Part shown: positions 1 to 64,000 of the stretch, one piece after another | Numbering within the stretch: the first letter of the stretch is position 1 | Layout: every line of letters begins with the position of its first letter | Assembly: GCA_965216785.1 (NCBI GenBank) | Contig: OZ244197.1 | Coordinates: 2,464,001-2,528,000, forward strand | Direction of reading: 5' to 3' | Length of the DNA: 64,000 nucleotides | Origin: Thermodesulfobacteriota bacterium | Lineage (GTDB): Bacteria > Desulfobacterota_D > UBA1144 > Nemesobacterales > UBA2774 | Made by a program: the position numbers and the translations under genes | The notes under the pieces: generated by a model | Told to the model about the DNA's origin: nothing | The model's database searches: none | The model's input: only the letters and a program-made list of their open reading frames with translations

Positions 1-36
1 GCGAATAATACAGCACATGAATAAGGAGAATTATTA

Positions 37-1692
37 ATGAGATTCTTTCTTTCAATAATCCTGAGCGTAATTTTTGTATCCGCACTAGCGTCTTGTAAAT
101 CCCAAGACAACGCTGCAGAAACGACCGCTACAGATAATACGGAGCAGACAAACAATACATCAGACTCAGAACCCGTTGACGGGGACTGGCTAATTTATCA
201 CCTGAACGCAGAGCCCGCGACACTGAATCCCATAACCGCGACCGACGCGTATGAGAGCCGCGTGAACTCGGGGAATATTTATGAGACCCTTATTGAAAGA
301 AACAATGAAACGCTCGAGATAGAGCCGCTTCTCGCCGAGTCATGGGAGATTTCAGAGGACAAGCTGACGTACACGTTTAAGCTAAGAGAAAACGTGAAGT
401 GGCAGGATGGCGAGCCTTTCACCTCTGAAGATGTGGTGTTCTCCTACAAAACTATCATGAACCCTAAAGTGGACGCCCCGCAGCTAAGGGCCTACTACCA
501 GGAGATCCGGGACGTAAAAGCAATTGACGATCACACGGTAAAGTTCACCTATGCGCGTCCTTATTTTCTGGCGCTTGAGTTCTGCGGTGGAATGCCCATC
601 GTGCCCAAGCATGTGTTTGCAGAAGGAGACTTCAACACCAACCCTGCGGGCAGAAGCCCTGTGGGCACGGGTCCATACAAATTTCTCAGGTGGACTACCG
701 GGCGCGAGATAGTGGTTGAAAAAAATCCTGACTATTGGGGGGAAAAACCAAAGCTTAACAGGATCGTATTTAGAATTATTACCGACTCTTCTGTATCGCT
801 GCAGGTATTAAAGCGCGAGGAGCTTGATGTATCGGGGCTTACGCCCATTCAGTGGGCGCGCCAAACGAGCTCAAAATCATTTGAAGAAAATTTCGACAAG
901 CTATCTTATTTTACTCCGAACTACAGCTATATTGGATGGAATCTGCGAAGACCTTACTTTTCGGACAAAGTGGTAAGGCAGGCGCTCACCCACCTGGTTA
1001 ACCGCGAGCTTATACTACAGCAGATACTCTTTGATCTGGGCGCCGTTGTTACAAACCCCTTTTATATAAACAGTCCTGAGTATGATAAGTCCATCGAGCC
1101 GTATCCCTACGACCCGAAAAAAGCCGCAGAGCTGCTCGATCAGGCCGGCTGGACGGACTCGAACGGAAACGGCATAAGGGATAAGGACGGGGTCGAGTTT
1201 AATTTCGAGTTTTTAATCCCGGCTGGCTCTGAGACCGGGGAGAAGATAGCGACCATATTAAAAGAAGAGCTGGATAAAACGGGCATCGGCATGGATATAA
1301 GAAAGATCGAATGGGCCGTATTCACCTCAAGGCTAATGGATAGAAAATTTGACGCCGTAACACTGGCCTGGTCTATGGGCGTTGAGTCAGATCCCTATCA
1401 GATATGGAGCTCGACTCAGGCGGAGAAAGGATCAAACTTCGTTGGGTTTGTAAACGAAGAGGCCGACAAGCTGATAGAAGCCGCGAGAAAAGAGTTTGAC
1501 CGGGATAAGCGCATAGAGATGTACCGCCGCTTCGCCGAGATAGTGCACGAGGAACAGCCCTATACATTTATGTTCTGCAATAAATCCACCGTAGCGGTGA
1601 ACAAACGTTTTGAGAATGTAGTCGTTTACCCCCTCGGTATAGACCCGCTTGAGTGGCATGTGCCGCTGCCGCTTCAACTGTATAGCGAATAG
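37..1692 (+). CDS. oppA: Peptide ABC transporter substrate-binding lipoprotein (OppA/DppA/AppA, SBP family 5)
   Basis: Lipobox ALASC; family-5 motif LAESWEISEDKLTYTFKLRENVKWQDG; PVGTGPYKF; SD AAGGAG; first gene of a five-gene ABC operon. Confidence 0.9.
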   Translation: MRFFLSIILSVIFVSALASCKSQDNAAETTATDNTEQTNNTSDSEPVDGDWLIYHLNAEPATLNPITATDAYESRVNSGNIYETLIERNNETLEIEPLLAESWEISEDKLTYTFKLRENVKWQDGEPFTSEDVVFSYKTIMNPKVDAPQLRAYYQEIRDVKAIDDHTVKFTYARPYFLALEFCGGMPIVPKHVFAEGDFNTNPAGRSPVGTGPYKFLRWTTGREIVVEKNPDYWGEKPKLNRIVFRIITDSSVSLQVLKREELDVSGLTPIQWARQTSSKSFEENFDKLSYFTPNYSYIGWNLRRPYFSDKVVRQALTHLVNRELILQQILFDLGAVVTNPFYINSPEYDKSIEPYPYDPKKAAELLDQAGWTDSNGNGIRDKDGVEFNFEFLIPAGSETGEKIATILKEELDKTGIGMDIRKIEWAVFTSRLMDRKFDAVTLAWSMGVESDPYQIWSSTQAEKGSNFVGFVNEEADKLIEAARKEFDRDKRIEMYRRFAEIVHEEQPYTFMFCNKSTVAVNKRFENVVVYPLGIDPLEWHVPLPLQLYSE

Positions 1693-1875
1693 CTGTTTTT
1701 CTGTTATTAGCGGTGAAGTGAAGCAATCTCATTGATTCGGGCATCAGAACCATTGTAGGCAATCTCAAACTATTTCTATCTACCATTTCATTTAATCTTA
1801 ATGATTGGGTATAAATTTATCTGTAAATACGGACGCTAATACCGTTGTAAATGCAGCACCTCAGTCTGCCAAATC

Positions 1876-2877
1876 ATGAGAGACTACATTATAAAGCGCC
1901 TTCTGCTGCTGATTCCCACAATGCTGGGCATTACGATTATTACGTTTGTGATAATCCAGCTGGCCCCGGGAAACCCGGTCGAAAGAAAGCTCCAGCTGGA
2001 CCAGGGCATACAGGCCGAAGCAATCACTCAGCAGATTATAGAGGAAACCAAGAAACTCTATGGTCTGGACAAGCCGATATACGAGCGTTACTGGATATGG
2101 GTAAAGCAGATATTCACGCTCGACTTCGGACGCTCCTATAAAGACCACCGCCCGGTGATTGATAAAATAGCGGAGCGAATACCAATAACGCTTGCGCTTA
2201 ACCTGATCTCTATATTTTTTATATACCTTATATCCATACCCGTTGGTGTCTGGTCCGCCGTAAAGCACGGCTCTCCTATTGAGAGGACTAATACGTTTTT
2301 CCTCTTTGTCCTGTATTCGATCCCGAGCTTCTGGATGGCGATGATCTTAATATTCTTTTTGGGGGGAGGGGAGTACTGGGACATCTTCCCCGTCTACGGC
2401 ATACTCTCGCCGGGGGCGGAAAACTATCCGTTCTTCCAAAAGGCGCTTAACTTCCTCTGGCACATAGTGCTTCCGGTTTTCTGTCTTACTTACGGTAGTC
2501 TTGCATATCTCTCAAGATTCCAGAAAGGGAGCCTGCTCGAAGTGCTCAGGGAAGACTACGTCCGTACGGCTGCGGCAAAGGGGCTTCCTAAATCAACTGT
2601 CATAATGAAACACGCGCTCCGTAACGCGTTAATCCCGATAATAACTATTCTCGCAGGCATACTGCCCGCGATGATCGGCGGGAGCGTCATTATAGAGAGT
2701 ATCTTCTCTATCCCCGGCATTGGACAGCTGGGGTTTGAATCGGTGCTTTCGCGCGACTATCCGGTAATCATGGCGATAGCCACCATATCGGCGTTCCTTA
2801 CCCTGATCGGGATTCTTATTTCGGATCTAGTGTACGTATTCATAGACCCCAGAATTAGCTTCGAGGCTAAAGAATGA
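1876..2877 (+). CDS. oppB: Peptide ABC transporter permease (OppB/DppB)
   Basis: YIIKRLLLLIPT N-terminus, EAA-like loop DYVRTAAAKGL, C-terminal DPRI. Confidence 0.9.
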   Translation: MRDYIIKRLLLLIPTMLGITIITFVIIQLAPGNPVERKLQLDQGIQAEAITQQIIEETKKLYGLDKPIYERYWIWVKQIFTLDFGRSYKDHRPVIDKIAERIPITLALNLISIFFIYLISIPVGVWSAVKHGSPIERTNTFFLFVLYSIPSFWMAMILIFFLGGGEYWDIFPVYGILSPGAENYPFFQKALNFLWHIVLPVFCLTYGSLAYLSRFQKGSLLEVLREDYVRTAAAKGLPKSTVIMKHALRNALIPIITILAGILPAMIGGSVIIESIFSIPGIGQLGFESVLSRDYPVIMAIATISAFLTLIGILISDLVYVFIDPRISFEAKE

Positions 2878-3872
2878 GCGAGCAAAAGAGTGTTGGATAT
2901 TGGGGTAGTGTGTGGAAAAAATTTAAGGGCGACAGGCTTGCTCTTACCGCGCTTATATTGATTTTCACACTGTTCGGTATCGCTATATTCCAGGACTTCC
3001 TCGCCGGGAACCAGCCTATCGTTCTAAAATACGAAGGTAAGTACTATTTCCCTGTGCTGATTAGGTATAACGAATTTTTCGGCACCGATTTTAAGAAGCT
3101 GGACGAGAACCTCCCCGCTGGGGACTTCGCCGTATTCCCTCCCGTACCCTACAGTCCTACGGAAAATAATCTGCTGTCAATTCTGACCCCTCCTTCAAAG
3201 GCTCATCTGTTCGGAACTGACGACAGGGGACGCGACGTGCTGAGCAGAATGATACACGGGACGAGGATATCGCTCTCTATCGGTTTTGTCGCGGTAGGAA
3301 TAGCCGCGATAATAGGAATTATTCTCGGAGGCATTGCGGGTTATTACGGAGGGACTATAGACTTTATCATCTCGAGACTGTTTGAGGTGATGATGACGTT
3401 CCCAGTGTTCTTTTTGATTCTGACAATACTGGCGTTTAGGGACCCGAGTATATATAACATTATGATCGTCTTAGGAGCTACCGGATGGACCGGTATAGCC
3501 AGGCTCATCCGAGGGGAATTCTTAAAGCTCCGAAAGTTTGAGTACGTAGAGGCTGCGGTGGCGCTTGGCGGAACGGACTCGCGCGTGATGATGAAGCATA
3601 TGCTCCCTAACTCACTCGCGCCCGTGCTCGTTGACGCAACGTTTGGTGTGGCGGGAGCGATACTCGTGGAATCGGCGCTCAGCTTTTTAGGGTTCGGAGT
3701 GCCGCCCCCCGACCCGAGCTGGGGGGATGTGCTCTCTCAGTCTCAGCGTTATGTGGATTTCGCGTGGTGGCTTGTTCTATTTCCCGGTGCGGCTATATTT
3801 TTAACCGTTACGTCGTTTAACCTCGTGGGAGAAGGTTTCCGTAACGCAATAGACCCCAAATTTAGGGGGTAA
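2874..3872 (+). CDS. oppC: Peptide ABC transporter permease (OppC/DppC)
   Basis: HLFGTDDRGRDVLSR, EYVEAAVALG, GEGFRNAIDPK; ATGA overlap with oppB. Confidence 0.9.
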   Translation: MSEQKSVGYWGSVWKKFKGDRLALTALILIFTLFGIAIFQDFLAGNQPIVLKYEGKYYFPVLIRYNEFFGTDFKKLDENLPAGDFAVFPPVPYSPTENNLLSILTPPSKAHLFGTDDRGRDVLSRMIHGTRISLSIGFVAVGIAAIIGIILGGIAGYYGGTIDFIISRLFEVMMTFPVFFLILTILAFRDPSIYNIMIVLGATGWTGIARLIRGEFLKLRKFEYVEAAVALGGTDSRVMMKHMLPNSLAPVLVDATFGVAGAILVESALSFLGFGVPPPDPSWGDVLSQSQRYVDFAWWLVLFPGAAIFLTVTSFNLVGEGFRNAIDPKFRG

Positions 3873-3890
3873 ATATTATAAGAGAATATC

Positions 3891-4874
3891 ATGGCAGATG
3901 CCCTACAGATTAAAGATTTAAGAATCTCTTTCGAATCGGAGAAAAAGAAAGTAGAGGTCGTAAGCGGCATCTCACTTACCGTCCCGCAAGGGAAAATAGT
4001 GGGCGTCGTAGGAGAGAGCGGCTGCGGCAAGACAGTTACGGCGCTCTCTGTAATGAGGCTGATTCCCGAGCCGCCCGGCAGTATTGACGGGGGCAATATA
4101 ATATTTGACGGCGGCGATCTTTTGAGCTACTCGGACCGCGATATGAGAGCCGTTAGAGGAAACAGAATATCCATGATATTTCAGGAGCCTATAAGCTCGC
4201 TCAACCCGGTATTCACCGTAGGCGATCAGATAGGAGAAGCTCTCAAAACACATACAAAGCTATCAAACAGTGAAATAAAAGAAAGGGTAATAGAGTTATT
4301 GAACCTTGTAGGCATCCCCTCGCCGGAGCGCAGGATGAAGAACTATCCGCACGAGATGTCGGGAGGTATGTCGCAGAGGGTTATGATAGCTATGGCGCTT
4401 TCCTGCAGCCCCGAGGTGCTGATAGCGGACGAGCCGACGACAGCGCTCGACGTTACCATTCAGGCCGGAATACTGGAGCTCATAGAAGACCTGAGAGCAA
4501 AGATGGGCATGGCAGTGCTCCTCATTACCCACGACCTGGGCATCATAGCCGAAGTTGCCGACGAAGTATATGTCATGTACGCGGGCAAGGTGGTGGAGCA
4601 CGCCGATACGCATGATCTATTCGCGCGCCCGAAGCATCCGTACACCGTAGGGCTGCTTAATTCGATACCCGATTTAAGAGAGAGTAAAGAGGAGCTTGAC
4701 GCGATACCCGGTGTCGTGCCATCTCCGGGGAGTTACCCCTCGGGATGCAGGTTCCAGGACCGCTGCCCCATGGTAATAGACAGGTGCAAGGCACAAGAGC
4801 CGCCATTGACGGAGGTGGGCACGAGGCACTACTCCGCGTGTTTCAGAGCGCAAGAGGTAAGGTTAAAGGACTAA
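3891..4874 (+). CDS. oppD: Peptide ABC transporter ATPase (OppD/DppD)
   Basis: Walker A GESGCGKT, signature [14 protein letters not shown]-terminal Cys-containing oligo_HPY domain. Confidence 0.92.
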
Positions 4875-4876
4875 GC

Positions 4877-5845
4877 ATGTCAGTAAAAGAACTTTTAAAA
4901 GTAGAAAAGCTAAAGAAATACTTCCCTGTTAAGTCAGGTGTATTTTCAACGACAAGTAATTTTGTTAAGGCCGTAGACGGCATAGACCTCTCGGTCGGCG
5001 AAGGCGAGACGCTCGGGCTTGTAGGAGAGAGCGGCTGCGGCAAGACAACGCTTGGAAAAACCATCTTGAAACTGCTTGAGCCCTCTGAGGGCGAGATTTA
5101 TTTTGAAGACAGAGACATCACCCATCTCTCTCCCTCAAATATGAGACCGTTTCGAAAAGAAATGCAGATAGTGTTCCAGGACCCTTACGGCTCGCTCAAC
5201 CCCAGGATGAAGGTAGAGAGCATAGTGTCGGAAGGGCTCATAATCCATGATATGGCTTCTAAGAACGAAAGGCGGGACATAATCAAGGAGCTTTTAAACA
5301 CGGTAGGGCTGAGGGAAGACGCGCTTGCCCGCTACCCCCACGAGTTCTCCGGTGGTCAGCGCCAAAGGATCGCTATCGCAAGAGCGCTCGCCTTGAAACC
5401 CAAATTCATAGTATGTGATGAGCCTATCTCCGCCTTGGATGTTTCTGTGCAGGCTCAGATAATTAACCTTTTTATCGAGCTTCAGGAAAAATTTAAGCTC
5501 ACATATCTATTTATATCCCATGATTTAAGAGTGGTAAGACACATCAGCGACCGTGTGGCTGTGATGTATCTTGGAAAAATAGTTGAGCTTTCAGCAAGTA
5601 AAGAGCTCTATAAAAACCCTCTTCATCCCTATACCAAGATACTTATTTCATCAGTGCCGATCGCGAACCCGGAGAAGAAAAGAGAGTCTAGCGTGCTGAA
5701 GGGAGACGTGCCAAGCCCCATAAACCCGCCCTCGGGCTGCAGCTTTCACCCCAGGTGTCCGATAGCTGTTGAAAAGTGCAAAACACACGAGCCCGAGCTA
5801 AGAGATCTGGGCTCCGGGCATTTCGTTTCATGCCACCTCGTTTGA
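4877..5845 (+). CDS. oppF: Peptide ABC transporter ATPase (OppF/DppF)
   Basis: [28 protein letters not shown]; start moved to ATG 4877 (MSVKELL), just after the oppD stop. Confidence 0.92.
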   Translation: MSVKELLKVEKLKKYFPVKSGVFSTTSNFVKAVDGIDLSVGEGETLGLVGESGCGKTTLGKTILKLLEPSEGEIYFEDRDITHLSPSNMRPFRKEMQIVFQDPYGSLNPRMKVESIVSEGLIIHDMASKNERRDIIKELLNTVGLREDALARYPHEFSGGQRQRIAIARALALKPKFIVCDEPISALDVSVQAQIINLFIELQEKFKLTYLFISHDLRVVRHISDRVAVMYLGKIVELSASKELYKNPLHPYTKILISSVPIANPEKKRESSVLKGDVPSPINPPSGCSFHPRCPIAVEKCKTHEPELRDLGSGHFVSCHLV

Positions 5846-5946
5846 CGCGTAAATTTAAACTTGCAAACCGGCAATCTTGTATTATTATTAAAAGCCGTTA
5901 TTTTAGAAGGGTAAGCAATAATTATTCGTGAATATTTCTCAGGAAA

Positions 5947-6462
5947 ATGAAAGTTCGAGTTTCAGATATTAGTGAAAATGGTATACACCTGGAGACATTT
6001 GAGAATTCCGAATGGCTCGTGAACGTTCCTGAGCTTTCAAACGGGGATAAGAACACTAAGCTTACCTCAAGGTTTGACATCGACTTACAACTGAATAAAG
6101 TTCTAAGGGAAGTTACGGTGTCAGGCAATGTGGCGTTTTCGATCGAAGCCCCTTGTTCCAGGTGCCTTAAGACAGTAAAGCTCGATCTGAAACCGGAAGT
6201 TAACCTTGTCCTTACTCCAGAAGAGAGTACGGGTGAGGAAGATGAGGACATAAACCACGAGACTTATGTCGGTGACGAAGTGGATATAAGCGACTATATT
6301 AGAGAGCAGATTGCAATGTCGCTCCCCTTCAAGGTAGTATGCTCGGAAACATGCAAGGGCCTGTGCCCAAGCTGCGGAATTAATTTGAACGATGAAAAGT
6401 GCGAGTGCGATAGTCATAAGATAGACCCCAGGCTTGAAGTGCTCAAGAACTTGAAAATTTAG
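5947..6462 (+). CDS. yceD: YceD/DUF177 family protein
   Basis: CSRCL, CSETCKGLCPSCG and DPRL motifs; conserved position upstream of rpmF. Confidence 0.88.
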   Translation: MKVRVSDISENGIHLETFENSEWLVNVPELSNGDKNTKLTSRFDIDLQLNKVLREVTVSGNVAFSIEAPCSRCLKTVKLDLKPEVNLVLTPEESTGEEDEDINHETYVGDEVDISDYIREQIAMSLPFKVVCSETCKGLCPSCGINLNDEKCECDSHKIDPRLEVLKNLKI

Positions 6463-6484
6463 GATTGAAAGGGAGAATATACAA

Positions 6485-6679
6485 ATGGCGCTTCCCAAGA
6501 GAAAACACTCAAAATCAAGAAGCAGAAAAAGAAGGACCCATTACAAGATGAGCCGTCCCGGCCTGTCGACGTGCCAGAACTGCGGTGAGCACAAGTCGCC
6601 CCACAGAGTATGCCCGAGCTGCGGGTTCTACAAGGGAAGGACTTTCGTAAGAGAACAAGAGCAGGAAGAGCTTTCATAA
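6485..6679 (+). CDS. rpmF: 50S ribosomal protein L32 (Zn-binding form)
   Basis: MALPKRKHSKSR, CQNC...HRVCPSCGFY. Confidence 0.97.
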   Translation: MALPKRKHSKSRSRKRRTHYKMSRPGLSTCQNCGEHKSPHRVCPSCGFYKGRTFVREQEQEELS

Positions 6680-6743
6680 GGTAATATCTTACGATTCAAG
6701 GATTATTGTTCCCCAAGAATTTTTGTACAAGGATAGTTATTCT

Positions 6744-7670
6744 ATGATTGCATTCGTATTCCCCGGACAGGGTTCCCAGTATGTGGGAATGGGAAATGAG
6801 CTATACAATGAATTCACCGCCGCAAAAGAAGTTTTTGACGAGGCTGGTGAAGTGCTTGGCTTTGATCTTGCGGCCCTTTGCTTTGAGGGCGAGCAAGAAG
6901 AGCTATCTCTCACATATAACGCCCAGCCTGCGCTCCTGACTACAAGCATTGCCGCGCTTAGGGTGCTTGAGCAAGAGTCCGAGGTCAGACCAGATTTCGT
7001 TGCGGGACATAGCTTGGGTGAATATTCGGCCCTTGTCGCTAACGGTTCTATGACGCTTAAAGACGCTGTACATGTAGTAAGAAAAAGAGGAGAGTTCATG
7101 CAGGAAGCGGTCCCTGTGGGAATTGGCGCTATGGCGGCTGTTCTGGGTCAGGATATAGAGCAGGTGGAAGAGATCTGCAGACAGGTATCCGACAACTCCC
7201 ACATTGCGAGCCCGGCGAACCTGAACGCTCCCGGACAGGTGGTGATTTCGGGAAACAAAGAAGCTGTAGAGAAAGCCTCTGAGATCGCGAAATCAAACGG
7301 AGCGAAAAGGGTTGTTCCTTTAGATGTAAGCGCCCCGTTTCACTGCTCTCTTATGGAGCCCGCCGCAAAGAGACTGGCAGAAGTGCTTAGCGGCGTAGAG
7401 TTTAGCGCCATGAGCGCCCCTGTTGTTTCAAACTGCACGGCAACAGTGACCGAGGACCCGTCTTTACTTAGAGGACTTTTGATAGAGCAGGTGACAAGCC
7501 CAGTCAGGTGGCATGAATCCGTTCAGACACTCTATGGACTAGGTGTTAAGGACTACTTTGAGGTCGGCCCTAAAAACGTATTATCCGGACTAATAAAAAG
7601 AACATTGTCAGACGTATCAACAAATAATTTTGAAAAGACGGCACAATTGGAGTCCATACGAAATGACTGA
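6744..7670 (+). CDS. fabD: Malonyl-CoA:ACP transacylase
   Basis: FPGQGSQ, GHSLGEY, SAPFHC; ATG 6744 preferred over TTG 6723. Confidence 0.95.
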   Translation: MIAFVFPGQGSQYVGMGNELYNEFTAAKEVFDEAGEVLGFDLAALCFEGEQEELSLTYNAQPALLTTSIAALRVLEQESEVRPDFVAGHSLGEYSALVANGSMTLKDAVHVVRKRGEFMQEAVPVGIGAMAAVLGQDIEQVEEICRQVSDNSHIASPANLNAPGQVVISGNKEAVEKASEIAKSNGAKRVVPLDVSAPFHCSLMEPAAKRLAEVLSGVEFSAMSAPVVSNCTATVTEDPSLLRGLLIEQVTSPVRWHESVQTLYGLGVKDYFEVGPKNVLSGLIKRTLSDVSTNNFEKTAQLESIRND

Positions 7671-8409
7671 AACAAAAGCTAAGATAGCTCTGGTAACCGG
7701 CGGATCTAGAGGCATAGGACGCTCTATAGCGGAGAGGCTCGCAAGCGAAGGATTTTACGTTGTTATAAACTACGTGAGCAACGAATCAGCTGCAAAAGAC
7801 GTACTTTCAGCGATTGAAAGCGCTGGAGGAAAAGGACAAATCGCGCCTTTTGACGTATCTGATTTTGACGCAACGCAAAAAGCCGTGGAAGATATTGTTG
7901 AAGAGCTCGGCGGACTCCATATACTTATCAATAACGCCGGCATCACCCAGGATACTCTTTTAATGAGAATGAAAGAGGAAGACTGGACTAACGTAATATC
8001 AATAAACCTAAATGGTGTGTTTAACTGCACTAAAGCAGTTACGCGTATTATGATTAAACAGCGCTACGGCAGAATAATAAACCTTACATCCGTAGTAGGT
8101 GAGATGGGCAATTCGGGCCAGACAAATTACGCTGCCTCAAAAGCAGGTATAATCGGCTTCACAAAAGCGGCGGCAAGAGAACTTGCGTCTCGCTCGGTTA
8201 CTGTTAACGCGGTGAGCCCGGGTTTTATAGAAACGGATATCACAATGGCGCTCACTGATGAAATAAGAAAAAGTTATATAGAAAAAATACCGCTCGGCAG
8301 ATTCGGATCAACCGAAGATATCACCGGAGTAGTGGCTTTTTTGACTTCTGATGAAGCTTCATACATCACAGGTGAGGTGATCAGGGTTAACGGCGGAATA
8401 TACACATAA
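7663..8409 (+). CDS. fabG: 3-oxoacyl-ACP reductase
   Basis: TGGSRGIG, NNAGIT, YAASK; ATG 7663 preceded by GGAG. Confidence 0.95.
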   Translation: MTETKAKIALVTGGSRGIGRSIAERLASEGFYVVINYVSNESAAKDVLSAIESAGGKGQIAPFDVSDFDATQKAVEDIVEELGGLHILINNAGITQDTLLMRMKEEDWTNVISINLNGVFNCTKAVTRIMIKQRYGRIINLTSVVGEMGNSGQTNYAASKAGIIGFTKAAARELASRSVTVNAVSPGFIETDITMALTDEIRKSYIEKIPLGRFGSTEDITGVVAFLTSDEASYITGEVIRVNGGIYT

Positions 8410-8430
8410 TAGATAAGGAGGTATTAACAA

Positions 8431-8676
8431 ATGGCAGATGAAAAAGAGATTCTTGCTAAAGTAAAAGAAATGGTTGCCGGACAATTAGGGAAATCAGAGG
8501 ACGAGATAAATCCCGAGTCTTCATTTATAGAAGACCTGGGAGCTGACTCACTTGACTTGGTTGAGCTCATTATGTCCATGGAAGACGAGTTTGGTCTCGA
8601 GATTTCAGACGAAGACGCTGAATCGATCATAACAGTACAAGACGCAATTAACTTTATCGGAGAGCGCAAAAAATAA
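8431..8676 (+). CDS. acpP: Acyl carrier protein
   Basis: DLGADSLD phosphopantetheine site; SD AAGGAGG. Confidence 0.97.
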
Positions 8677-9908
8677 TGGAAAGAAGAGTAGTGGTTACTG
8701 GGATAGGTCTCATAACCCCCGTCGGCATTGGAAATAAGGAGAGCTGGGAAGGTGTTCTAAACGGACGCTCAGGAGTGAATACTATTGAGCGTTTCGATCC
8801 TTCAGCCCTCAAGACACAGATAGCCGGCGAAGTAAAGGGTTTTAACCCTGAGCTATATATGCCCGCCAAGGAAGCCAGGAAAACGGATATTTTCATACAC
8901 TATGCCGTTTCCGGCACTAAAATGGCTCTTGAAGACGCGGGACTTGAAATTACAGACGACATCTCAGAGCGCACGGGCACCGTCATAGGAACTGGCATCG
9001 GAGGTATGGAAACATACGTTAACACCGTTCTCATGATGGAGAAAAGGGGACCGGACCGCCTCTCGCCTTTCTTCATCCCCAACATTATTACCAACATGGC
9101 CGCAGGTTATGTCTCTATAATGTACAACGCCAAAGGACCCAACTGCGCTACCACCACTGCTTGCGCGGCAAGCGCCCACGCCATCGACTACTCTGCTATG
9201 TCAATCAGAAGGGGCGAAGCGGACATTATGATTACAGGCGGGACCGAAGCTCCTCTTGTCCCGCTAACTATAGCCGGATTTAACGCAATGAGGGCGCTTT
9301 CGACCAATAACGATGACCCGCAGGGCGCCTCGAGGCCCTTTGACAAAGAAAGGGACGGATTCATCATAGGAGAAGGCTCCGGAATCCTTATACTGGAAGA
9401 GCTTGAATTCGCGAAGAAAAGGGGGGCAAGGATCTACGCCGAACTGCTTGGCTGCGGAATGAGCTCTGACGCAAGCCACATTACCGCACCGTCGCTCGAA
9501 GGCCCGGTTAAGTCTATGAAAGACGCAGTTAAAGACGCCGGGATAACCCCTGAAGAAATTGACTACATTAACGCTCACGGCACTTCGACGCAGCTAAACG
9601 ACGCCAATGAGACCGCGGGGATAAAACAAGTCCTGGGAGACCATGCTTATAAAACCCCCGTAAGCTCGACTAAGTCGATGACGGGCCACATGCTCGGAGC
9701 CGCGGGCGGAGTGGAAGCGGCATTTTCAATTCTAGCCCTTAATGACGGTGTAATTCCCCCGACAATCAACCTCCACAATCCCGATCCTGATTGCGACCTC
9801 GATTACGTGCCTCACGAAGCGAGACAAGCCCCTATTAAAACCGTTCTCAGTAACTCATTTGGGTTCGGAGGCACGAACGGCTCTCTCATTTTCAGAAAAT
9901 ACGAATAG
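8676..9908 (+). CDS. fabF: Beta-ketoacyl-ACP synthase II
   Basis: RRVVVTGIG, TACA, NAHGTST, GHMLGAAG, NSFGFGG. Confidence 0.95.
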   Translation: MERRVVVTGIGLITPVGIGNKESWEGVLNGRSGVNTIERFDPSALKTQIAGEVKGFNPELYMPAKEARKTDIFIHYAVSGTKMALEDAGLEITDDISERTGTVIGTGIGGMETYVNTVLMMEKRGPDRLSPFFIPNIITNMAAGYVSIMYNAKGPNCATTTACAASAHAIDYSAMSIRRGEADIMITGGTEAPLVPLTIAGFNAMRALSTNNDDPQGASRPFDKERDGFIIGEGSGILILEELEFAKKRGARIYAELLGCGMSSDASHITAPSLEGPVKSMKDAVKDAGITPEEIDYINAHGTSTQLNDANETAGIKQVLGDHAYKTPVSSTKSMTGHMLGAAGGVEAAFSILALNDGVIPPTINLHNPDPDCDLDYVPHEARQAPIKTVLSNSFGFGGTNGSLIFRKYE

Positions 9909-10161
9909 AAAGCCTCTAATATTCAGCAGTGATAAAACTACAGCCGCCTCCGGTCCAGCCCCTCGTTTTTAACGATTTCATCTTCATTACCAGTCTTAAC
10001 CGAGACAAACTCGGTGCGGATGCATACGCTTCTTCCCGCGTTTTTAATCCACAATACCAAATCTTCTATATTACATCCTGAAAATCCTTGCTTCTTTAAG
10101 AATTAAGAGTAAAATAATGCGGGTTTAACCTCCCTTTTTACTATAAGCTAAGGAGATAGGA

Positions 10162-12855
10162 ATGAGTGAAATAAATAACAATCTGAATGCGCTTTCTGCG
10201 CTTAAAACTTCCCAAGGAGAGGTAAAATACTACTCTCTTAATACTGTAGCCGACAAACTTGGCGCCGATCTGTCCCGCCTTCCCGTTTCAATTAAGATAC
10301 TACTGGAGAACGTTATAAGAAACTATGACGGGAAAGTAGTAAACGACGGCCACTTAGAGGCATTGGCCAAGTGGGACCCGGCCAATAAAGAGGCGCGCGA
10401 GATACCCTACAATCCGGCGCGAGTAATACTCCAGGACTTCACCGGAGTGCCCTGTGTTGTGGACCTTGCCGCGATGAGGGCAATCGTTAACAATCTCGGT
10501 GACGACCCAAGCAAGATAAACCCTATCGTCCCGGTAGACCTGGTGATAGACCACTCGGTGCAGGTCGACTATTTTGGCGCACACGACGCGTTTAAGCGTA
10601 ACGTGGAGCGCGAGTACGAGCGTAACGGCGAAAGATACGCGTTTTTACGCTGGGCACAAAAAGCGTTTAATAACTTCAGGGTAGTGCCGCCCGGAACAGG
10701 CATCGTACACCAGGTAAACCTCGAATGCCTCGCAAGCGTAGTAGGCTCAAAGCAAGTTGGCGGCGAGACCGTTGCTTTCCCGGATACACTGGTGGGTACA
10801 GACTCTCACACCACAATGATAAACGGCCTGAGCGTACTCGGATGGGGAGTAGGCGGCATTGAAGCCGAGGCATGTATGCTGGGGCAGCCGCTCTACATGC
10901 TGGTTCCGGACGTTATAGGATTTAAGCTGCACGGCGAGCTCGCAGAAGGAGTCACAGCGACAGACCTCGTGCTCACTGTTACTGAAATGCTTAGGAAAAA
11001 AGGTGTGGTTGGAAAATTCGTTGAGTTCTATGGCCCCGGGCTAAGCCAATTGGCGCTTTCGGACAAAGCAACTATCGCGAATATGGCCCCTGAATACGGC
11101 GCTACTATGGGATTCTTCCCCGTAGACGAAGAGAACCTCCGCTATCTCAAAATCACCGGTAGAGACAAAGAGCTGGTTGAGCTGGTGGAAGCATATACGA
11201 AAGAGCAGGGACTGTTCAGAACCGATGATACTCCGGACCCCGTTTACACAGATTCACTTGAGCTGGACATATCCACTGTTGAGCCTTCCATGGCCGGACC
11301 GAGCCGTCCGCAGGACCGTGTATCGCTTAAAGAGTTAAAGCCCTCTTACGAGAGCGTGCTTAAAGAAAAAGCAGGCGCGGACGTTGAGATAAATAAAAAA
11401 GTGGATATCGATATGGAGGGTAAGCCCGCAGAGGTAGGAAACGGATCGGTGGCCATAGCCGCCATAACGAGCTGCACTAATACATCAAACCCCTCTGTAA
11501 TGATAGCCTCAGGGCTCGTCGCTAAAAAAGCTGTCGAGAAAGGGCTTAGCGTTAACCCCTCAGTGAAGACAAGTCTCGCTCCGGGCTCAAGGGTGGTTAC
11601 CGATTACCTGGACGCGGCTGATCTTACCAAATATCTGGATCAGCTGGGCTTTGATCTTGTAGGTTACGGCTGCACTACCTGCATCGGCAACAGCGGGCCG
11701 CTGCCTGAAGCTGTGGAAGAGGCCATTAAAAATAACGATCTCACGGTAGCGGCGGTACTCAGCGGAAACAGAAATTTCGAAGGGCGCGTTCACCCATTTG
11801 TAAAATTCTCATACCTGGCGTCTCCACCGTTGGTTGTAGCTTTCGCTCTTGCGGGCAGCGTTGACATCGACGTTTATAACGAGCCTATAGGACAGGGCTC
11901 GGACGGACAGGACGTATATCTAAAGGACATTTGGCCTACACAGCAAGAAGTGCGGGACACGGTAGAGAAAGTACTAAACCCAGAGATTTTCAGAGCTCAG
12001 TACTCAACGGTATTTGACGGCGATGAAACGTGGCAGTCACTTCCTGTACCTGAAGGCAACCTCTATGACTGGAACGAGGGCTCGACGTATATAAGAGAGC
12101 CTAATTTCTTTGACGATTTTTCACTTGAGCTCCCCGAAACAACAGACATAAAAGGTGCGCACGTGCTGGCGCTGCTTGGGCATTCGATTACGACAGACCA
12201 CATATCGCCCGCAGGCTCCATCCCTACAGACGGCCCCGCAGGCCGTTATCTTATAGAAAAAGGCGTAGAGCCCCGAGAGTTCAACAGCTTTGGCTCGAGG
12301 AGAGGAAACCACGAGGTAATGGTAAGGGGAACATTCGCCAACATTCGCATTAAAAACCTGTTGATAGAAGGCTCTGAGGGAGGCGTCACTAAACACGTGC
12401 CCACAAACGAGGAGCTATCGATTTATGAAGCCGCCACTATGTATCAAAAAGAAAGCACCCCGCTCGTAGTAATCGGCGGGAAGGAGTACGGAACTGGAAG
12501 CTCTCGCGACTGGGCAGCCAAGGGAACGAACCTGCTCGGCGTAAAAGCGGTAATAGCTGAGAGCTTTGAGAGGATTCACAGAAGCAACCTCGTAGGCATG
12601 GGAGTGCTGCCCCTTCAATTTAAGGAAGGTGAAAGCGCAGAGACTTACGGTATTACGGGGCATGAGATTATAGATATAGACGGAATAGCGCAGGGGCTTA
12701 CGCCGGGGAAGGAAATTATGGTTAAAGCTACAAGCCCGGACGGAGGAGAAGTGCCGTTCCCGGTAATATGCCGTCTGGACAGCCCGGTTGAAGTAGATTA
12801 CTACAAAAACGGGGGCATATTGCAGACAGTACTGAGACAAATGATTGCGAATTAG
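10162..12855 (+). CDS. acnA: Aconitate hydratase A
   Basis: [43 protein letters not shown]. Confidence 0.97.
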
Positions 12856-13039
12856 CGTAAACCCGCTCAGAGCGCAGTTTCAATTAAGATTCGCAATCTG
12901 CCACTTAAATGGGTGAAGTGAGCAAAGCAATAACATGCAATCAAGCATCTTAATGTACGCATATGCTTAGTGCACATTTGATATTTAGTACAGTTTGTTT
13001 ATATTTTGACACGAAAAATTAAATAGATAGGAGTAAAGA

Positions 13040-14287
13040 ATGCCAGTTGAAAAACCCGCAGAGGGTAGAAAGATCGAAATCGATCACGATAATGAAAGAT
13101 TGATAGTGCCCGACAACCCTATAATCCCTTTTATAGAAGGAGACGGAATAGGGCCGGATATTTGGAACGCGTCCCAGATTGTATTCGACGCCGCAGTGGA
13201 AAAAGCTTACGGCGGGGCCAAGAAAATAGCTTGGCACGAAGTACTTACGGGCGAAAAAGCATATGAGACAAAAGGGGAGTGGCTTCCCGAAGAGACGCTT
13301 GAGGATTTAAGGGAATACACTGTATCCATAAAGGGGCCGCTTACAACGCCTATTGGCGGTGGCATCAGGAGCTTAAACGTAGCTCTGAGACAGCTCCTTG
13401 ACTTATACGCTTGCGTGCGCCCGGTGCGTTATATTAAAGGCACCCCTTCACCCGTAAAGAACCCTGAGGCAATGGATATGATTATCTTCAGGGAAAACAC
13501 TGAGGACGTGTACTCTGGAATAGAATGGCAGAGCGGCAGCAAAGAAGCTATTGAAATCCGAAACTACCTGGTAGAGAAGTACGGCGTGAATATCAGAGAG
13601 GGATCGGGTATAGGCATAAAACCGATCAGCCCCTTCGGCAGCAAGAGACTTGTTAGAAAAGCGATAAAACACGCATTACATAAGGGAATAGACAGCGTTA
13701 CGCTCGTTCATAAAGGGAATATAATGAAATATACCGAGGGAGCATTCAGAGACTGGGGATATGAGATCGCAAAAGAAGAATTCCCAAGTACAACGGTTTC
13801 AGAAGACGATCTCTGGGATAAGTATGACGGCAAGACGCCTGAGGGCGCTGTTGTGATTAAGGACAGGATTGCCGACAATATGCTTCAGCAGATACTAACC
13901 AGAACGAAGGACTATAAGGTAATCGCGACACCAAACCTAAACGGTGATTATCTCTCCGACGCCTGCGCCGCGCAGGTGGGAGGGCTGGGAATGGCCCCCG
14001 GAGCCAACATAGGGGACTATCTTGCGCTCTTTGAGGCGACTCACGGCACGGCCCCGAAATACGCGGGACAGGACAAGGTAAACCCAAGCTCCGTAATACT
14101 CTCAGGGGTAATGATGTTCGAGTACCTGGGCTGGGACGAGGCTTCCGAGCTAATTATTAAAGCGATGGAAAAAACCATACTCGATAAAACTGTGACGTAC
14201 GATCTGGAACGTCAGCTCGATGGGGCTACTCTTCTCAGCTGTTCACAGTTCGGCGAGGCGATTGCCGAGAATATGGACAAGGTATAA
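13040..14287 (+). CDS. icd: Isocitrate dehydrogenase (prokaryotic homodimeric type)
   Basis: [33 protein letters not shown]. Confidence 0.96.
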
Positions 14288-14358
14288 GCAATAAGATAAG
14301 CAAACAAACGATGGGGACAATTGGATTTATCCCTAAAATAAAAACAAGGAGCAGTTAA

Positions 14359-15306
14359 ATGAGCAGAAGCAGACCTAAAATTTCGGTCATAGGCGCAGGA
14401 AACGTAGGCGCATCGACCGCACTCATGCTCGCAGGACTAGAGCACGGAGACATAGTACTTGTGGATATCGTAGATGGCATGCCCCAGGGCAAGGCTCTTG
14501 ATATGATGGAAATGAACCCGGTTCTCGGCTGGGACTCAATTATCACAGGCACGAACAATTACGAAGACACCGCAGGCTCAGACATCGTGGTTATCACTTC
14601 AGGTATACCGCGTAAGCCCGGCATGAGCCGCGACGACCTTATATCCACCAACACGGCGATTGTGAAGCAGGTAACTGAGAATGTAGCCAAAACTTCTCCT
14701 AACGCTATTCTGATACTAGTAACGAACCCTCTTGACGCTATGGTCTACGTAGCACATAAAATTAGCGGATTTCCGAAAGAAAGGGTCATGGGTATGGCCG
14801 GAGCGCTCGATTCAGCCAGGTTCTCGGCGTTTATCGCCATGGAGCTTGACGTATCGGTAGAGAACATAAACGCGTTTGTTCTTGGCGGGCATGGAGACGA
14901 CATGGTGCCTCTAGAGAAGTACACCACCGTAGCTGGCGTTCCGATCACTGAGCTTATGCCAAGGGACAGAGTCGAATCCATTATCCAGAGAACAAGAGGC
15001 GGAGGCGGCGAGATCGTAAAGCTTCTTAAGACAGGAAGCGCGTTCTATGCCCCGGCGGCATCGGCTGTTGAGATGGTTGAGGCCATACTAAAAGATAAGA
15101 AGAAAATCATCCCCTCCTGTGTATTGGCAGAGGGCGAGTACGGCATTGAAAGCACGTTCGTCGGTCTTCCCGTGAAGCTTGGCAGAGCTGGAGTCGAAGA
15201 GATCTTGCAAATCGATCTTTCTGACGAAGAGAAAAAGGCGCTTCACGTGTCTGCAGGCCACGTAAAAGAGCTCTGTGAGCACATAGAAAGCATGGGAATT
15301 TTGTAA
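14359..15306 (+). CDS. mdh: Malate dehydrogenase (LDH-like)
   Basis: [33 protein letters not shown]. Confidence 0.96.
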
Positions 15307-15323
15307 GTTTCCAATTAATTTAC

Positions 15324-15352
15324 TTGACTAGATTTAGGTCTTAATATAACAT
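15324..15352 (+). promoter_or_regulatory. Putative sigma70 promoter of the sdh-sucC operon
   Basis: TTGACT-17 nt-TAACAT in the mdh-sdh intergenic region. Confidence 0.5.
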
Positions 15353-15426
15353 TACAGGCCTGATTTTTCAGTGTTATTTCTGACCATAAACTAGTATTAA
15401 ACAGTAACATTCAGGGAGGAATTCTA

Positions 15427-16158
15427 ATGGCAAACGGGACTGCGCAGAGCGGGATAACTCTGAGGCGGGACAATTGGTGGGTTGGACCACTAATCACAGC
15501 ATGCGTGCTTGGCGCATTCGGCATATACTCAACATGGCGCGCATTCGCAAACGTTGACTTTTTGGTACAGCCCTATCTTTCACCATTCTATTCACCTTAC
15601 ATACTGGCCTCATGGTGGCCTTTCTCTCCGGCTCTATTGATACTCTGGGCACCGCTCGGGTTCAGGGCCACGTGTTACTACTACAGAAAAGCGTATTACC
15701 GCTCGTTCTTCATGGCGCCCCCGGCCTGCGCTGTAAAGCCGCTTGCCAAGGAAGGCTCCTATAAGGGCGAGACATCTATGCCTTTCATCTTACAGAACAT
15801 TCACCGCTACTTTTTCTACGCCGCGGCTGTTGTGCTGTTTTTCCTCTGGGTGGACGCGTTTCACGCGCTCTGGTTCGAAGACGGATTTGGTATCGGCGTA
15901 GGCACCATCGTGCTCTTCGTAAACGTAGTGCTGCTCAGTATGTACTCACTGTCCTGTCATTCTTACAGACACCTAGTGGGCGGTAAGCTCAACGTGTTCT
16001 CGGCTTGCCCCAGGCGTTTTATGATATGGAGCAGAGTGAGTGTTTGGAACGAGCGCCATATGATGTGGGCATGGCTAAGCCTTTTCAGCGTCGCGCTCGC
16101 TGATCTTTATATATTCCTTTTGGCCAAAGGCGTAATCACAGATTTGAGGTTGATATAA
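15427..16158 (+). CDS. Succinate dehydrogenase membrane anchor, mycobacterial Sdh1 (Rv0249c)-like
   Basis: Several hydrophobic helices; YLSPFYSP, FRATCYYYRKAYYR, QNIHRY, SCHSYRH and HMMWAW motifs; directly upstream of sdhA. Confidence 0.8.
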   Translation: MANGTAQSGITLRRDNWWVGPLITACVLGAFGIYSTWRAFANVDFLVQPYLSPFYSPYILASWWPFSPALLILWAPLGFRATCYYYRKAYYRSFFMAPPACAVKPLAKEGSYKGETSMPFILQNIHRYFFYAAAVVLFFLWVDAFHALWFEDGFGIGVGTIVLFVNVVLLSMYSLSCHSYRHLVGGKLNVFSACPRRFMIWSRVSVWNERHMMWAWLSLFSVALADLYIFLLAKGVITDLRLI

Positions 16159-17883
16159 ATGGAAAAGTTCGAGACTCATAAACACGATGTATTGGTAATT
16201 GGCGCAGGCGGAGCAGGCCTGAGGGCCGCAATAGAAGCTTCCGCACGCGGAGCGTCCGTAGGGCTTGTGTGCAAGTCGCTGCTCGGAAAGGCGCATACGG
16301 TTATGGCCGAGGGCGGAGTCGCCGCAGCGCTCGCGAACGTTGACCCTGATGACGGCTGGAAAACTCACTTCCATGATACAATGCACGGCGGGAAGCTGCT
16401 GAACAACTGGCGCATGGCTCAGCTGCACGCCCAGGAAGCCCCTGAGAGGGTACTGGAGCTAGAGCACTGGGGGGCGCTTTTTGACAGAACTAAACAAGGA
16501 AAAATAAACCAGAGAGCATTCGGCGGACACACCTGGAAAAGACTCGCGCACGTTGGCGACCGCACAGGGCTGGAGATGATCCGCACCCTTCAGGACAAGG
16601 GCATACACACAGGTATGGAAGTATATATGGAATGCACCATTACGCATCTCCTAAAAGACGGAGAGCGCATCGCCGGGGCATTCGGATACTGGAGAGAGAG
16701 CGGTCGTTTTGTGCTCTTTCAGGCAAAATCAATAATCCTCGCAACCGGAGGAATCGGCAAATCCTTTAAGGTAACTTCAAACTCCTGGGAGTACACGGGG
16801 GACGGTCACGCTCTTGCTTACGATGCTGGAGCGGACCTGATAGACATGGAGTTTGTACAGTTCCACCCCACAGGCATGGTATGGCCTCCGAGTGTGAAGG
16901 GCATACTAGTGACCGAGGCCGTAAGAGGAGAGGGCGGTATTCTAACTAACAGAGAAGGCGAAAGGTTTATGGAAAAATACGACCCCGAGCGCATGGAGCT
17001 GTCCACAAGGGACGTTGTGGCAAGATCTATTTACACTGAGGTGCTCGAAGGCAGGGGATCACCCCACGGCGGGGCGTTCCTCAACATTTCCCACAGGGGA
17101 GCGGATTACGTAAAGAAAAAACTCCCGAGCATGTATCATCAGTTTAAGGAGTTCGCTGAAATAGATATAACCAAAGAGCCTATGGAAGTGTTCCCCACAA
17201 CCCACTATGTAATGGGCGGAGTCAGGGTGGACGCGGAAACCGCCGGCAGCACTGTTCCCGGTCTGTTCGCTGCGGGAGAAGTCGCTGGCGGAATGCACGG
17301 CGCCAACAGACTCGGCGGGAACTCCCTATCTGACCTCCTGGTTTTCGGACGTAGAGCCGGCATGGGGGCAGCGGATTACGCAAATGAGATTAGCGACAAC
17401 AGCCTCAACATTAATGACACTCAAGTAGAAGAAGCAGTTAAAGAAATGCTTGAGCCCTTTGAAAACCCCGAGGGCGAGAACCCTTATACGATTCACCAGG
17501 CGCTTCAAGAAGCCATGGGGGAATACGTAGGTGTTTTCCGTACTCATGAAAAAATAAGCGAGGGCGTAGAAGAGCTTGAAATATTAAAGGAAAGGGCCGT
17601 GACTCTTAAAATAGAAGGCTCGAGGATGTATAACCCGGGATGGCACCTGTGTAAAGACCTGAGATCGATGCTCATAGTATCTGAGGCCATTGCGCGCTGC
17701 GCGCTTCAGAGAGAGGAAAGCAGAGGGGCCCACAGCAGGGTCGATTTCCCTGAGTATGACGAGAAATGGGGAAAGGTAAATTCCGTAATTTCAAAAGACA
17801 ACGGGAACATGAAGATAGACACATCACCACTTCCTGAGATGCCTGAAGAGCTTAAGAGAATTGTTGACGGAGGATATAAATAA
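16159..17883 (+). CDS. sdhA: Succinate dehydrogenase/fumarate reductase flavoprotein subunit
   Basis: GAGGAG, AHTVMAEGG (FAD His), QFHPT, TEAVRGEG, HGANRLGGNSL, ESRGAH. Confidence 0.93.
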   Translation: MEKFETHKHDVLVIGAGGAGLRAAIEASARGASVGLVCKSLLGKAHTVMAEGGVAAALANVDPDDGWKTHFHDTMHGGKLLNNWRMAQLHAQEAPERVLELEHWGALFDRTKQGKINQRAFGGHTWKRLAHVGDRTGLEMIRTLQDKGIHTGMEVYMECTITHLLKDGERIAGAFGYWRESGRFVLFQAKSIILATGGIGKSFKVTSNSWEYTGDGHALAYDAGADLIDMEFVQFHPTGMVWPPSVKGILVTEAVRGEGGILTNREGERFMEKYDPERMELSTRDVVARSIYTEVLEGRGSPHGGAFLNISHRGADYVKKKLPSMYHQFKEFAEIDITKEPMEVFPTTHYVMGGVRVDAETAGSTVPGLFAAGEVAGGMHGANRLGGNSLSDLLVFGRRAGMGAADYANEISDNSLNINDTQVEEAVKEMLEPFENPEGENPYTIHQALQEAMGEYVGVFRTHEKISEGVEELEILKERAVTLKIEGSRMYNPGWHLCKDLRSMLIVSEAIARCALQREESRGAHSRVDFPEYDEKWGKVNSVISKDNGNMKIDTSPLPEMPEELKRIVDGGYK

Positions 17884-17884
17884 A

Positions 17885-18616
17885 ATGTCGGTAGCCAAAA
17901 TGAGAGTATACAGAGGGGACAAGGAAGGCGGCAGGGAGATGGAATACGAAGTACCTCTTGAAGAGGGCATGGTGGTACTCGATGCACTTCATTTCATACA
18001 GGCCAATTACGACGGAGATCTTGCGGTCAGATGGAACTGCAAAGCGGCAAAATGCGGCTCTTGCAGCGCTGAGATCAACGGGATGCCCGCACTTACTTGT
18101 AAGACCCGCCTGGACACTCTGCCTCTTGACAGGCCGATAACCGTGTATCCGGTAAAGACATTTCCTATAATAAAAGATCTTGTGACGGACGTTTCATGGA
18201 ACTATGAAGCCAGAAAGAAAGTACAGCCCTTCACCCCGGACCCTGATACGGACTGGATTATGTACCAGGAAGACGTGGAAAGGAGCCAGGAGTTCAGAAA
18301 ATGCATTGAGTGCTTTCTCTGCCAGAACGTCTGCCATATCCTTAGGAACCACAACAAGAAAGACGCGTTTTTCGGTCCCCGCGTAATGATAAAAATGGCC
18401 GAGCTCGAGATGCACCCGCTCGATACAGTCGACAGAAAGCCTCAGCTTCGCGGAGAGGCCGGTATCGGGTACTGCAACATCACAAAGTGCTGCACAGATG
18501 TGTGCCCAGAGGATATTCACATTACAGACAACGCAATCATACCTCTAAAGGAAAGGGTGGTCGACACGTATTTTGATCCGCTTTCCTGGCTGTTTGGAAA
18601 ATCAAAAAAAGGCTAA
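17885..18616 (+). CDS. sdhB: Succinate dehydrogenase/fumarate reductase iron-sulfur subunit
   Basis: CKAAKCGSC...C, CIECFLCQNVC, CNITKCCTDVCP; ATG 17885. Confidence 0.92.
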   Translation: MSVAKMRVYRGDKEGGREMEYEVPLEEGMVVLDALHFIQANYDGDLAVRWNCKAAKCGSCSAEINGMPALTCKTRLDTLPLDRPITVYPVKTFPIIKDLVTDVSWNYEARKKVQPFTPDPDTDWIMYQEDVERSQEFRKCIECFLCQNVCHILRNHNKKDAFFGPRVMIKMAELEMHPLDTVDRKPQLRGEAGIGYCNITKCCTDVCPEDIHITDNAIIPLKERVVDTYFDPLSWLFGKSKKG

Positions 18617-18640
18617 TATCACAGAACCGGAGAAACTAAC

Positions 18641-19801
18641 TTGAATATACACGAGTACCAGGCAAAAGAGCTTCTATCCAATTACGGGGTTTCAGTCCCG
18701 ATGGGCAAAGTCGCTTTCGACCAAGATGAAGCGCATCAGATAGCTTCAGACTTAAACACCGAGAAATATGTTGTTAAAGCGCAGATACACGCCGGCGGCA
18801 GGGGCAAGGGAGGAGGAGTAAAGCTCGCAAGCGTGCTTGAAGAGGTAAAACAGCTCGCCGAAGAGATTCTGGGCATGAACCTCGTCACCCACCAGACCGG
18901 ACCCGAAGGAAAGCTCGTTGGAAAAGTGCTCGTAGAAGAAGCTTCACAGATAGAAAAAGAGTTCTATCTCGGCATGGTAATCGACCGCTCCACAGAAAAG
19001 ATCGTAGTCATGGCAAGCCCGGAGGGCGGCGTAGAGATCGAAGAAGTTGCGAAACACAGCCCTGAGAAGATAATTAAACAGTTCGTAGATCCCACGGTTG
19101 GGCTTCTTCCTTTTCAATGCAGAGAGATCGCGTACTTTATCGGCCTACAGGGAAAAGCCGTCAACCAGGCCGTAAAGCTTATCATGGGACTATACAACGC
19201 TTTTGTAGATAACGACTGCTCACTTGCGGAGATAAACCCGCTTATTCTTACCAAAGATAACCAAGTGACAGCGCTTGACGCAAAAATGAATTTTGACGAT
19301 AACGCGCTTTTCCGCCACCCCGGCATAGAAAAGCTTCACGACCCGACAGAAGAAGACCCGACAGAGCTCGAAGCGAAAGGCTGGGGCATCAGCTACGTAA
19401 AGCTCGACGGCGACATTGGATGCCTGGTAAATGGCGCTGGTCTGGCTATGGCGACAATGGATATCATCAAGCACCACGGCGGAGAGCCCGCGAACTTCCT
19501 TGACGTAGGCGGCGGCGCCACTACAGAGCAGGTAACGCAGGCGTTTAAGATGATACTTAGCGACCCTAACGTAAAAGCCATATTCGTAAACATATTCGGC
19601 GGCATTATGAAGTGCGACACCATTGCCGAGGGCATCATAACGGCCTCAAAAGAAGTAGGAATCGAGGTTCCTCTCGTCGTAAGGCTCGAAGGCACGAACG
19701 TAGAGCTTGGAAGAGAGCTGCTCTCACAGTCGGGACTCAACATTATTACCGGAAAAGACATGCGCGAAGCTGCCGGTAAAGCCGTAGACGCGATTAAGTA
19801 A
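18641..19801 (+). CDS. sucC: Succinyl-CoA synthetase beta subunit
   Basis: MNIHEYQAK (TTG start), [33 protein letters not shown]. Confidence 0.96.
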
Positions 19802-19921
19802 TCTAATTGCATCCAAGGACAGTAAATCACCATCTAAACTGTTAACCAAGCATCCGAAATATATCAATTTAGTGTGTATAACTACCCTAAATCCAAAGAT
19901 TTATTTATTTTATATTACCCA

Positions 19922-19960
19922 TTTCACCCCCTTGACATATCGGAGATGATGATTACATAT
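19922..19960 (+). promoter_or_regulatory. Putative promoter of rpoH-dnaK (sigma32- or sigma70-type)
   Basis: TTTCACCCCCTTGACA followed by ...GATTACATAT, upstream of SD AAGGAGG. Confidence 0.4.
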
Positions 19961-19983
19961 GGTAAAGGAGGTTTAATAATATA

Positions 19984-20853
19984 ATGAAAACGCTCGCAGT
20001 AAGAGAGCCTATAAACATATTTCTTAAGGAAATTGAGAAGTATCCTGTGCTCACCAGGGAAGAGGAGTACAAGCTTGCCGTCAAGTACTATGAAGACAAG
20101 GACCTTGAGGCGGCTAACACCCTTGTTGTATCCAATCTGAGGTTTGTTGTAAAGATTGCCACAGAATACATCACGTATGGATTCGCGCTTACGGATCTAA
20201 TACAGGAAGGTACCATCGGGCTCATGAAAGCCGTTAAGAAATTTAATCCCTATAAAGGATACAGGCTTATCTCCTACGCTGTATGGTGGATTAGAGCTAA
20301 AATCCAGAACCATATCATGAAGTTCTGGAGTCATGTGAAAATCGGCACCACGCAGGCTCAAAGAAAACTGTTCCACAAAATAGGTAAAGCGAAAAAAGAG
20401 CTTAATATAGATAGCAGCGAGCTAAGCCCGAATGAGGCAAAGAGAGTGGCGGAGGTGTTCGGTGTGAAAGCCGAAGACGTCATGGACATGGAGCTCAGAA
20501 TGGCGAGCAGGGATTATTCGCTTGATTCAACAACCACAGAAGAGGGCTCAATGACCTACATGGACTCACTAGCGGACCAACATGAGAACCAGGAAGAGAT
20601 TGTCGGAAATGTAGAAAATAGTGAGCTTTTACACAAAGGTTTAACTAAGGGTCTTGAAAAACTCAACCCTCGTGAACAGCTTATAGTGGAGAGTAGATAT
20701 TTAAAGAACCCGCCTGCCAAGCTCAGGGAGCTCGGAGACGAGCTTGGGATATCCAAGGAAAGAGTTAGGCAGATTGAAGTGGGCGCTCTTAAAAAATTAA
20801 AAGGTAGCGTAGAAGCGGTTGTGACAAAGAGCACTCCGGCTCTACGAAAATAA
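19984..20853 (+). CDS. rpoH: RNA polymerase sigma-32 factor
   Basis: DLIQEGTIGLMKAV, SYAVWWIRA, RpoH box TQAQRKLFH, SKERVRQIE; adjacent to dnaK. Confidence 0.9.
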   Translation: MKTLAVREPINIFLKEIEKYPVLTREEEYKLAVKYYEDKDLEAANTLVVSNLRFVVKIATEYITYGFALTDLIQEGTIGLMKAVKKFNPYKGYRLISYAVWWIRAKIQNHIMKFWSHVKIGTTQAQRKLFHKIGKAKKELNIDSSELSPNEAKRVAEVFGVKAEDVMDMELRMASRDYSLDSTTTEEGSMTYMDSLADQHENQEEIVGNVENSELLHKGLTKGLEKLNPREQLIVESRYLKNPPAKLRELGDELGISKERVRQIEVGALKKLKGSVEAVVTKSTPALRK

Positions 20854-20887
20854 AAAAAGAATATAAAAGATTTGGAGGCTACATATT

Positions 20888-22840
20888 ATGGCGAAAAGTG
20901 GAAAAATTATCGGAATCGACCTCGGAACCACAAACTCTGTTGTTGCGGTTGTAGAAGGCGGGGAGCCGAAGGTCATCATCAATGAAGAGGGAGCAAGGGT
21001 TACCCCCTCAATTGTCGCGTTTACAAAAGAGGGCGAGGTACTCGTAGGCGGCCCGGCAAAGCGTCAGGCCGTCGTTAATCCTGAAAACACAATTTTCTCA
21101 ATAAAAAGACTAATGGGAAGACGCTTCGAAGAAGTGGCTGATGAGGCCAAGCGTCTGCCCTATAAAGTTGTAAAATCAAAAAATGACGACGCGTGGGTTG
21201 AGGTCGAGGGTAAGGAATATTCACCGCCCCAGATATCTTCAAACGTGCTTATGAAACTGAAAAAGGCGGCAGAGGACTATGCCGGCGGCGAGATCACAGA
21301 GGCCGTTATCACAGTTCCCGCTTACTTTAACGACTCCCAGCGTCAGGCCACGAAGGACGCGGGCAAGATAGCCGGACTCGAAGTAAAAAGGATCATCAAC
21401 GAGCCTACGGCTGCTGCGCTTTCTTACGGGTTCGATAAGAAGGGAGAGGGGATCATTGCCGTATACGACCTTGGAGGGGGTACTTTTGACATCTCCATAC
21501 TCGAGGTCGGCGACAACGTTATTGAAGTTAAATCGACAAACGGCGACACGCACCTGGGCGGAGACGACTTCGACCAGCTCGTGATGGAATACATAATAGA
21601 AGAATTCAAGAAAGAATCGGGCATAGACCTCGGAAACGACAAAATGGCCCTTCAGAGACTGAGACAAGAAGCTGAAAAGGCCAAGATAGAGCTCTCGAAC
21701 ACCCTGGAGACAGAAGTTAACCTGCCGTTTATAACGGCCGACTCCTCCGGGCCAAAGCACCTCGTTATGAAGCTTTCCCGCTCTAAATTCGAGCAGCTTA
21801 TTGAAGATAAGGTCAAGGGCACGCTAGAGCCCTGCCGTCAGGCTCTTAAGGACGCCGGCTTTAAGGCAAGCGATATAAACGAGGTAATTCTCGTTGGCGG
21901 ATCAATAAGGATCCCGATGGTACAGAAAGTCGTAACCGACTTCTTCGGTCGCGAGCCGCATAAAGGAATAAACCCCGACGAAGTTGTGTCCATGGGCGCG
22001 GCGATTCAGGGCGCTGTACTGGGCGGCGAGGTAAGGGACGTTCTGCTCTTAGACGTTTGTCCGCTATCACTGGGTATTGAAACCCTGGGCGGCGTAATGA
22101 CTAAAATTATTGAAAGGAACACCACGATACCTACAAAGAAGAGCCAGGTGTTTACCACTGCTGAGGACAACCAGACCTCAGTTGAAATTCACGTGCTCCA
22201 GGGTGAGCGCCAGATGGCGAACGACAACAGAACCCTTGCAAGGTTCATACTAGACGGTATACCCCCGTCTTCCAGAGGTGTACCTCAGGTAGAAGTCGCT
22301 TTTGACATTGACGCGGACGGCATACTTCACGTATCAGCTAAAGACCTAGCTACCTCCAAGGAGCAGAAGGTCAGAGTCGAAGCCTCAAGCGGTTTGAGCA
22401 AAGAAGAGATCGACGGCATGGTAAAAGACGCTGAAGAAAAATCAGACGAAGACCAGAAGCGTCAGCAGACAGTCGAGGCCAGAAACAAACTCGACGAGCT
22501 TATTTACAGAACCGACAAGAGTTTTAAAGAGTTTGAGGACAAACTCTCAGACGATGAGAAAAAAGAGCTCGAAGAGGCTGTAGAAGCCGGCAGACAGGCG
22601 CTTAAGGGTGATAATCCTGAGGAGATAAACGACGCTACTGAGAAGATTACTCAGGCCTCACATAAATTGGCTGAGCTTATGTATAAGCAGCAGCCTGAAG
22701 AAGGCGCGGCGGATGGGGCTGAAACGGCTCAGGAAGAGCCCGGTGAGGGCGCTGAAGCTCCTGAGGCGGAAGATATGCCCGGAGAGCCTGATAAGAAAGA
22801 CGGCGATGACGTAATAGACGCCGAGTTTACTGAGAAATAA
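20888..22840 (+). CDS. dnaK: Chaperone DnaK (Hsp70), copy 1
   Basis: [26 protein letters not shown]-terminal DVIDAEF. Confidence 0.97.
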
Positions 22841-22876
22841 CACAAAAACAGACTTACAATAAAAGATATAGAAGAC

Positions 22877-22912
22877 AAATAAAGGCGTCCTTCGGGCCGC
22901 CTTTATTTTTTT
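22877..22912 (+). terminator. Rho-independent terminator after dnaK
   Basis: AAATAAAGGCG-TCC-TTCG-GGC-CGCCTTTATTT hairpin with a C(UUCG)G loop and a U-tract. Confidence 0.85.
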
Positions 22913-23075
22913 GTCATTAAAATTAATCCCAGCATCAAATAGTATTGCCCAACACAGAGAAAAATGTTAATTTATTATTAAGACAAAACGGGGGCTTTTT
23001 TGCAAAGCTTTCCGGCAAAAAATCATAAAAATAATCTCATAATAGAGAAAGATAAATACCGGAGGCAATTACAGA

Positions 23076-23279
23076 ATGAAAGCTGACATTCATCCAGAGT
23101 ACAAAGAAGTAACAATAAGCTGCGCTTGCGGAGCGTCATACAAAACTAGATCAACACGCATTGACAATTTTACGGTTGAGGTTTGCTCCAACTGCCACCC
23201 GTTCTACACGGGCAAGGAAAGGGCTGCGGAAGCTAAGGGTCGTGTCGAAAGATTTAGGAGGAAGTATAGTAAGAATTAG
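23076..23279 (+). CDS. rpmE: 50S ribosomal protein L31 (Zn-binding form)
   Basis: [29 protein letters not shown]. Confidence 0.97.
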
Positions 23280-23401
23280 AGTATTTACATAATAGATTTA
23301 ACGGATTTATCGCTATTTATTCGGGGTTATCACCTAACACATAAATAGTTAACACCGTTTTAGAGGATGTTCATATTCCAAATATGCGGAGGTAATTCGT
23401 T

Positions 23402-25480
23402 ATGCCTGACCATAGTAGAGATAGTATTAGGAATATCGCCCTTGTAGCGCCTCACGGCACGGGTAAAACTTCTCTAGCTGAAGGTATCCTCTTTTTAAAC
23501 GGTGCGACCGACAAGCTCGGTAAAGTCGACGACGGCACCTCAGTTCTCGATTACGAGAGTGAGGAAAAAAGCCGCAACATGTCGATCAATTCCCATATAG
23601 CTTTTTTTGAGACCAAAGACAATCTCGTAAACCTGATTGACACACCTGGGTTCCTGAATTTCCTTTATGAAACCGAAAGCGCGCTAAAAGTAGTGGACGG
23701 CGCGATTATGGTAATCGGCGCAATCGCCGGCGACACTGGTGTACAGGTCAGTAAGTACTGGAATATGGCGGCCCATGTGCCGAAGATGATTTTTATTAAC
23801 AAGCTCGACAGAGAAAATACGAGTTTTCAGGACACTGTTAACAGTATTACCAAAGAGCTTGGTATATCCGTAATTCCGATCACTTTACCACTAGGGCAGG
23901 CGGAAGACTTAAGAGGCGTTATCGACCTTATGGAGATGACCGTCCATACATATGACGACTCGGGCAAGGCTGAAATTGGCCCCATTCCCGAGGAGCTTGA
24001 AGCCATGGCGGCCGCGGCGCGTGAAAAGATTGTAGAGACCGTAGCGGAGCAAGACGACGAGCTTATCGAGAAATACCTCGAAGGCGAGACCTTTCCCGAG
24101 GAGACAATGATCAAAATGCTCCATGACGGGATCAGGGAGGGAAAGATATTCCCCGTATTCGCAGGCTCCTCCACAAAGCTCATAGGCCTTGATATATTAA
24201 CCCGCGCAATATCGCGCTACATGCCCTCTCCACTTGAAAGGGGCGCTGTAACGGTCAAAAACAGCGACGGCGAAGATGTGAGCACAGAGCCCAAAGAGGA
24301 CGGCCCGCTTTCAGCTTTCGTTTTTAAGACCATATCCGATCCTTACACCGGAAAGATAAGTATTTTCAGAATATTCTCAGGGGGCATAAACGGGGACGCC
24401 ACGGTATATAATTCATCGAAAAGCTCCCGTGAAAAGCTCGGACACCTACACAGGATGGTTGGCAAGAAACAGGTTCCGGTCAGCCCGGCGGGGTGCGGCG
24501 ACATCGTGGCCGTAAATAAACTCAAGGACACGAGCACAGGAGACACGTTCTGTGACGAATCGAGCCCTGTAATCATTCCTCAGGCTACACTACCCTCGGC
24601 GGTTCTCTCCTACGCGATCGAGCCGCAGAGCAGAAACGACGAAGATAAGCTAAACCCTTCACTTGCGAGGATTCAGGAAGAAGACCCCACAATTCAGTAC
24701 CACTTAGAGGAAGAAACCCATGAGTTTCTTCTTTCCGGCACAGGTCAGTCTCACGTCGAGGTCACAGTAAACAAGCTCAGGGACACTTACGGCGTAAACG
24801 TCGATCTTAAGACGCCCAGAGTCCCCTATAAAGAAACCATTCGTTCAAAGGTAAAGGCAGAGGGTAAGTACATAAAACAAACCGGCGGGAAGGGACAGTA
24901 CGGCGACGCGTGGCTTGAAGTAGAGCCGCTTAAGAGAGGGGAAGTATTTGAATTTCAAAATAAGATTGTCGGCGGAGCTATCCCCAAAAACTTCATACCA
25001 TCGGTAGAAAAAGGCGTAGTGGACGCGATGAAGCAGGGCATATTGGCCGGATACCCTGTTGTTGATGTCAAAGTTACGCTATTTGACGGTAAATACCACC
25101 CGGTAGACTCCTCCGATATGGCTTTTCAGATAGCTGGAAGCATGGGGTTTAAACAGGCGATGGCCGAAGCAAAGCCCCAGCTACTTGAGCCTATTATGAA
25201 AATGGAGATTACAATTCCCGAAGACTCCATGGGTGACGTAATTGGCGATGTAAACGCAAGACGAGGCAAGGTGTCGGGCGTTGACTCACTTGCGGGCTCT
25301 CACCAGATTAACGCTCTTATACCAATGGCGGAAATACTCCATTACGCACCCGAGCTCAGATCCATAACCAGCGGAAGAGGTTCATTCACCATGGATTTCT
25401 CGCACTACGAAGAGGTCCCCGACCATTTGGCGCAAAAAATAATCGCCGAAAACTCAAAGAGCCAGGAAGCAGAAGACTAA
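23402..25480 (+). CDS. fusA: Elongation factor G paralogue (EF-G2/FusA2)
   Basis: Full EF-G architecture (KQTGGKGQYG, YHPVDSS) but divergent G motifs (APHGTGKT, RNMSI, DTPGF) and not in the str operon. Confidence 0.85.
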   Translation: MPDHSRDSIRNIALVAPHGTGKTSLAEGILFLNGATDKLGKVDDGTSVLDYESEEKSRNMSINSHIAFFETKDNLVNLIDTPGFLNFLYETESALKVVDGAIMVIGAIAGDTGVQVSKYWNMAAHVPKMIFINKLDRENTSFQDTVNSITKELGISVIPITLPLGQAEDLRGVIDLMEMTVHTYDDSGKAEIGPIPEELEAMAAAAREKIVETVAEQDDELIEKYLEGETFPEETMIKMLHDGIREGKIFPVFAGSSTKLIGLDILTRAISRYMPSPLERGAVTVKNSDGEDVSTEPKEDGPLSAFVFKTISDPYTGKISIFRIFSGGINGDATVYNSSKSSREKLGHLHRMVGKKQVPVSPAGCGDIVAVNKLKDTSTGDTFCDESSPVIIPQATLPSAVLSYAIEPQSRNDEDKLNPSLARIQEEDPTIQYHLEEETHEFLLSGTGQSHVEVTVNKLRDTYGVNVDLKTPRVPYKETIRSKVKAEGKYIKQTGGKGQYGDAWLEVEPLKRGEVFEFQNKIVGGAIPKNFIPSVEKGVVDAMKQGILAGYPVVDVKVTLFDGKYHPVDSSDMAFQIAGSMGFKQAMAEAKPQLLEPIMKMEITIPEDSMGDVIGDVNARRGKVSGVDSLAGSHQINALIPMAEILHYAPELRSITSGRGSFTMDFSHYEEVPDHLAQKIIAENSKSQEAED

Positions 25481-25570
25481 CTCTGGAAGCTTAATATAAG
25501 TCTTTCATAAGCTTCATTTTTATCGCGGCATATAGAACATTTCCCACCGCATTGTATAATTCCACCCGTA

Positions 25571-26494
25571 ATGCGAATAGCCTCTATTGATATAGGTACA
25601 AACACCGTAAGGCTCCTAATTGGGGAACTTTCCGAAGCAGGCAATCTCGATAAGCTGGACATACAGCGCGTAATAACAAGGCTTGGTGAAGGTTTCTCTC
25701 AAAATAACGGTCTCATAGCAGAATCCGCGGAAAAAAGAACAATTCAGGCACTCTCAGAGTTCAGAGAAGCACTTGCCGCTTACCGTGTAGAACACACAAG
25801 AGCGGTGGCTACAAGCGTTGTAAGAGAAAGCTCAAACGGAGAGGAGTTTAAAAAGCGGGTAAATAAAGAAACCGGACTTGATGTTGAGATAATCTCAGGT
25901 GAAGAAGAGGCCAGGCTTACCGTTAACGGGGTATTAGGCTCAGTAAAACTTAGTACAGAGGACGCCCTGATATTTGATATTGGAGGGGGCAGCACCGAGT
26001 ATATTCATGTTAGAGGAAATACTATAATTTCTCTTAAAAGTATTCAGCTCGGAGTCGTTCACTTGACTGAGCAATATATGATAAATAACATTAACTCTGA
26101 AGCGTTACTATCTGTTATGACAGAATATATAGATAACACTTTAGAATCAGAGCTTAAAGATTTCGACATCCCCGACCCTGACAGCTTGTCGCTTATAGGC
26201 ACGGCGGGCACCCCAACGACATTGGCGGCAATAAAGCTAAAGCTCGAGCCGTACGACCCTTCTAAAGTTAACGGTTATTTACTTTCCCGACGGATAATAG
26301 AAAGTATCCTGAGAAAGTTATACCCCATGACGGCCCGGCAAAGACTATCTTTGCCCGGACTAGAGAAAGGCAGAGAAGACCTCATAGTTCCCGGAGCGCT
26401 TATCACACTCCGCACTATGAGCAGATTCTCAAAGGACAGTTTAATCGTAAGTGACGGCGGGTTACTGGAGGGCGTACTCTATAGTCTAATATAG
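25571..26494 (+). CDS. ppx: Ppx/GppA family phosphatase (no HD domain)
   Basis: IDIGTNT, ATSVVRE, ISGEEEA, DIGGGSTE, GLLEG. Confidence 0.9.
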   Translation: MRIASIDIGTNTVRLLIGELSEAGNLDKLDIQRVITRLGEGFSQNNGLIAESAEKRTIQALSEFREALAAYRVEHTRAVATSVVRESSNGEEFKKRVNKETGLDVEIISGEEEARLTVNGVLGSVKLSTEDALIFDIGGGSTEYIHVRGNTIISLKSIQLGVVHLTEQYMINNINSEALLSVMTEYIDNTLESELKDFDIPDPDSLSLIGTAGTPTTLAAIKLKLEPYDPSKVNGYLLSRRIIESILRKLYPMTARQRLSLPGLEKGREDLIVPGALITLRTMSRFSKDSLIVSDGGLLEGVLYSLI

Positions 26495-26552
26495 GCAATA
26501 AAACCTGAGCTGCTCGCACGTGCAATGCCTTTTAATACATAGACTTTTCCCG

Positions 26553-26581
26553 TTGACAAACCAAAGCGTGATTATTATATT
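26553..26581 (+). promoter_or_regulatory. Putative promoter of grpE-dnaK2-dnaJ
   Basis: TTGACA-17 nt-TATATT. Confidence 0.5.
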
Positions 26582-26718
26582 TTCAGTAACAACTGTTTAA
26601 AATCACACAAACTGCAAAAGGCGGTATATAATTAATAAAAAAGGCACATGTTTAAACCTGATTTCCGTAAATTTTCAGGGCAACAATTTATTTTTGAAAG
26701 AAGCAGCTTTTATATGAC

Positions 26719-26756
26719 GATGCCATAGAATTAAGTTGATGCCATAGAATTAAGTT
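26719..26756. repeat. Perfect 19-bp tandem duplication (GATGCCATAGAATTAAGTT x2)
   Basis: Read directly in the grpE leader region. Confidence 0.9.
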
Positions 26757-26856
26757 AGTGTATAGAGACGAGTATTCTACTATGATACCTAAGAGTTAAA
26801 TTAATACGCAGAGGCTAGCATAGTATGCGAAGTCTTTGAATTGGAAGGAGACAGTT

Positions 26857-27474
26857 ATGAATCCCAAAAAAAGAGAAGGAGAAAAAGGCGAGATGGAAAT
26901 TCTTGAAGATGATGATAACGCAGAGCTGGATATTGTTCCCGAGTCTGAAGAACCCTCCGAAACTCAGCCGGAAGCTGAAGTAGAAAAGGAAGAAGAGGAT
27001 CTTCAACAAAAGTATTTAAGACTGGCAGCGGACTTTGAGAACTATAAGAAAAGACTTGCAAAGGAAAAGTCGGATGTAGTTGCTTACGGTAACGAAGAGC
27101 TGATTAAAGCCCTTTTAAATGTGCTGGACAATCTTGAAAGAGCTTTGGAGCATACTGAGTCCGGAGATGACAGCCCCGCGCTTCTGGAAGGAGTTAAGCT
27201 TGTGCACAAACAATTTGTGAGCTGCTTAGAGAAATTCAGCGTAACAAAAGTAGACGCAACTACTGGCACTGAATTTGATCCCAGATTTCATCAGGCAATA
27301 GAAAGAGTTGAATCAAACGAGCTCAGCTCAGGTCTTATACTATCTCAAATGCTGCCCGGTTACATGCTCAAGGACAGACTTATACGACCGGCTCTTGTAG
27401 TAGTGTCAAAAGGTATAGACGACAAAGAAGGAAACGGCAGCGTACCCGGTTTTACAAGCGCCGACAATTCCTGA
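26857..27474 (+). CDS. grpE: Nucleotide exchange factor GrpE
   Basis: LRLAADFENYKKR, DNLERAL, FDPRFHQA, GYMLKDRLIRPA; ATG 26857 after AAGGAG. Confidence 0.95.
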   Translation: MNPKKREGEKGEMEILEDDDNAELDIVPESEEPSETQPEAEVEKEEEDLQQKYLRLAADFENYKKRLAKEKSDVVAYGNEELIKALLNVLDNLERALEHTESGDDSPALLEGVKLVHKQFVSCLEKFSVTKVDATTGTEFDPRFHQAIERVESNELSSGLILSQMLPGYMLKDRLIRPALVVVSKGIDDKEGNGSVPGFTSADNS

Positions 27475-27515
27475 TTAACCAGAACTGTGATGAATAATAT
27501 AATAGGGGATAATTC

Positions 27516-29366
27516 ATGGCTATAGTAGGTATTGACCTTGGAACCACAAACTCTTGCGTCGCTCTCATAGAGGGGGGCAGCCCGGTTGTAATTCCAAACG
27601 AAGAGGGGAGCAGGGTCACCCCATCTGTCGTAGCGTTCACGGAAGATAACAGCAGATTCGCGGGAGCTATAGCAAAGCGTCAGGCTGTGATCAACCCCTC
27701 GAGCACGGTATATGGAGTAAAGAGGCTGATAGGAAGAAATTACGATACGCCTGAGGTTCAGAAAGCGCTCGGTCTGGCTCCATACGAAATAGTCAAGAAT
27801 GAATCGGGAGACGCATGGATTGAAATTAACTCCAAGCTATTTAGCCCTCAGGAAATATCTTCAATCGTGCTCTCAAAAATGAAGCAGGTTGCTGAAGAAT
27901 ACTTAGGTTATGAAATATTAGACGCGGTTATTACCGTACCGGCGCATTTCAACGACCTGCAGCGTCAGGCAACAAAAGACGCAGGCAAGATAGCAGGGTT
28001 TAACGTAAAACGTATCATAAACGAGCCCACTGCGGCTGCGCTTGCTTACGGCTTTGACAAAACCGAGAACAAGAGGATCGCGGTATTTGATCTTGGAGGG
28101 GGCACATTCGACATAACCGTGCTAGAGATCGCAAATGGAGTGTTTGAAGTAAAAGCCACTAGCGGCGATACTTTCCTTGGCGGAGACGATTTCGATCAAA
28201 AGCTCATTGAGCTTGTTATCGAAGATTTTAAAGACCGCTATGAGATCGACCTCCGTGAGGATAAGATGGCGCTTCAAAGGATCAGAGAAGCCTGCGAGAA
28301 AGCCAAGCACGAGCTCTCTTCCCTATCGGATACAGTAATTAACCTGCCATTCATAGCCGTTGACGCTGCAGGTCCTAAACACTTAAATTACAATATAACA
28401 CGGGAAAAGTTCGAGAGTTTGGTATCTGATTTGATTGACAGACTAGAAATCCCCTGCAAGCAAGCGATACAGGACGCAAAACTCGAAGCAAATGAAATCG
28501 ACGAAGTAGTTCTTGTTGGCGGCATGACCAGAATGCCTAAGATTAAAGAAAAGGTGAGAAGTATATTCAAACAAGATCCTCAAACCAAAATCAATCCTGA
28601 AGAGGTTGTGGCCATAGGCGCATCCATTCAGGGCGGGGTGCTTGAAGGCAAGGTTCAGGAAGTAGTGCTGCTTGACGTTGTTCCGCTTTCACTCGGAGTT
28701 GAGACCAGGGGAGGGCTGTTTACAAAGATTATTGAGAGAAATACCACTATCCCGACAAAGAGAAGCAGGACATTTACAACGGCCTTTGATAACCAGGAGT
28801 TTGTAGGCATCCACGTGCTCCAGGGAGAGCGTGAAATGGGGCACGACAATATATCGCTTGCGAACTTTAACCTGATAGGCATACCACCGGCCCCAAGGGG
28901 GATGCCGCAGATCGAAGTATCGTTTGAAGTTGACGCGGACGGCATTCTACACGTATCCGCAAAAGACTTAGGTACCGGGAAGAAACAGGAAATCCAGGTT
29001 GAGACTTCCGGCGGGCTTTCAGACACTCAGATTAATGAAATAATAGAAGAAAGCAGCAGAAGCGCTCAAGCGGACCAAACACGTAAAGACCTCGCGCTTC
29101 TTAAGAACGAAGCCGAGGGGCTTTTATACTCTGTTAGGAAAACTCTTGACTCTTACGGCGAGCAGATTAAAGATGATCTTAAAAATAATATCGAACAGTC
29201 TGTCGAAATTACGAAGAAAGCACTTGAGGGTGAAGATTTCAATGAGCTAAAAGAATCTCTCGACGGGCTTAAGAACGCGTCTTACAGATTCGCCGAGGTA
29301 ATCTACTCTAAACAAAAAGGAGCGCCGGAAGAACAGGTCCAGAACACTGAGCCTGAAAATGACTGA
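27516..29366 (+). CDS. dnaK: Chaperone DnaK (Hsp70), copy 2
   Basis: [25 protein letters not shown]; between grpE and dnaJ. Confidence 0.93.
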
Positions 29367-29390
29367 TTCTCACGCACAGAGCAATAATAA

Positions 29391-30482
29391 ATGACAGAAA
29401 TAGACTACTACGAAATACTTGAGATCCACAAGAGCGCAACTAACGATGACATCAAAAGATCCTATAAAAGACTAGCTTTTGAGTACCATCCCGACCGTAA
29501 CCCCGGCAATTCAAACGCCGAGGAAAAATTCAAAGTAATTAACGAAGCGTATCAGACCCTGAGCGACCCCGATAAGCGGGCAAGATATGACAGCTTCGGC
29601 CATATGTATTCAGATAACATGTTTTCAGAACAGGATTTTGAAGCCGGATTCAGCGATATATTCGGAAACCTGTTTGAAGAGGTATTTAACGCGGGCCAGA
29701 GGCAAAGAGCAGAGCGCGGGAGCGATTTGAAGTACTCGCTTGAGCTGAGCTTCGAGGAGTCCTTGGAAGGTGCGGAAAGGGAAATAAATGTTCCCCGGCG
29801 CAGGCTCTGCGGCGTATGCGACGGGAGCGGTGCCGCAAAGGGCGGCGAGGCGGCGTGTAATAGCTGCGGGGGCAGGGGAGAGCTACGTTACACCCAGGGG
29901 TTCATAGTAATTAAGCGCAAGTGCAGTACTTGCGGAGGTAGCGGAAGAATAATTACAAAAGCATGCGGATCCTGCTCAGGCAATAAATTCACAATTTCAG
30001 AACACACCGTAAAAGTAAAAGCGCCGCCCGGTATCACAGACGGCGCGCGTCTTAGAATAAGGGGAGAGGGCGATAGCGGTTTCAGAGGAGGCCCCGACGG
30101 GGACCTTTACATTGAGATAAGCGTTAGGGAGCACCCGCTGTTTAGAAGGGAAGGACACGACTTATATTTAAATGTCCCGATCGGTTTTGTTCAGGCGGCC
30201 CTGGGGGATGTAGTGGAGATAGTCACTACCAAGGGACGTAGCACAATCAAAATTCCACCAGGTACTCAATCGGGGCAGAATTTCAGGTTGAAAGGCAAGG
30301 GGGCGCCAAAGCTGGAGGGCAGAGGCACAGGAGATCTTTACATTCAGATTGAAGTCAGGGTTCCGGTAAAACTCAGCAAAAAGCAAAAGCTCCTTCTTGA
30401 GGAATTCGCTAAAGCATCGGAAGAAAAAAACCAGCCCGTTGTAAAAAGGTTTCTGGATAAGCTCCAGGGCTTGTTTAACTAA
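29391..30482 (+). CDS. dnaJ: Chaperone DnaJ
   Basis: J-domain HPD and four CxxCxGx(G/K) repeats. Confidence 0.95.
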   Translation: MTEIDYYEILEIHKSATNDDIKRSYKRLAFEYHPDRNPGNSNAEEKFKVINEAYQTLSDPDKRARYDSFGHMYSDNMFSEQDFEAGFSDIFGNLFEEVFNAGQRQRAERGSDLKYSLELSFEESLEGAEREINVPRRRLCGVCDGSGAAKGGEAACNSCGGRGELRYTQGFIVIKRKCSTCGGSGRIITKACGSCSGNKFTISEHTVKVKAPPGITDGARLRIRGEGDSGFRGGPDGDLYIEISVREHPLFRREGHDLYLNVPIGFVQAALGDVVEIVTTKGRSTIKIPPGTQSGQNFRLKGKGAPKLEGRGTGDLYIQIEVRVPVKLSKKQKLLLEEFAKASEEKNQPVVKRFLDKLQGLFN

Positions 30483-30530
30483 AGAAGCTTAATACACTAC
30501 ACATAACAGCCCGAACAAACCTAATTGAAT

Positions 30531-30806
30531 TTAAAGACCCCCTGCAATAGCAGGAATAATAGATACCACGTCTCCGTCGTTTAGCTGAGTCTCTTTTCCG
30601 TCAAGGAATCTTATATCTTCGTTATTTACATACAGATTGATAAATCTTCTCACATTTCCCGATTCATCGCAGAGCCTGTCCTTAATCCCCGGGTACTGAC
30701 TCTCCATTGTCTCTATTAAATCAGAAACGTTTGAGGCGCTGATCGTAACCTCATCCTGATCGGCGGTTAATTTTCTAAGCGGTGTTGGAATGCGTACTGA
30801 CGGCAT
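30531..30806 (-). CDS. MoaD/ThiS/CysO-family ubiquitin-like sulfur carrier
   Basis: VRIPTPLR...RRFINLYVNNEDIRFL...IIPAIAGGL; ATG 30806 after AGGAGG; C-terminal GG plus one Leu. Confidence 0.88.
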   Translation of the reverse strand: MPSVRIPTPLRKLTADQDEVTISASNVSDLIETMESQYPGIKDRLCDESGNVRRFINLYVNNEDIRFLDGKETQLNDGDVVSIIPAIAGGL

Positions 30807-32061
30807 TTTGAATACCTCCTTGTTCATGATTGTTAATACTTGTGTAAAGCTCCTCAAATTCTTCCAGTCTAGCCTCGATAATTTGGGGCTGTGACACATC
30901 TTGTACTATCGCTTCCTGAGTCTTTAGACCGTTCCCAGTAATTGAAACCACTATGGACTCGTCTTTGGGGATTGCGCCTTGCTCTATAAGTTTTTTCGTT
31001 ACGGCTATGGTTACGCCCCCGGCAGTCTCTGTGAATATGCCCTCTGTCTCGGCCAGAAGCTTAATACCCTCCACTATCTCCTTGTCACTCGCATCTTCTC
31101 CGGCGCCCCCGCTATTTTTCATTACACCCATTGCGTAAAAACCGTCCGCGGGTGTTCCGATCGCAAGCGATTTCGCGATGGTATCGGGCTTAACGGGCTT
31201 AAATATTTCCCAGCCGTTCTTAAGCGCCGTGGTAATCGGCGAGCATCCTGTTGCCTGAGCCCCGTATATGCATGTATCGCTCTTATCTATGAGCCCGATT
31301 GTCTCAAATTCCTGAATAGCCTTCCAAACTTTGGTCAGAAGAGAGCCGCTAGCCATTGGCACGACAATATGTTTTGGCGCGCGCCAACCGAGCTGCTCCA
31401 TCATTTCATATGCGAAGGACTTTGATCCTTCAGCGTAATAAGGCCGCATGTTAATATTAACAAAGGCCCAGCCGAACTTACCCGCTATTTCGCTGCAGAG
31501 CCTGTTCACATCGTCATAAGTCCCTTTAATTCCGATTAAATTCGAACCGTATACCGTAGTCGCCACAATCTTTGCCTGCTCAAGGTCATAGGGGATAAAT
31601 ATAAAGCTTTTAAGGTTCCCTGATGAAGTGAGGGAGGCTACCGCGTTTGCCAGGTTTCCCGTGGAAGCGCATGCAGCGGTATCGAACCCAAACTCCTTTG
31701 CTTTACTTAGCGCAACCGACACGACTCTGTCTTTAAACGAAAGCGTAGGGAAGCATACGGCGTCGTTCTTAATATATATTTCAGATACACCGAGCGCCTT
31801 ACCCAGGTTTTCCGCACGAACAAGTGGGGTGTAGCCCACTTTAAGACCTATTGTAGGCTCTTTGTCCACGGGGAGAAGCTCTTTATATCTCCAGATGTTT
31901 CTGTCTCTTCTTTCTATAACGTCTCTTGTCAGAGCCTCTTTTATGGTGTCGTAATTGTAGACCGCTTCTAGCGGTCCGAAACAAATATCGCACACGTGCA
32001 GCGGTTCTTTGGGGTATTCCTCGCCGCATTCTTTACATTTTAGCGCTTTCACAAAACTCAT
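30775..32061 (-). CDS. Threonine synthase-like PLP enzyme (fold type II) with an N-terminal Zn ribbon
   Basis: CKEC...CDIC, PTLSFKDR (PLP Lys), ASTGNLA, NINMRPYYAEGSK, ITGNGLK. Confidence 0.85.
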   Translation of the reverse strand: MSFVKALKCKECGEEYPKEPLHVCDICFGPLEAVYNYDTIKEALTRDVIERRDRNIWRYKELLPVDKEPTIGLKVGYTPLVRAENLGKALGVSEIYIKNDAVCFPTLSFKDRVVSVALSKAKEFGFDTAACASTGNLANAVASLTSSGNLKSFIFIPYDLEQAKIVATTVYGSNLIGIKGTYDDVNRLCSEIAGKFGWAFVNINMRPYYAEGSKSFAYEMMEQLGWRAPKHIVVPMASGSLLTKVWKAIQEFETIGLIDKSDTCIYGAQATGCSPITTALKNGWEIFKPVKPDTIAKSLAIGTPADGFYAMGVMKNSGGAGEDASDKEIVEGIKLLAETEGIFTETAGGVTIAVTKKLIEQGAIPKDESIVVSITGNGLKTQEAIVQDVSQPQIIEARLEEFEELYTSINNHEQGGIQNAVSTHSNTA

Positions 32062-32071
32062 ATAGTGCCTC

Positions 32072-32123
32072 TTAGGTTATTGAATAAACCTAACAAACTA
32101 CCCTCAAACAAAGGGTATGTCAA
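32072..32123 (-). promoter_or_regulatory. Sigma70 promoter of the thrC-like/sulfur-carrier operon with two dyads
   Basis: Minus strand TTGACA-17-TAGTTT; dyad TACCCT-N7-AGGGTA at 32099-32117 and dyad TTAGGTT-N8-AACCTAA at 32072-32093. Confidence 0.55.
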
Positions 32124-32149
32124 AAAAACGTACACCTTCGATTTACCCT

Positions 32150-32629
32150 TTACCACTCGTCTCTTTTCTCTATTTCCTCTTCTTTTTCGTCTTCATCGAA
32201 TACTACAACTTCAAATTCCCGCGCATGGAGCTCATTGCCGTTTTTCCTGTAAGTTCCACCTACAACCAAGTAATCGCCTTCAGCGATATCCCAAGTGCCG
32301 GGAAGGATAATATTCATATAGTTCCCTTTTGTGTCAATAAGCTTAAATAATGTTGTCAGGTCTTCAGGATCGGCCTCGGTTATTTCAGGAGCTTCTGAGG
32401 GCGCATCACTGTCCTCGATCTGACCTTCCACAATAAGGTCTATTATATAGCCTTCAATCTTAAGTATCGCTCCGTCATACGCTATTGGAGAGAACAGTAC
32501 TTTTGAAATAGGAGCCCTTATGCCCTGAACAGTCTGCCCGGGTATATATTCGGGCTCTTTATTACATCCCGCAGTTATTACTAATAACAGAAGAACTGAG
32601 GACAGCAAAAACATTTTAAATAGATTCAT
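32150..32629 (-). CDS. Hypothetical lipoprotein, possibly OB-fold
   Basis: Signal peptide with lipobox ITAGC; beta-rich pattern GDYLVVGGTY; ATG 32629 preferred. Confidence 0.65.
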   Translation of the reverse strand: MNLFKMFLLSSVLLLLVITAGCNKEPEYIPGQTVQGIRAPISKVLFSPIAYDGAILKIEGYIIDLIVEGQIEDSDAPSEAPEITEADPEDLTTLFKLIDTKGNYMNIILPGTWDIAEGDYLVVGGTYRKNGNELHAREFEVVVFDEDEKEEEIEKRDEW

Positions 32630-32797
32630 GGATTCGCCTTTATATCCCAAAACACGTCCGTCTCGTATGATATTTTTTTCCATACTGGTATATTTTACAT
32701 GCAAAGACTGAATATGCTTAATTTTTTATGGCATAATATCTGTCTTGTTTTTTATATAACCGGATAAATACACTAAAGATAAAGGCGGCGATTGATA

Positions 32798-33613
32798 ATG
32801 GAAACATTTCTAGATAAAGGGCTCGGTATAGCGAGGATCAGGATTCAGGACAGCGACTCAAACTATAACTACATAGCATGGTGTGAGGAGACCCGCGAGT
32901 GCTCGGTTATCGACCCCATAGACCCGATCGTGCTGCTTAACTTCATAAGAGATAATGACCTTATGGTTAAATACGTGATTAACACTCACTGCCACCCGGA
33001 CCATATATCCGGAAACGACGCGATAATTAAAGTAGCCCTAACAAACATCTCAAAAATACTGGTACACCCTGAGGGGCTGGAGCGCGTTTCCCCCAGGAGC
33101 TCGACTATTGACGAGGGTGATATAATAAAAGTAGGAAACCAGGAGATAAAAGTCGTTTACACGCCCGGCCATTGCCCGGAGCACGTAACTCTTTTGGCGG
33201 GCGGATACGCCTTCGTTGGAGACACGCTTTTTCTGTCCGGCTGCGGAAACACTAAATTCAGAGGCGTGACAGAAGAGCTTTTCAACAGCATAGATAAAAA
33301 GCTCAGGACTCTGCCTGATGAAACAAGCATTTTCGTAGGCCATGATTACGCGGAAAAGAATCTGGAGTTCGCGCTCGATATAGAGCCCGGCAACGAAGCC
33401 GCGGAATCTAAGCTCGAGGAAGTAAAATCAGCGAAAACTAAAGGTGAGGAACCTGGGCCTACCACAATAGGAGAAGAAAAGAGCTACAACCCTTTCATGC
33501 GCTACGATGTCCCGGGAGTAGTGGAAGAGCTTAAGAAAAGAAACCCCGATCTCGACCCTAGCCCCGTAGGAGTATTCAAAGAGCTAAGATCACTAAGAGA
33601 CAGCTGGACTTGA
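32798..33613 (+). CDS. gloB: Hydroxyacylglutathione hydrolase (glyoxalase II-like MBL fold)
   Basis: THCHPDH, TPGHC, GDTLF..GCG, GHDY, TIGEEKSYNPFMR. Confidence 0.8.
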   Translation: METFLDKGLGIARIRIQDSDSNYNYIAWCEETRECSVIDPIDPIVLLNFIRDNDLMVKYVINTHCHPDHISGNDAIIKVALTNISKILVHPEGLERVSPRSSTIDEGDIIKVGNQEIKVVYTPGHCPEHVTLLAGGYAFVGDTLFLSGCGNTKFRGVTEELFNSIDKKLRTLPDETSIFVGHDYAEKNLEFALDIEPGNEAAESKLEEVKSAKTKGEEPGPTTIGEEKSYNPFMRYDVPGVVEELKKRNPDLDPSPVGVFKELRSLRDSWT

Positions 33614-33679
33614 TTATGTAAACACCCGGCTTCACCCGGTTATATTTATATAAAATTTCACATAAACCGCTAAAGAAAT

Positions 33680-36600
33680 ATGAAAAAGACAGAAGCTTAT
33701 AAAATTTTAGAGCAGCTGCTCAAGGAGCGCATACTTTTCATGGACGGCGCCATGGGCACCATGATACAGCGCTACAAGCTCGAAGAAGGTGACTTCAGGG
33801 GAGACCGCTTTGTCGAGCACGCGATAGACCTCAAGGGTAATAACGACCTCCTTTGCGTAACAAGGCCTGAGATTATTTCAGAGATTCACCGTAAGTATCT
33901 TGATGCCGGCGCGGATATTATTGAAACGAACACCTTTAACGCGAACAGCATATCACAGGCCGATTATGAGCTTGAAAGCATAGTACGCGAAATAAACATC
34001 AACGCGGCGCGCTTAGCTAAAGAAACGTGTAAAGAATTTATGGAGGATAACCCGGAACGAAAAGCCTTCGTCGCAGGAGCGCTCGGACCTACGACCAGGG
34101 CCGCGTCCATATCGCCTGACGTCAATAACCCGGCCTACAGGTCCGTCACGTTTGAAGACCTAAGAGAGGCCTATTACGAGCAGGCCAAGGCGCTTGTTGA
34201 AGGCGGTGTCGATATTCTTCTGGCAGAGACCACTTTTGATACGCTGAACCTTAAAGCCGCAATATACGCTGTACATACGCTTTTAAGAGAGCTTGACCGG
34301 GACATTCCTTTTATGCTCTCCGTAACCATCACAGACGCCTCGGGAAGGACACTATCGGGCCAGACGGTAGAGGCGTTCTGGAACTCCGTGAGACACGCAA
34401 ATCCCCTTAGCGTAGGCATAAACTGCGCGCTCGGCGCAGAGGACATGCGGCCGTATATAGAAGAGCTTTCTAAGATCGCTGACTGCTACATTAGCTGCTA
34501 CCCGAACGCGGGGCTACCCAACCCTCTCAGTAAGACAGGGTACGACCAGACCCCGGAAGACACCTCGGGGTATTTGGAAGATTTCGCGAAGAGCGGATTC
34601 CTCAACATGGTGGGTGGCTGCTGCGGCACAACACCGGAGCACATAAGCGCTATTGTGAGGAAAGCGGAGAAATTCCCTCCCCGCATAGTCCCGGACACCG
34701 CCCCAGCAATGCGTCTGAGCGGGCTTGAGCCATTAAATATAGTCGGAGACAAAGCCCCATTTATCATGGTGGGAGAGCGCACCAACGTCACAGGCTCACC
34801 CAGATTCGCAAAGCTCGTGAAGGCGGACGATTTTGATTCGGCCCTGAGCGTCGCGAAGCAGCAGGTGGAGAACGGGGCCAATTTGATAGATATAAACTTT
34901 GACGAAGCTCTACTTGACGGCGAGGCCTGCATGGTCCGCTTCCTGAATCTAGTTGCTTCAGAACCCGATATCTCGCGCGTGCCAATAATGATAGACAGCT
35001 CTAAGTTCACGGTGATCGAGGCCGGGCTTCAGTGCATACAAGGAAAGGGAGTCGTCAACTCTATCAGCCTGAAAGAAGGTGAGGAAAAGTTCCTTAGCGA
35101 AGCCAGAAAGGTTGTAAATTACGGAGCTGCGGCTGTGGTGATGGCGTTTGACGAGGAAGGGCAGGCAGCGACAAAGGAAGATAAAGTCAGGATCTGCAAG
35201 CGCGCTTACGACCTGCTTACAAAGGAAGCGGGAATGGACCCTCACGATATTATTTTTGATCCGAACGTCCTGACCGTGGCCACCGGAATTGAGGAGCACA
35301 ATAACTATGCCGTGGATTTCATAGAGGCCGTAAGGGAGATTAAAAAAATCTGTCCCGGAGCCAGAACGAGCGGCGGCGTAAGCAATATTTCTTTCTCATT
35401 CAGAGGAAACAACGTAGTCCGCGAAGCCATGCACAGCGCCTTTCTCTACCATGCTATAGAGGCCGGGCTCGACATGGCGATTGTAAACGCCGGGATGCTG
35501 GAAGTATATGAGAACATAGACAAAGAGCTCCTTGAAAAGGTAGAGGACGTGCTTCTTAACCGAAGAGCTGACGCTACAGACATTTTGATCGATTACGCGG
35601 AGCAGTTTAAGGGCACTGACAAAGAGCGCGAGAAAGAGACCGAGACCTGGAGGGAGGGCACGGTGGAGGAGAGGCTCTCACACTCTCTCGTAAAGGGAAT
35701 AACCGACCATATAGAAGCGGATACTGAAGAGGCGCGCGCAAAGTATGAAAAGCCCCTGGACGTAATAGAAGGCCCCCTTATGGAAGGAATGAAGGTAGTT
35801 GGCGGTTTGTTCGGCGAAGGGAAAATGTTCCTGCCCCAGGTCGTAAAGAGCGCGCGTGTTATGAAAAGGGCGGTGTCGTACCTTGAACCCTTTATGGAGG
35901 CCGAAAAAGCGAAATCAGGCGCAGGCTCGAGCAAAGGGATCTTTGTAATCGCGACCGTAAAGGGCGATGTGCACGATATAGGTAAGAACATCGTATCCGT
36001 AGTGCTCGGGTGCAATAACTACGATGTTATCGATCTTGGCGTAATGGTCGCCTGCGACAATATACTGAAGAAAGCAAACGAGGTCGGCGCAAACGTGATA
36101 GGCCTTAGCGGACTCATCACGCCTTCTCTTGATGAAATGGTTTATAACGCTTCAGAGATGGAGCGGCAGGGCTTTAAAACTCCTCTACTGATCGGCGGGG
36201 CCACGACGAGCAAGGCGCACACGGCAATAAAGATAGCGCCCGAGTATAAAGGAGTCGTAAGCCACGTACAAGACGCGTCGCTCGTTGTAAACGTCTGTAA
36301 CGATCTACTCAACCCCGAAAAATATGAAAAGTTCGCAAAAGAGCAGCGGGAAAAGCACGAAGAGCTTAGAAAGCTACACTTAAAATCGGTAGAGAAAACG
36401 AAATTCTTGACCATTGAAGACGCAAGATCAAGGGGCTTAAAAACAGACTGGAACGACATGGTATTGGACACCCCTTCAAAACTTGGCGTTGAAGTAATTG
36501 AGGATATACCCATAGAGCAAGTGATTCCCTATATAGACTGGTCCCCTTTATTCTGGGTTTGGGAGCTTAAGGGCACGTACCCGAAAATACTTGAGCACAA

Positions 36601-37372
36601 GGAGCGCGGCAAGCAGGCAAAGAGTCTCTTCAACGACGCGCAGAAGCTGCTCAAGAAAATAGTGCTTGAGAAGCGTTTCAGACCAAAAGCCGTAGTAGGT
36701 TTCTGGCCTGCGAACAGCGTAGGGGACGATGTGGAAATATATAGCGACGAATCTCGACAGCAAGTAAGCGAAAGATTCCATTTTCTCCGCCAGCAAAAGG
36801 ACAAAGGGGAGGGCACCTACCTGTCACTTGCGGACTTCGTAGCGCCTAAAGACAGCGGTGTGGCCGATCACATTGGAGGATTCGTCGTAACAGCCGGAGA
36901 AGAAGTAGAGGAGTTTTCTGAAACTTTTAAAGCCGCAGGAGACGACTACACGGCGATTATGGTCCAGGCGCTCGGCGACAGGATAGCAGAAGCGCTCGCG
37001 GAGATGGTGCACAAGAAAGCAAGGGAAAACTGGGGTTACGGAAAGAACGAGAAGCTCACATACGAAGAGCTTATAAAAGAGAAATACAGGGGCATTAGAC
37101 CTGCGCCGGGTTATCCAGCTTCACCCGACCACACGGAGAAAGCTATTCTCTGGGAACTCCTCGATGCTGAGAAGAACATAGGCGCATCGATCACCGAGTC
37201 TTTTGCCATTTACCCGCCAAGCTCTGTGGCAGGGCTTTATTTCTCCCACCCGGAATCAAAATATTTCCATGTGGATAAAATAAACAAAGACCAGGTAGAA
37301 GAGTACGCAAAAAGAAAAGGCATGACAGTAGAGGAAGTGGAGAAATGGCTCATGCCAAATTTGGGATACTGA
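33680..37372 (+). CDS. metH: Cobalamin-dependent methionine synthase
   Basis: [38 protein letters not shown]; all four modules present. Confidence 0.97.
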
Positions 37373-37373
37373 A

Positions 37374-38081
37374 ATGAAAAACGGACAGATAAAGACTATA
37401 TTCTTTGATGCGGCGGACACGCTGTTTTACATCCGCGAGGGTCTTGGAAACACCTACGCGGCCGTGGCCCGTAAGCACGGGGCTGAGAATGCACAGCCTG
37501 AGGAGATTAAAAAAGCTTTCTCTAAGTATTTTGGCTCGGCGCCTCCTCTAGCTTTCGGCAACGCTACCGATGAGGAGAGAAAAGGTCTTGAAAAGGATTA
37601 CTGGAAGTCTATTGTCGAAAGTGTATACAATGAAGTCGGAATGTTCGAGGGGTTCGACAATCATTTCGACGAGCTGTTCGAGGTATTCAGAAGCAAAGCC
37701 TGGGAGCTATTCCCAGAGAGCAAGGAAACACTCGGCGCGCTTAAGGACTCTGGCTTTAAGCTCGGAATAATCTCTAATTTCGACTCAAGAGTATATGACG
37801 TGATGAAGGACCTCGGAATAGAGGATTACTTTGATTTTTTCGTCATATCGAGCGAGGCGGGTTTCGCTAAACCTCATACCGACATATTCCGCATTGCGCT
37901 TGAGAAAGCGGGCTCGGTAGGTGCCGAATCCCTTCACGTAGGCGATAACCTGAACAACGATTTCCACAGCCCGAGAGCGCTCGGCATTAAAGCGTTACTA
38001 TTGGATAGGGAAGGGGAGAATGAATCGATTGGGCGAGGCTATACGATTAAAGACCTTACAGAGATTCATAAACACGTTTAA
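37374..38081 (+). CDS. HAD-IA family hydrolase (REG-2-like)
   Basis: FFDAADTL, ISNFD, KP, HVGDNLNND. Confidence 0.85.
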   Translation: MKNGQIKTIFFDAADTLFYIREGLGNTYAAVARKHGAENAQPEEIKKAFSKYFGSAPPLAFGNATDEERKGLEKDYWKSIVESVYNEVGMFEGFDNHFDELFEVFRSKAWELFPESKETLGALKDSGFKLGIISNFDSRVYDVMKDLGIEDYFDFFVISSEAGFAKPHTDIFRIALEKAGSVGAESLHVGDNLNNDFHSPRALGIKALLLDREGENESIGRGYTIKDLTEIHKHV

Positions 38082-38093
38082 GCTATCTTAGTA

Positions 38094-38300
38094 TTATCTG
38101 CTGCCAAGCTCGGTAATATTAGCGTCAGGGTTCTTTACGAACATCACGAATGCCATTGAAGGCCTTTTTGAGGACTCACTCATTGCGAAATGCACATTTT
38201 CAAGCGCCCAGCCCTTAGACACCCACTCATTTATGACCCTTTCGAGCTCTTCATCGGTAACGGTCGTTACCTCGACTACTTTATAATCTGGATGATTCAT
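38094..38300 (-). CDS. Small DUF4177-like protein
   Basis: YKVVE...LERVINEWVSKGWAL pattern; 4 bp downstream of hemB. Confidence 0.6.
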   Translation of the reverse strand: MNHPDYKVVEVTTVTDEELERVINEWVSKGWALENVHFAMSESSKRPSMAFVMFVKNPDANITELGSR

Positions 38301-38304
38301 ATTG

Positions 38305-39285
38305 TTACTTTGCAGAATTCAGCAGTTTCGCTGCTTCTTTGGCGAAATAAGTAATGATTATATCCGCTCCCGCGCGCTTTATGCTCACGAGCGACTCCAT
38401 CATCACGCGCTCCTCCTCGATCCACCCTAGCTTGCCCGCCGCTTTTACCATAGAGTACTCTCCGCTCACGTTATATGCGGCTATAGGGTGATCAAACTTT
38501 TCCCTGGCGGCTCTTATTACGTCAAGGTACGGCAGAGCGGGCTTGACCATAACAATGTCCGCCCCTTCTTCGATGTCGAGCGCTATTTCCCTTAAAGCCT
38601 CCCTTACGTTAGGGGGGTCCATCTGGTAGCTCCTTCTGTCACCGAACTTGGGCGGCGACTCGGCGGCTTCACGGAACGGCCCGTAAAAGGCAGACGCGTA
38701 CTTTGCCGAGTAGGCCATGATGGGAAGGTTGTCGAATCCTCCCTCGTCCAGCACGTCCCTTATCACCCCAACCCTGCCGTCCATCATGTCTGAGGGAGCA
38801 ACTATGTCCGCCCCCGCCTCGGCGTGTGATAGAGCCATCTTTGCTAGATACTCAATGGTCTCGTCGTTATCCACTTCACCGTCCCTAATAATGCCGCAGT
38901 GGCCGTGGTTTGTGTATTCGCACATACAGACGTCCGTTACAACGATCATATCCGGCACTCTTTTCTTTATCTCACGAAGCGCCTTCTGCACTATGCCTTG
39001 TGCGCTATAGCCCTCAGTGCCCATCTTGTCCTTCTTTTCGGGAATGCCGAAAAGAAGCACCGACTTAACGCCGAGCTTTCTAACTTCCCTCATCTCTTTT
39101 ATGATGTTATCTATCGACTGCTTGAAGATACCGGGCATAGACTTCACCTGTACCTTCTTTTTTTTACCCGGCATGACGAACATGGGGTATATGAAGTCCT
39201 TCACCGAAAGCCTGGTCTCTGACACAAGCTCTCTCAAGTCTGCACTCTTCCTGAGCCTCCTGGGCCTGTACACTGGGAAATACAT
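38305..39285 (-). CDS. hemB: Porphobilinogen synthase (ALA dehydratase)
   Basis: [40 protein letters not shown]. Confidence 0.97.
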
Positions 39286-39517
39286 GAGGGAATAGTTTAA
39301 TTGTAGATTGAAGGCTAAGTCAACTACAGGGAAAGATTAAAGGTGTCGGGATGTTTTGCTTTTGCAGTTGCTTTTTAAGTTTCCCGACATGTATAAATAG
39401 CGTTAAGAAAATGAATTATGGAGACGTTAAAAATCATACTGGGGCCGGGGTGGAGTGTATGATTTAGCCGATAGAATTCATTTTTAGCGTCATTTATGCC
39501 TAGGCGGGTGATTTTTG

Positions 39518-39541
39518 CTTCTTTTGATCATTCAAAAGAAG
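39518..39541. repeat. Perfect hairpin CTTCTTTTGA-TCAT-TCAAAAGAAG
   Basis: 10-bp inverted repeat in the divergent hemB-glnS intergenic region. Confidence 0.6.
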
Positions 39542-39688
39542 AAATACAGATTGTGACTCAATATACCGGGTCCTCATAGTTAAAATTAGCGCACCCTCTA
39601 CAAATCTGTATAATATTCATCTCATAAATCAGCTGGCACAGCTGGCTTTGTCAGCTACAGCAAAAATCAAACCAAAGCAGACGAACAA

Positions 39689-41374
39689 ATGGAAAATGAA
39701 ACGGAGAAAAAGAGCCTCGATTTTATAAGAGCGATTATTGAGGAAGACATAGAGAGCGGAAAGCACGGGGGCAGGGTGGCGACCCGATTTCCACCAGAGC
39801 CGAACGGCTACCTGCACATAGGACACGCAAAGTCTATCTGCCTTAACTTCGGCGCGGCACGTGAGTACGGCGGCACATGCAACCTTCGCTTTGACGACAC
39901 GAACCCGGTAAAAGAAGACACCGAATATGTGGAGTCAATAATCGAGGACGTAAAGTGGCTCGGTTATGACTGGGAGGGCCGTCTTTACTACGCCTCGGAC
40001 TACTTTGGACAGCTCTATGAGTACGCGATAAAGCTCATTGAAAAAGGCAAGGCTTATGTAGATTCGCTTTCAGCCGAGGAAATAAGACAGTACAGGGGCA
40101 CGCTGAGCGAGCCCGGAAAGGAGAGCCCGTACAGGGACAGGAGCCCTGAGGAGAACCTGGAGCTGTTCAGACGTATGAAAGAGGGCGAGTTCGGCGATGG
40201 CGAGCATGTGTTAAGGGCCAAGGTAGATATGAGCTCGGGCAACTTGAATATGCGGGACCCCGTGATGTACAGAATACTAAATGAGGCACACCACAGGACA
40301 GGGGATGAGTGGAATATTTATCCCATGTACGACTTCGCTCACGGGCAGTCGGATTCGATCGAGGAGATCACGCACTCGCTTTGCACGCTCGAGTTCGAAG
40401 ACCACCGCCCGCTCTACGACTGGTTCATAAAGGAGCTTGAGATTTACCCACCGCGCCAGATAGAGTTTGCCAGGCTCAACCTCTCCTACACAGTGCTAAG
40501 TAAGCGCAAGCTCATGCAGCTCGTAGCCGACGGGCACGTCGCGGGGTGGGACGACCCCAGGATGCCGACTATTTCGGGACTCAGAAGAAGAGGGTATACG
40601 CCTTCTTCAATAAGAAACTTTTGTGACAAAATAGGGGTTACAAAACACGACAGCATAATCGACGCAACGCTCCTTGAGCAGAGCGTCAGAGAGGATTTAA
40701 ACAAGACCGCTAGGCGAGTTATGGGAGTTCTTAACCCTCTCAAAATCGTTATTACAAACTACCCCGAGGACACTGAAGAAGAGCTGGACGCCGTTAACAA
40801 CCCCGAGGATGAGAGCATGGGGACAAGAAAAGTACCGTTCTCAAAAGAGTTATATATAGAAAGGGACGACTTTATGGAAGACCCGCCCAAGAAATTTTTC
40901 AGACTGGCTCCCGGCAGGGAAGTCAGACTCCGTTACGCTTATTTCATCACATGTAACGAAGTGATTAAAGATAGTGACGGGCATATCACAGAGCTTCACT
41001 GCACCTACGACCCCGAGACCAGGGGCGGCGACTCGCCCGATGGAAGAAAGGTCAAGGCCACACTCCACTGGGTTTCGGCGCTTCACGCGTATTCTTCGGA
41101 AGTAAGGCTGTACGACCGGCTGTTTACGGACCCCGATCCTGAGCACGATAAAGAAGGCCGCCCGTTTACGGATTTCCTGAACCCGGACTCACTGACGGTT
41201 CTCGGTGACGCAAAGCTTGAGCCCTGCTTAAAGGAGGCCGAGCCCGGAGTTAATTATCAGTTTGAAAGGCTGGGATATTTCACTGCGGACCCCGTAGATT
41301 CAAAACCCGGGAAACCGGTATTCAACAGGACCGCGACGCTTAGAGACACCTGGGCAAAAGCCAGGAAAAAATGA
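39689..41374 (+). CDS. glnS: Glutaminyl-tRNA synthetase
   Basis: [37 protein letters not shown]. Confidence 0.96.
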
Positions 41375-41376
41375 TG

Positions 41377-42153
41377 TCAACCCGGGTATTGAAACCCGGA
41401 AGCGTCTAATCTCTGGCCGTCCACATAGATGTTCCCACGCCCGTCCACACCGGCTCTGCCTTTCGCGATAAGCTCATGAACCGCGTATGGGAATATCACC
41501 CACTCACCGTCTTCACGGATCTTGTGGTTCAGTTCTTCTATATTCCGCTCCTTAAACCCTTTAAGCGAAATAGGCGCAGACTGCACGAGCGCGCCGCCGA
41601 ATCTCTCACCCTCTCTCTCAAGGTACACGGTACACCTTATATCCTTCTCCTTTGCCCTAAGCGCTTGGATGGAGGCGTCTATACCGCGCACCAGATAGTC
41701 CTTTGTAATATCCCCCGGATAGAGATTCAGTATTTTGTTTTGGTAGCGGTTAAAAAAACGCTTCCCGAGCCTCCGCCTGAACCCGGCGAGCACTATCAGG
41801 TCAGGCTGGCACACCTGCTCTATGAGCGTAACCACGGCAGCATCGTAGTACTCCCGCGCCTCCTCGTCCTCTGGCCCTTTGTCCATTACGCCGAAAAAGT
41901 TGCTGGAGCTAAGACTTATAACCGGGATTCCGTACTCCTTGGCTTTCTCTGCCCCCTTGCACTTTGGAGCGTTAGTAAAAACGGCGTCGATGCGTCCGTA
42001 TTCTCTTTCCCCGGCATTTCTCCGCCTAAGCTCCTCTTCATGTATAGCAATAAAGTTAGTCCCCGAGCCCGAGAGGAAAACTACGACATTCATCGGAGCA
42101 TTATCAGGCTTGAAAATCAGCTCCGGCTGCAAATTCTCAATTAACTCGTTCAT
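41377..42153 (-). CDS. PurN/formyltransferase-fold protein with altered catalytic residues
   Basis: LSGSGTNF and DLIVLAGF are retained; NIHP is replaced by NLYP and DxGP by FGGA. Confidence 0.75.
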   Translation of the reverse strand: MNELIENLQPELIFKPDNAPMNVVVFLSGSGTNFIAIHEEELRRRNAGEREYGRIDAVFTNAPKCKGAEKAKEYGIPVISLSSSNFFGVMDKGPEDEEAREYYDAAVVTLIEQVCQPDLIVLAGFRRRLGKRFFNRYQNKILNLYPGDITKDYLVRGIDASIQALRAKEKDIRCTVYLEREGERFGGALVQSAPISLKGFKERNIEELNHKIREDGEWVIFPYAVHELIAKGRAGVDGRGNIYVDGQRLDASGFQYPG

Positions 42154-42227
42154 ATAAGTCTCATGTTATATCGAAGTAAAATTTGAATTATTCCTTAAGT
42201 CAGGGAAAGTATATCTACTCTAATATT

Positions 42228-43091
42228 ATGAGCAACTCGGTAAAAAGGGTACTGACAGCGTTGGTCGCGGTGCCGTTCATATATATCATCATCCTGATCG
42301 GCGGACTGCTTTATCTCCTGTTCTTCCTGGCACTTATTCTGGTGGGACAAATGGAATACCGCCAGATTTTGCGCTCAAGGGAAATCCCGTTCGGCGTATC
42401 GGGCACCGTGTTTTCTGTTCTGGTCGCAATCGGAGCCTATTTTGGGTACATGTCCATGAACCTCGTATTTATTGCCTCCGTACTGCTCATACTGATATTT
42501 TCACTTAGGAGAAAAGAGAACGTAGACGCGCTAAGGAAAATGGGCGGGACTCTGTTTGGAGTAGTGTATATCGGTCTTCTGTTCAGCCACGCGGTACTGT
42601 TAAGAGATATCTCGTCGGTAGGGAATATAGATACTTATTCGCTAAATAGCCTTGGTCTCACAGACCCGGGATTCTTCTTCGTCGTGTTCGCCGTAGCATG
42701 CACATTTATTCATGACACCTCGGCCTACTACACTGGGGTGATGACCGGAAAGCATAAGCTCGCTCCCAACATCAGCCCCGGAAAGACCATAGAAGGCACC
42801 ATAGGCGGCGTTGTCGGCTGCATCATCGCAGGCATAGTCGTGAATTTCATCTTCGGCGACCCTCTAAGCTCTGACTGGGCCGTAGGGCTTGCCATTCTCA
42901 TCGCGCTAGCGGCGATTTTCGGCGATCTGGTGGAATCGGCAATCAAAAGGGGCGCCGGAATCAAGGACTCGGGAGACATCGTGCCCGGACACGGCGGGGT
43001 GCTGGACCGCTTCGACAGCCTCATTTTCGTATTCCCCGTAACATACTACTTCGCCCTTATCTTCTACAATTCCCAGGGCGTCGGATTCTGA
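42228..43091 (+). CDS. cdsA: Phosphatidate cytidylyltransferase
   Basis: DTSAYYTG, ISPGKTIEG, GDLVESAIKR..GIKDSG...PGHGGVLDRFDS. Confidence 0.95.
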   Translation: MSNSVKRVLTALVAVPFIYIIILIGGLLYLLFFLALILVGQMEYRQILRSREIPFGVSGTVFSVLVAIGAYFGYMSMNLVFIASVLLILIFSLRRKENVDALRKMGGTLFGVVYIGLLFSHAVLLRDISSVGNIDTYSLNSLGLTDPGFFFVVFAVACTFIHDTSAYYTGVMTGKHKLAPNISPGKTIEGTIGGVVGCIIAGIVVNFIFGDPLSSDWAVGLAILIALAAIFGDLVESAIKRGAGIKDSGDIVPGHGGVLDRFDSLIFVFPVTYYFALIFYNSQGVGF

Positions 43092-43102
43092 TTTACTGAT
43101 CT

Positions 43103-43139
43103 GTCATTTTGGGCGGTCGCTTTGCTCCCTCGCAATGAC
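43103..43139. repeat. REP-like hairpin or bidirectional terminator between convergent genes
   Basis: GTCATT...CTCGCAATGAC imperfect inverted repeat. Confidence 0.45.
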
Positions 43140-43145
43140 TAGCCT

Positions 43146-44207
43146 TCAAGCCACGGAGGATAGGCCCCTTTCTTCCCTTCGTATTATTATCCTAAGGCCT
43201 ATCAGAATAAGAATGTTAAGCGTAAGCCCTGTGAGGGCGGCGAACTGCTCTTTATAGAATATGAACACATAGGTTAGGAGTATGGACACGAGTACCGAGC
43301 GCTCGAACATCCGGTACGCCGAAAGCCTGGACTTTCTCATCATATACACCCCGAGCAGGACGAATACACCCGAAAGGAGGGTCGAGAATATCTTGGCCTT
43401 ATCCACAAACGTAAGGTCTTCGAAGCGGTTAGTTGTAAACTCCACAGCTCTTGAGCTGGGTTTTCCGCCTCCAAAGCCCATGATGAAAGTCACCAGGGCC
43501 ACGAATACGAGCGTAATGACGAGCTTTCCTATGAAAAAGATATTAATGCCGAGTTTAAAGTATTTACTCTCTGCAATACGCTTATAGAACCTTCCGAAGG
43601 AGGTTTTTACGCGGCTGTAATAGCTTGGCTTATCCACAGGTATGGGTTTTGTGTCCGCGACGAGCTTTCTTAGTGCCTGGGTCAGCGGCTCATCGGGGTC
43701 GCTCCTGGATAAATAATCTAATACCTCTATCTTCTCTTCGGTATCCAGATTCTTGAGAGCGACCTCTTCAATGCCCTTTATGGCGTTTAACAGATACTCC
43801 CTCTTGGTAAACGACCACCCGGTCTTTATGGTGTGTATGGAGAGCAATATGAGCACGAACACCACGTACATGATCGCTATCGAGGGCTCAAAGAAATAGT
43901 CGTTATCGCTAGTCACGAACTTTCCTACCTCGTCTATGAACATACCGAAACCAACGCCCCCTATGATAGCGGCCCACACCTCTATCCTCTTTCCTATGAA
44001 CGACAGGAGCATAATTATCGCAACCAGCATCAAAAGCCCGCCCCAGAGCATGTGGGCGATGTGGAGTGTAGCGTTTCCGATCTGGGGATAGCCCGTGAGG
44101 TGCAGGAACAGGCGGATCCCCAGGATTGACGACACCGCGCACACCATAAACAGCTCGGCGTATGAAACGGCGTCCAGATTTCTTATCAGTGTAGTATTCC
44201 CTTGCAT
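43146..44207 (-). CDS. Hypothetical integral membrane protein
   Basis: Two hydrophobic bundles; motif LHIAHMLWGGLLM...FIDEVGKFVTSDNDYFF. Confidence 0.75.
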   Translation of the reverse strand: MQGNTTLIRNLDAVSYAELFMVCAVSSILGIRLFLHLTGYPQIGNATLHIAHMLWGGLLMLVAIIMLLSFIGKRIEVWAAIIGGVGFGMFIDEVGKFVTSDNDYFFEPSIAIMYVVFVLILLSIHTIKTGWSFTKREYLLNAIKGIEEVALKNLDTEEKIEVLDYLSRSDPDEPLTQALRKLVADTKPIPVDKPSYYSRVKTSFGRFYKRIAESKYFKLGINIFFIGKLVITLVFVALVTFIMGFGGGKPSSRAVEFTTNRFEDLTFVDKAKIFSTLLSGVFVLLGVYMMRKSRLSAYRMFERSVLVSILLTYVFIFYKEQFAALTGLTLNILILIGLRIIIRREERGLSSVA

Positions 44208-44348
44208 AATTGACTCTCTTTACCCTTGTATGTTAATCTGACTCAATATTTATCTGCATCACCCGGCAAGTCTTTTTTGCTCTATAATTTCCTATTAGGG
44301 ACTGGCGGAAGTGCAAAGCACTGTCCGGGGGTTTAATTTGACCAAATA

Positions 44349-45491
44349 ATGACGAATAACACAGCCACAACCGCACCGTCAGTCCAAGCCGTATCTGAGG
44401 ATAATAACACACTCAGGGTAAAAATTAACGGCCGCCTGGACGCCTATACGACCTCAGGGGCATGGGCACAGTCCGTAAAGGCCCTTTCGGATGCCAAGCC
44501 CGCAAATCTGATATTGAACGCAAGCGGTGTGGATTACTGCGACGCCTCGGGTATTTCTCTTTTTATTAAGCTCAGGCTCGAGCAGGAGAAAAGGGGCGGC
44601 GAGTTTAATCTAGAAGGTCTATCACCCGAGCTTGAAAAACTCTACAACCTCTTTGACCCAGAGCAGTTCGCGGAGCACGAAGAGGGGAAAGCGCCTAAGG
44701 ACGATCCCATAGTCGCGGTGGGTAAAGAGTCTTTTAACTTTTGGGAAGAGCTCAAAGTTCATATTGAGTTTACCGGCAAGGTGACTGTTGGACTCATAAA
44801 AGCGGCCACTCATCCGTGGAAGATCAGGTGGCAGGAAGTGCTGATGACCTCTGAGAAGTTCGGCGCGAACTCCCTTTTCATCATCGCGCTCGTGAATTTC
44901 CTGGTGGGACTTGTGATAGCGTTTCAATCCGCCATACCCATGCAGACCTACGGGGCGGAGATTTTCGTCGCCGACCTCGTGGTCATAGCGTATTTCAAAG
45001 AGCTTGGCCCCCTGATGACCGCGTTTGTAGTAAACGGACGTTCGGGCTCGGCGTTTGCCGCGGAGCTTGGCACGATGAAAGTAAACGAAGAGCTCGACGC
45101 GCTTGATACGATGGGGCTCGACCCCGTGCCATTTTTGGTGATCCCGAAAGTAATCGCGGCGATCTTCATGCTCCCGCTTCTTACTGTGTTCGGGAACCTG
45201 TTCGGACTTTTAGGAGCGCTTGTGGTGATGTTCTCGCTTGGGTTTACGTTTCAGACATTTTTAAATCAGATTACAACCGCTGCCACTTACGGGCTTTTGT
45301 TATCCGGCCTGTTTAAAACCCTGTTCTTCGCCCTGATTATTGCCGGCGTAGGCTGCCTTGCGGGTATGAGAGCCACAAAAGGGCCTTCGGCCGTGGGTGA
45401 CGCGGCTACAAAGGCAGTGGTGATCGGGATAGTACTGATGATATTGGTAGACGGAATTTTCGGAGTTATATATTACATACTGGGTATATAA
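44349..45491 (+). CDS. mlaE: MlaE-family permease with an N-terminal STAS domain
   Basis: STAS motif VDYCDASG; ELGPLMTA, GRSGSAFAAELGTMKV.EE.DAL. Confidence 0.9.
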   Translation: MTNNTATTAPSVQAVSEDNNTLRVKINGRLDAYTTSGAWAQSVKALSDAKPANLILNASGVDYCDASGISLFIKLRLEQEKRGGEFNLEGLSPELEKLYNLFDPEQFAEHEEGKAPKDDPIVAVGKESFNFWEELKVHIEFTGKVTVGLIKAATHPWKIRWQEVLMTSEKFGANSLFIIALVNFLVGLVIAFQSAIPMQTYGAEIFVADLVVIAYFKELGPLMTAFVVNGRSGSAFAAELGTMKVNEELDALDTMGLDPVPFLVIPKVIAAIFMLPLLTVFGNLFGLLGALVVMFSLGFTFQTFLNQITTAATYGLLLSGLFKTLFFALIIAGVGCLAGMRATKGPSAVGDAATKAVVIGIVLMILVDGIFGVIYYILGI

Positions 45492-45492
45492 T

Positions 45493-46284
45493 ATGAGTGA
45501 GAGCGTAGAAAATAATAACAGACGCGATAAGATCATTAATGTCGAGGGCTTCACCGCCGCTTACGGCGAGACGGTCGTTATAGACAATATAACGTTTGAT
45601 GTCTACAAGGGAGAAAAGTTTATTATTTTAGGCGGCTCAGGGTGCGGCAAGAGCACGCTCCTAAAACATATGATCGGCCTATACAGACCGGCGAAAGGAA
45701 AGATTTTGATTGAGGGACAAAACATCGGAGCGGCATACGGGCAAGGCAGGATTGAAATTTTAAAGAGCATAGGCGTTGCCTACCAGTCAGGAGCCCTGTT
45801 CGGCTCTATGACTGTGATAGAGAACGTGATGCTCCCGCTCGAGGAATATACGGACCTCAGCAAAGAGACAAGGGAGCTTGTGGCAAGTATGAAGCTCAAC
45901 CTGGTGGGACTTACGGGCTCTGAGGACAAGATGCCGGCTGAGCTTAGCGGAGGAATGATAAAGCGGGCCGCTCTGGCAAGGGCCATGGCACTTGACCCGG
46001 ATATTTTATTTTTGGATGAGCCTTCTGCGGGACTTGATCCGATCACATCCGCAGAGCTCGATCAGCTCATTAACCAGCTCTCTAAGAGCCTTGGAGTAAC
46101 ATTTGTAATTGTCACGCATGAGCTGAACAGTATTTACAATATCGCCGACAGGGTTATTATGCTAGATAAGAGCACTAAGGGTATAATAGCAGACGGGAGG
46201 CCGGAGTACTTAAGAGACAACTCCACTATTCCGGTAGTGCAGAAGTTCTTCCTGCGGAAAACAGACGAGCAGCTTGAATCTTAA
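45493..46284 (+). CDS. mlaF: MlaF-family ABC ATPase
   Basis: GGSGCGKS, LSGGMIKR, DEPSAGLDP. Confidence 0.9.
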   Translation: MSESVENNNRRDKIINVEGFTAAYGETVVIDNITFDVYKGEKFIILGGSGCGKSTLLKHMIGLYRPAKGKILIEGQNIGAAYGQGRIEILKSIGVAYQSGALFGSMTVIENVMLPLEEYTDLSKETRELVASMKLNLVGLTGSEDKMPAELSGGMIKRAALARAMALDPDILFLDEPSAGLDPITSAELDQLINQLSKSLGVTFVIVTHELNSIYNIADRVIMLDKSTKGIIADGRPEYLRDNSTIPVVQKFFLRKTDEQLES

Positions 46285-46299
46285 AAGGTAGAAACTATC

Positions 46300-47265
46300 A
46301 TGAGCGAAAAACCAAATTATTTTAAGATCGGCCTATTTGTCATACTCGGCACACTCGTGCTCGCGGCTGCAATAATAATATTCGGCGGCGGTAAGTTTTT
46401 CGAGAAAAAATATGTTCTGGAGACCTATTTCGACCAGTCGGTCGAGGGCCTTAGCGTGGGCTCACCGCTAAAGTTCCAGGGCGTAAAGATAGGCAACGTA
46501 TCCGAGCTCGGTTTCGTATTTAATGATTATCAAACCGACTATCACTATGTACTCGTTAGAGCCGAAACATATCCGGAGAGGAGAATTACCCGAAATAAAA
46601 AGCACAGGTTCTTGAGCGACGCGCAGAGAAAAAAGAACCTTGATCAGATGATAGCTAAAGGCCTGAGACTCCAGCTCGCGTCCCAGGGAGTTACGGGCCT
46701 CGCGTTTTTGAATGCCGTATACCTTGACCCCCAGCGCTACCCGCCGCTCCCGATAGACTGGAAACCGGAATACATTTACATACCTTCGGCTCCCGGCACA
46801 ATTACCCTCATCACCCAAACCATCGAGAAGCTCACCGAGACTATCCAGAGCATTAATTTCAAGGAAATCTCCGACGACATAGAGGAGCTTGTGGTAACGC
46901 TCAACAATACGGTGAAAGAGGCCAAGGTGGCACAGGTAAGCGAAGATCTCCAAAACCTCCTTAAGACCCTAAACAACACTACCGGAGAGCTCGATAAGAT
47001 ACTTAAGAGTAAAGACGTGAAGACCACCTTAACAAATATCTCAGAGACCACCGGGCAGCTCAGGAAAACACTTGTTCGCGCGGACAGGCTGATCCAGAAC
47101 AGAGAGCATAATGTCAAGATCACACTCGATAACATAGAGCGGATCTCAGAAGACTTAAGGGAGTTCATGACAACGGTGAAGAATTACCCGTCCTGGGTGC
47201 TGTTCGGCAACCCGCCGCCCCATTTCATCCAGGAGCTTGAAGGGGAGAAGGAGGAATCTAAATGA
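46300..47265 (+). CDS. mlaD: MlaD/MCE-family protein
   Basis: N-terminal TM, SVEGLSVGSPLKFQGVKIGNV, QGVTG, C-terminal helical region. Confidence 0.88.
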   Translation: MSEKPNYFKIGLFVILGTLVLAAAIIIFGGGKFFEKKYVLETYFDQSVEGLSVGSPLKFQGVKIGNVSELGFVFNDYQTDYHYVLVRAETYPERRITRNKKHRFLSDAQRKKNLDQMIAKGLRLQLASQGVTGLAFLNAVYLDPQRYPPLPIDWKPEYIYIPSAPGTITLITQTIEKLTETIQSINFKEISDDIEELVVTLNNTVKEAKVAQVSEDLQNLLKTLNNTTGELDKILKSKDVKTTLTNISETTGQLRKTLVRADRLIQNREHNVKITLDNIERISEDLREFMTTVKNYPSWVLFGNPPPHFIQELEGEKEESK

Positions 47266-47903
47266 TGCGCTATATTATAATAACATTCATATTACTCTTT
47301 AGTGCCGGGTGCGCCAACGTGGATAAACCCTATCCGGAAAGATCATATTACCAATTTGAAGTAAGCCACAGCGCAAAACATGCGGCTCCTGTAAAGGGAA
47401 CCATACTCGGCATAAAAAGGCTCAGCGTTTCCCCCGGGAGTCAGGGGCTCGAATTCATTTACAGAACAGGAGAGTTCAAGTTCCAGTCAGATTTCTATAA
47501 CCAATTCTTCAGACCACCGGGAGCTCTGATCACTGAGGAAGTGACCAGGTGGTTTGCCAATTCCGGGGTATTCGAGGACGTCTTGGGACAGCTCAGCCAA
47601 GCCTTTCCAAATTATGTGATCGAGGGCAACATCGTAAACCTATACGGCGATTTCAGAAACAGCGCCGCCCCAGCGGCAGTACTGGAGATACAGTTTTTCC
47701 TGCTCAGGCTCACAGACGATGCGGACACGCCTATAGTGGTTACTAGCGACACCTACAGCGTCAGCAAGCCCATATCTTCAAAAGACCCCAAAGCGCTCAT
47801 GTTGGGCTGGAACCTTGCGCTCGAGGAAATACTCAGCGACTTCCAGGGCGACGTCATAAACAGCATGCGGGGACAGACCGTAAATTACTCGCAATCTAAT
47901 TAA
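47262..47903 (+). CDS. PqiC-like ABC transport auxiliary lipoprotein
   Basis: Lipobox SAGC; last gene of the mlaEFD-type operon. Confidence 0.75.
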   Translation: MMRYIIITFILLFSAGCANVDKPYPERSYYQFEVSHSAKHAAPVKGTILGIKRLSVSPGSQGLEFIYRTGEFKFQSDFYNQFFRPPGALITEEVTRWFANSGVFEDVLGQLSQAFPNYVIEGNIVNLYGDFRNSAAPAAVLEIQFFLLRLTDDADTPIVVTSDTYSVSKPISSKDPKALMLGWNLALEEILSDFQGDVINSMRGQTVNYSQSN

Positions 47904-47969
47904 AGCTCTTTCAGGAACCTGTAAACCGCATTATAATACAAACACGAAATAAAGATTAAGAGAGGCAAG

Positions 47970-49409
47970 ATGAGGTTTGTATTTATAATCATACTGGTTG
48001 TCTTGGGCATCCTCCTGGCGCTGCCTTACTGGTTTGGCATAAACACTGAAAAAGAATACGGGAACTTGATTAACGACTTCTCGAAAGCGGAGAATATAAA
48101 CGTAGCCGAAAGGAGCTACGAACGCGGCTGGCTCAGCTCTAAGGCCAGTACTACATATGTATTTACCGGAAGCGAGGGTGAAATATTTAAGATCCACGAC
48201 GAGGACACTATTTATCACGGCCCCATACCGCTCGAACCGCTATTTAAAGGGCAGGTCTCGCCACTTCCCGTACTTGCTGTAATAAATTCAAAAGCAGCGT
48301 TAATCCCGGCACCCGACTCTGAGTATGAGGACTTAATTCGCGGACTCCCGCCCATTATGCACAAAACCGTACTCTCGATGAACGGCGGCGGCGCTACTAC
48401 CATAAACATGCCGGGAGTTGAGTCTAAACTAGATGAAGACGATGAATACTTCACCTGGAGCGGGCTTACAGGGTTAATCAAATTTGAGCCCGGGTTTAAG
48501 AATATGGTTACTTTCGTTGAATCAAGCGGGCTCGCTATTAAATCTGACGACCTTGAGCTTACCGTAAACGGTGTGGCCGGAGAATCCGATATTACCTATG
48601 AAGGTGAGGATTATTCCCTCCCTCTGGGCGGCGCGTTATTCAACGTTGATTCTATTTATATCCGCAGTAAAGACAAAGAGACCGGAGAGCTCGAAGACAT
48701 GTCCGTAAAGAACATAAGCTTCGAGGGCTCGACCGAAGACCTGGACGGCACCCTTACAAGCGTTCACAGCCTGAGTTTTGACGAGGTAACGTTAGGGGAG
48801 CTCACTTACGGCCCCGGCGGTTATAAATTCTCTCTAAGGAATATCGACAAGTCTGCATGGAAGAATATTCAGAGAATCCTTCAGGAAGCTAGCAAGCAGC
48901 CTGAACAGGAGAGCGATGAAGAATCAAACGAATATCTTGCGGAAATGATGGGAGTTCTCCCGGATCTTGTAAGAAAGTCACCTGAGCTCTCGATATCCGA
49001 TCTCTTTATCGAAACCGGTGAGGGGGAGCTTAGGGGAAGCCTATTTTTAGCGATCGACGGCACAGGGCTTACAGACCCGGAAATAGCTACGAACCCACTT
49101 TTTCTACTTGCTGCAATCACGGCTAATGCAGAGCTTTCGGTTACTAAGACCCTCTTAGAAGACGCCCTGCACGGATTTAATACTGAGGAAATTCAGGACG
49201 AGATCAACAGCGGCGACCTTGGGCCAATGACAAAAGAAGAGATTGAAAAGCTTGCCAAAGAGAGAACAACAAAAGATATAGATGAGCTAACCTCGCAGAA
49301 TGTACTCGTTTTGAAAGAAGACCGCTACGTACTCGTAGCAGAGTACACACCGGGCCAGATATTACTTAACGGCAAACCTCTTGGTCTCGACACGCTTTTG
49401 GGACTTTAA
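47970..49409 (+). CDS. YdgA/DUF945-family protein
   Basis: N-terminal anchor LPYWFG, YERGWLSS, IYHGPIP, C-terminal LLNGKP. Confidence 0.75.
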   Translation: MRFVFIIILVVLGILLALPYWFGINTEKEYGNLINDFSKAENINVAERSYERGWLSSKASTTYVFTGSEGEIFKIHDEDTIYHGPIPLEPLFKGQVSPLPVLAVINSKAALIPAPDSEYEDLIRGLPPIMHKTVLSMNGGGATTINMPGVESKLDEDDEYFTWSGLTGLIKFEPGFKNMVTFVESSGLAIKSDDLELTVNGVAGESDITYEGEDYSLPLGGALFNVDSIYIRSKDKETGELEDMSVKNISFEGSTEDLDGTLTSVHSLSFDEVTLGELTYGPGGYKFSLRNIDKSAWKNIQRILQEASKQPEQESDEESNEYLAEMMGVLPDLVRKSPELSISDLFIETGEGELRGSLFLAIDGTGLTDPEIATNPLFLLAAITANAELSVTKTLLEDALHGFNTEEIQDEINSGDLGPMTKEEIEKLAKERTTKDIDELTSQNVLVLKEDRYVLVAEYTPGQILLNGKPLGLDTLLGL

Positions 49410-49417
49410 GACTTAGA

Positions 49418-50287
49418 CTAATCCGGTACCGTAAACTTCTCCTCCTGCTCTCTGTATCCGGACGTATCGACGACGTCCTCAAATTCTGAAAAATCGAGCA
49501 TACCGCCGTAACCCCGGGTAGTACCGTTTTTACTTAAGTAGGATAGCGAAGCTTTCATAGCATATGCGGCGGAAAAAAGCCCGGTAAGAGGGTATACGAC
49601 AATTTTATATCCAAGCTCCTCAAGCTCCTCTGTACTCAATATCGGCGTCCTGCCACCCTCGACCATGTTAGCGAAGAGCGGAACCTCTGCAAAGGCCTTA
49701 CCGATCTCCTTTAGCTCCTCGGGCGATTTAGGCGCCTCGACGAATACGACATCGGCCCCGGCCTCATAATACGCCCAGCCTCTTTTTATCGCGTCGTCAA
49801 GCCCATTAACAGCGTTTGAGTCCGTGCGCCCTATAATGACAAGACCGCTTTCCCCGGCTGCACCCCTAGCGGCGAGGATCTTCTCGACATGCTCTTCGAG
49901 CGGTATCACCTGCTTTCCCTCAAAATGTCCACACTTTTTAGGCCAGACCTGATCTTCCAGTATAATCCCGGCGGCCCCGGCTTGTACGGCATCTTCCACA
50001 GTCCTAATCACATTCAGCGGGTTTCCGTATCCCGTATCTATGTCGGCCACTACAGGGGCCTTAACGGACTTTACGATGCGGCCAATAGACTCCAGCATCT
50101 CTGTTGCTGTTACGAAACCGAAGTCGGGCTTTCCGAGCAGCGTTGCGGAAATACCGAAACCACTTGTAAACAAAACCTCAAACCCGCATTTCTCGGCAAT
50201 TTTAGCGCTAACGCAGTCATAGACCCCTGGGAGCACTAATATCCCGGAGCTCTTTAGAATGTCTCTCAGCCTATGTCCGTTATTCAT
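49418..50287 (-). CDS. Isocitrate lyase/PEP mutase family lyase (PrpB-like)
   Basis: DIDTGYG, LEDQVWPKKCGH, GRTD, ANMVEGGRTP. Confidence 0.85.
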   Translation of the reverse strand: MNNGHRLRDILKSSGILVLPGVYDCVSAKIAEKCGFEVLFTSGFGISATLLGKPDFGFVTATEMLESIGRIVKSVKAPVVADIDTGYGNPLNVIRTVEDAVQAGAAGIILEDQVWPKKCGHFEGKQVIPLEEHVEKILAARGAAGESGLVIIGRTDSNAVNGLDDAIKRGWAYYEAGADVVFVEAPKSPEELKEIGKAFAEVPLFANMVEGGRTPILSTEELEELGYKIVVYPLTGLFSAAYAMKASLSYLSKNGTTRGYGGMLDFSEFEDVVDTSGYREQEEKFTVPD

Positions 50288-50305
50288 TGTTATTTCTCCT
50301 TTGTT

Positions 50306-51523
50306 TCATAAAAGCAAAGCCCCGGCAACACTTGCCAGAACGCACCAAATTACAACTATAATCGGGGAAACCCGCTGTGTCATCAAGAGCGCAAAACCAA
50401 CGGCCGCAATTAATATATCCACCCAGCTCCTGACTGCGCTTGTCCATACAGGGTCGTAGAGCGCGGCACCAAGGAGTCCTACCACAGCGGCGTTTAAACC
50501 CGCTACTGCTCTTAGCGCGGAGGGACGGCTGACAATTGCCTGCCACATAGGAAGCACACCTGCCAGCAAAAGGAAGCCCGGAAGAAATATTGATATAAGC
50601 GCTACGCCGGCGCCCACTATACCCCCCTGAGCGCCCGGCAGGCTCGCGCCTAAATACGAGGCGAGCGTAAACATAGGTCCCGGCACCGCCTGCGCCGCGC
50701 CGTATCCGGCCAAAAACTCGCTCTGCGATATCCACCCCGGCGATACAACCGTATCTTCGAGCAGGGGCAATACCACATGTCCTCCGCCGAATACCAATGC
50801 TCCCGCGCGGTAAAACGCGTTCACTACGGGTACCAGCCCTTCTTTACCACCTGAGAGAAATGGTAGTCCGAACAGGAGTAAAAAGAATATTACTATTAAG
50901 ACTGTACCGAGCGCAGGGCTGTATCTTACACTAAGGCCGTCACCTTCAACCGCTTGAGCGCTCTTAACGAAAACCAGGCCGAGCGCTGCCCCGATCAAGA
51001 CCACTAGCAGCTGTATCCACGCCTGGCCCGTGAGCAGGATGACTATTACGGCGAATACTGCAATGCCCGCGCGGGGTACATCCGGACACAGCCGCCTGGC
51101 CATGCGCAGCACGCCGTCCGCTACAACAGCAAGGGCAACGAGCTTAAGACCGTGGATAGCGGCATCTCCGATTGTCCCCGAGATATTTGGAAATATAAGC
51201 GCGAAAGCAAATAATATTAAAGCCGAGGGCAGGGTAAACGCCACAAACGCGGCAAGCGCGCCTGCCCAACCCGCTCGAAGTAATCCGAGGCTGAAACCCA
51301 ACTGGCTGCTCGCGGGCCCGGGAAGGAACTGGCATAGCCCCAGGAGCTGGGCGTAGTCGCTTTCTTTAACCCATCTGCGCCGCTCCACTATCTCACGGTG
51401 GAAGTAGCCCAGGTGCGCTATCGGTCCGCCAAATGAAGTAAGCCCGAGCTTTAGAAAAGTGCTGAGCACCTCTCCCGCGCTTCCTTTGGTCCGGACACTC
51501 TCGTTTGAAATATCGCTGCTCAT
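50306..51523 (-). CDS. chrA: Chromate efflux transporter (long-chain CHR)
   Basis: SFGGPIAHLG, CQFLPGPASSQ, VFGGGHVVLP, QAVPGPMF. Confidence 0.93.
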   Translation of the reverse strand: MSSDISNESVRTKGSAGEVLSTFLKLGLTSFGGPIAHLGYFHREIVERRRWVKESDYAQLLGLCQFLPGPASSQLGFSLGLLRAGWAGALAAFVAFTLPSALILFAFALIFPNISGTIGDAAIHGLKLVALAVVADGVLRMARRLCPDVPRAGIAVFAVIVILLTGQAWIQLLVVLIGAALGLVFVKSAQAVEGDGLSVRYSPALGTVLIVIFFLLLFGLPFLSGGKEGLVPVVNAFYRAGALVFGGGHVVLPLLEDTVVSPGWISQSEFLAGYGAAQAVPGPMFTLASYLGASLPGAQGGIVGAGVALISIFLPGFLLLAGVLPMWQAIVSRPSALRAVAGLNAAVVGLLGAALYDPVWTSAVRSWVDILIAAVGFALLMTQRVSPIIVVIWCVLASVAGALLL

Positions 51524-51645
51524 ATCTGTATCTGAAACGGATTGGAATCAATCAGAATACTAATTGGATATATGGGTTCGTTCAAGCGGCTTAATACCGT
51601 TTTAACATAAGAATTGCACTCGTTACACGATTATGCTAATGTGAG

Positions 51646-51803
51646 AATGGGGACAGAGGCGATCCTTCGACGAGCTCAGGATGAGCGGGATGAAATGACG
51701 AAATAGGGACGGACCGGAGGGCGAAGCCCGATCGGGGGGAGTAAAATTAAGAACGGGGACAGAGGCGAGTGCTTCACAGCGATGCCAGGGAGGCTAAAAT
51801 TAA
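51646..51803 (+). repeat. Modular intergenic repeat array, copy 1 (three units)
   Basis: Units begin AATGGGGACAGAGGC, AATAGGGACGGACC and AACGGGGACAGAGGC; 51651-51764 matches the reverse complement of 59377-59489 with two substitutions and one indel. Confidence 0.9.
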
Positions 51804-52284
51804 TAAGCCGCGGAAAAAGCAAGACAAGGATGAGGTGCGTAAAAGGGTCGAGAACGGGCTTAAGAGTAAAGACGTCATCCAGCTCATTTTAGCGCTCGAA
51901 GGGGTTAAGATCGACTACGACCACCTGTACTACTACGAGCATACGGGCCTAGTCGTGCCGTCCCTGAGGAAAGCGCAGGGCAGAGGATACCCAAAACTTT
52001 ACTCCACAGAAGACTTTATCATACTACGCTGGCTCGTCTCGCTTCAAAAGAGCGGCGTACCTGTAAGCAGGTTCAGAAGCATACTCGGGTATTTGAAAAA
52101 GAAGATGCCCGAAGTGCTGAAGAAACCTCACAATTGGACGCTCGTAACAGACGGCAAGTCTGTTCAGTTCAAAGATAACCAGTCGTCACGCAAAGTGGAG
52201 GTCATCGAGGACACGGGGCAGTACCTCTTTGCTTTGGACGAAGTAACTAATGAGACCCGCAAGACACCCAAGAAACGCGGTTAA
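51769..52284 (+). CDS. MerR-family HTH regulator (resembles the Rv1830-type subfamily); start uncertain
   Basis: LYYYEHTGLVVPS...GRG..KLYSTED...SGVPV...LVTDG; the annotated GTG lies inside the repeat array. Confidence 0.7.
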   Translation: MLHSDAREAKINKPRKKQDKDEVRKRVENGLKSKDVIQLILALEGVKIDYDHLYYYEHTGLVVPSLRKAQGRGYPKLYSTEDFIILRWLVSLQKSGVPVSRFRSILGYLKKKMPEVLKKPHNWTLVTDGKSVQFKDNQSSRKVEVIEDTGQYLFALDEVTNETRKTPKKRG

Positions 52285-52289
52285 TAAAA

Positions 52290-53534
52290 CTACATAGACT
52301 TATTCCCCTCAGCCACAATATCGGGAATGGATGTGAAGGATATCCTCATCGGGGCAGATTCCGCAGCTCCGTGCATCGGGGCGTAATAGATGCTGTTCGT
52401 ACCGTAGCGCTCATTGATGCTGTCAACGGCGATAGCGACTTTGTCCCGCTTGATCTCTCTTGAAAAGAGCGGGTAGGGGGTCCCCTCGGAGGGAGTGAGG
52501 TCATAGAGGGTCATCGATACGCTGAGCGGGGTAAGACCCCGGGGCCTTTCGGGCCAGACGGAGGAGAAAGCCTCCAGCATTGACTGCGTATCGTTTCTCT
52601 TTGTCATTTTTACGGTCTTTTTCCAGCGGAGATCACGGTCAAAGTATCTAACCTTAACGTCCATGCGGGAGGCGACGTACCCAAGCCTCCTCAGCCTGAA
52701 CGCGGCCTTGTGTATGAGTCTTACGATCACGGCTCTGGTCTTTTCCTCTGTCCTCATCTCGGGCGGGAGCACGTGCGAGTGGCCCACGGTCTTTCTGGAC
52801 GTTTCCGGCTCTGCCAGGTCCTCGCCCCTTATCATGTGCCACCAGCGCCTGCCTACGACGCTCTGCCATATGTAGGCGAAGTCTCGCTCGGAGAGCTTGA
52901 ACATCTGCTCTATCGAATGTACGCCGTGCCTCTTTAGCCGGGCGCGCATACCCTCACCTATGCCCGGGAGGTCTTGTAAATCAAGCTGATAGAGCTTTTC
53001 CGGTAGCTCGTTTTTTGTTATTACGGTAAGGCCGTCGGGCTTTTTCATCTCGGCGGCTACTTTGGCCAAAAAGCGGTTGGTCGAGAGCCCGACAGAACAG
53101 CGGAGCGACTCGCCTGCTTTTTCGTTAATTGCCCTCTTTACGTCCTTTGCGAGCCGGAGCGCCTTCTCAAAACCCCTCTGGCTTCCCGTCAGCCTGCAGC
53201 ACATCTCGTCAATCGACAGCACAGTGTCTACAGGGATAACAGAGTTTACGGCCTCTATGATGCTGTGGTGATACTCTACGTAGCGTACGGGCCTTGCCTC
53301 GACGATGTTGATCGCGGGGCATAGCTCCTTTGCCAGGCCAACTTTGGTGCCTGTTTTCACACCGTAGCGCTTGGCCTCGTAGCTTGCAGCTATGCAGCAG
53401 GTGGTGTCAGCGTCCACGGGGACAACGGCTGTGGGCTTTCCCCGAAGCTCGGGGCGCATCTCTTGTTCTACAGAGGCGAAATACGCGTTCATGTCCAGAA
53501 ACAGCCAGTCAAGAAACTGTTCGTTACGACCCAT
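52290..53534 (-). CDS. dinB: Y-family DNA polymerase (DinB/Pol IV-like)
   Basis: LDMNAYFASVE, IAASYEAKRYGV, SIDE, LAKVAAEMKKPDG, LPGIG. Confidence 0.92.
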   Translation of the reverse strand: MGRNEQFLDWLFLDMNAYFASVEQEMRPELRGKPTAVVPVDADTTCCIAASYEAKRYGVKTGTKVGLAKELCPAINIVEARPVRYVEYHHSIIEAVNSVIPVDTVLSIDEMCCRLTGSQRGFEKALRLAKDVKRAINEKAGESLRCSVGLSTNRFLAKVAAEMKKPDGLTVITKNELPEKLYQLDLQDLPGIGEGMRARLKRHGVHSIEQMFKLSERDFAYIWQSVVGRRWWHMIRGEDLAEPETSRKTVGHSHVLPPEMRTEEKTRAVIVRLIHKAAFRLRRLGYVASRMDVKVRYFDRDLRWKKTVKMTKRNDTQSMLEAFSSVWPERPRGLTPLSVSMTLYDLTPSEGTPYPLFSREIKRDKVAIAVDSINERYGTNSIYYAPMHGAAESAPMRISFTSIPDIVAEGNKSM

Positions 53535-53632
53535 ATTTTAGATGGTAACACGGTTCGAAAAACCTGTCTGGGAGCTTTTTTCGTTTTTGGGAAATTGTAG
53601 GAATTAAGGGGGAGGGAGGTTTAAATGCTCTT

Positions 53633-54625
53633 TTATGTTTGGATACCCTTTTCAAAATTTGATCTTAAATTTTCCAACAATTCTTCCCAATCTATGCAGT
53701 AGTAATAATTACCCAAACTAGTCATACTGCTGAAATATTTATTTTTGTCTAAGGAATCCTTATCGTATCCAAGCCTAAACTTAAGAGAATTGAGAAAGCG
53801 CAAATCTAAGTATAATTCCGAGGCTTTATGAGTTTTTTCTTTAATGGCTAATTTTACTGTTGTGTCAATCTCTATAAGTTGAGCAAACGGAATACCAAAA
53901 CTATTGAGAGAGATATGGTTCTTAGTATCAGATATGTGAGTTAATGAATCCTCATAATATGCGTTACTACCCTGGGTGAATATTGCATAAATATCTAATC
54001 CAAGTATCTCGTTATAGACTTTCCTAACATCTTTGACAATATCCAGAATATATTCAGGATTATAAGTGTAAGAAACATTGCTTTCGAAGTGACCCACAGT
54101 CCAGTTGCTTTTTAGAATCACATTATCCGCAAATGATATAAAAGACACATCAGAATATTTTGCAGCAAGTTTATCAATCGCATCACGTAGATTGATCAGC
54201 TTTTCATAATTCAGAAGGCCATTCTTTAATGCATTTTTTACTCCGATCGCATCGATCCAACAAAATACTGAATATTGCCTCAAATGTAGATGTTCGTACC
54301 ATGAAGATTTAACAAAAATATGTGGTCTTTCACCATATATTGGACAACTCACACATGTGACAAATTGGTCCCTAGGTAGATCAATGGTGACTTCGTGGAA
54401 GGTGTACAATACATCTGGAAACCAAGATAGTTCTATTGAGTTCTCATTGATTCGTCGAGCTACAATATCACTTATAGGGTCTACGGAGACATATTCACGA
54501 GTAGAAAAACTATTAAGCATTGCATTCTCATAATCCTGCATCAAACTCTCATCCATCATATAGGATTCTTCGTTTTTAGGTACTTGGTCGAATTCATGAA
54601 CTACAAAACTCTCATGCTCAAACAT
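53633..54625 (-). CDS. AT-rich hypothetical protein; C-terminal half resembles a class III nucleotidyl-cyclase-like palm fold
   Basis: VFCWIDAIGVK...SFADNVIL...AIFTQG pattern; ATG 54625 after GGAG. Confidence 0.6.
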   Translation of the reverse strand: MFEHESFVVHEFDQVPKNEESYMMDESLMQDYENAMLNSFSTREYVSVDPISDIVARRINENSIELSWFPDVLYTFHEVTIDLPRDQFVTCVSCPIYGERPHIFVKSSWYEHLHLRQYSVFCWIDAIGVKNALKNGLLNYEKLINLRDAIDKLAAKYSDVSFISFADNVILKSNWTVGHFESNVSYTYNPEYILDIVKDVRKVYNEILGLDIYAIFTQGSNAYYEDSLTHISDTKNHISLNSFGIPFAQLIEIDTTVKLAIKEKTHKASELYLDLRFLNSLKFRLGYDKDSLDKNKYFSSMTSLGNYYYCIDWEELLENLRSNFEKGIQT

Positions 54626-54650
54626 TTGTATAACACTCCACAAGAGTAGT

Positions 54651-55655
54651 TTATGTTTCTAATTGTAAATCATCTGGACTTAGTGCTTCAACTGCTGCAA
54701 ATCCCTTGGTTTTCTTGAAATTCATATTATGAACAAAATTTTTCATAGAATCTGAAGGGTCAATCTCATCTAGATTTAATCTTTCTAATGTAGCTCTTGG
54801 AATAGCAACAGAGAGTATTGGTTGTTCTTCGATATGGCCTGTGCTTGAATTTAATAGATTATCAATTGCAGTCACAACAACAGCATTTACAGGAAGCACA
54901 GAAAACAATTCATTCGCAACCCTCAGTACACAGCTACAAATATAATCTTGATACAGTTCATAATACTTTCCCATGGGCATTTTCTTGTAAGAAACTTTGC
55001 CACTTTTTAAAAGGCTTTTTGATTCGTCTGGAATTACATCTTCACCGTGAACATTGATTGAAGCTTCAATAATACGAGATTCCCCAATTTTAAAATCAAG
55101 ACCTGAGCCTATTTCGACTATCTCTGAAAATGGGTTTAACTCTTCTATGACTTCTAAATATGCATCAACTTCTTTATCAAATAACCTAAGTGCGAGGTTT
55201 TTACTATCTTCCCAGTCAGATTTAGCTTTATCGTATTCCTCTAATGCGAACTCGTACTCATCGTCATCTAAACTTCTGCTTTTTTCGATATCATTGTATA
55301 GATCATTCTTCTTTTTTTCTGTTCTCTTAAGCAATTTATCAAACATTCCGGGTTTATATGTTTCATGCAGGTTCTTCGCATTATCTTCGTTTTTTGAGTT
55401 CCGTACTGGTTCAGTAGGCGGCTTTGAATCTCTGATGTCAGCCCAATCAATCCTCTCTGAGTATTCTTTGTGAACCGATAACAATCTATCTATAAAATTT
55501 TCATATACTTCAACTTCATAAGCTGCTTGCTCCATTGCAGCCATTCGTTCTTCTTGCAACTGTTGTTTCTCAAGCGCTCGTTGTCTTCGTCGAGAGTCTC
55601 GCTCAGCAGCTTTAATACTCGAATTCACAGACCTTACAAAACCTTTCCAACCCAT
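54651..55655 (-). CDS. AT-rich hypothetical protein with an N-terminal coiled coil and a conserved-looking C-terminal domain
   Basis: R/E/Q/A-rich N-terminus; LKSGK...YQDYIC...LRVANELF..LP...TGH.E...ILSV...R resembles, from memory, regions of DUF4236- and Mrr-associated proteins; ATG 55655 after AAAGGGGG. Confidence 0.7.
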   Translation of the reverse strand: MGWKGFVRSVNSSIKAAERDSRRRQRALEKQQLQEERMAAMEQAAYEVEVYENFIDRLLSVHKEYSERIDWADIRDSKPPTEPVRNSKNEDNAKNLHETYKPGMFDKLLKRTEKKKNDLYNDIEKSRSLDDDEYEFALEEYDKAKSDWEDSKNLALRLFDKEVDAYLEVIEELNPFSEIVEIGSGLDFKIGESRIIEASINVHGEDVIPDESKSLLKSGKVSYKKMPMGKYYELYQDYICSCVLRVANELFSVLPVNAVVVTAIDNLLNSSTGHIEEQPILSVAIPRATLERLNLDEIDPSDSMKNFVHNMNFKKTKGFAAVEALSPDDLQLET

Positions 55656-55793
55656 TTTAATACCCCCTTTGCAGATATATAAAACAAGAATTACATAATA
55701 TTTGGGTGAATGCAAAAGTTAAGAAGATAATTGGCAGATTCTCACAAACAATACCAAAATATAGGGTTGGTTCTTGCTTCGCTAACTATTTTC

Positions 55794-55875
55794 ACCCCCA
55801 TCCTAACCTTCCCCCGTCAAGGGGGAAGGAAGTATAAGAGAAAGGATGAGATTCCGGCTCGTAGGCCGGAATGAC
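55794..55875. repeat. Two adjacent REP-like hairpins
   Basis: CCTTCCCCC-GTCAA-GGGGGAAGG at 55807-55829 and ATTCCGGC-TCGTAG-GCCGGAAT at 55851-55872. Confidence 0.75.
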
Positions 55876-55899
55876 TAAATGCTGTGTTAGACTTTTTGT

Positions 55900-57168
55900 A
55901 TGGCCAGTCATAGCTTTGACTACCTAATAATAGGCGCCGGGATATTGGGCTCGGCGGTAGCGTACTCCCTTTCAAAAAGGCTGAATGAAAGGGGCAAGGG
56001 GGTCAGCATAGGAGTTTTGGACCCGGACCTCGAGGGAGAGCACTCTTCCACCCTTAAAAATGCGGGAGGAGTGAGGGCTACCTGGAGGAACCGTGCCAAT
56101 ATCTCCCTGTGTAAATTCTCTATAGAGTTCTATGAAACGATCGCAAGCGAGATACAGTTCAGAAAGCTCGGCTACTACTGGATGCACGGCGAGCGCTCCT
56201 GGGAAGAGGTAAATGAGAACTATCCGCTGTACAAGGAATACGGCTTGCCCACAGAGCTTCACCCGCCCGGGAAAATCCCGGAGCTAATGCCCTTTGTTGA
56301 TAACTTAGAGGGGATCGCCGGGCTTTCGGTATCCAGAAGAGCAGGGCTCATAGACCATTATTCTCTAAGGCAGCTATACAGAAAAGGGGCGCGGGAAATG
56401 GGAGTTAGGTTTTTTGACCGCTACTACGTCGACTCTATGTCCCTTGAAGGATCCTGCGTTACGAAAGTCACCGCATTTGACCTTACAAGCAGAGGCCAGC
56501 AAGCCGGGGGGTTGCACGATGCCGTAAAAGAACTTCTCGTAACAGGAGACGCGGGTGAGGGGGGAAGCATAGCCGAGTTTACATGCGGCACTCTCATAAA
56601 CACCTCCGGCGCCTGGGCGCCCAGGATCTCCGCTCTTTATGGATTTAACGACGAAGAGATAAAACCAAGGAGACGGCAAATGGTGGTAATGAAGAGCCAG
56701 GACGTCGATCTATCCTCTTATGGAATGGTAATAGACACATCGGATATATATTTTCATAAAGAATCGGGGGACATTCTCGCCGGCTACTCCAACATGGACG
56801 AGCCCTACGGCTACAACTTTGAATTCAGCTTCGGCGGAACGGACGAGGAAAGCCAATTTGTAAAATACATCTGGGAGCCGCTATCTAAACGAATGAGCGG
56901 GTTCGAAAAGGTAAAGCTTGTAAGGGGATGGGCCGGGATTTACGCAGAGACGCCCGACCGCTCTGGGTATCTGGGAAAGGTGCCGGGCCTTGATAACGTG
57001 TATGAGTGCGCGGGTCATACCGGAAGGGGGCTTATGATCTCCTACGGCGCGGGGGAGGCGCTCACGGACCTCATTGTCGAGGGAGAGTTCCGAGAAGGGC
57101 TCGAGCATACGCATGATCTATCAAGGGAAAGACCCTCGGGCAAGCAGTACGAAGGACTCCACTTATAG
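55900..57168 (+). CDS. FAD-dependent oxidoreductase (DAO/sarcosine oxidase beta family)
   Basis: IIGAGILG, STLKNAGGVR, GAWA, WAGIYAETPD, GHTGRGLM. Confidence 0.88.
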   Translation: MASHSFDYLIIGAGILGSAVAYSLSKRLNERGKGVSIGVLDPDLEGEHSSTLKNAGGVRATWRNRANISLCKFSIEFYETIASEIQFRKLGYYWMHGERSWEEVNENYPLYKEYGLPTELHPPGKIPELMPFVDNLEGIAGLSVSRRAGLIDHYSLRQLYRKGAREMGVRFFDRYYVDSMSLEGSCVTKVTAFDLTSRGQQAGGLHDAVKELLVTGDAGEGGSIAEFTCGTLINTSGAWAPRISALYGFNDEEIKPRRRQMVVMKSQDVDLSSYGMVIDTSDIYFHKESGDILAGYSNMDEPYGYNFEFSFGGTDEESQFVKYIWEPLSKRMSGFEKVKLVRGWAGIYAETPDRSGYLGKVPGLDNVYECAGHTGRGLMISYGAGEALTDLIVEGEFREGLEHTHDLSRERPSGKQYEGLHL

Positions 57169-57176
57169 CCGCGGCG

Positions 57177-57485
57177 CTACAGCTCGATCTGAATAGAGTC
57201 TCCGTCAATGACTACTTTATAACACCCAACGTTCTCTTCTGCCGGGGGCGTGAGTACTTCACCCGAGGTTATGTCAAACTTCGCCCCGTGCCAGGGGCAG
57301 GTGACAGTGTGTCCGTCAAGCTCGCCTTCACACAAGGGCCCGCCCACATGAGTGCATTCGTTATCTATAGCGAAGAACTGTCCGCCCGAATTAAATAGGG
57401 CTATTTCCTTGCCGTCGACCTCGACAAGCTTCGCTTCACCATCTGTAATTTCTCCAACTTTAGCTACCTCTACAGATTCAGCCAC
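57177..57485 (-). CDS. Rieske [2Fe-2S] ferredoxin
   Basis: CTHVGG...CPWHG; GTG start after GGGAG. Confidence 0.92.
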   Translation of the reverse strand: MAESVEVAKVGEITDGEAKLVEVDGKEIALFNSGGQFFAIDNECTHVGGPLCEGELDGHTVTCPWHGAKFDITSGEVLTPPAEENVGCYKVVIDGDSIQIEL

Positions 57486-57499
57486 TGGATTTCTCCCTA

Positions 57500-57826
57500 T
57501 TATTCGTCCATAAACTGTATTGCTTCCTCAAACTCCTCGGCCATCCCCGGGTGTCCGTGCCTATTGGCCGCTTCTATGCCTTTTACGTAGGCTTCCCTCG
57601 CCATCTCGGGCTGCCCTAGGTTCATGTGGCACTCGGCCAGTATCCTGTACACAGCGCCCTCATCGTCTTTGATATTCAGGTACTCGTGTATAGCGGCCAC
57701 AGCCTCTTCATACATCTCGGATTTGTAGTACTCGTTTGCGAGCCCGAACCGCCCGAGCGGGTTTTGCGGGTCTCTTTCAATCATTGCTTTTAGCGCGTCT
57801 ATTTTACTGCCGGTCAATTTTATCAC
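57500..57826 (-). CDS. Tetratricopeptide repeat protein
   Basis: FGLANEY...A and YRILAECH..LG...AREAY TPR patterns. Confidence 0.75.
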   Translation of the reverse strand: MIKLTGSKIDALKAMIERDPQNPLGRFGLANEYYKSEMYEEAVAAIHEYLNIKDDEGAVYRILAECHMNLGQPEMAREAYVKGIEAANRHGHPGMAEEFEEAIQFMDE

Positions 57827-57936
57827 CTGTTGTTTGTAGTTTGATAAATATATTACACAGATTGTTCCCCTGAATAAAATCCTGCAATTGACTGTTTGAC
57901 TTAATCCTGCATAATTGAGAGCTACTTAATCAGCTC

Positions 57937-58494
57937 ATGAACCACTCAATAAGATATAAATTAATGGACTTCCTGTTCCAGGCAATTGCCGTTAGGCAGT
58001 ACCTGATCTTCTCGGGCTGCTTCTTTGTTCTCACGGCTCTTGTAATGTTTATACTAAACGCTCAGATTATGCCCGCGGACTGCCCGGGAATGATATCACT
58101 TGAGCTAGCCTTCACAAAAGGAGCGCTGGGAGAGATTGTAAACGCGTGCGGCGCCGGCGGGGTGAGGGCGCACCAGGTAATGATTTGGGTCGATTATATA
58201 TTCATTATCTCCTACGTCGGATTCCTCGGGAACCTGCTGGGCTCTTTAGTTAGGCACATCGAGTATGAAAAGGCGCTTCTGTACTTTTCCCTACCCATTT
58301 ACGCTGGCGTGCTGGACGTCATAGAGAATACGCTTCTGCTGATCGAGCTTTCAGATACACAGAGCCTCAGCGGCATTCTGATATTTCTGGCTTCTATAGC
58401 CGCGCTGGTAAAATTCCTGCTTCTCATAGCGGCTATAGCTATCACGATTTACTATCTGTTCGAGCTTATTACAAAGAGGGCGGATTCAAGCTAG
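57937..58494 (+). CDS. Hypothetical membrane protein
   Basis: About four hydrophobic helices; SLELAFT, DYIFI and DVIEN motifs. Confidence 0.7.
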   Translation: MNHSIRYKLMDFLFQAIAVRQYLIFSGCFFVLTALVMFILNAQIMPADCPGMISLELAFTKGALGEIVNACGAGGVRAHQVMIWVDYIFIISYVGFLGNLLGSLVRHIEYEKALLYFSLPIYAGVLDVIENTLLLIELSDTQSLSGILIFLASIAALVKFLLLIAAIAITIYYLFELITKRADSS

Positions 58495-59294
58495 GCTATT
58501 CCGTTTCGCATTGAGAACTTCACAAGATCGACCAGGTTATGAATTTCGAGCTTTTTCATGATGTTGGCCCTGTGGGTCTCGACCGTCTTTACGCTTTAAG
58601 ACAGCTCCTCGGCAATACCCGAATTACTCAAACCGCTCGTAATTAACACGAGCAACCTCTGCTCCTTGGCGCTAAGCGTGTTGTACCGATCGTGCTCTTT
58701 ATCAAAGTCTTTAATAATGGTATCCGGCGCCAGATACATCGGGCTTTCGTAAACAAAGTTGTTTTCCACCACTGTCGGGTGTGTTTTCATGATCGAAATT
58801 AGATCCTGGGAGCTTATTTTATTTACAGGATACTGGTTCATCATTATTAGAGATTTCTCCATACATAGCTTGTTTAAAAATGCTTTCTTCCAAAGCCTCT
58901 CTTTATTGCTCAGGAAATAAAATAAATAGCTGTACATCACAAGCACCCTCACTGGGCTCCGTCCCTTCTCTAGTACTTTATCAAGACTAATCCTGAGATT
59001 AGAGACAATAGTGCTCGCTCTTTTATTCTCTTTTACAGAGTTTTTGATAATTATTTCTTCATAGGCCTTCGCACTCCCGTTTTCAGTACGTATTACACCG
59101 TTTCCTTCAAGCCTTGAGATAAGCTCTAGGGGCGCACGACGGTCGGATATAACAACACAAGTCAATTTACACTTGATAGAGTGTGCAAGAAACTTGGCGG
59201 CTATCTCGTAACACTCTGTATCGTTGTAATACAGATGACATAAGTGCTCATGTGCTTTAAGCGTGGGTAAGTACTGGAATATTGACTGTTGCAT
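58491..59294 (-). pseudogene. MEDS-domain plus LuxR-type HTH regulator with an in-frame TAA inside the HTH
   Basis: HEHLCHLYY (MEDS-like). The frame reads GLSNSGIAEELS*SVKTVETHRANIMKKLEIHNLVDLVKFSMRNGIA*, with TAA at 58596-58598 and the natural stop at 58491. Confidence 0.85.
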
Positions 59295-59310
59295 GTTTAA
59301 TTTATTCCCA

Positions 59311-59635
59311 GGCATCGCTCGTTCTAATTTTATTCCTGCTCTCGCTCACACGCCTCGTTCACTCGCGGTCCCCAGTCTCTGTCCCCATTCTTAATTTTAC
59401 TCCCCCGATCGGGCTTCGCCCTCCGGTCCGTCCCCATTTCGTCATTTCATCCCGCTCATCCTGAGCTCGTCGAAGGATCGCCTCTGTCCATTTATTTTAT
59501 CCTACGGGCATCGCTCCAAAGCGCTCGCCTCTGTCCATTTATTTTATTCCCGCCCCGGCATCGCTTGTTCTAATTTTATTCCAGCTCTCGCTCACACACT
59601 TCGTTCACTCGCAGCCCCCAGCCTCTGTCCCCATT
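59311..59635 (-). repeat. Modular intergenic repeat array, copy 2 (five units)
   Basis: Five units each begin AATGG(GG)AC on the minus strand; 59311-59389 and 59557-59635 are 79-bp direct repeats with 7 mismatches; the middle matches the 51.7-kb array. Confidence 0.9.
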
Positions 59636-60178
59636 ACATCTTATCAATCGTATCTTTAATAATCAGAGCGGCGTTATGGATAGAGTCAATCCTTCGCAGC
59701 ACCTCGGCATCGTCTCCGGGCGCCCCTTCCTCGAGGAATAATTCGGTACTCCCGATAATTGCGGCAAGGGCATTTTCCGTCTCCTCAATCAGCTTCCTCT
59801 GAGTTCTGTGTTTATGGAGCGCAATCTCGATTGTCGTATAAAGATCCGTTTCTTGAAACGGTTTTAATATGTAACCGTAAGGATTTGTGGTCTTTGCCCT
59901 CTTAAGGGTCTTTTCATTCGAATAAGCCGTAAGGAATATGACGGGGATGTTATAAAGCGCGCTCGTATAACCTTAGCAGCCTCGGTGCCGTCCATCTTAC
60001 CCTCCAGCATAATGTCCATTAGAACAATTTCAGGCTCAGTGCGCTCCGAAAGCTCAATCGCCTCCTCAGCCGAGCGAGCGATACCCGTTACCGAATATCC
60101 AAGGTTTTGAAGTGTTTCCTCAATATCCTTTGCGACTATAATTTCGTCTTCCACTACAAGTACTTTGATCATTTTCAT
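59634..60178 (-). pseudogene. Response regulator (REC plus helical tail), frameshifted near 59952
   Basis: VLVVEDE...LMDIML...DG...RARF continues in another frame as NIPVIFLTAYSNEKTLKRAKTTNPYGYILKPF...IKDTIDKM*. Confidence 0.85.
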
Positions 60179-60198
60179 TTATTCACCATTGAATATTG

Positions 60199-61290
60199 TT
60201 AAGCTGCGAATTCGAGTCTGAACTCGGTTTTTTCATTACGTAAGAGCGATATCTTCCCCCTGAGCTGTCTGGATAGCGACGTAACAAGCTCTAGCCCTAA
60301 TGTGCCTGAATTGTCGATATCCAGATCCTCTGGGAACTTCACTCCGTTATTGCTTACGCTCAGATAATATTTATTCCCTTCCTTTCTGAAATCAATTTTA
60401 ATCTCGCCCTGCGGATGATTTTCATCATACCCGGATCTTGGAAAACCGTGGATAATCGCATTAGATACTAGCTCGTTAACAACCAGACCGCACGGGATCG
60501 CGGTATTTAAATCCAGATATATGCTCTGTGAATCCATAACGAAATTTATATAACCGCCGCCCACGCCGTATGAGTGAAAGAGATAGTTGGTTATATTTCT
60601 CATATACGCCGTGAAATCAATTTTTGAAAGATCCTTCGATCTGTAAAGCCCTTCATGTAGAGTGGCTATGGACCTAATACGGTTCTTACTCTCGTTAAAA
60701 GACGCGACTGCGTCTTGGTCTCGTATTTGTCTTGACTGCAGATTCAGGAGACTAGATATTATCTGAAGGTTATTTTTTACCCTGTGGTGTATCTCTTTAA
60801 ACAGCACATCCTTTTCTTTCAAAGACTGTTTTAATTCTTTCTCAATGTAGCGGCGTTCGAGGATTTCTTTAATCAAAAGTATATTCGCGTTCTTTAACTC
60901 GGAATCGTCAAAACGCTCCCGCTCACCAGAACCCTCATCATTCTCTTTACCGCGATATGGAGATACATAATGCCCGGAACCCAATTTCAAGCTCTCAATT
61001 CTGAGAATTAAATCGTCTTTTACGTATCCAAACTTGCTTCTCAGGCTCTTAAAATCTTCACCGTAAAGCTCATCGCCCTTTTTAGTACCCATTAAGTTAT
61101 CAAGCTTGATACCGATATCATTTATCTCAGACAATATATATGAGAGCTCTGCCAGCTCGCCATTATAGGCGCTTTTTCCCCCAGAACCACCGTTAGCACT
61201 GTTATTATCACAGTCTTTTTTTATTTGAATGTTCTGCTCGTCTTCAGACTTTTTCATTAGATAGGAAATTTCCGGATAATTTTTATTCAC
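60199..61290 (-). CDS. Cytoplasmic histidine kinase, HisKA_2/HWE type
   Basis: KEIHHRVKNNLQIISSLL, NELVSNA..HGF, NNGV, GTLGL; no TM segment; GTG start uncertain. Confidence 0.88.
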   Translation of the reverse strand: MNKNYPEISYLMKKSEDEQNIQIKKDCDNNSANGGSGGKSAYNGELAELSYILSEINDIGIKLDNLMGTKKGDELYGEDFKSLRSKFGYVKDDLILRIESLKLGSGHYVSPYRGKENDEGSGERERFDDSELKNANILLIKEILERRYIEKELKQSLKEKDVLFKEIHHRVKNNLQIISSLLNLQSRQIRDQDAVASFNESKNRIRSIATLHEGLYRSKDLSKIDFTAYMRNITNYLFHSYGVGGGYINFVMDSQSIYLDLNTAIPCGLVVNELVSNAIIHGFPRSGYDENHPQGEIKIDFRKEGNKYYLSVSNNGVKFPEDLDIDNSGTLGLELVTSLSRQLRGKISLLRNEKTEFRLEFAA

Positions 61291-61826
61291 AATGTCATTA
61301 AAGATTTTTGGTATAGCAAATATTCTAGCATATAAAACAGTTTATATGCCAGTATATTTGAAAAATCAATAGTTTTATATATTACCCAACTACTAGACAT
61401 AACAGGCTGTTATCATTGCATAATAATGAAATATATACATAGTCACCCTAATTAAAATACAGCAAACACCCCATTGCCGCCTAGATGGGTTTTGCTATTG
61501 GAGTATAAACGGAAATTGAGGAGCCTTAGTATATTAGGTTATTTTTGATCCATGGAGAAAAATACATACAGTCTGATTGTATATAGCGTCAGAAAGAGTA
61601 ATGGCATAGAATATACTTTAAGTATATGACATAAGTATCTGTAACAATAGCATATATGTATTTATTCCATATTCTTTGTCAAATACTTTTTAACATTTAG
61701 CAAAAAATACCGTTTGTGCGGGAATTGCTAACATTCATTATTGTCACTCCCCATTGCTCTCACACTTCATACGTGCTAGAATGTAAACTCCTTAAATTAT
61801 CATATAATACAAGGAGGTTCGGTGTG

Positions 61827-62738
61827 ATGGGAACAAGTATAGGAATGGGTAAACCGGGCAGAGGCCTGGTTATAACGGTAGTGTTTTTAGGTTTTGCGCT
61901 TCTGGCGGGTTGCGCTAATCACCAGTCTGTAAACGACTTCAGCATGGGGACTTCTGAATTTGCGAGCTCATACGATAGTATGTATCCCGGCAGTTACGAT
62001 ACATGCCTTTCTACCGCTGAGATCAGAAACATAATCATGGAGCTCGGGGAAACACCCTCGAGATCTCCGCTAACTCAATTAAGTGACGACAAAGCTCAGT
62101 GCGCAGGGTTCAACTCCGCGACAGAGGCTTTTAGCCAAACATCAATCGGGTTATACGATTTCAGCAAGGCGCTGGAGCTGGTTGCCACAAGGAGCCAGCT
62201 GGGCTCAATCAATGAAGCTCAGTTCATACCCCAGTTCTCGGGAATTGACGAGAGTGCGGCAGAACAAGTACCGGAGCTCGGCGCTCACAGAGAGGAGATT
62301 GCTCAGGTCAATACATGGAAGGATTATTTCCAAAGCTTTTTTGTTCAGAAAACTCCCCAGGAGATGATACTTGAGACTAACCCTCAGGTTACCGCGACAC
62401 TCGCTCTTTTGAGCGTATTTTCAGATATTTACCAGGTGCAGCTCGACAACTACGAGAGGAACATAAAAGTGTTGGATACTCTTCTTTACGATGTACAGTC
62501 TGAAGACCCAGTGAAAAGAACTTTTGTCATGAACCGTTCAAGAGATCAAAATAGCCGGCAGCAACTTCTGAAGAACTATAACGAGGCGCTTCAGGCGGTG
62601 AAAGATTCCTACAAGAAAATTTACGAGCGCTCTGAGCTAACGAACCCTCATTATAAAGACCCTATATTCCAGCAGGACATGAAAGAGTTCTTGATCAAGA
62701 TATCTAACCTTATACAGCAGTCAAAAATTATTTCGTAG
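61827..62738 (+). CDS. Hypothetical lipoprotein, likely alpha-helical
   Basis: SD AGGAGG; lipobox LLAGC. Confidence 0.7.
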   Translation: MGTSIGMGKPGRGLVITVVFLGFALLAGCANHQSVNDFSMGTSEFASSYDSMYPGSYDTCLSTAEIRNIIMELGETPSRSPLTQLSDDKAQCAGFNSATEAFSQTSIGLYDFSKALELVATRSQLGSINEAQFIPQFSGIDESAAEQVPELGAHREEIAQVNTWKDYFQSFFVQKTPQEMILETNPQVTATLALLSVFSDIYQVQLDNYERNIKVLDTLLYDVQSEDPVKRTFVMNRSRDQNSRQQLLKNYNEALQAVKDSYKKIYERSELTNPHYKDPIFQQDMKEFLIKISNLIQQSKIIS

Positions 62739-62760
62739 TTTTTTTGATATAAAAAAATAT

Positions 62761-62786
62761 ACGCCCCGCGCTCCTGTGCGGGGCGT
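62761..62786. terminator. Bidirectional terminator hairpin
   Basis: ACGCCCCGC-GCTCCTGT-GCGGGGCGT between convergent genes with A/T-rich flanks. Confidence 0.75.
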
Positions 62787-62788
62787 TA

Positions 62789-63883
62789 TTAATTCTTATT
62801 TTCGTAAGTAACTCTGTATATAGAGCCTGTAAAATCATCCGAAATATAAAGCTCACCTTCCCCTCCCACTAAGACATCTACGGGTCTTCCCGTGCGCTTA
62901 CCGCCCTTGAGCCAGCCGCTCGCAAAATCCTTCACCTCAACAGGCTTCCCGTCTTTCATGCTTACACGTACTACCTTATACCCCGTAGGCACCGTACGGT
63001 TCCAGGAGCCGTGATAGGCAATAAATAAATCGCCCTTATAATCATCCGGAAACATAGCGCCCTCATAAAACGTGAGGCCGAGCGGAGCGGAATGCGCTTG
63101 AAGCTCAACCGCAGGCGCAATAGTGTCGACGCACTTTTTGGGATCGTCATAGTCAGGGTCTGGTATCTTGTCCCCGTAACAGTATGGCCAACCATAGTCC
63201 TTTCCCTCTCTTACTATATTCACTTCATCAGGGGGAAGGTTATCACCCAGCCAGTCCCTTCCGTTATCAGTAGCCCAAAGCTCCCCTGTAGCCCCATGCC
63301 ATGTAAGCCCGACCGAATTTCTGAGACCTGTGGCATATATCTCAAAACCCGTTCCATCCGGATTAAAGCGCATTATGGTTGCGCGCCTTTTATCTTCTTC
63401 TATGCATACGTTGCACGTAGAGCCCATAGACAGATACATCTTTTTGTCGGGACCGAACCCAAGAGTCTTTGTAAAGTGCCCCTTTGTCGGAAGCCCCGGT
63501 ATAAGTATCTCTTTCTCACCAGGGGACTTGTCCGCGCCCTCATATTTAAACCTGACCACTTGATCCGTCTCGCCAACATAAAGATAACCGTCATGAAATG
63601 CAATACTGTTCGGCCTCTTAAGCCCTGTAGCAAATTTATTAACACTGTCAGAGCGCCCGTCGCCGTTTTTATCTGGCAGCGCTATAACCGCGCCCCCGCC
63701 CATGTCGGCCACGAACAGCACTCCGTCCGGGCTCATAGCCATAAACCTCGGGTTATCCATACCCCCCGCGTATTCCTCTATCTTAAATCCCCCGGGCAGA
63801 TTGATTTCATCCAGGGAAGAATATGCATCAATTGGCAATATGACAGATATGGTCAATATAAAGTATATTAAACGTATTCTCAT
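62789..63883 (-). CDS. PQQ-dependent sugar/sorbosone dehydrogenase family beta-propeller
   Basis: Signal peptide; GSTCNVC, GLRNSVG, DNGRDWLGD..PPDE, YGWPYC, AHSAPLG, HGSWNR, GRPVDV. Confidence 0.88.
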   Translation of the reverse strand: MRIRLIYFILTISVILPIDAYSSLDEINLPGGFKIEEYAGGMDNPRFMAMSPDGVLFVADMGGGAVIALPDKNGDGRSDSVNKFATGLKRPNSIAFHDGYLYVGETDQVVRFKYEGADKSPGEKEILIPGLPTKGHFTKTLGFGPDKKMYLSMGSTCNVCIEEDKRRATIMRFNPDGTGFEIYATGLRNSVGLTWHGATGELWATDNGRDWLGDNLPPDEVNIVREGKDYGWPYCYGDKIPDPDYDDPKKCVDTIAPAVELQAHSAPLGLTFYEGAMFPDDYKGDLFIAYHGSWNRTVPTGYKVVRVSMKDGKPVEVKDFASGWLKGGKRTGRPVDVLVGGEGELYISDDFTGSIYRVTYENKN

Positions 63884-64000
63884 AAGTGATAAGCTCTTAC
63901 CAAGTTTTCTTTTTTCCGGACATAAAATCCGATTTATTCCATATCAAGCTGTTTTTCTAGATCGAGCAGCATATCTAAGTCAAAAGTCTGCTCAAACACA

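Follow-up and report, generated by a model that had tools for sequence, protein, structure and literature searches.

Head-to-tail mosaics of a genus-restricted hairpin repeat with a TIRYT-like head in an uncultured Dadabacteria lineage

TIRYT enzymes, TnpA-Y1 subclass 2.1, are the second largest Y1 subclass, present in 14.9% of strains, and the parts of that account used here report no TIRYT substrate as tested for binding or nicking (PMC6006769). Their terminal repeats carry the published end motif GGGGWSAS, as given in the motif descriptions (PMC3733652; PMC6006769). In Escherichia coli, according to the portion of the report on which we rely, TnpA-REP builds variable tandem REP arrays in vitro by strand transfer (PMC3333891). 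In another system, the nuclease SsnA cuts single-stranded DNA a few nucleotides upstream of its hairpin (PMC11893778). The repeat family described here resembles these systems in part. Judged on the published motif rather than on full TIR sequences, with a closer published match possible, it has in common with TIRtron/TIRYT systems, as excerpted from both sources, GGGGWSAS at the outer border and dispersed, moderately abundant copies, some of them clustered (PMC3733652; PMC6006769); known TIRs are inverted pairs without this hairpin, whereas the present units run head to tail, nest and carry a covarying G·A hairpin. With E. coli REP/BIME sequences, as far as the consulted text describes them, it shares a short unpaired 5′ tag, an imperfect hairpin and intergenic tandem mosaics differing among loci and strains (PMC3333891). 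However, the foot of the unit hairpin is GGGGACAGA, the 5′ tetranucleotide GT[AG]G is absent, REP/inverted-REP dimers are not formed (0/37 arrays), no REPtron was found, and the arrays are not enriched between convergent genes. The family is likely an unusual variant of the known REP/TIR-type selfish repeats; the BIME/REP-like mosaic proposed in an original prediction made from the letters alone is supported.

The window, the whole stretch of 64,000 nucleotides that was analysed, contains two arrays. Both, with all four payload sequences (A to D), were found where the original prediction had placed them, except that array 2 ends at 59298 and not at 59311. The features of the arrays and of the adjoining genes are as follows.

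51646..51657, plus strand: left junction of array 1, AAT plus the head GGGGACAGA, which fits the TIRYT end motif GGGGWSAS
51658..51700, plus strand: 5′ arm of the B frame (GGCG) fused to C
51662-51688, plus strand: hairpin of C, likely of GIY-YIG/Ssn type, with a reverse-strand CGTCA tag, end 51700
51706..51749, plus strand: D unit with its own head (51706-51713) and tail (51738-51749)
51714-51735, plus strand: D hairpin, CCG-GA-GGGC-gaa-GCCC-GA-T-CGG
51755..51802, plus strand: B unit, head 51755-51763, tail to 51802
51764-51786, plus strand: B hairpin, GGC-GA-...-GA-T-GCC
51769..52284, plus strand: MerR-like ORF downstream of array 1, its frame opening at a GTG within the B hairpin
59539..59635, minus strand: first unit of array 2, head 59624-59632, overlapping the stop TAA 59636-59634; nested A hairpin 59584-59612 with its tail 59571-59582; 3′ half of the B frame 59557-59565, tail 59539-59550
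59492..59538, minus strand: B unit, head 59530-59538, hairpin 59507-59529, tail 59492-59502
59392..59491, minus strand: C-D block, a copy of 51649-51752 (100/104 identical); C part with head 59483-59491, C 59452-59478 and tag 59440-59451; D part with head 59427-59435, hairpin 59405-59426 and tail 59392-59403
59298..59386, minus strand: last unit of array 2, head 59378-59386, nested A′ 59338-59366 with tail 59325-59336; B 3′ half 59311-59319, final tail 59298-59308
58491..59294, minus strand: gene of the MEDS-LuxR regulator, lying downstream of array 2 and containing a premature TAA (near 58596)
59634..60178, minus strand: response-regulator gene whose ancestral stop abuts array 2

These arrays had been described as a constant head with shuffled payloads. 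The head does recur, but A and D carry GGGG heads of their own and A is nested in a split B frame; A, B and D are therefore units, not payloads on a common head. They are variants of one unit of ~50 bp, consisting of the head (A)TGGGGACAG, a tandem-G·A hairpin and an A-rich tail, and units always run head to tail within arrays. The B frame hosts nested A, D and foreign hairpins, and two half-hairpins had been overlooked, at 59557-59565 and 59311-59319, each consisting of AGCGATGCC and a tail. Of the claim that the same cassettes recur in another order, the part concerning B holds, as it changes side, whereas C-D is a single copied block common to both window arrays, without independent shuffling; the C-D junction motif occurs nowhere else in this genome or in any fetched locus of its relatives.

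The cassettes extend well beyond the two window loci. A strict module scan returned 37 arrays in this genome and none in the reversed genome, and the 12-mer GGGGACRGAGGC occurs 43 and 85 times in the two genus relatives (G002 and G001, respectively), compared with 2 and 3 occurrences of the reversed pattern; the repeat family is real and far beyond chance. It is scattered through this bacterium and these two relatives, also Dadabacteria, the only further genomes in the species collection with the full head-plus-B unit. About 40 dispersed arrays of 1-5 units occur without an associated gene. The constant head, the variable middle and the captured foreign hairpins might suggest a CRISPR-like or guide array of constant repeats and acquired spacers, but the payloads are self-hairpins that recur genome-wide, the arrays are short, dispersed and devoid of an associated gene, and Cas1 and reverse transcriptase were each found in 0/3 genus genomes. 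Two viral pattern matches were judged to be chance, as the rest of the unit is absent from both. The CRISPR-like reading, which the original prediction had already set aside on account of the recurring payloads, is largely refuted and extremely improbable. No plasmid match for the family was found.

The stems of A and D covary, and their G·T pairs work on the purine-rich strand only. For the D hairpin, 43 distinct rows, picked without a pairing filter (3/46 rows were omitted from alignment A1 as not being family members), had 97.7% of cells paired and 55 compensatory cells, a result reached by 0/500 shuffles, with slid controls at 20-50%. In the A hairpin, the inner pair across 41 rows with 27 different loops is AC..GT in 18, AT..AT in 18, AT..GT in 3 and GC..GT in 1, with one mismatch. 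Most D loops are GNA triloops with a closing C-G pair, a combination that is especially stable in DNA. Nearest-neighbour folding of the units gave unremarkable z-scores (-0.08 to -1.03); tandem G·A pairs may receive too little weight in this model. An imperfect hairpin backed by covariation and a mostly extragenic location thus both hold for the family.

In the strict scan, 34 of the 37 arrays are intergenic and the 3 intragenic ones are all sense. The stems could also fold as RNA and many arrays lie in transcribed gaps, which, with the sense orientation of the intragenic copies, would fit units acting as processed small RNAs or as leader or trailer hairpins, as the original prediction had suggested in its alternative. 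This reading is nevertheless unsupported and quite improbable: arrays between co-directional genes are 13 sense and 8 antisense, no Rfam match was obtained at E<=1, the D loops are of the triloop type described above, and an RNA role offers no route to new sites.

Comparison among species revealed extensive variation. Cassette content differs between species at 22/22 shared site bins, both window sites included, and the predicted variability of cassette order holds across loci and species. Empty orthologous sites, which had been named as a check, were also found: among the matches listed, most array sites of the relatives are empty in this genome, and in 16/27 empty-site rows the flanking alignment reaches a point no more than 3 nt from the head. 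The left border of units is sharp, lying between WWAT and GGGG; of 169 first heads, 91% are preceded by T at -1 and 74% have A at -2. The ragged 3′ border is indistinguishable from ordinary divergence at 70-90% identity. Target-site duplication was not seen at empty sites among the matches listed, and a rough test of 15 arrays, in which some right ends were mis-set, found no left-flank repeat >3 nt at the right end. DDE-type MITE traits are therefore lacking, inverted ends being absent and target-site duplication not seen. The arrays are essentially unchanged in the related strains X5 and X8, so the rapid assembly implied by the wording "actively assembled" is not demonstrated.

Arrays are clustered in the genome, with 14 neighbours <10 kb apart versus 4.0 expected (0/10000 simulations), and of the exact blocks shared between arrays, the two longest link neighbours 7.6 and 1.2 kb apart; overall, shared block length did not differ between near and far arrays (p=0.14). 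No opposite-orientation arrays within 150 bp were found among the 37, neighbouring arrays had no inward bias (5 inward, 4 outward, 5 same), and there was no leading/lagging strand bias (20/37 arrays). The arrays lie mostly upstream of genes, in 11 divergent versus 2 convergent gaps, though divergent gaps hold 2.5x more DNA. Such a distribution, with that reservation, could point to host slippage, gene conversion and repair alone having spread a repeat kept as a protein-binding or promoter-side element. Slippage fits the homogeneous BBB/BBBB arrays and their locus-specific variants, the C-D block common to neighbours fits conversion, and no enzyme was found. Host processes alone, however, do not account for new insertions, sharply bounded on the left, at empty and unrelated sites, for the in-frame gene insertions or for the TIRYT-type head, and at one and the same gene species differ both in whether an array is present and in what it contains, evidence against a fixed regulatory role. 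We consider this explanation unlikely.

We instead favour, with a probability of roughly 0.55, a genus-restricted non-coding family derived from the end of a TIRYT-type Y1/HUH element and spread in trans by such an enzyme, which has since been lost or was not assembled. The link to an HUH (RAYT-like) nuclease made in the original prediction is supported in that the head at the array border, GGGGACAG, fits GGGGWSAS, a motif of only 8 nt with 3 degenerate positions, and in that Y1 genes from other families of the order are bordered by ends of this kind; it is weakened in that no enzyme was found in this genome or genus. A match to a known IS or MITE end had been named as evidence against a distinct family, and in part such a match exists, the head fitting a known TIRYT end motif. 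Among the 28 Y1 genes that were inspected across the phylum, inverted-repeat pairs with a score >=17 accompany 15; in 7 of these both ends begin with the exact motif, and the remaining 8 depart from it by 1-2 mismatches. The TIRYT-rich genome G036 contains a miniature element (L381) with TGGGGACAGAC at both ends. The family tail is also similar to the inner portion of the L154/L327 repeat (10/11 letters in 70/824 tails, against 4/20000 random genome 25-mers), a post hoc comparison in which the tails are non-independent.

The Y1 enzyme is one that we infer only, since no such gene was found in the genus. PF01797 is absent from this genome (92% complete) and from G001 and G002 (80-82% complete); a Y1 profile gave no convincing Y1 in this genome (one weak match, E=1e-4) and none in any of the fetched array loci, 80 metagenome loci included; and the L154 TIRYT query matched 0/32 other genomes of the bacterial family at E<=1e-30. 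No TIRYT/Y1 gene of the HUH type, with Y---NP and a C-terminal HTH, flanked by the unit as an inverted pair was found in the three genus genomes or the fetched array loci. The four-helix-bundle family PF05635 was found in 0/5 genomes; the Y2 transposase result (0/3) is uninformative, as control genomes were likewise blank. Units do not flank the single DUF559 gene of this genome or the GxxExxY gene of G001.

Under the TIRYT-derived origin, a Y1 enzyme would bind the folded strand and nick just 5′ of GGGG, the freed GGGG 5′ end would be joined to a target 3′-OH ending in (A)T, and host repair would complete the 3′ side imprecisely. An AAT-like target at the end of every tail would let further units join after or within existing ones without a change of orientation, yielding tandem and nested mosaics, and later turnover at the fixed head would probably also proceed through host slippage and local gene conversion. 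The left border of the family is mapped, its hairpin covaries and filled/empty site pairs number in the dozens, which makes the family a defined candidate TIRYT substrate and renders the formation and spread of TIR-type repeats testable; without its enzyme, the family remains a well-described selfish repeat of an uncultured lineage.

Cassette C has a different affinity. A near-identical C lies ~150 nt upstream of a 96-aa GIY-YIG ORF (E=6e-20) in a relative (L011), and C is a foreign hairpin nested in the B loop; another nested hairpin matches DNA upstream of the L322 GIY-YIG gene. Small GIY-YIG genes occur in both genus relatives, with G·A-rich hairpins of similar build in their flanks (L318, L321, L324). 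C resembles the CGTC-tagged REPs/NTS-SRM sequences that the sources at hand associate with Ssn (PMC3733652; Chenal et al. 2025, PMC11893778) in this neighbourhood, in its head-less copies across the bacterial family and in the reverse-strand CGTCA tag of the window copies. It differs in departing from the SRM pattern and in a tag 12 nt from the stem, and no CGTC-type tag is present in A, B or D. C is probably a passenger, a captured target hairpin of an Ssn-family GIY-YIG nuclease, so that one nuclease system's hairpins are carried in another's repeat. These associations, and the cut that SsnA makes beside its hairpin, might even suggest that Ssn-type nucleases nick at or near the hairpins while host repair copies and swaps units, the head's likeness to TIRYT being old or coincidental. 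This is possible but rather unlikely, given that A/B/D units were found at 0/7 inspected GIY-YIG loci, that neither array, cassette C included, matches the published SRM pattern even with 2 mismatches, that this genome has no GIY-YIG match, and that head-less C is family-wide whereas head-plus-B is genus-only.

Arrays also occur in frame within genes, in this genome in those for an RDD-domain protein, a glycosyltransferase and a hypothetical protein, and in the relatives in folK, where one site holds three different cassette contents in three lineages; folK of this genome carries no insert. Palindromic elements of Rickettsia insert in frame into protein genes. Intragenic REPs are likewise known from the excerpted literature (PMC3733652), and in-frame insertion is common to all of these, with three contents at one site being particular to folK here. 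The repeats thus reshape a loop of an essential enzyme in frame. More speculatively, and with little probability in our view, the head could be the dedicated landing pad of a single-strand cassette exchange in which a Y1 enzyme nicks there and swaps hairpin modules between loci, target hairpins of unrelated Ssn nucleases among them, and even within the substrate-closing loop of FolK; such an exchange would amount to a miniature integron-like shuffler diversifying promoters and protein loops.

We rejected the idea that the window arrays bound a composite transposon: adjacent arrays lack inward bias and the flanking genes are syntenic in relatives. Both arrays had been said to point into regulator genes. 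This is correct for the MEDS-LuxR gene, array 2 ending 4 nt ahead of its ATG at 59294, weak for the MerR-like ORF (E=0.0046, under the Pfam cut-off) and wrong as a family-wide property. A regulator-specific control element was rejected, as other arrays adjoin ruvA/ruvB, tolA, miaB, prs, hisS, rmlC/rmlB, bioD and clpB (gene names are our reading of Pfam domains). The ATG region of the MerR-like ORF, present in relatives, is missing here, and the ORF probably starts at the GTG inside the B hairpin. Array 2 begins at the response-regulator stop, as predicted, in the ancestral frame (TAA 59636-59634) but not in the frame of this strain, which is shifted by a 2-nt insertion at 59951; this insertion is absent from runs X5 and X8 and from the ortholog L264 and is present in run X2.

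Both arrays of the original prediction are present in the window sequence as it described them, and their modules, the hairpin cassettes A, B, C and D, were mapped to coordinates:

Window 51646-51803, plus strand: array 1, C-D-B, before a MerR-like ORF
Window 59635-59298, minus strand: array 2, A-B-C-D-A, between the response-regulator and MEDS-LuxR genes

The same cassettes had been read in these arrays in another order; both do hold C, D and B, but C-D is a single block, identical at 100 of 104 positions between the two arrays and with no further copy found, rather than two separate cassettes. A strict module scan of the window's own genome (G000; 3.12 Mb, 46% GC, 92% complete) returned 37 arrays comprising 52 B, 14 D, 10 A and 3 C modules, and none in the reversed genome; including degenerate copies, the total by eye is about 45. 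The arrays cluster on the chromosome (14 neighbours less than 10 kb apart vs 4.0 expected). The constant GGGG-type head occurs 43 and 85 times in two genus relatives, and all 55 exact matches to a head-plus-B pattern in a species collection scan, with the window's own genome excluded, came from two Candidatus Dadabacteria records. Outside the genus, the C part of the query took nearly all of the matches listed in a search of 40 relatives.

Modules A, B and D follow a common plan, in which an (A)TGGGG head leads to a hairpin, a G-run and an A-rich tail, and the units, each 45-55 bp long, are arranged head-to-tail. The B and D hairpins share the layout NNN-GA-[inner stem-loop]-GA-T-N'N'N', with outer stems of GGC/GCC, CCG/CGG or CGG/CCG, and hybrids combining the outer stem of B with the inner stem of D were found. 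The 43 distinct D rows were chosen without regard to pairing; 97.7% of their cells were paired and 55 cells showed two-sided changes, counts that are inflated by relatedness among the sequences; neither value was reached in any of 500 shuffles, and slid controls paired at 20-50%. In the A hairpin, GA dinucleotides alternate with Watson-Crick ones like the teeth of a zipper, and the inner pair is AC..GT in 18 and AT..AT in another 18 of 41 rows. Trailing half-hairpins, overlooked in the first reading, place A inside a split B frame, that is, between the two halves of a B hairpin. Judging by the G·T pairs and by the GA dinucleotides that face each other, the folded strand is probably the purine-rich one. 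Computed folding with energy models did not single out the A, B and D hairpins. We regard an RNA element as an improbable explanation of the arrays, and a guide array as less likely still.

Relatives' arrays were anchored to G000 by both flanks, giving 64 site bins, of which 42 were scored empty, so that the empty orthologous sites sought for this family do exist; about four of these are scanner misses or neighbouring sites, and a few bins divide a single site. None of the 22 filled bins shared one module string between G000 and the relative. Since tandem copies are collapsed in short-read assemblies, only changes of type are informative (A vs BBB; D vs A or BB). At the array 2 site, locus L264 of a relative carries B-B and other repeats, starting from the same junction, and at the array 1 site B-A is found in L277 and A-B-A-D in L136. 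The left border is sharp: of 169 first heads, near-duplicate assemblies included, 91% are preceded by T at -1 and 74% have A at -2, and flank alignment reaches within 3 nt of the head in 16 of 27 empty-site rows. The right border is ragged: where sites are clearest, ~1-25 bases of host sequence find no match, and a rough test revealed no duplication >3 nt at array ends. An actively assembled mosaic had been proposed, and turnover of contents was indeed seen, but between species and not within them, because the close strains sequenced in runs X5 and X8 hold arrays essentially identical to those of the window strain. Host-only processes appear unlikely to account for the arrays. Window sites that are empty here and filled in relatives lie at ~3876, 6716, 10031, 32771, 33690, 39530 and 46275; at the last, the relatives' insert extends into the final codons of an ABC ATPase gene.

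The reading we favour, at a probability of roughly 0.55, is that the arrays are products of nicking and transfer by a presumed Y1 enzyme, followed by slippage or local conversion. The enzyme would make its nick at (A)T|GGGG in the folded purine strand, hold the nicked 5' end on its tyrosine and transfer it to a target 3'-OH, with host repair completing the other side. Unit tails would offer fresh targets, yielding same-direction tandem and nested arrays, whose contents slippage and local conversion would then homogenise or replace. The required chemistry was demonstrated for the E. coli enzyme, which joins multiple REPs in vitro (PMC3333891). The head fits GGGGWSAS, described in PMC3733652 and PMC6006769 as the motif of repeats flanking genes for TIRYT, a type of Y1/HUH single-strand transposase. 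Clear inverted ends occur at 15 of 28 Y1 genes examined in the phylum, and in 7 of these each end bears the exact motif; two of the Y1 genes were checked and proved to be RAYT-like, their C-terminus resembling DnaA. Genome G036 has a miniature element bounded by TGGGGACAGAC, and in a post hoc comparison the unit tail resembled the inner part of one Y1-gene end repeat. No convincing Y1 gene was found in the three genus genomes or near any fetched array, a TIRYT query matched none of 32 other family genomes, and the Y1 profile PF01797 matched in 3 of 24 family genomes tested. In view of these searches, the likeliest reading is that the repeats are orphans or that the gene serving them is missing from the assemblies. 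No obvious correlation between transposase genes and repeat families was seen by Di Nocera et al. either (PMC3733652), and Bertels et al. (bioRxiv 10.1101/119735) describe modestly repeated 16-mers adjoining group 1 RAYTs. The proposed likeness to a BIME/REP mosaic holds for the way the family works, but it does not belong to the GTAG REPs; with TIRtrons it shares the end motif, but no flanking Y1 gene was found. Our literature search, covering few subscription papers, turned up no published account of the family or of nested hairpin arrays with a TIRYT-type head. Separately, in genus g14 of this bacterial order, 30 of 36 genomes retain one copy of a TIRYT-like gene (L144-L148, L336-L354), and the few copies examined have no end repeats, which hints at domestication.

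Cassette C is foreign to the A/B/D family. Copies of C without a head occur in G000 and in other genera, and one locus (L011) has a near-identical C upstream of a 96-aa GIY-YIG gene. Eleven distinct sequences in the searched DNA have C enclosed in the loop of a B frame that is otherwise complete, and in one sequence that position is taken by a second hairpin type, which matches the flank of a GIY-YIG locus (L322). Related hairpins also border small GIY-YIG genes in the genus and the family, as described for Ssn nucleases (PMC11893778). Repair driven by such nucleases is the rival we take most seriously, yet we judge it doubtful as the source of the arrays; C did not match the published SRM pattern, and no GIY-YIG domain, hence no UvrC-type match, was found in the whole G000 genome. 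A GIY-YIG domain in a UvrC-length frame was likewise found in neither genus relative (G001, G002), and once each in G004 and G007. The small GIY-YIG genes of L322 and L325 are inserted immediately after apparent tRNA/tmRNA 3' ends, and in L322 this end is partly duplicated.

Arrays also lie within genes, in frame and in sense orientation in three genes of G000. In folK, three lineages (L065/L279, L072 and L249) carry different in-frame arrays at one site, adding ~40-57 residues:

L065:1248-1913: folK with in-frame array (also in L072, L249, L279), compared with G000:C1:1434070, which has a plain loop and no array

On solved HPPK chains the insertion site corresponds to residues 86-88, which we take to be mobile catalytic loop 3. 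In L072, the conserved WGPRT is changed to EPRV.

The arrays were said to point into transcription-regulator genes, but the link to regulators is local to the window; most arrays in other places adjoin housekeeping genes. That array 2 begins exactly at the response-regulator stop is true of the ancestral frame, but the current strain is frameshifted by a 2-nt insertion at 59951, present in run X2 and missing from X5 and X8. This gene and the adjacent MEDS-LuxR gene, with a premature TAA at ~58596, are broken in the window strain and intact in L264. At 51769-51810, the MerR-like gene is without the ATG region that L277 and L136 have, and a GTG within the B hairpin now opens its frame.

An array-rich region (L028, L029; G000:C1:2136300-2168000) that encodes several S24/HTH repressors and contains a replication ORF of phage-like type is possibly a decayed prophage or satellite. 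In the window, a 2.3-kb segment (53582-55882) has a low codon score and holds two ORFs of 336 and 354 aa, neither of them annotated nor matched in Pfam or NCBIfam; it is missing from strain X5, which has 52 other letters instead. Near its edge, a second, unrelated hairpin repeat (55787-55838), with 18 BLAST matches in G000, presumably resembles repeats near DUF559 genes.
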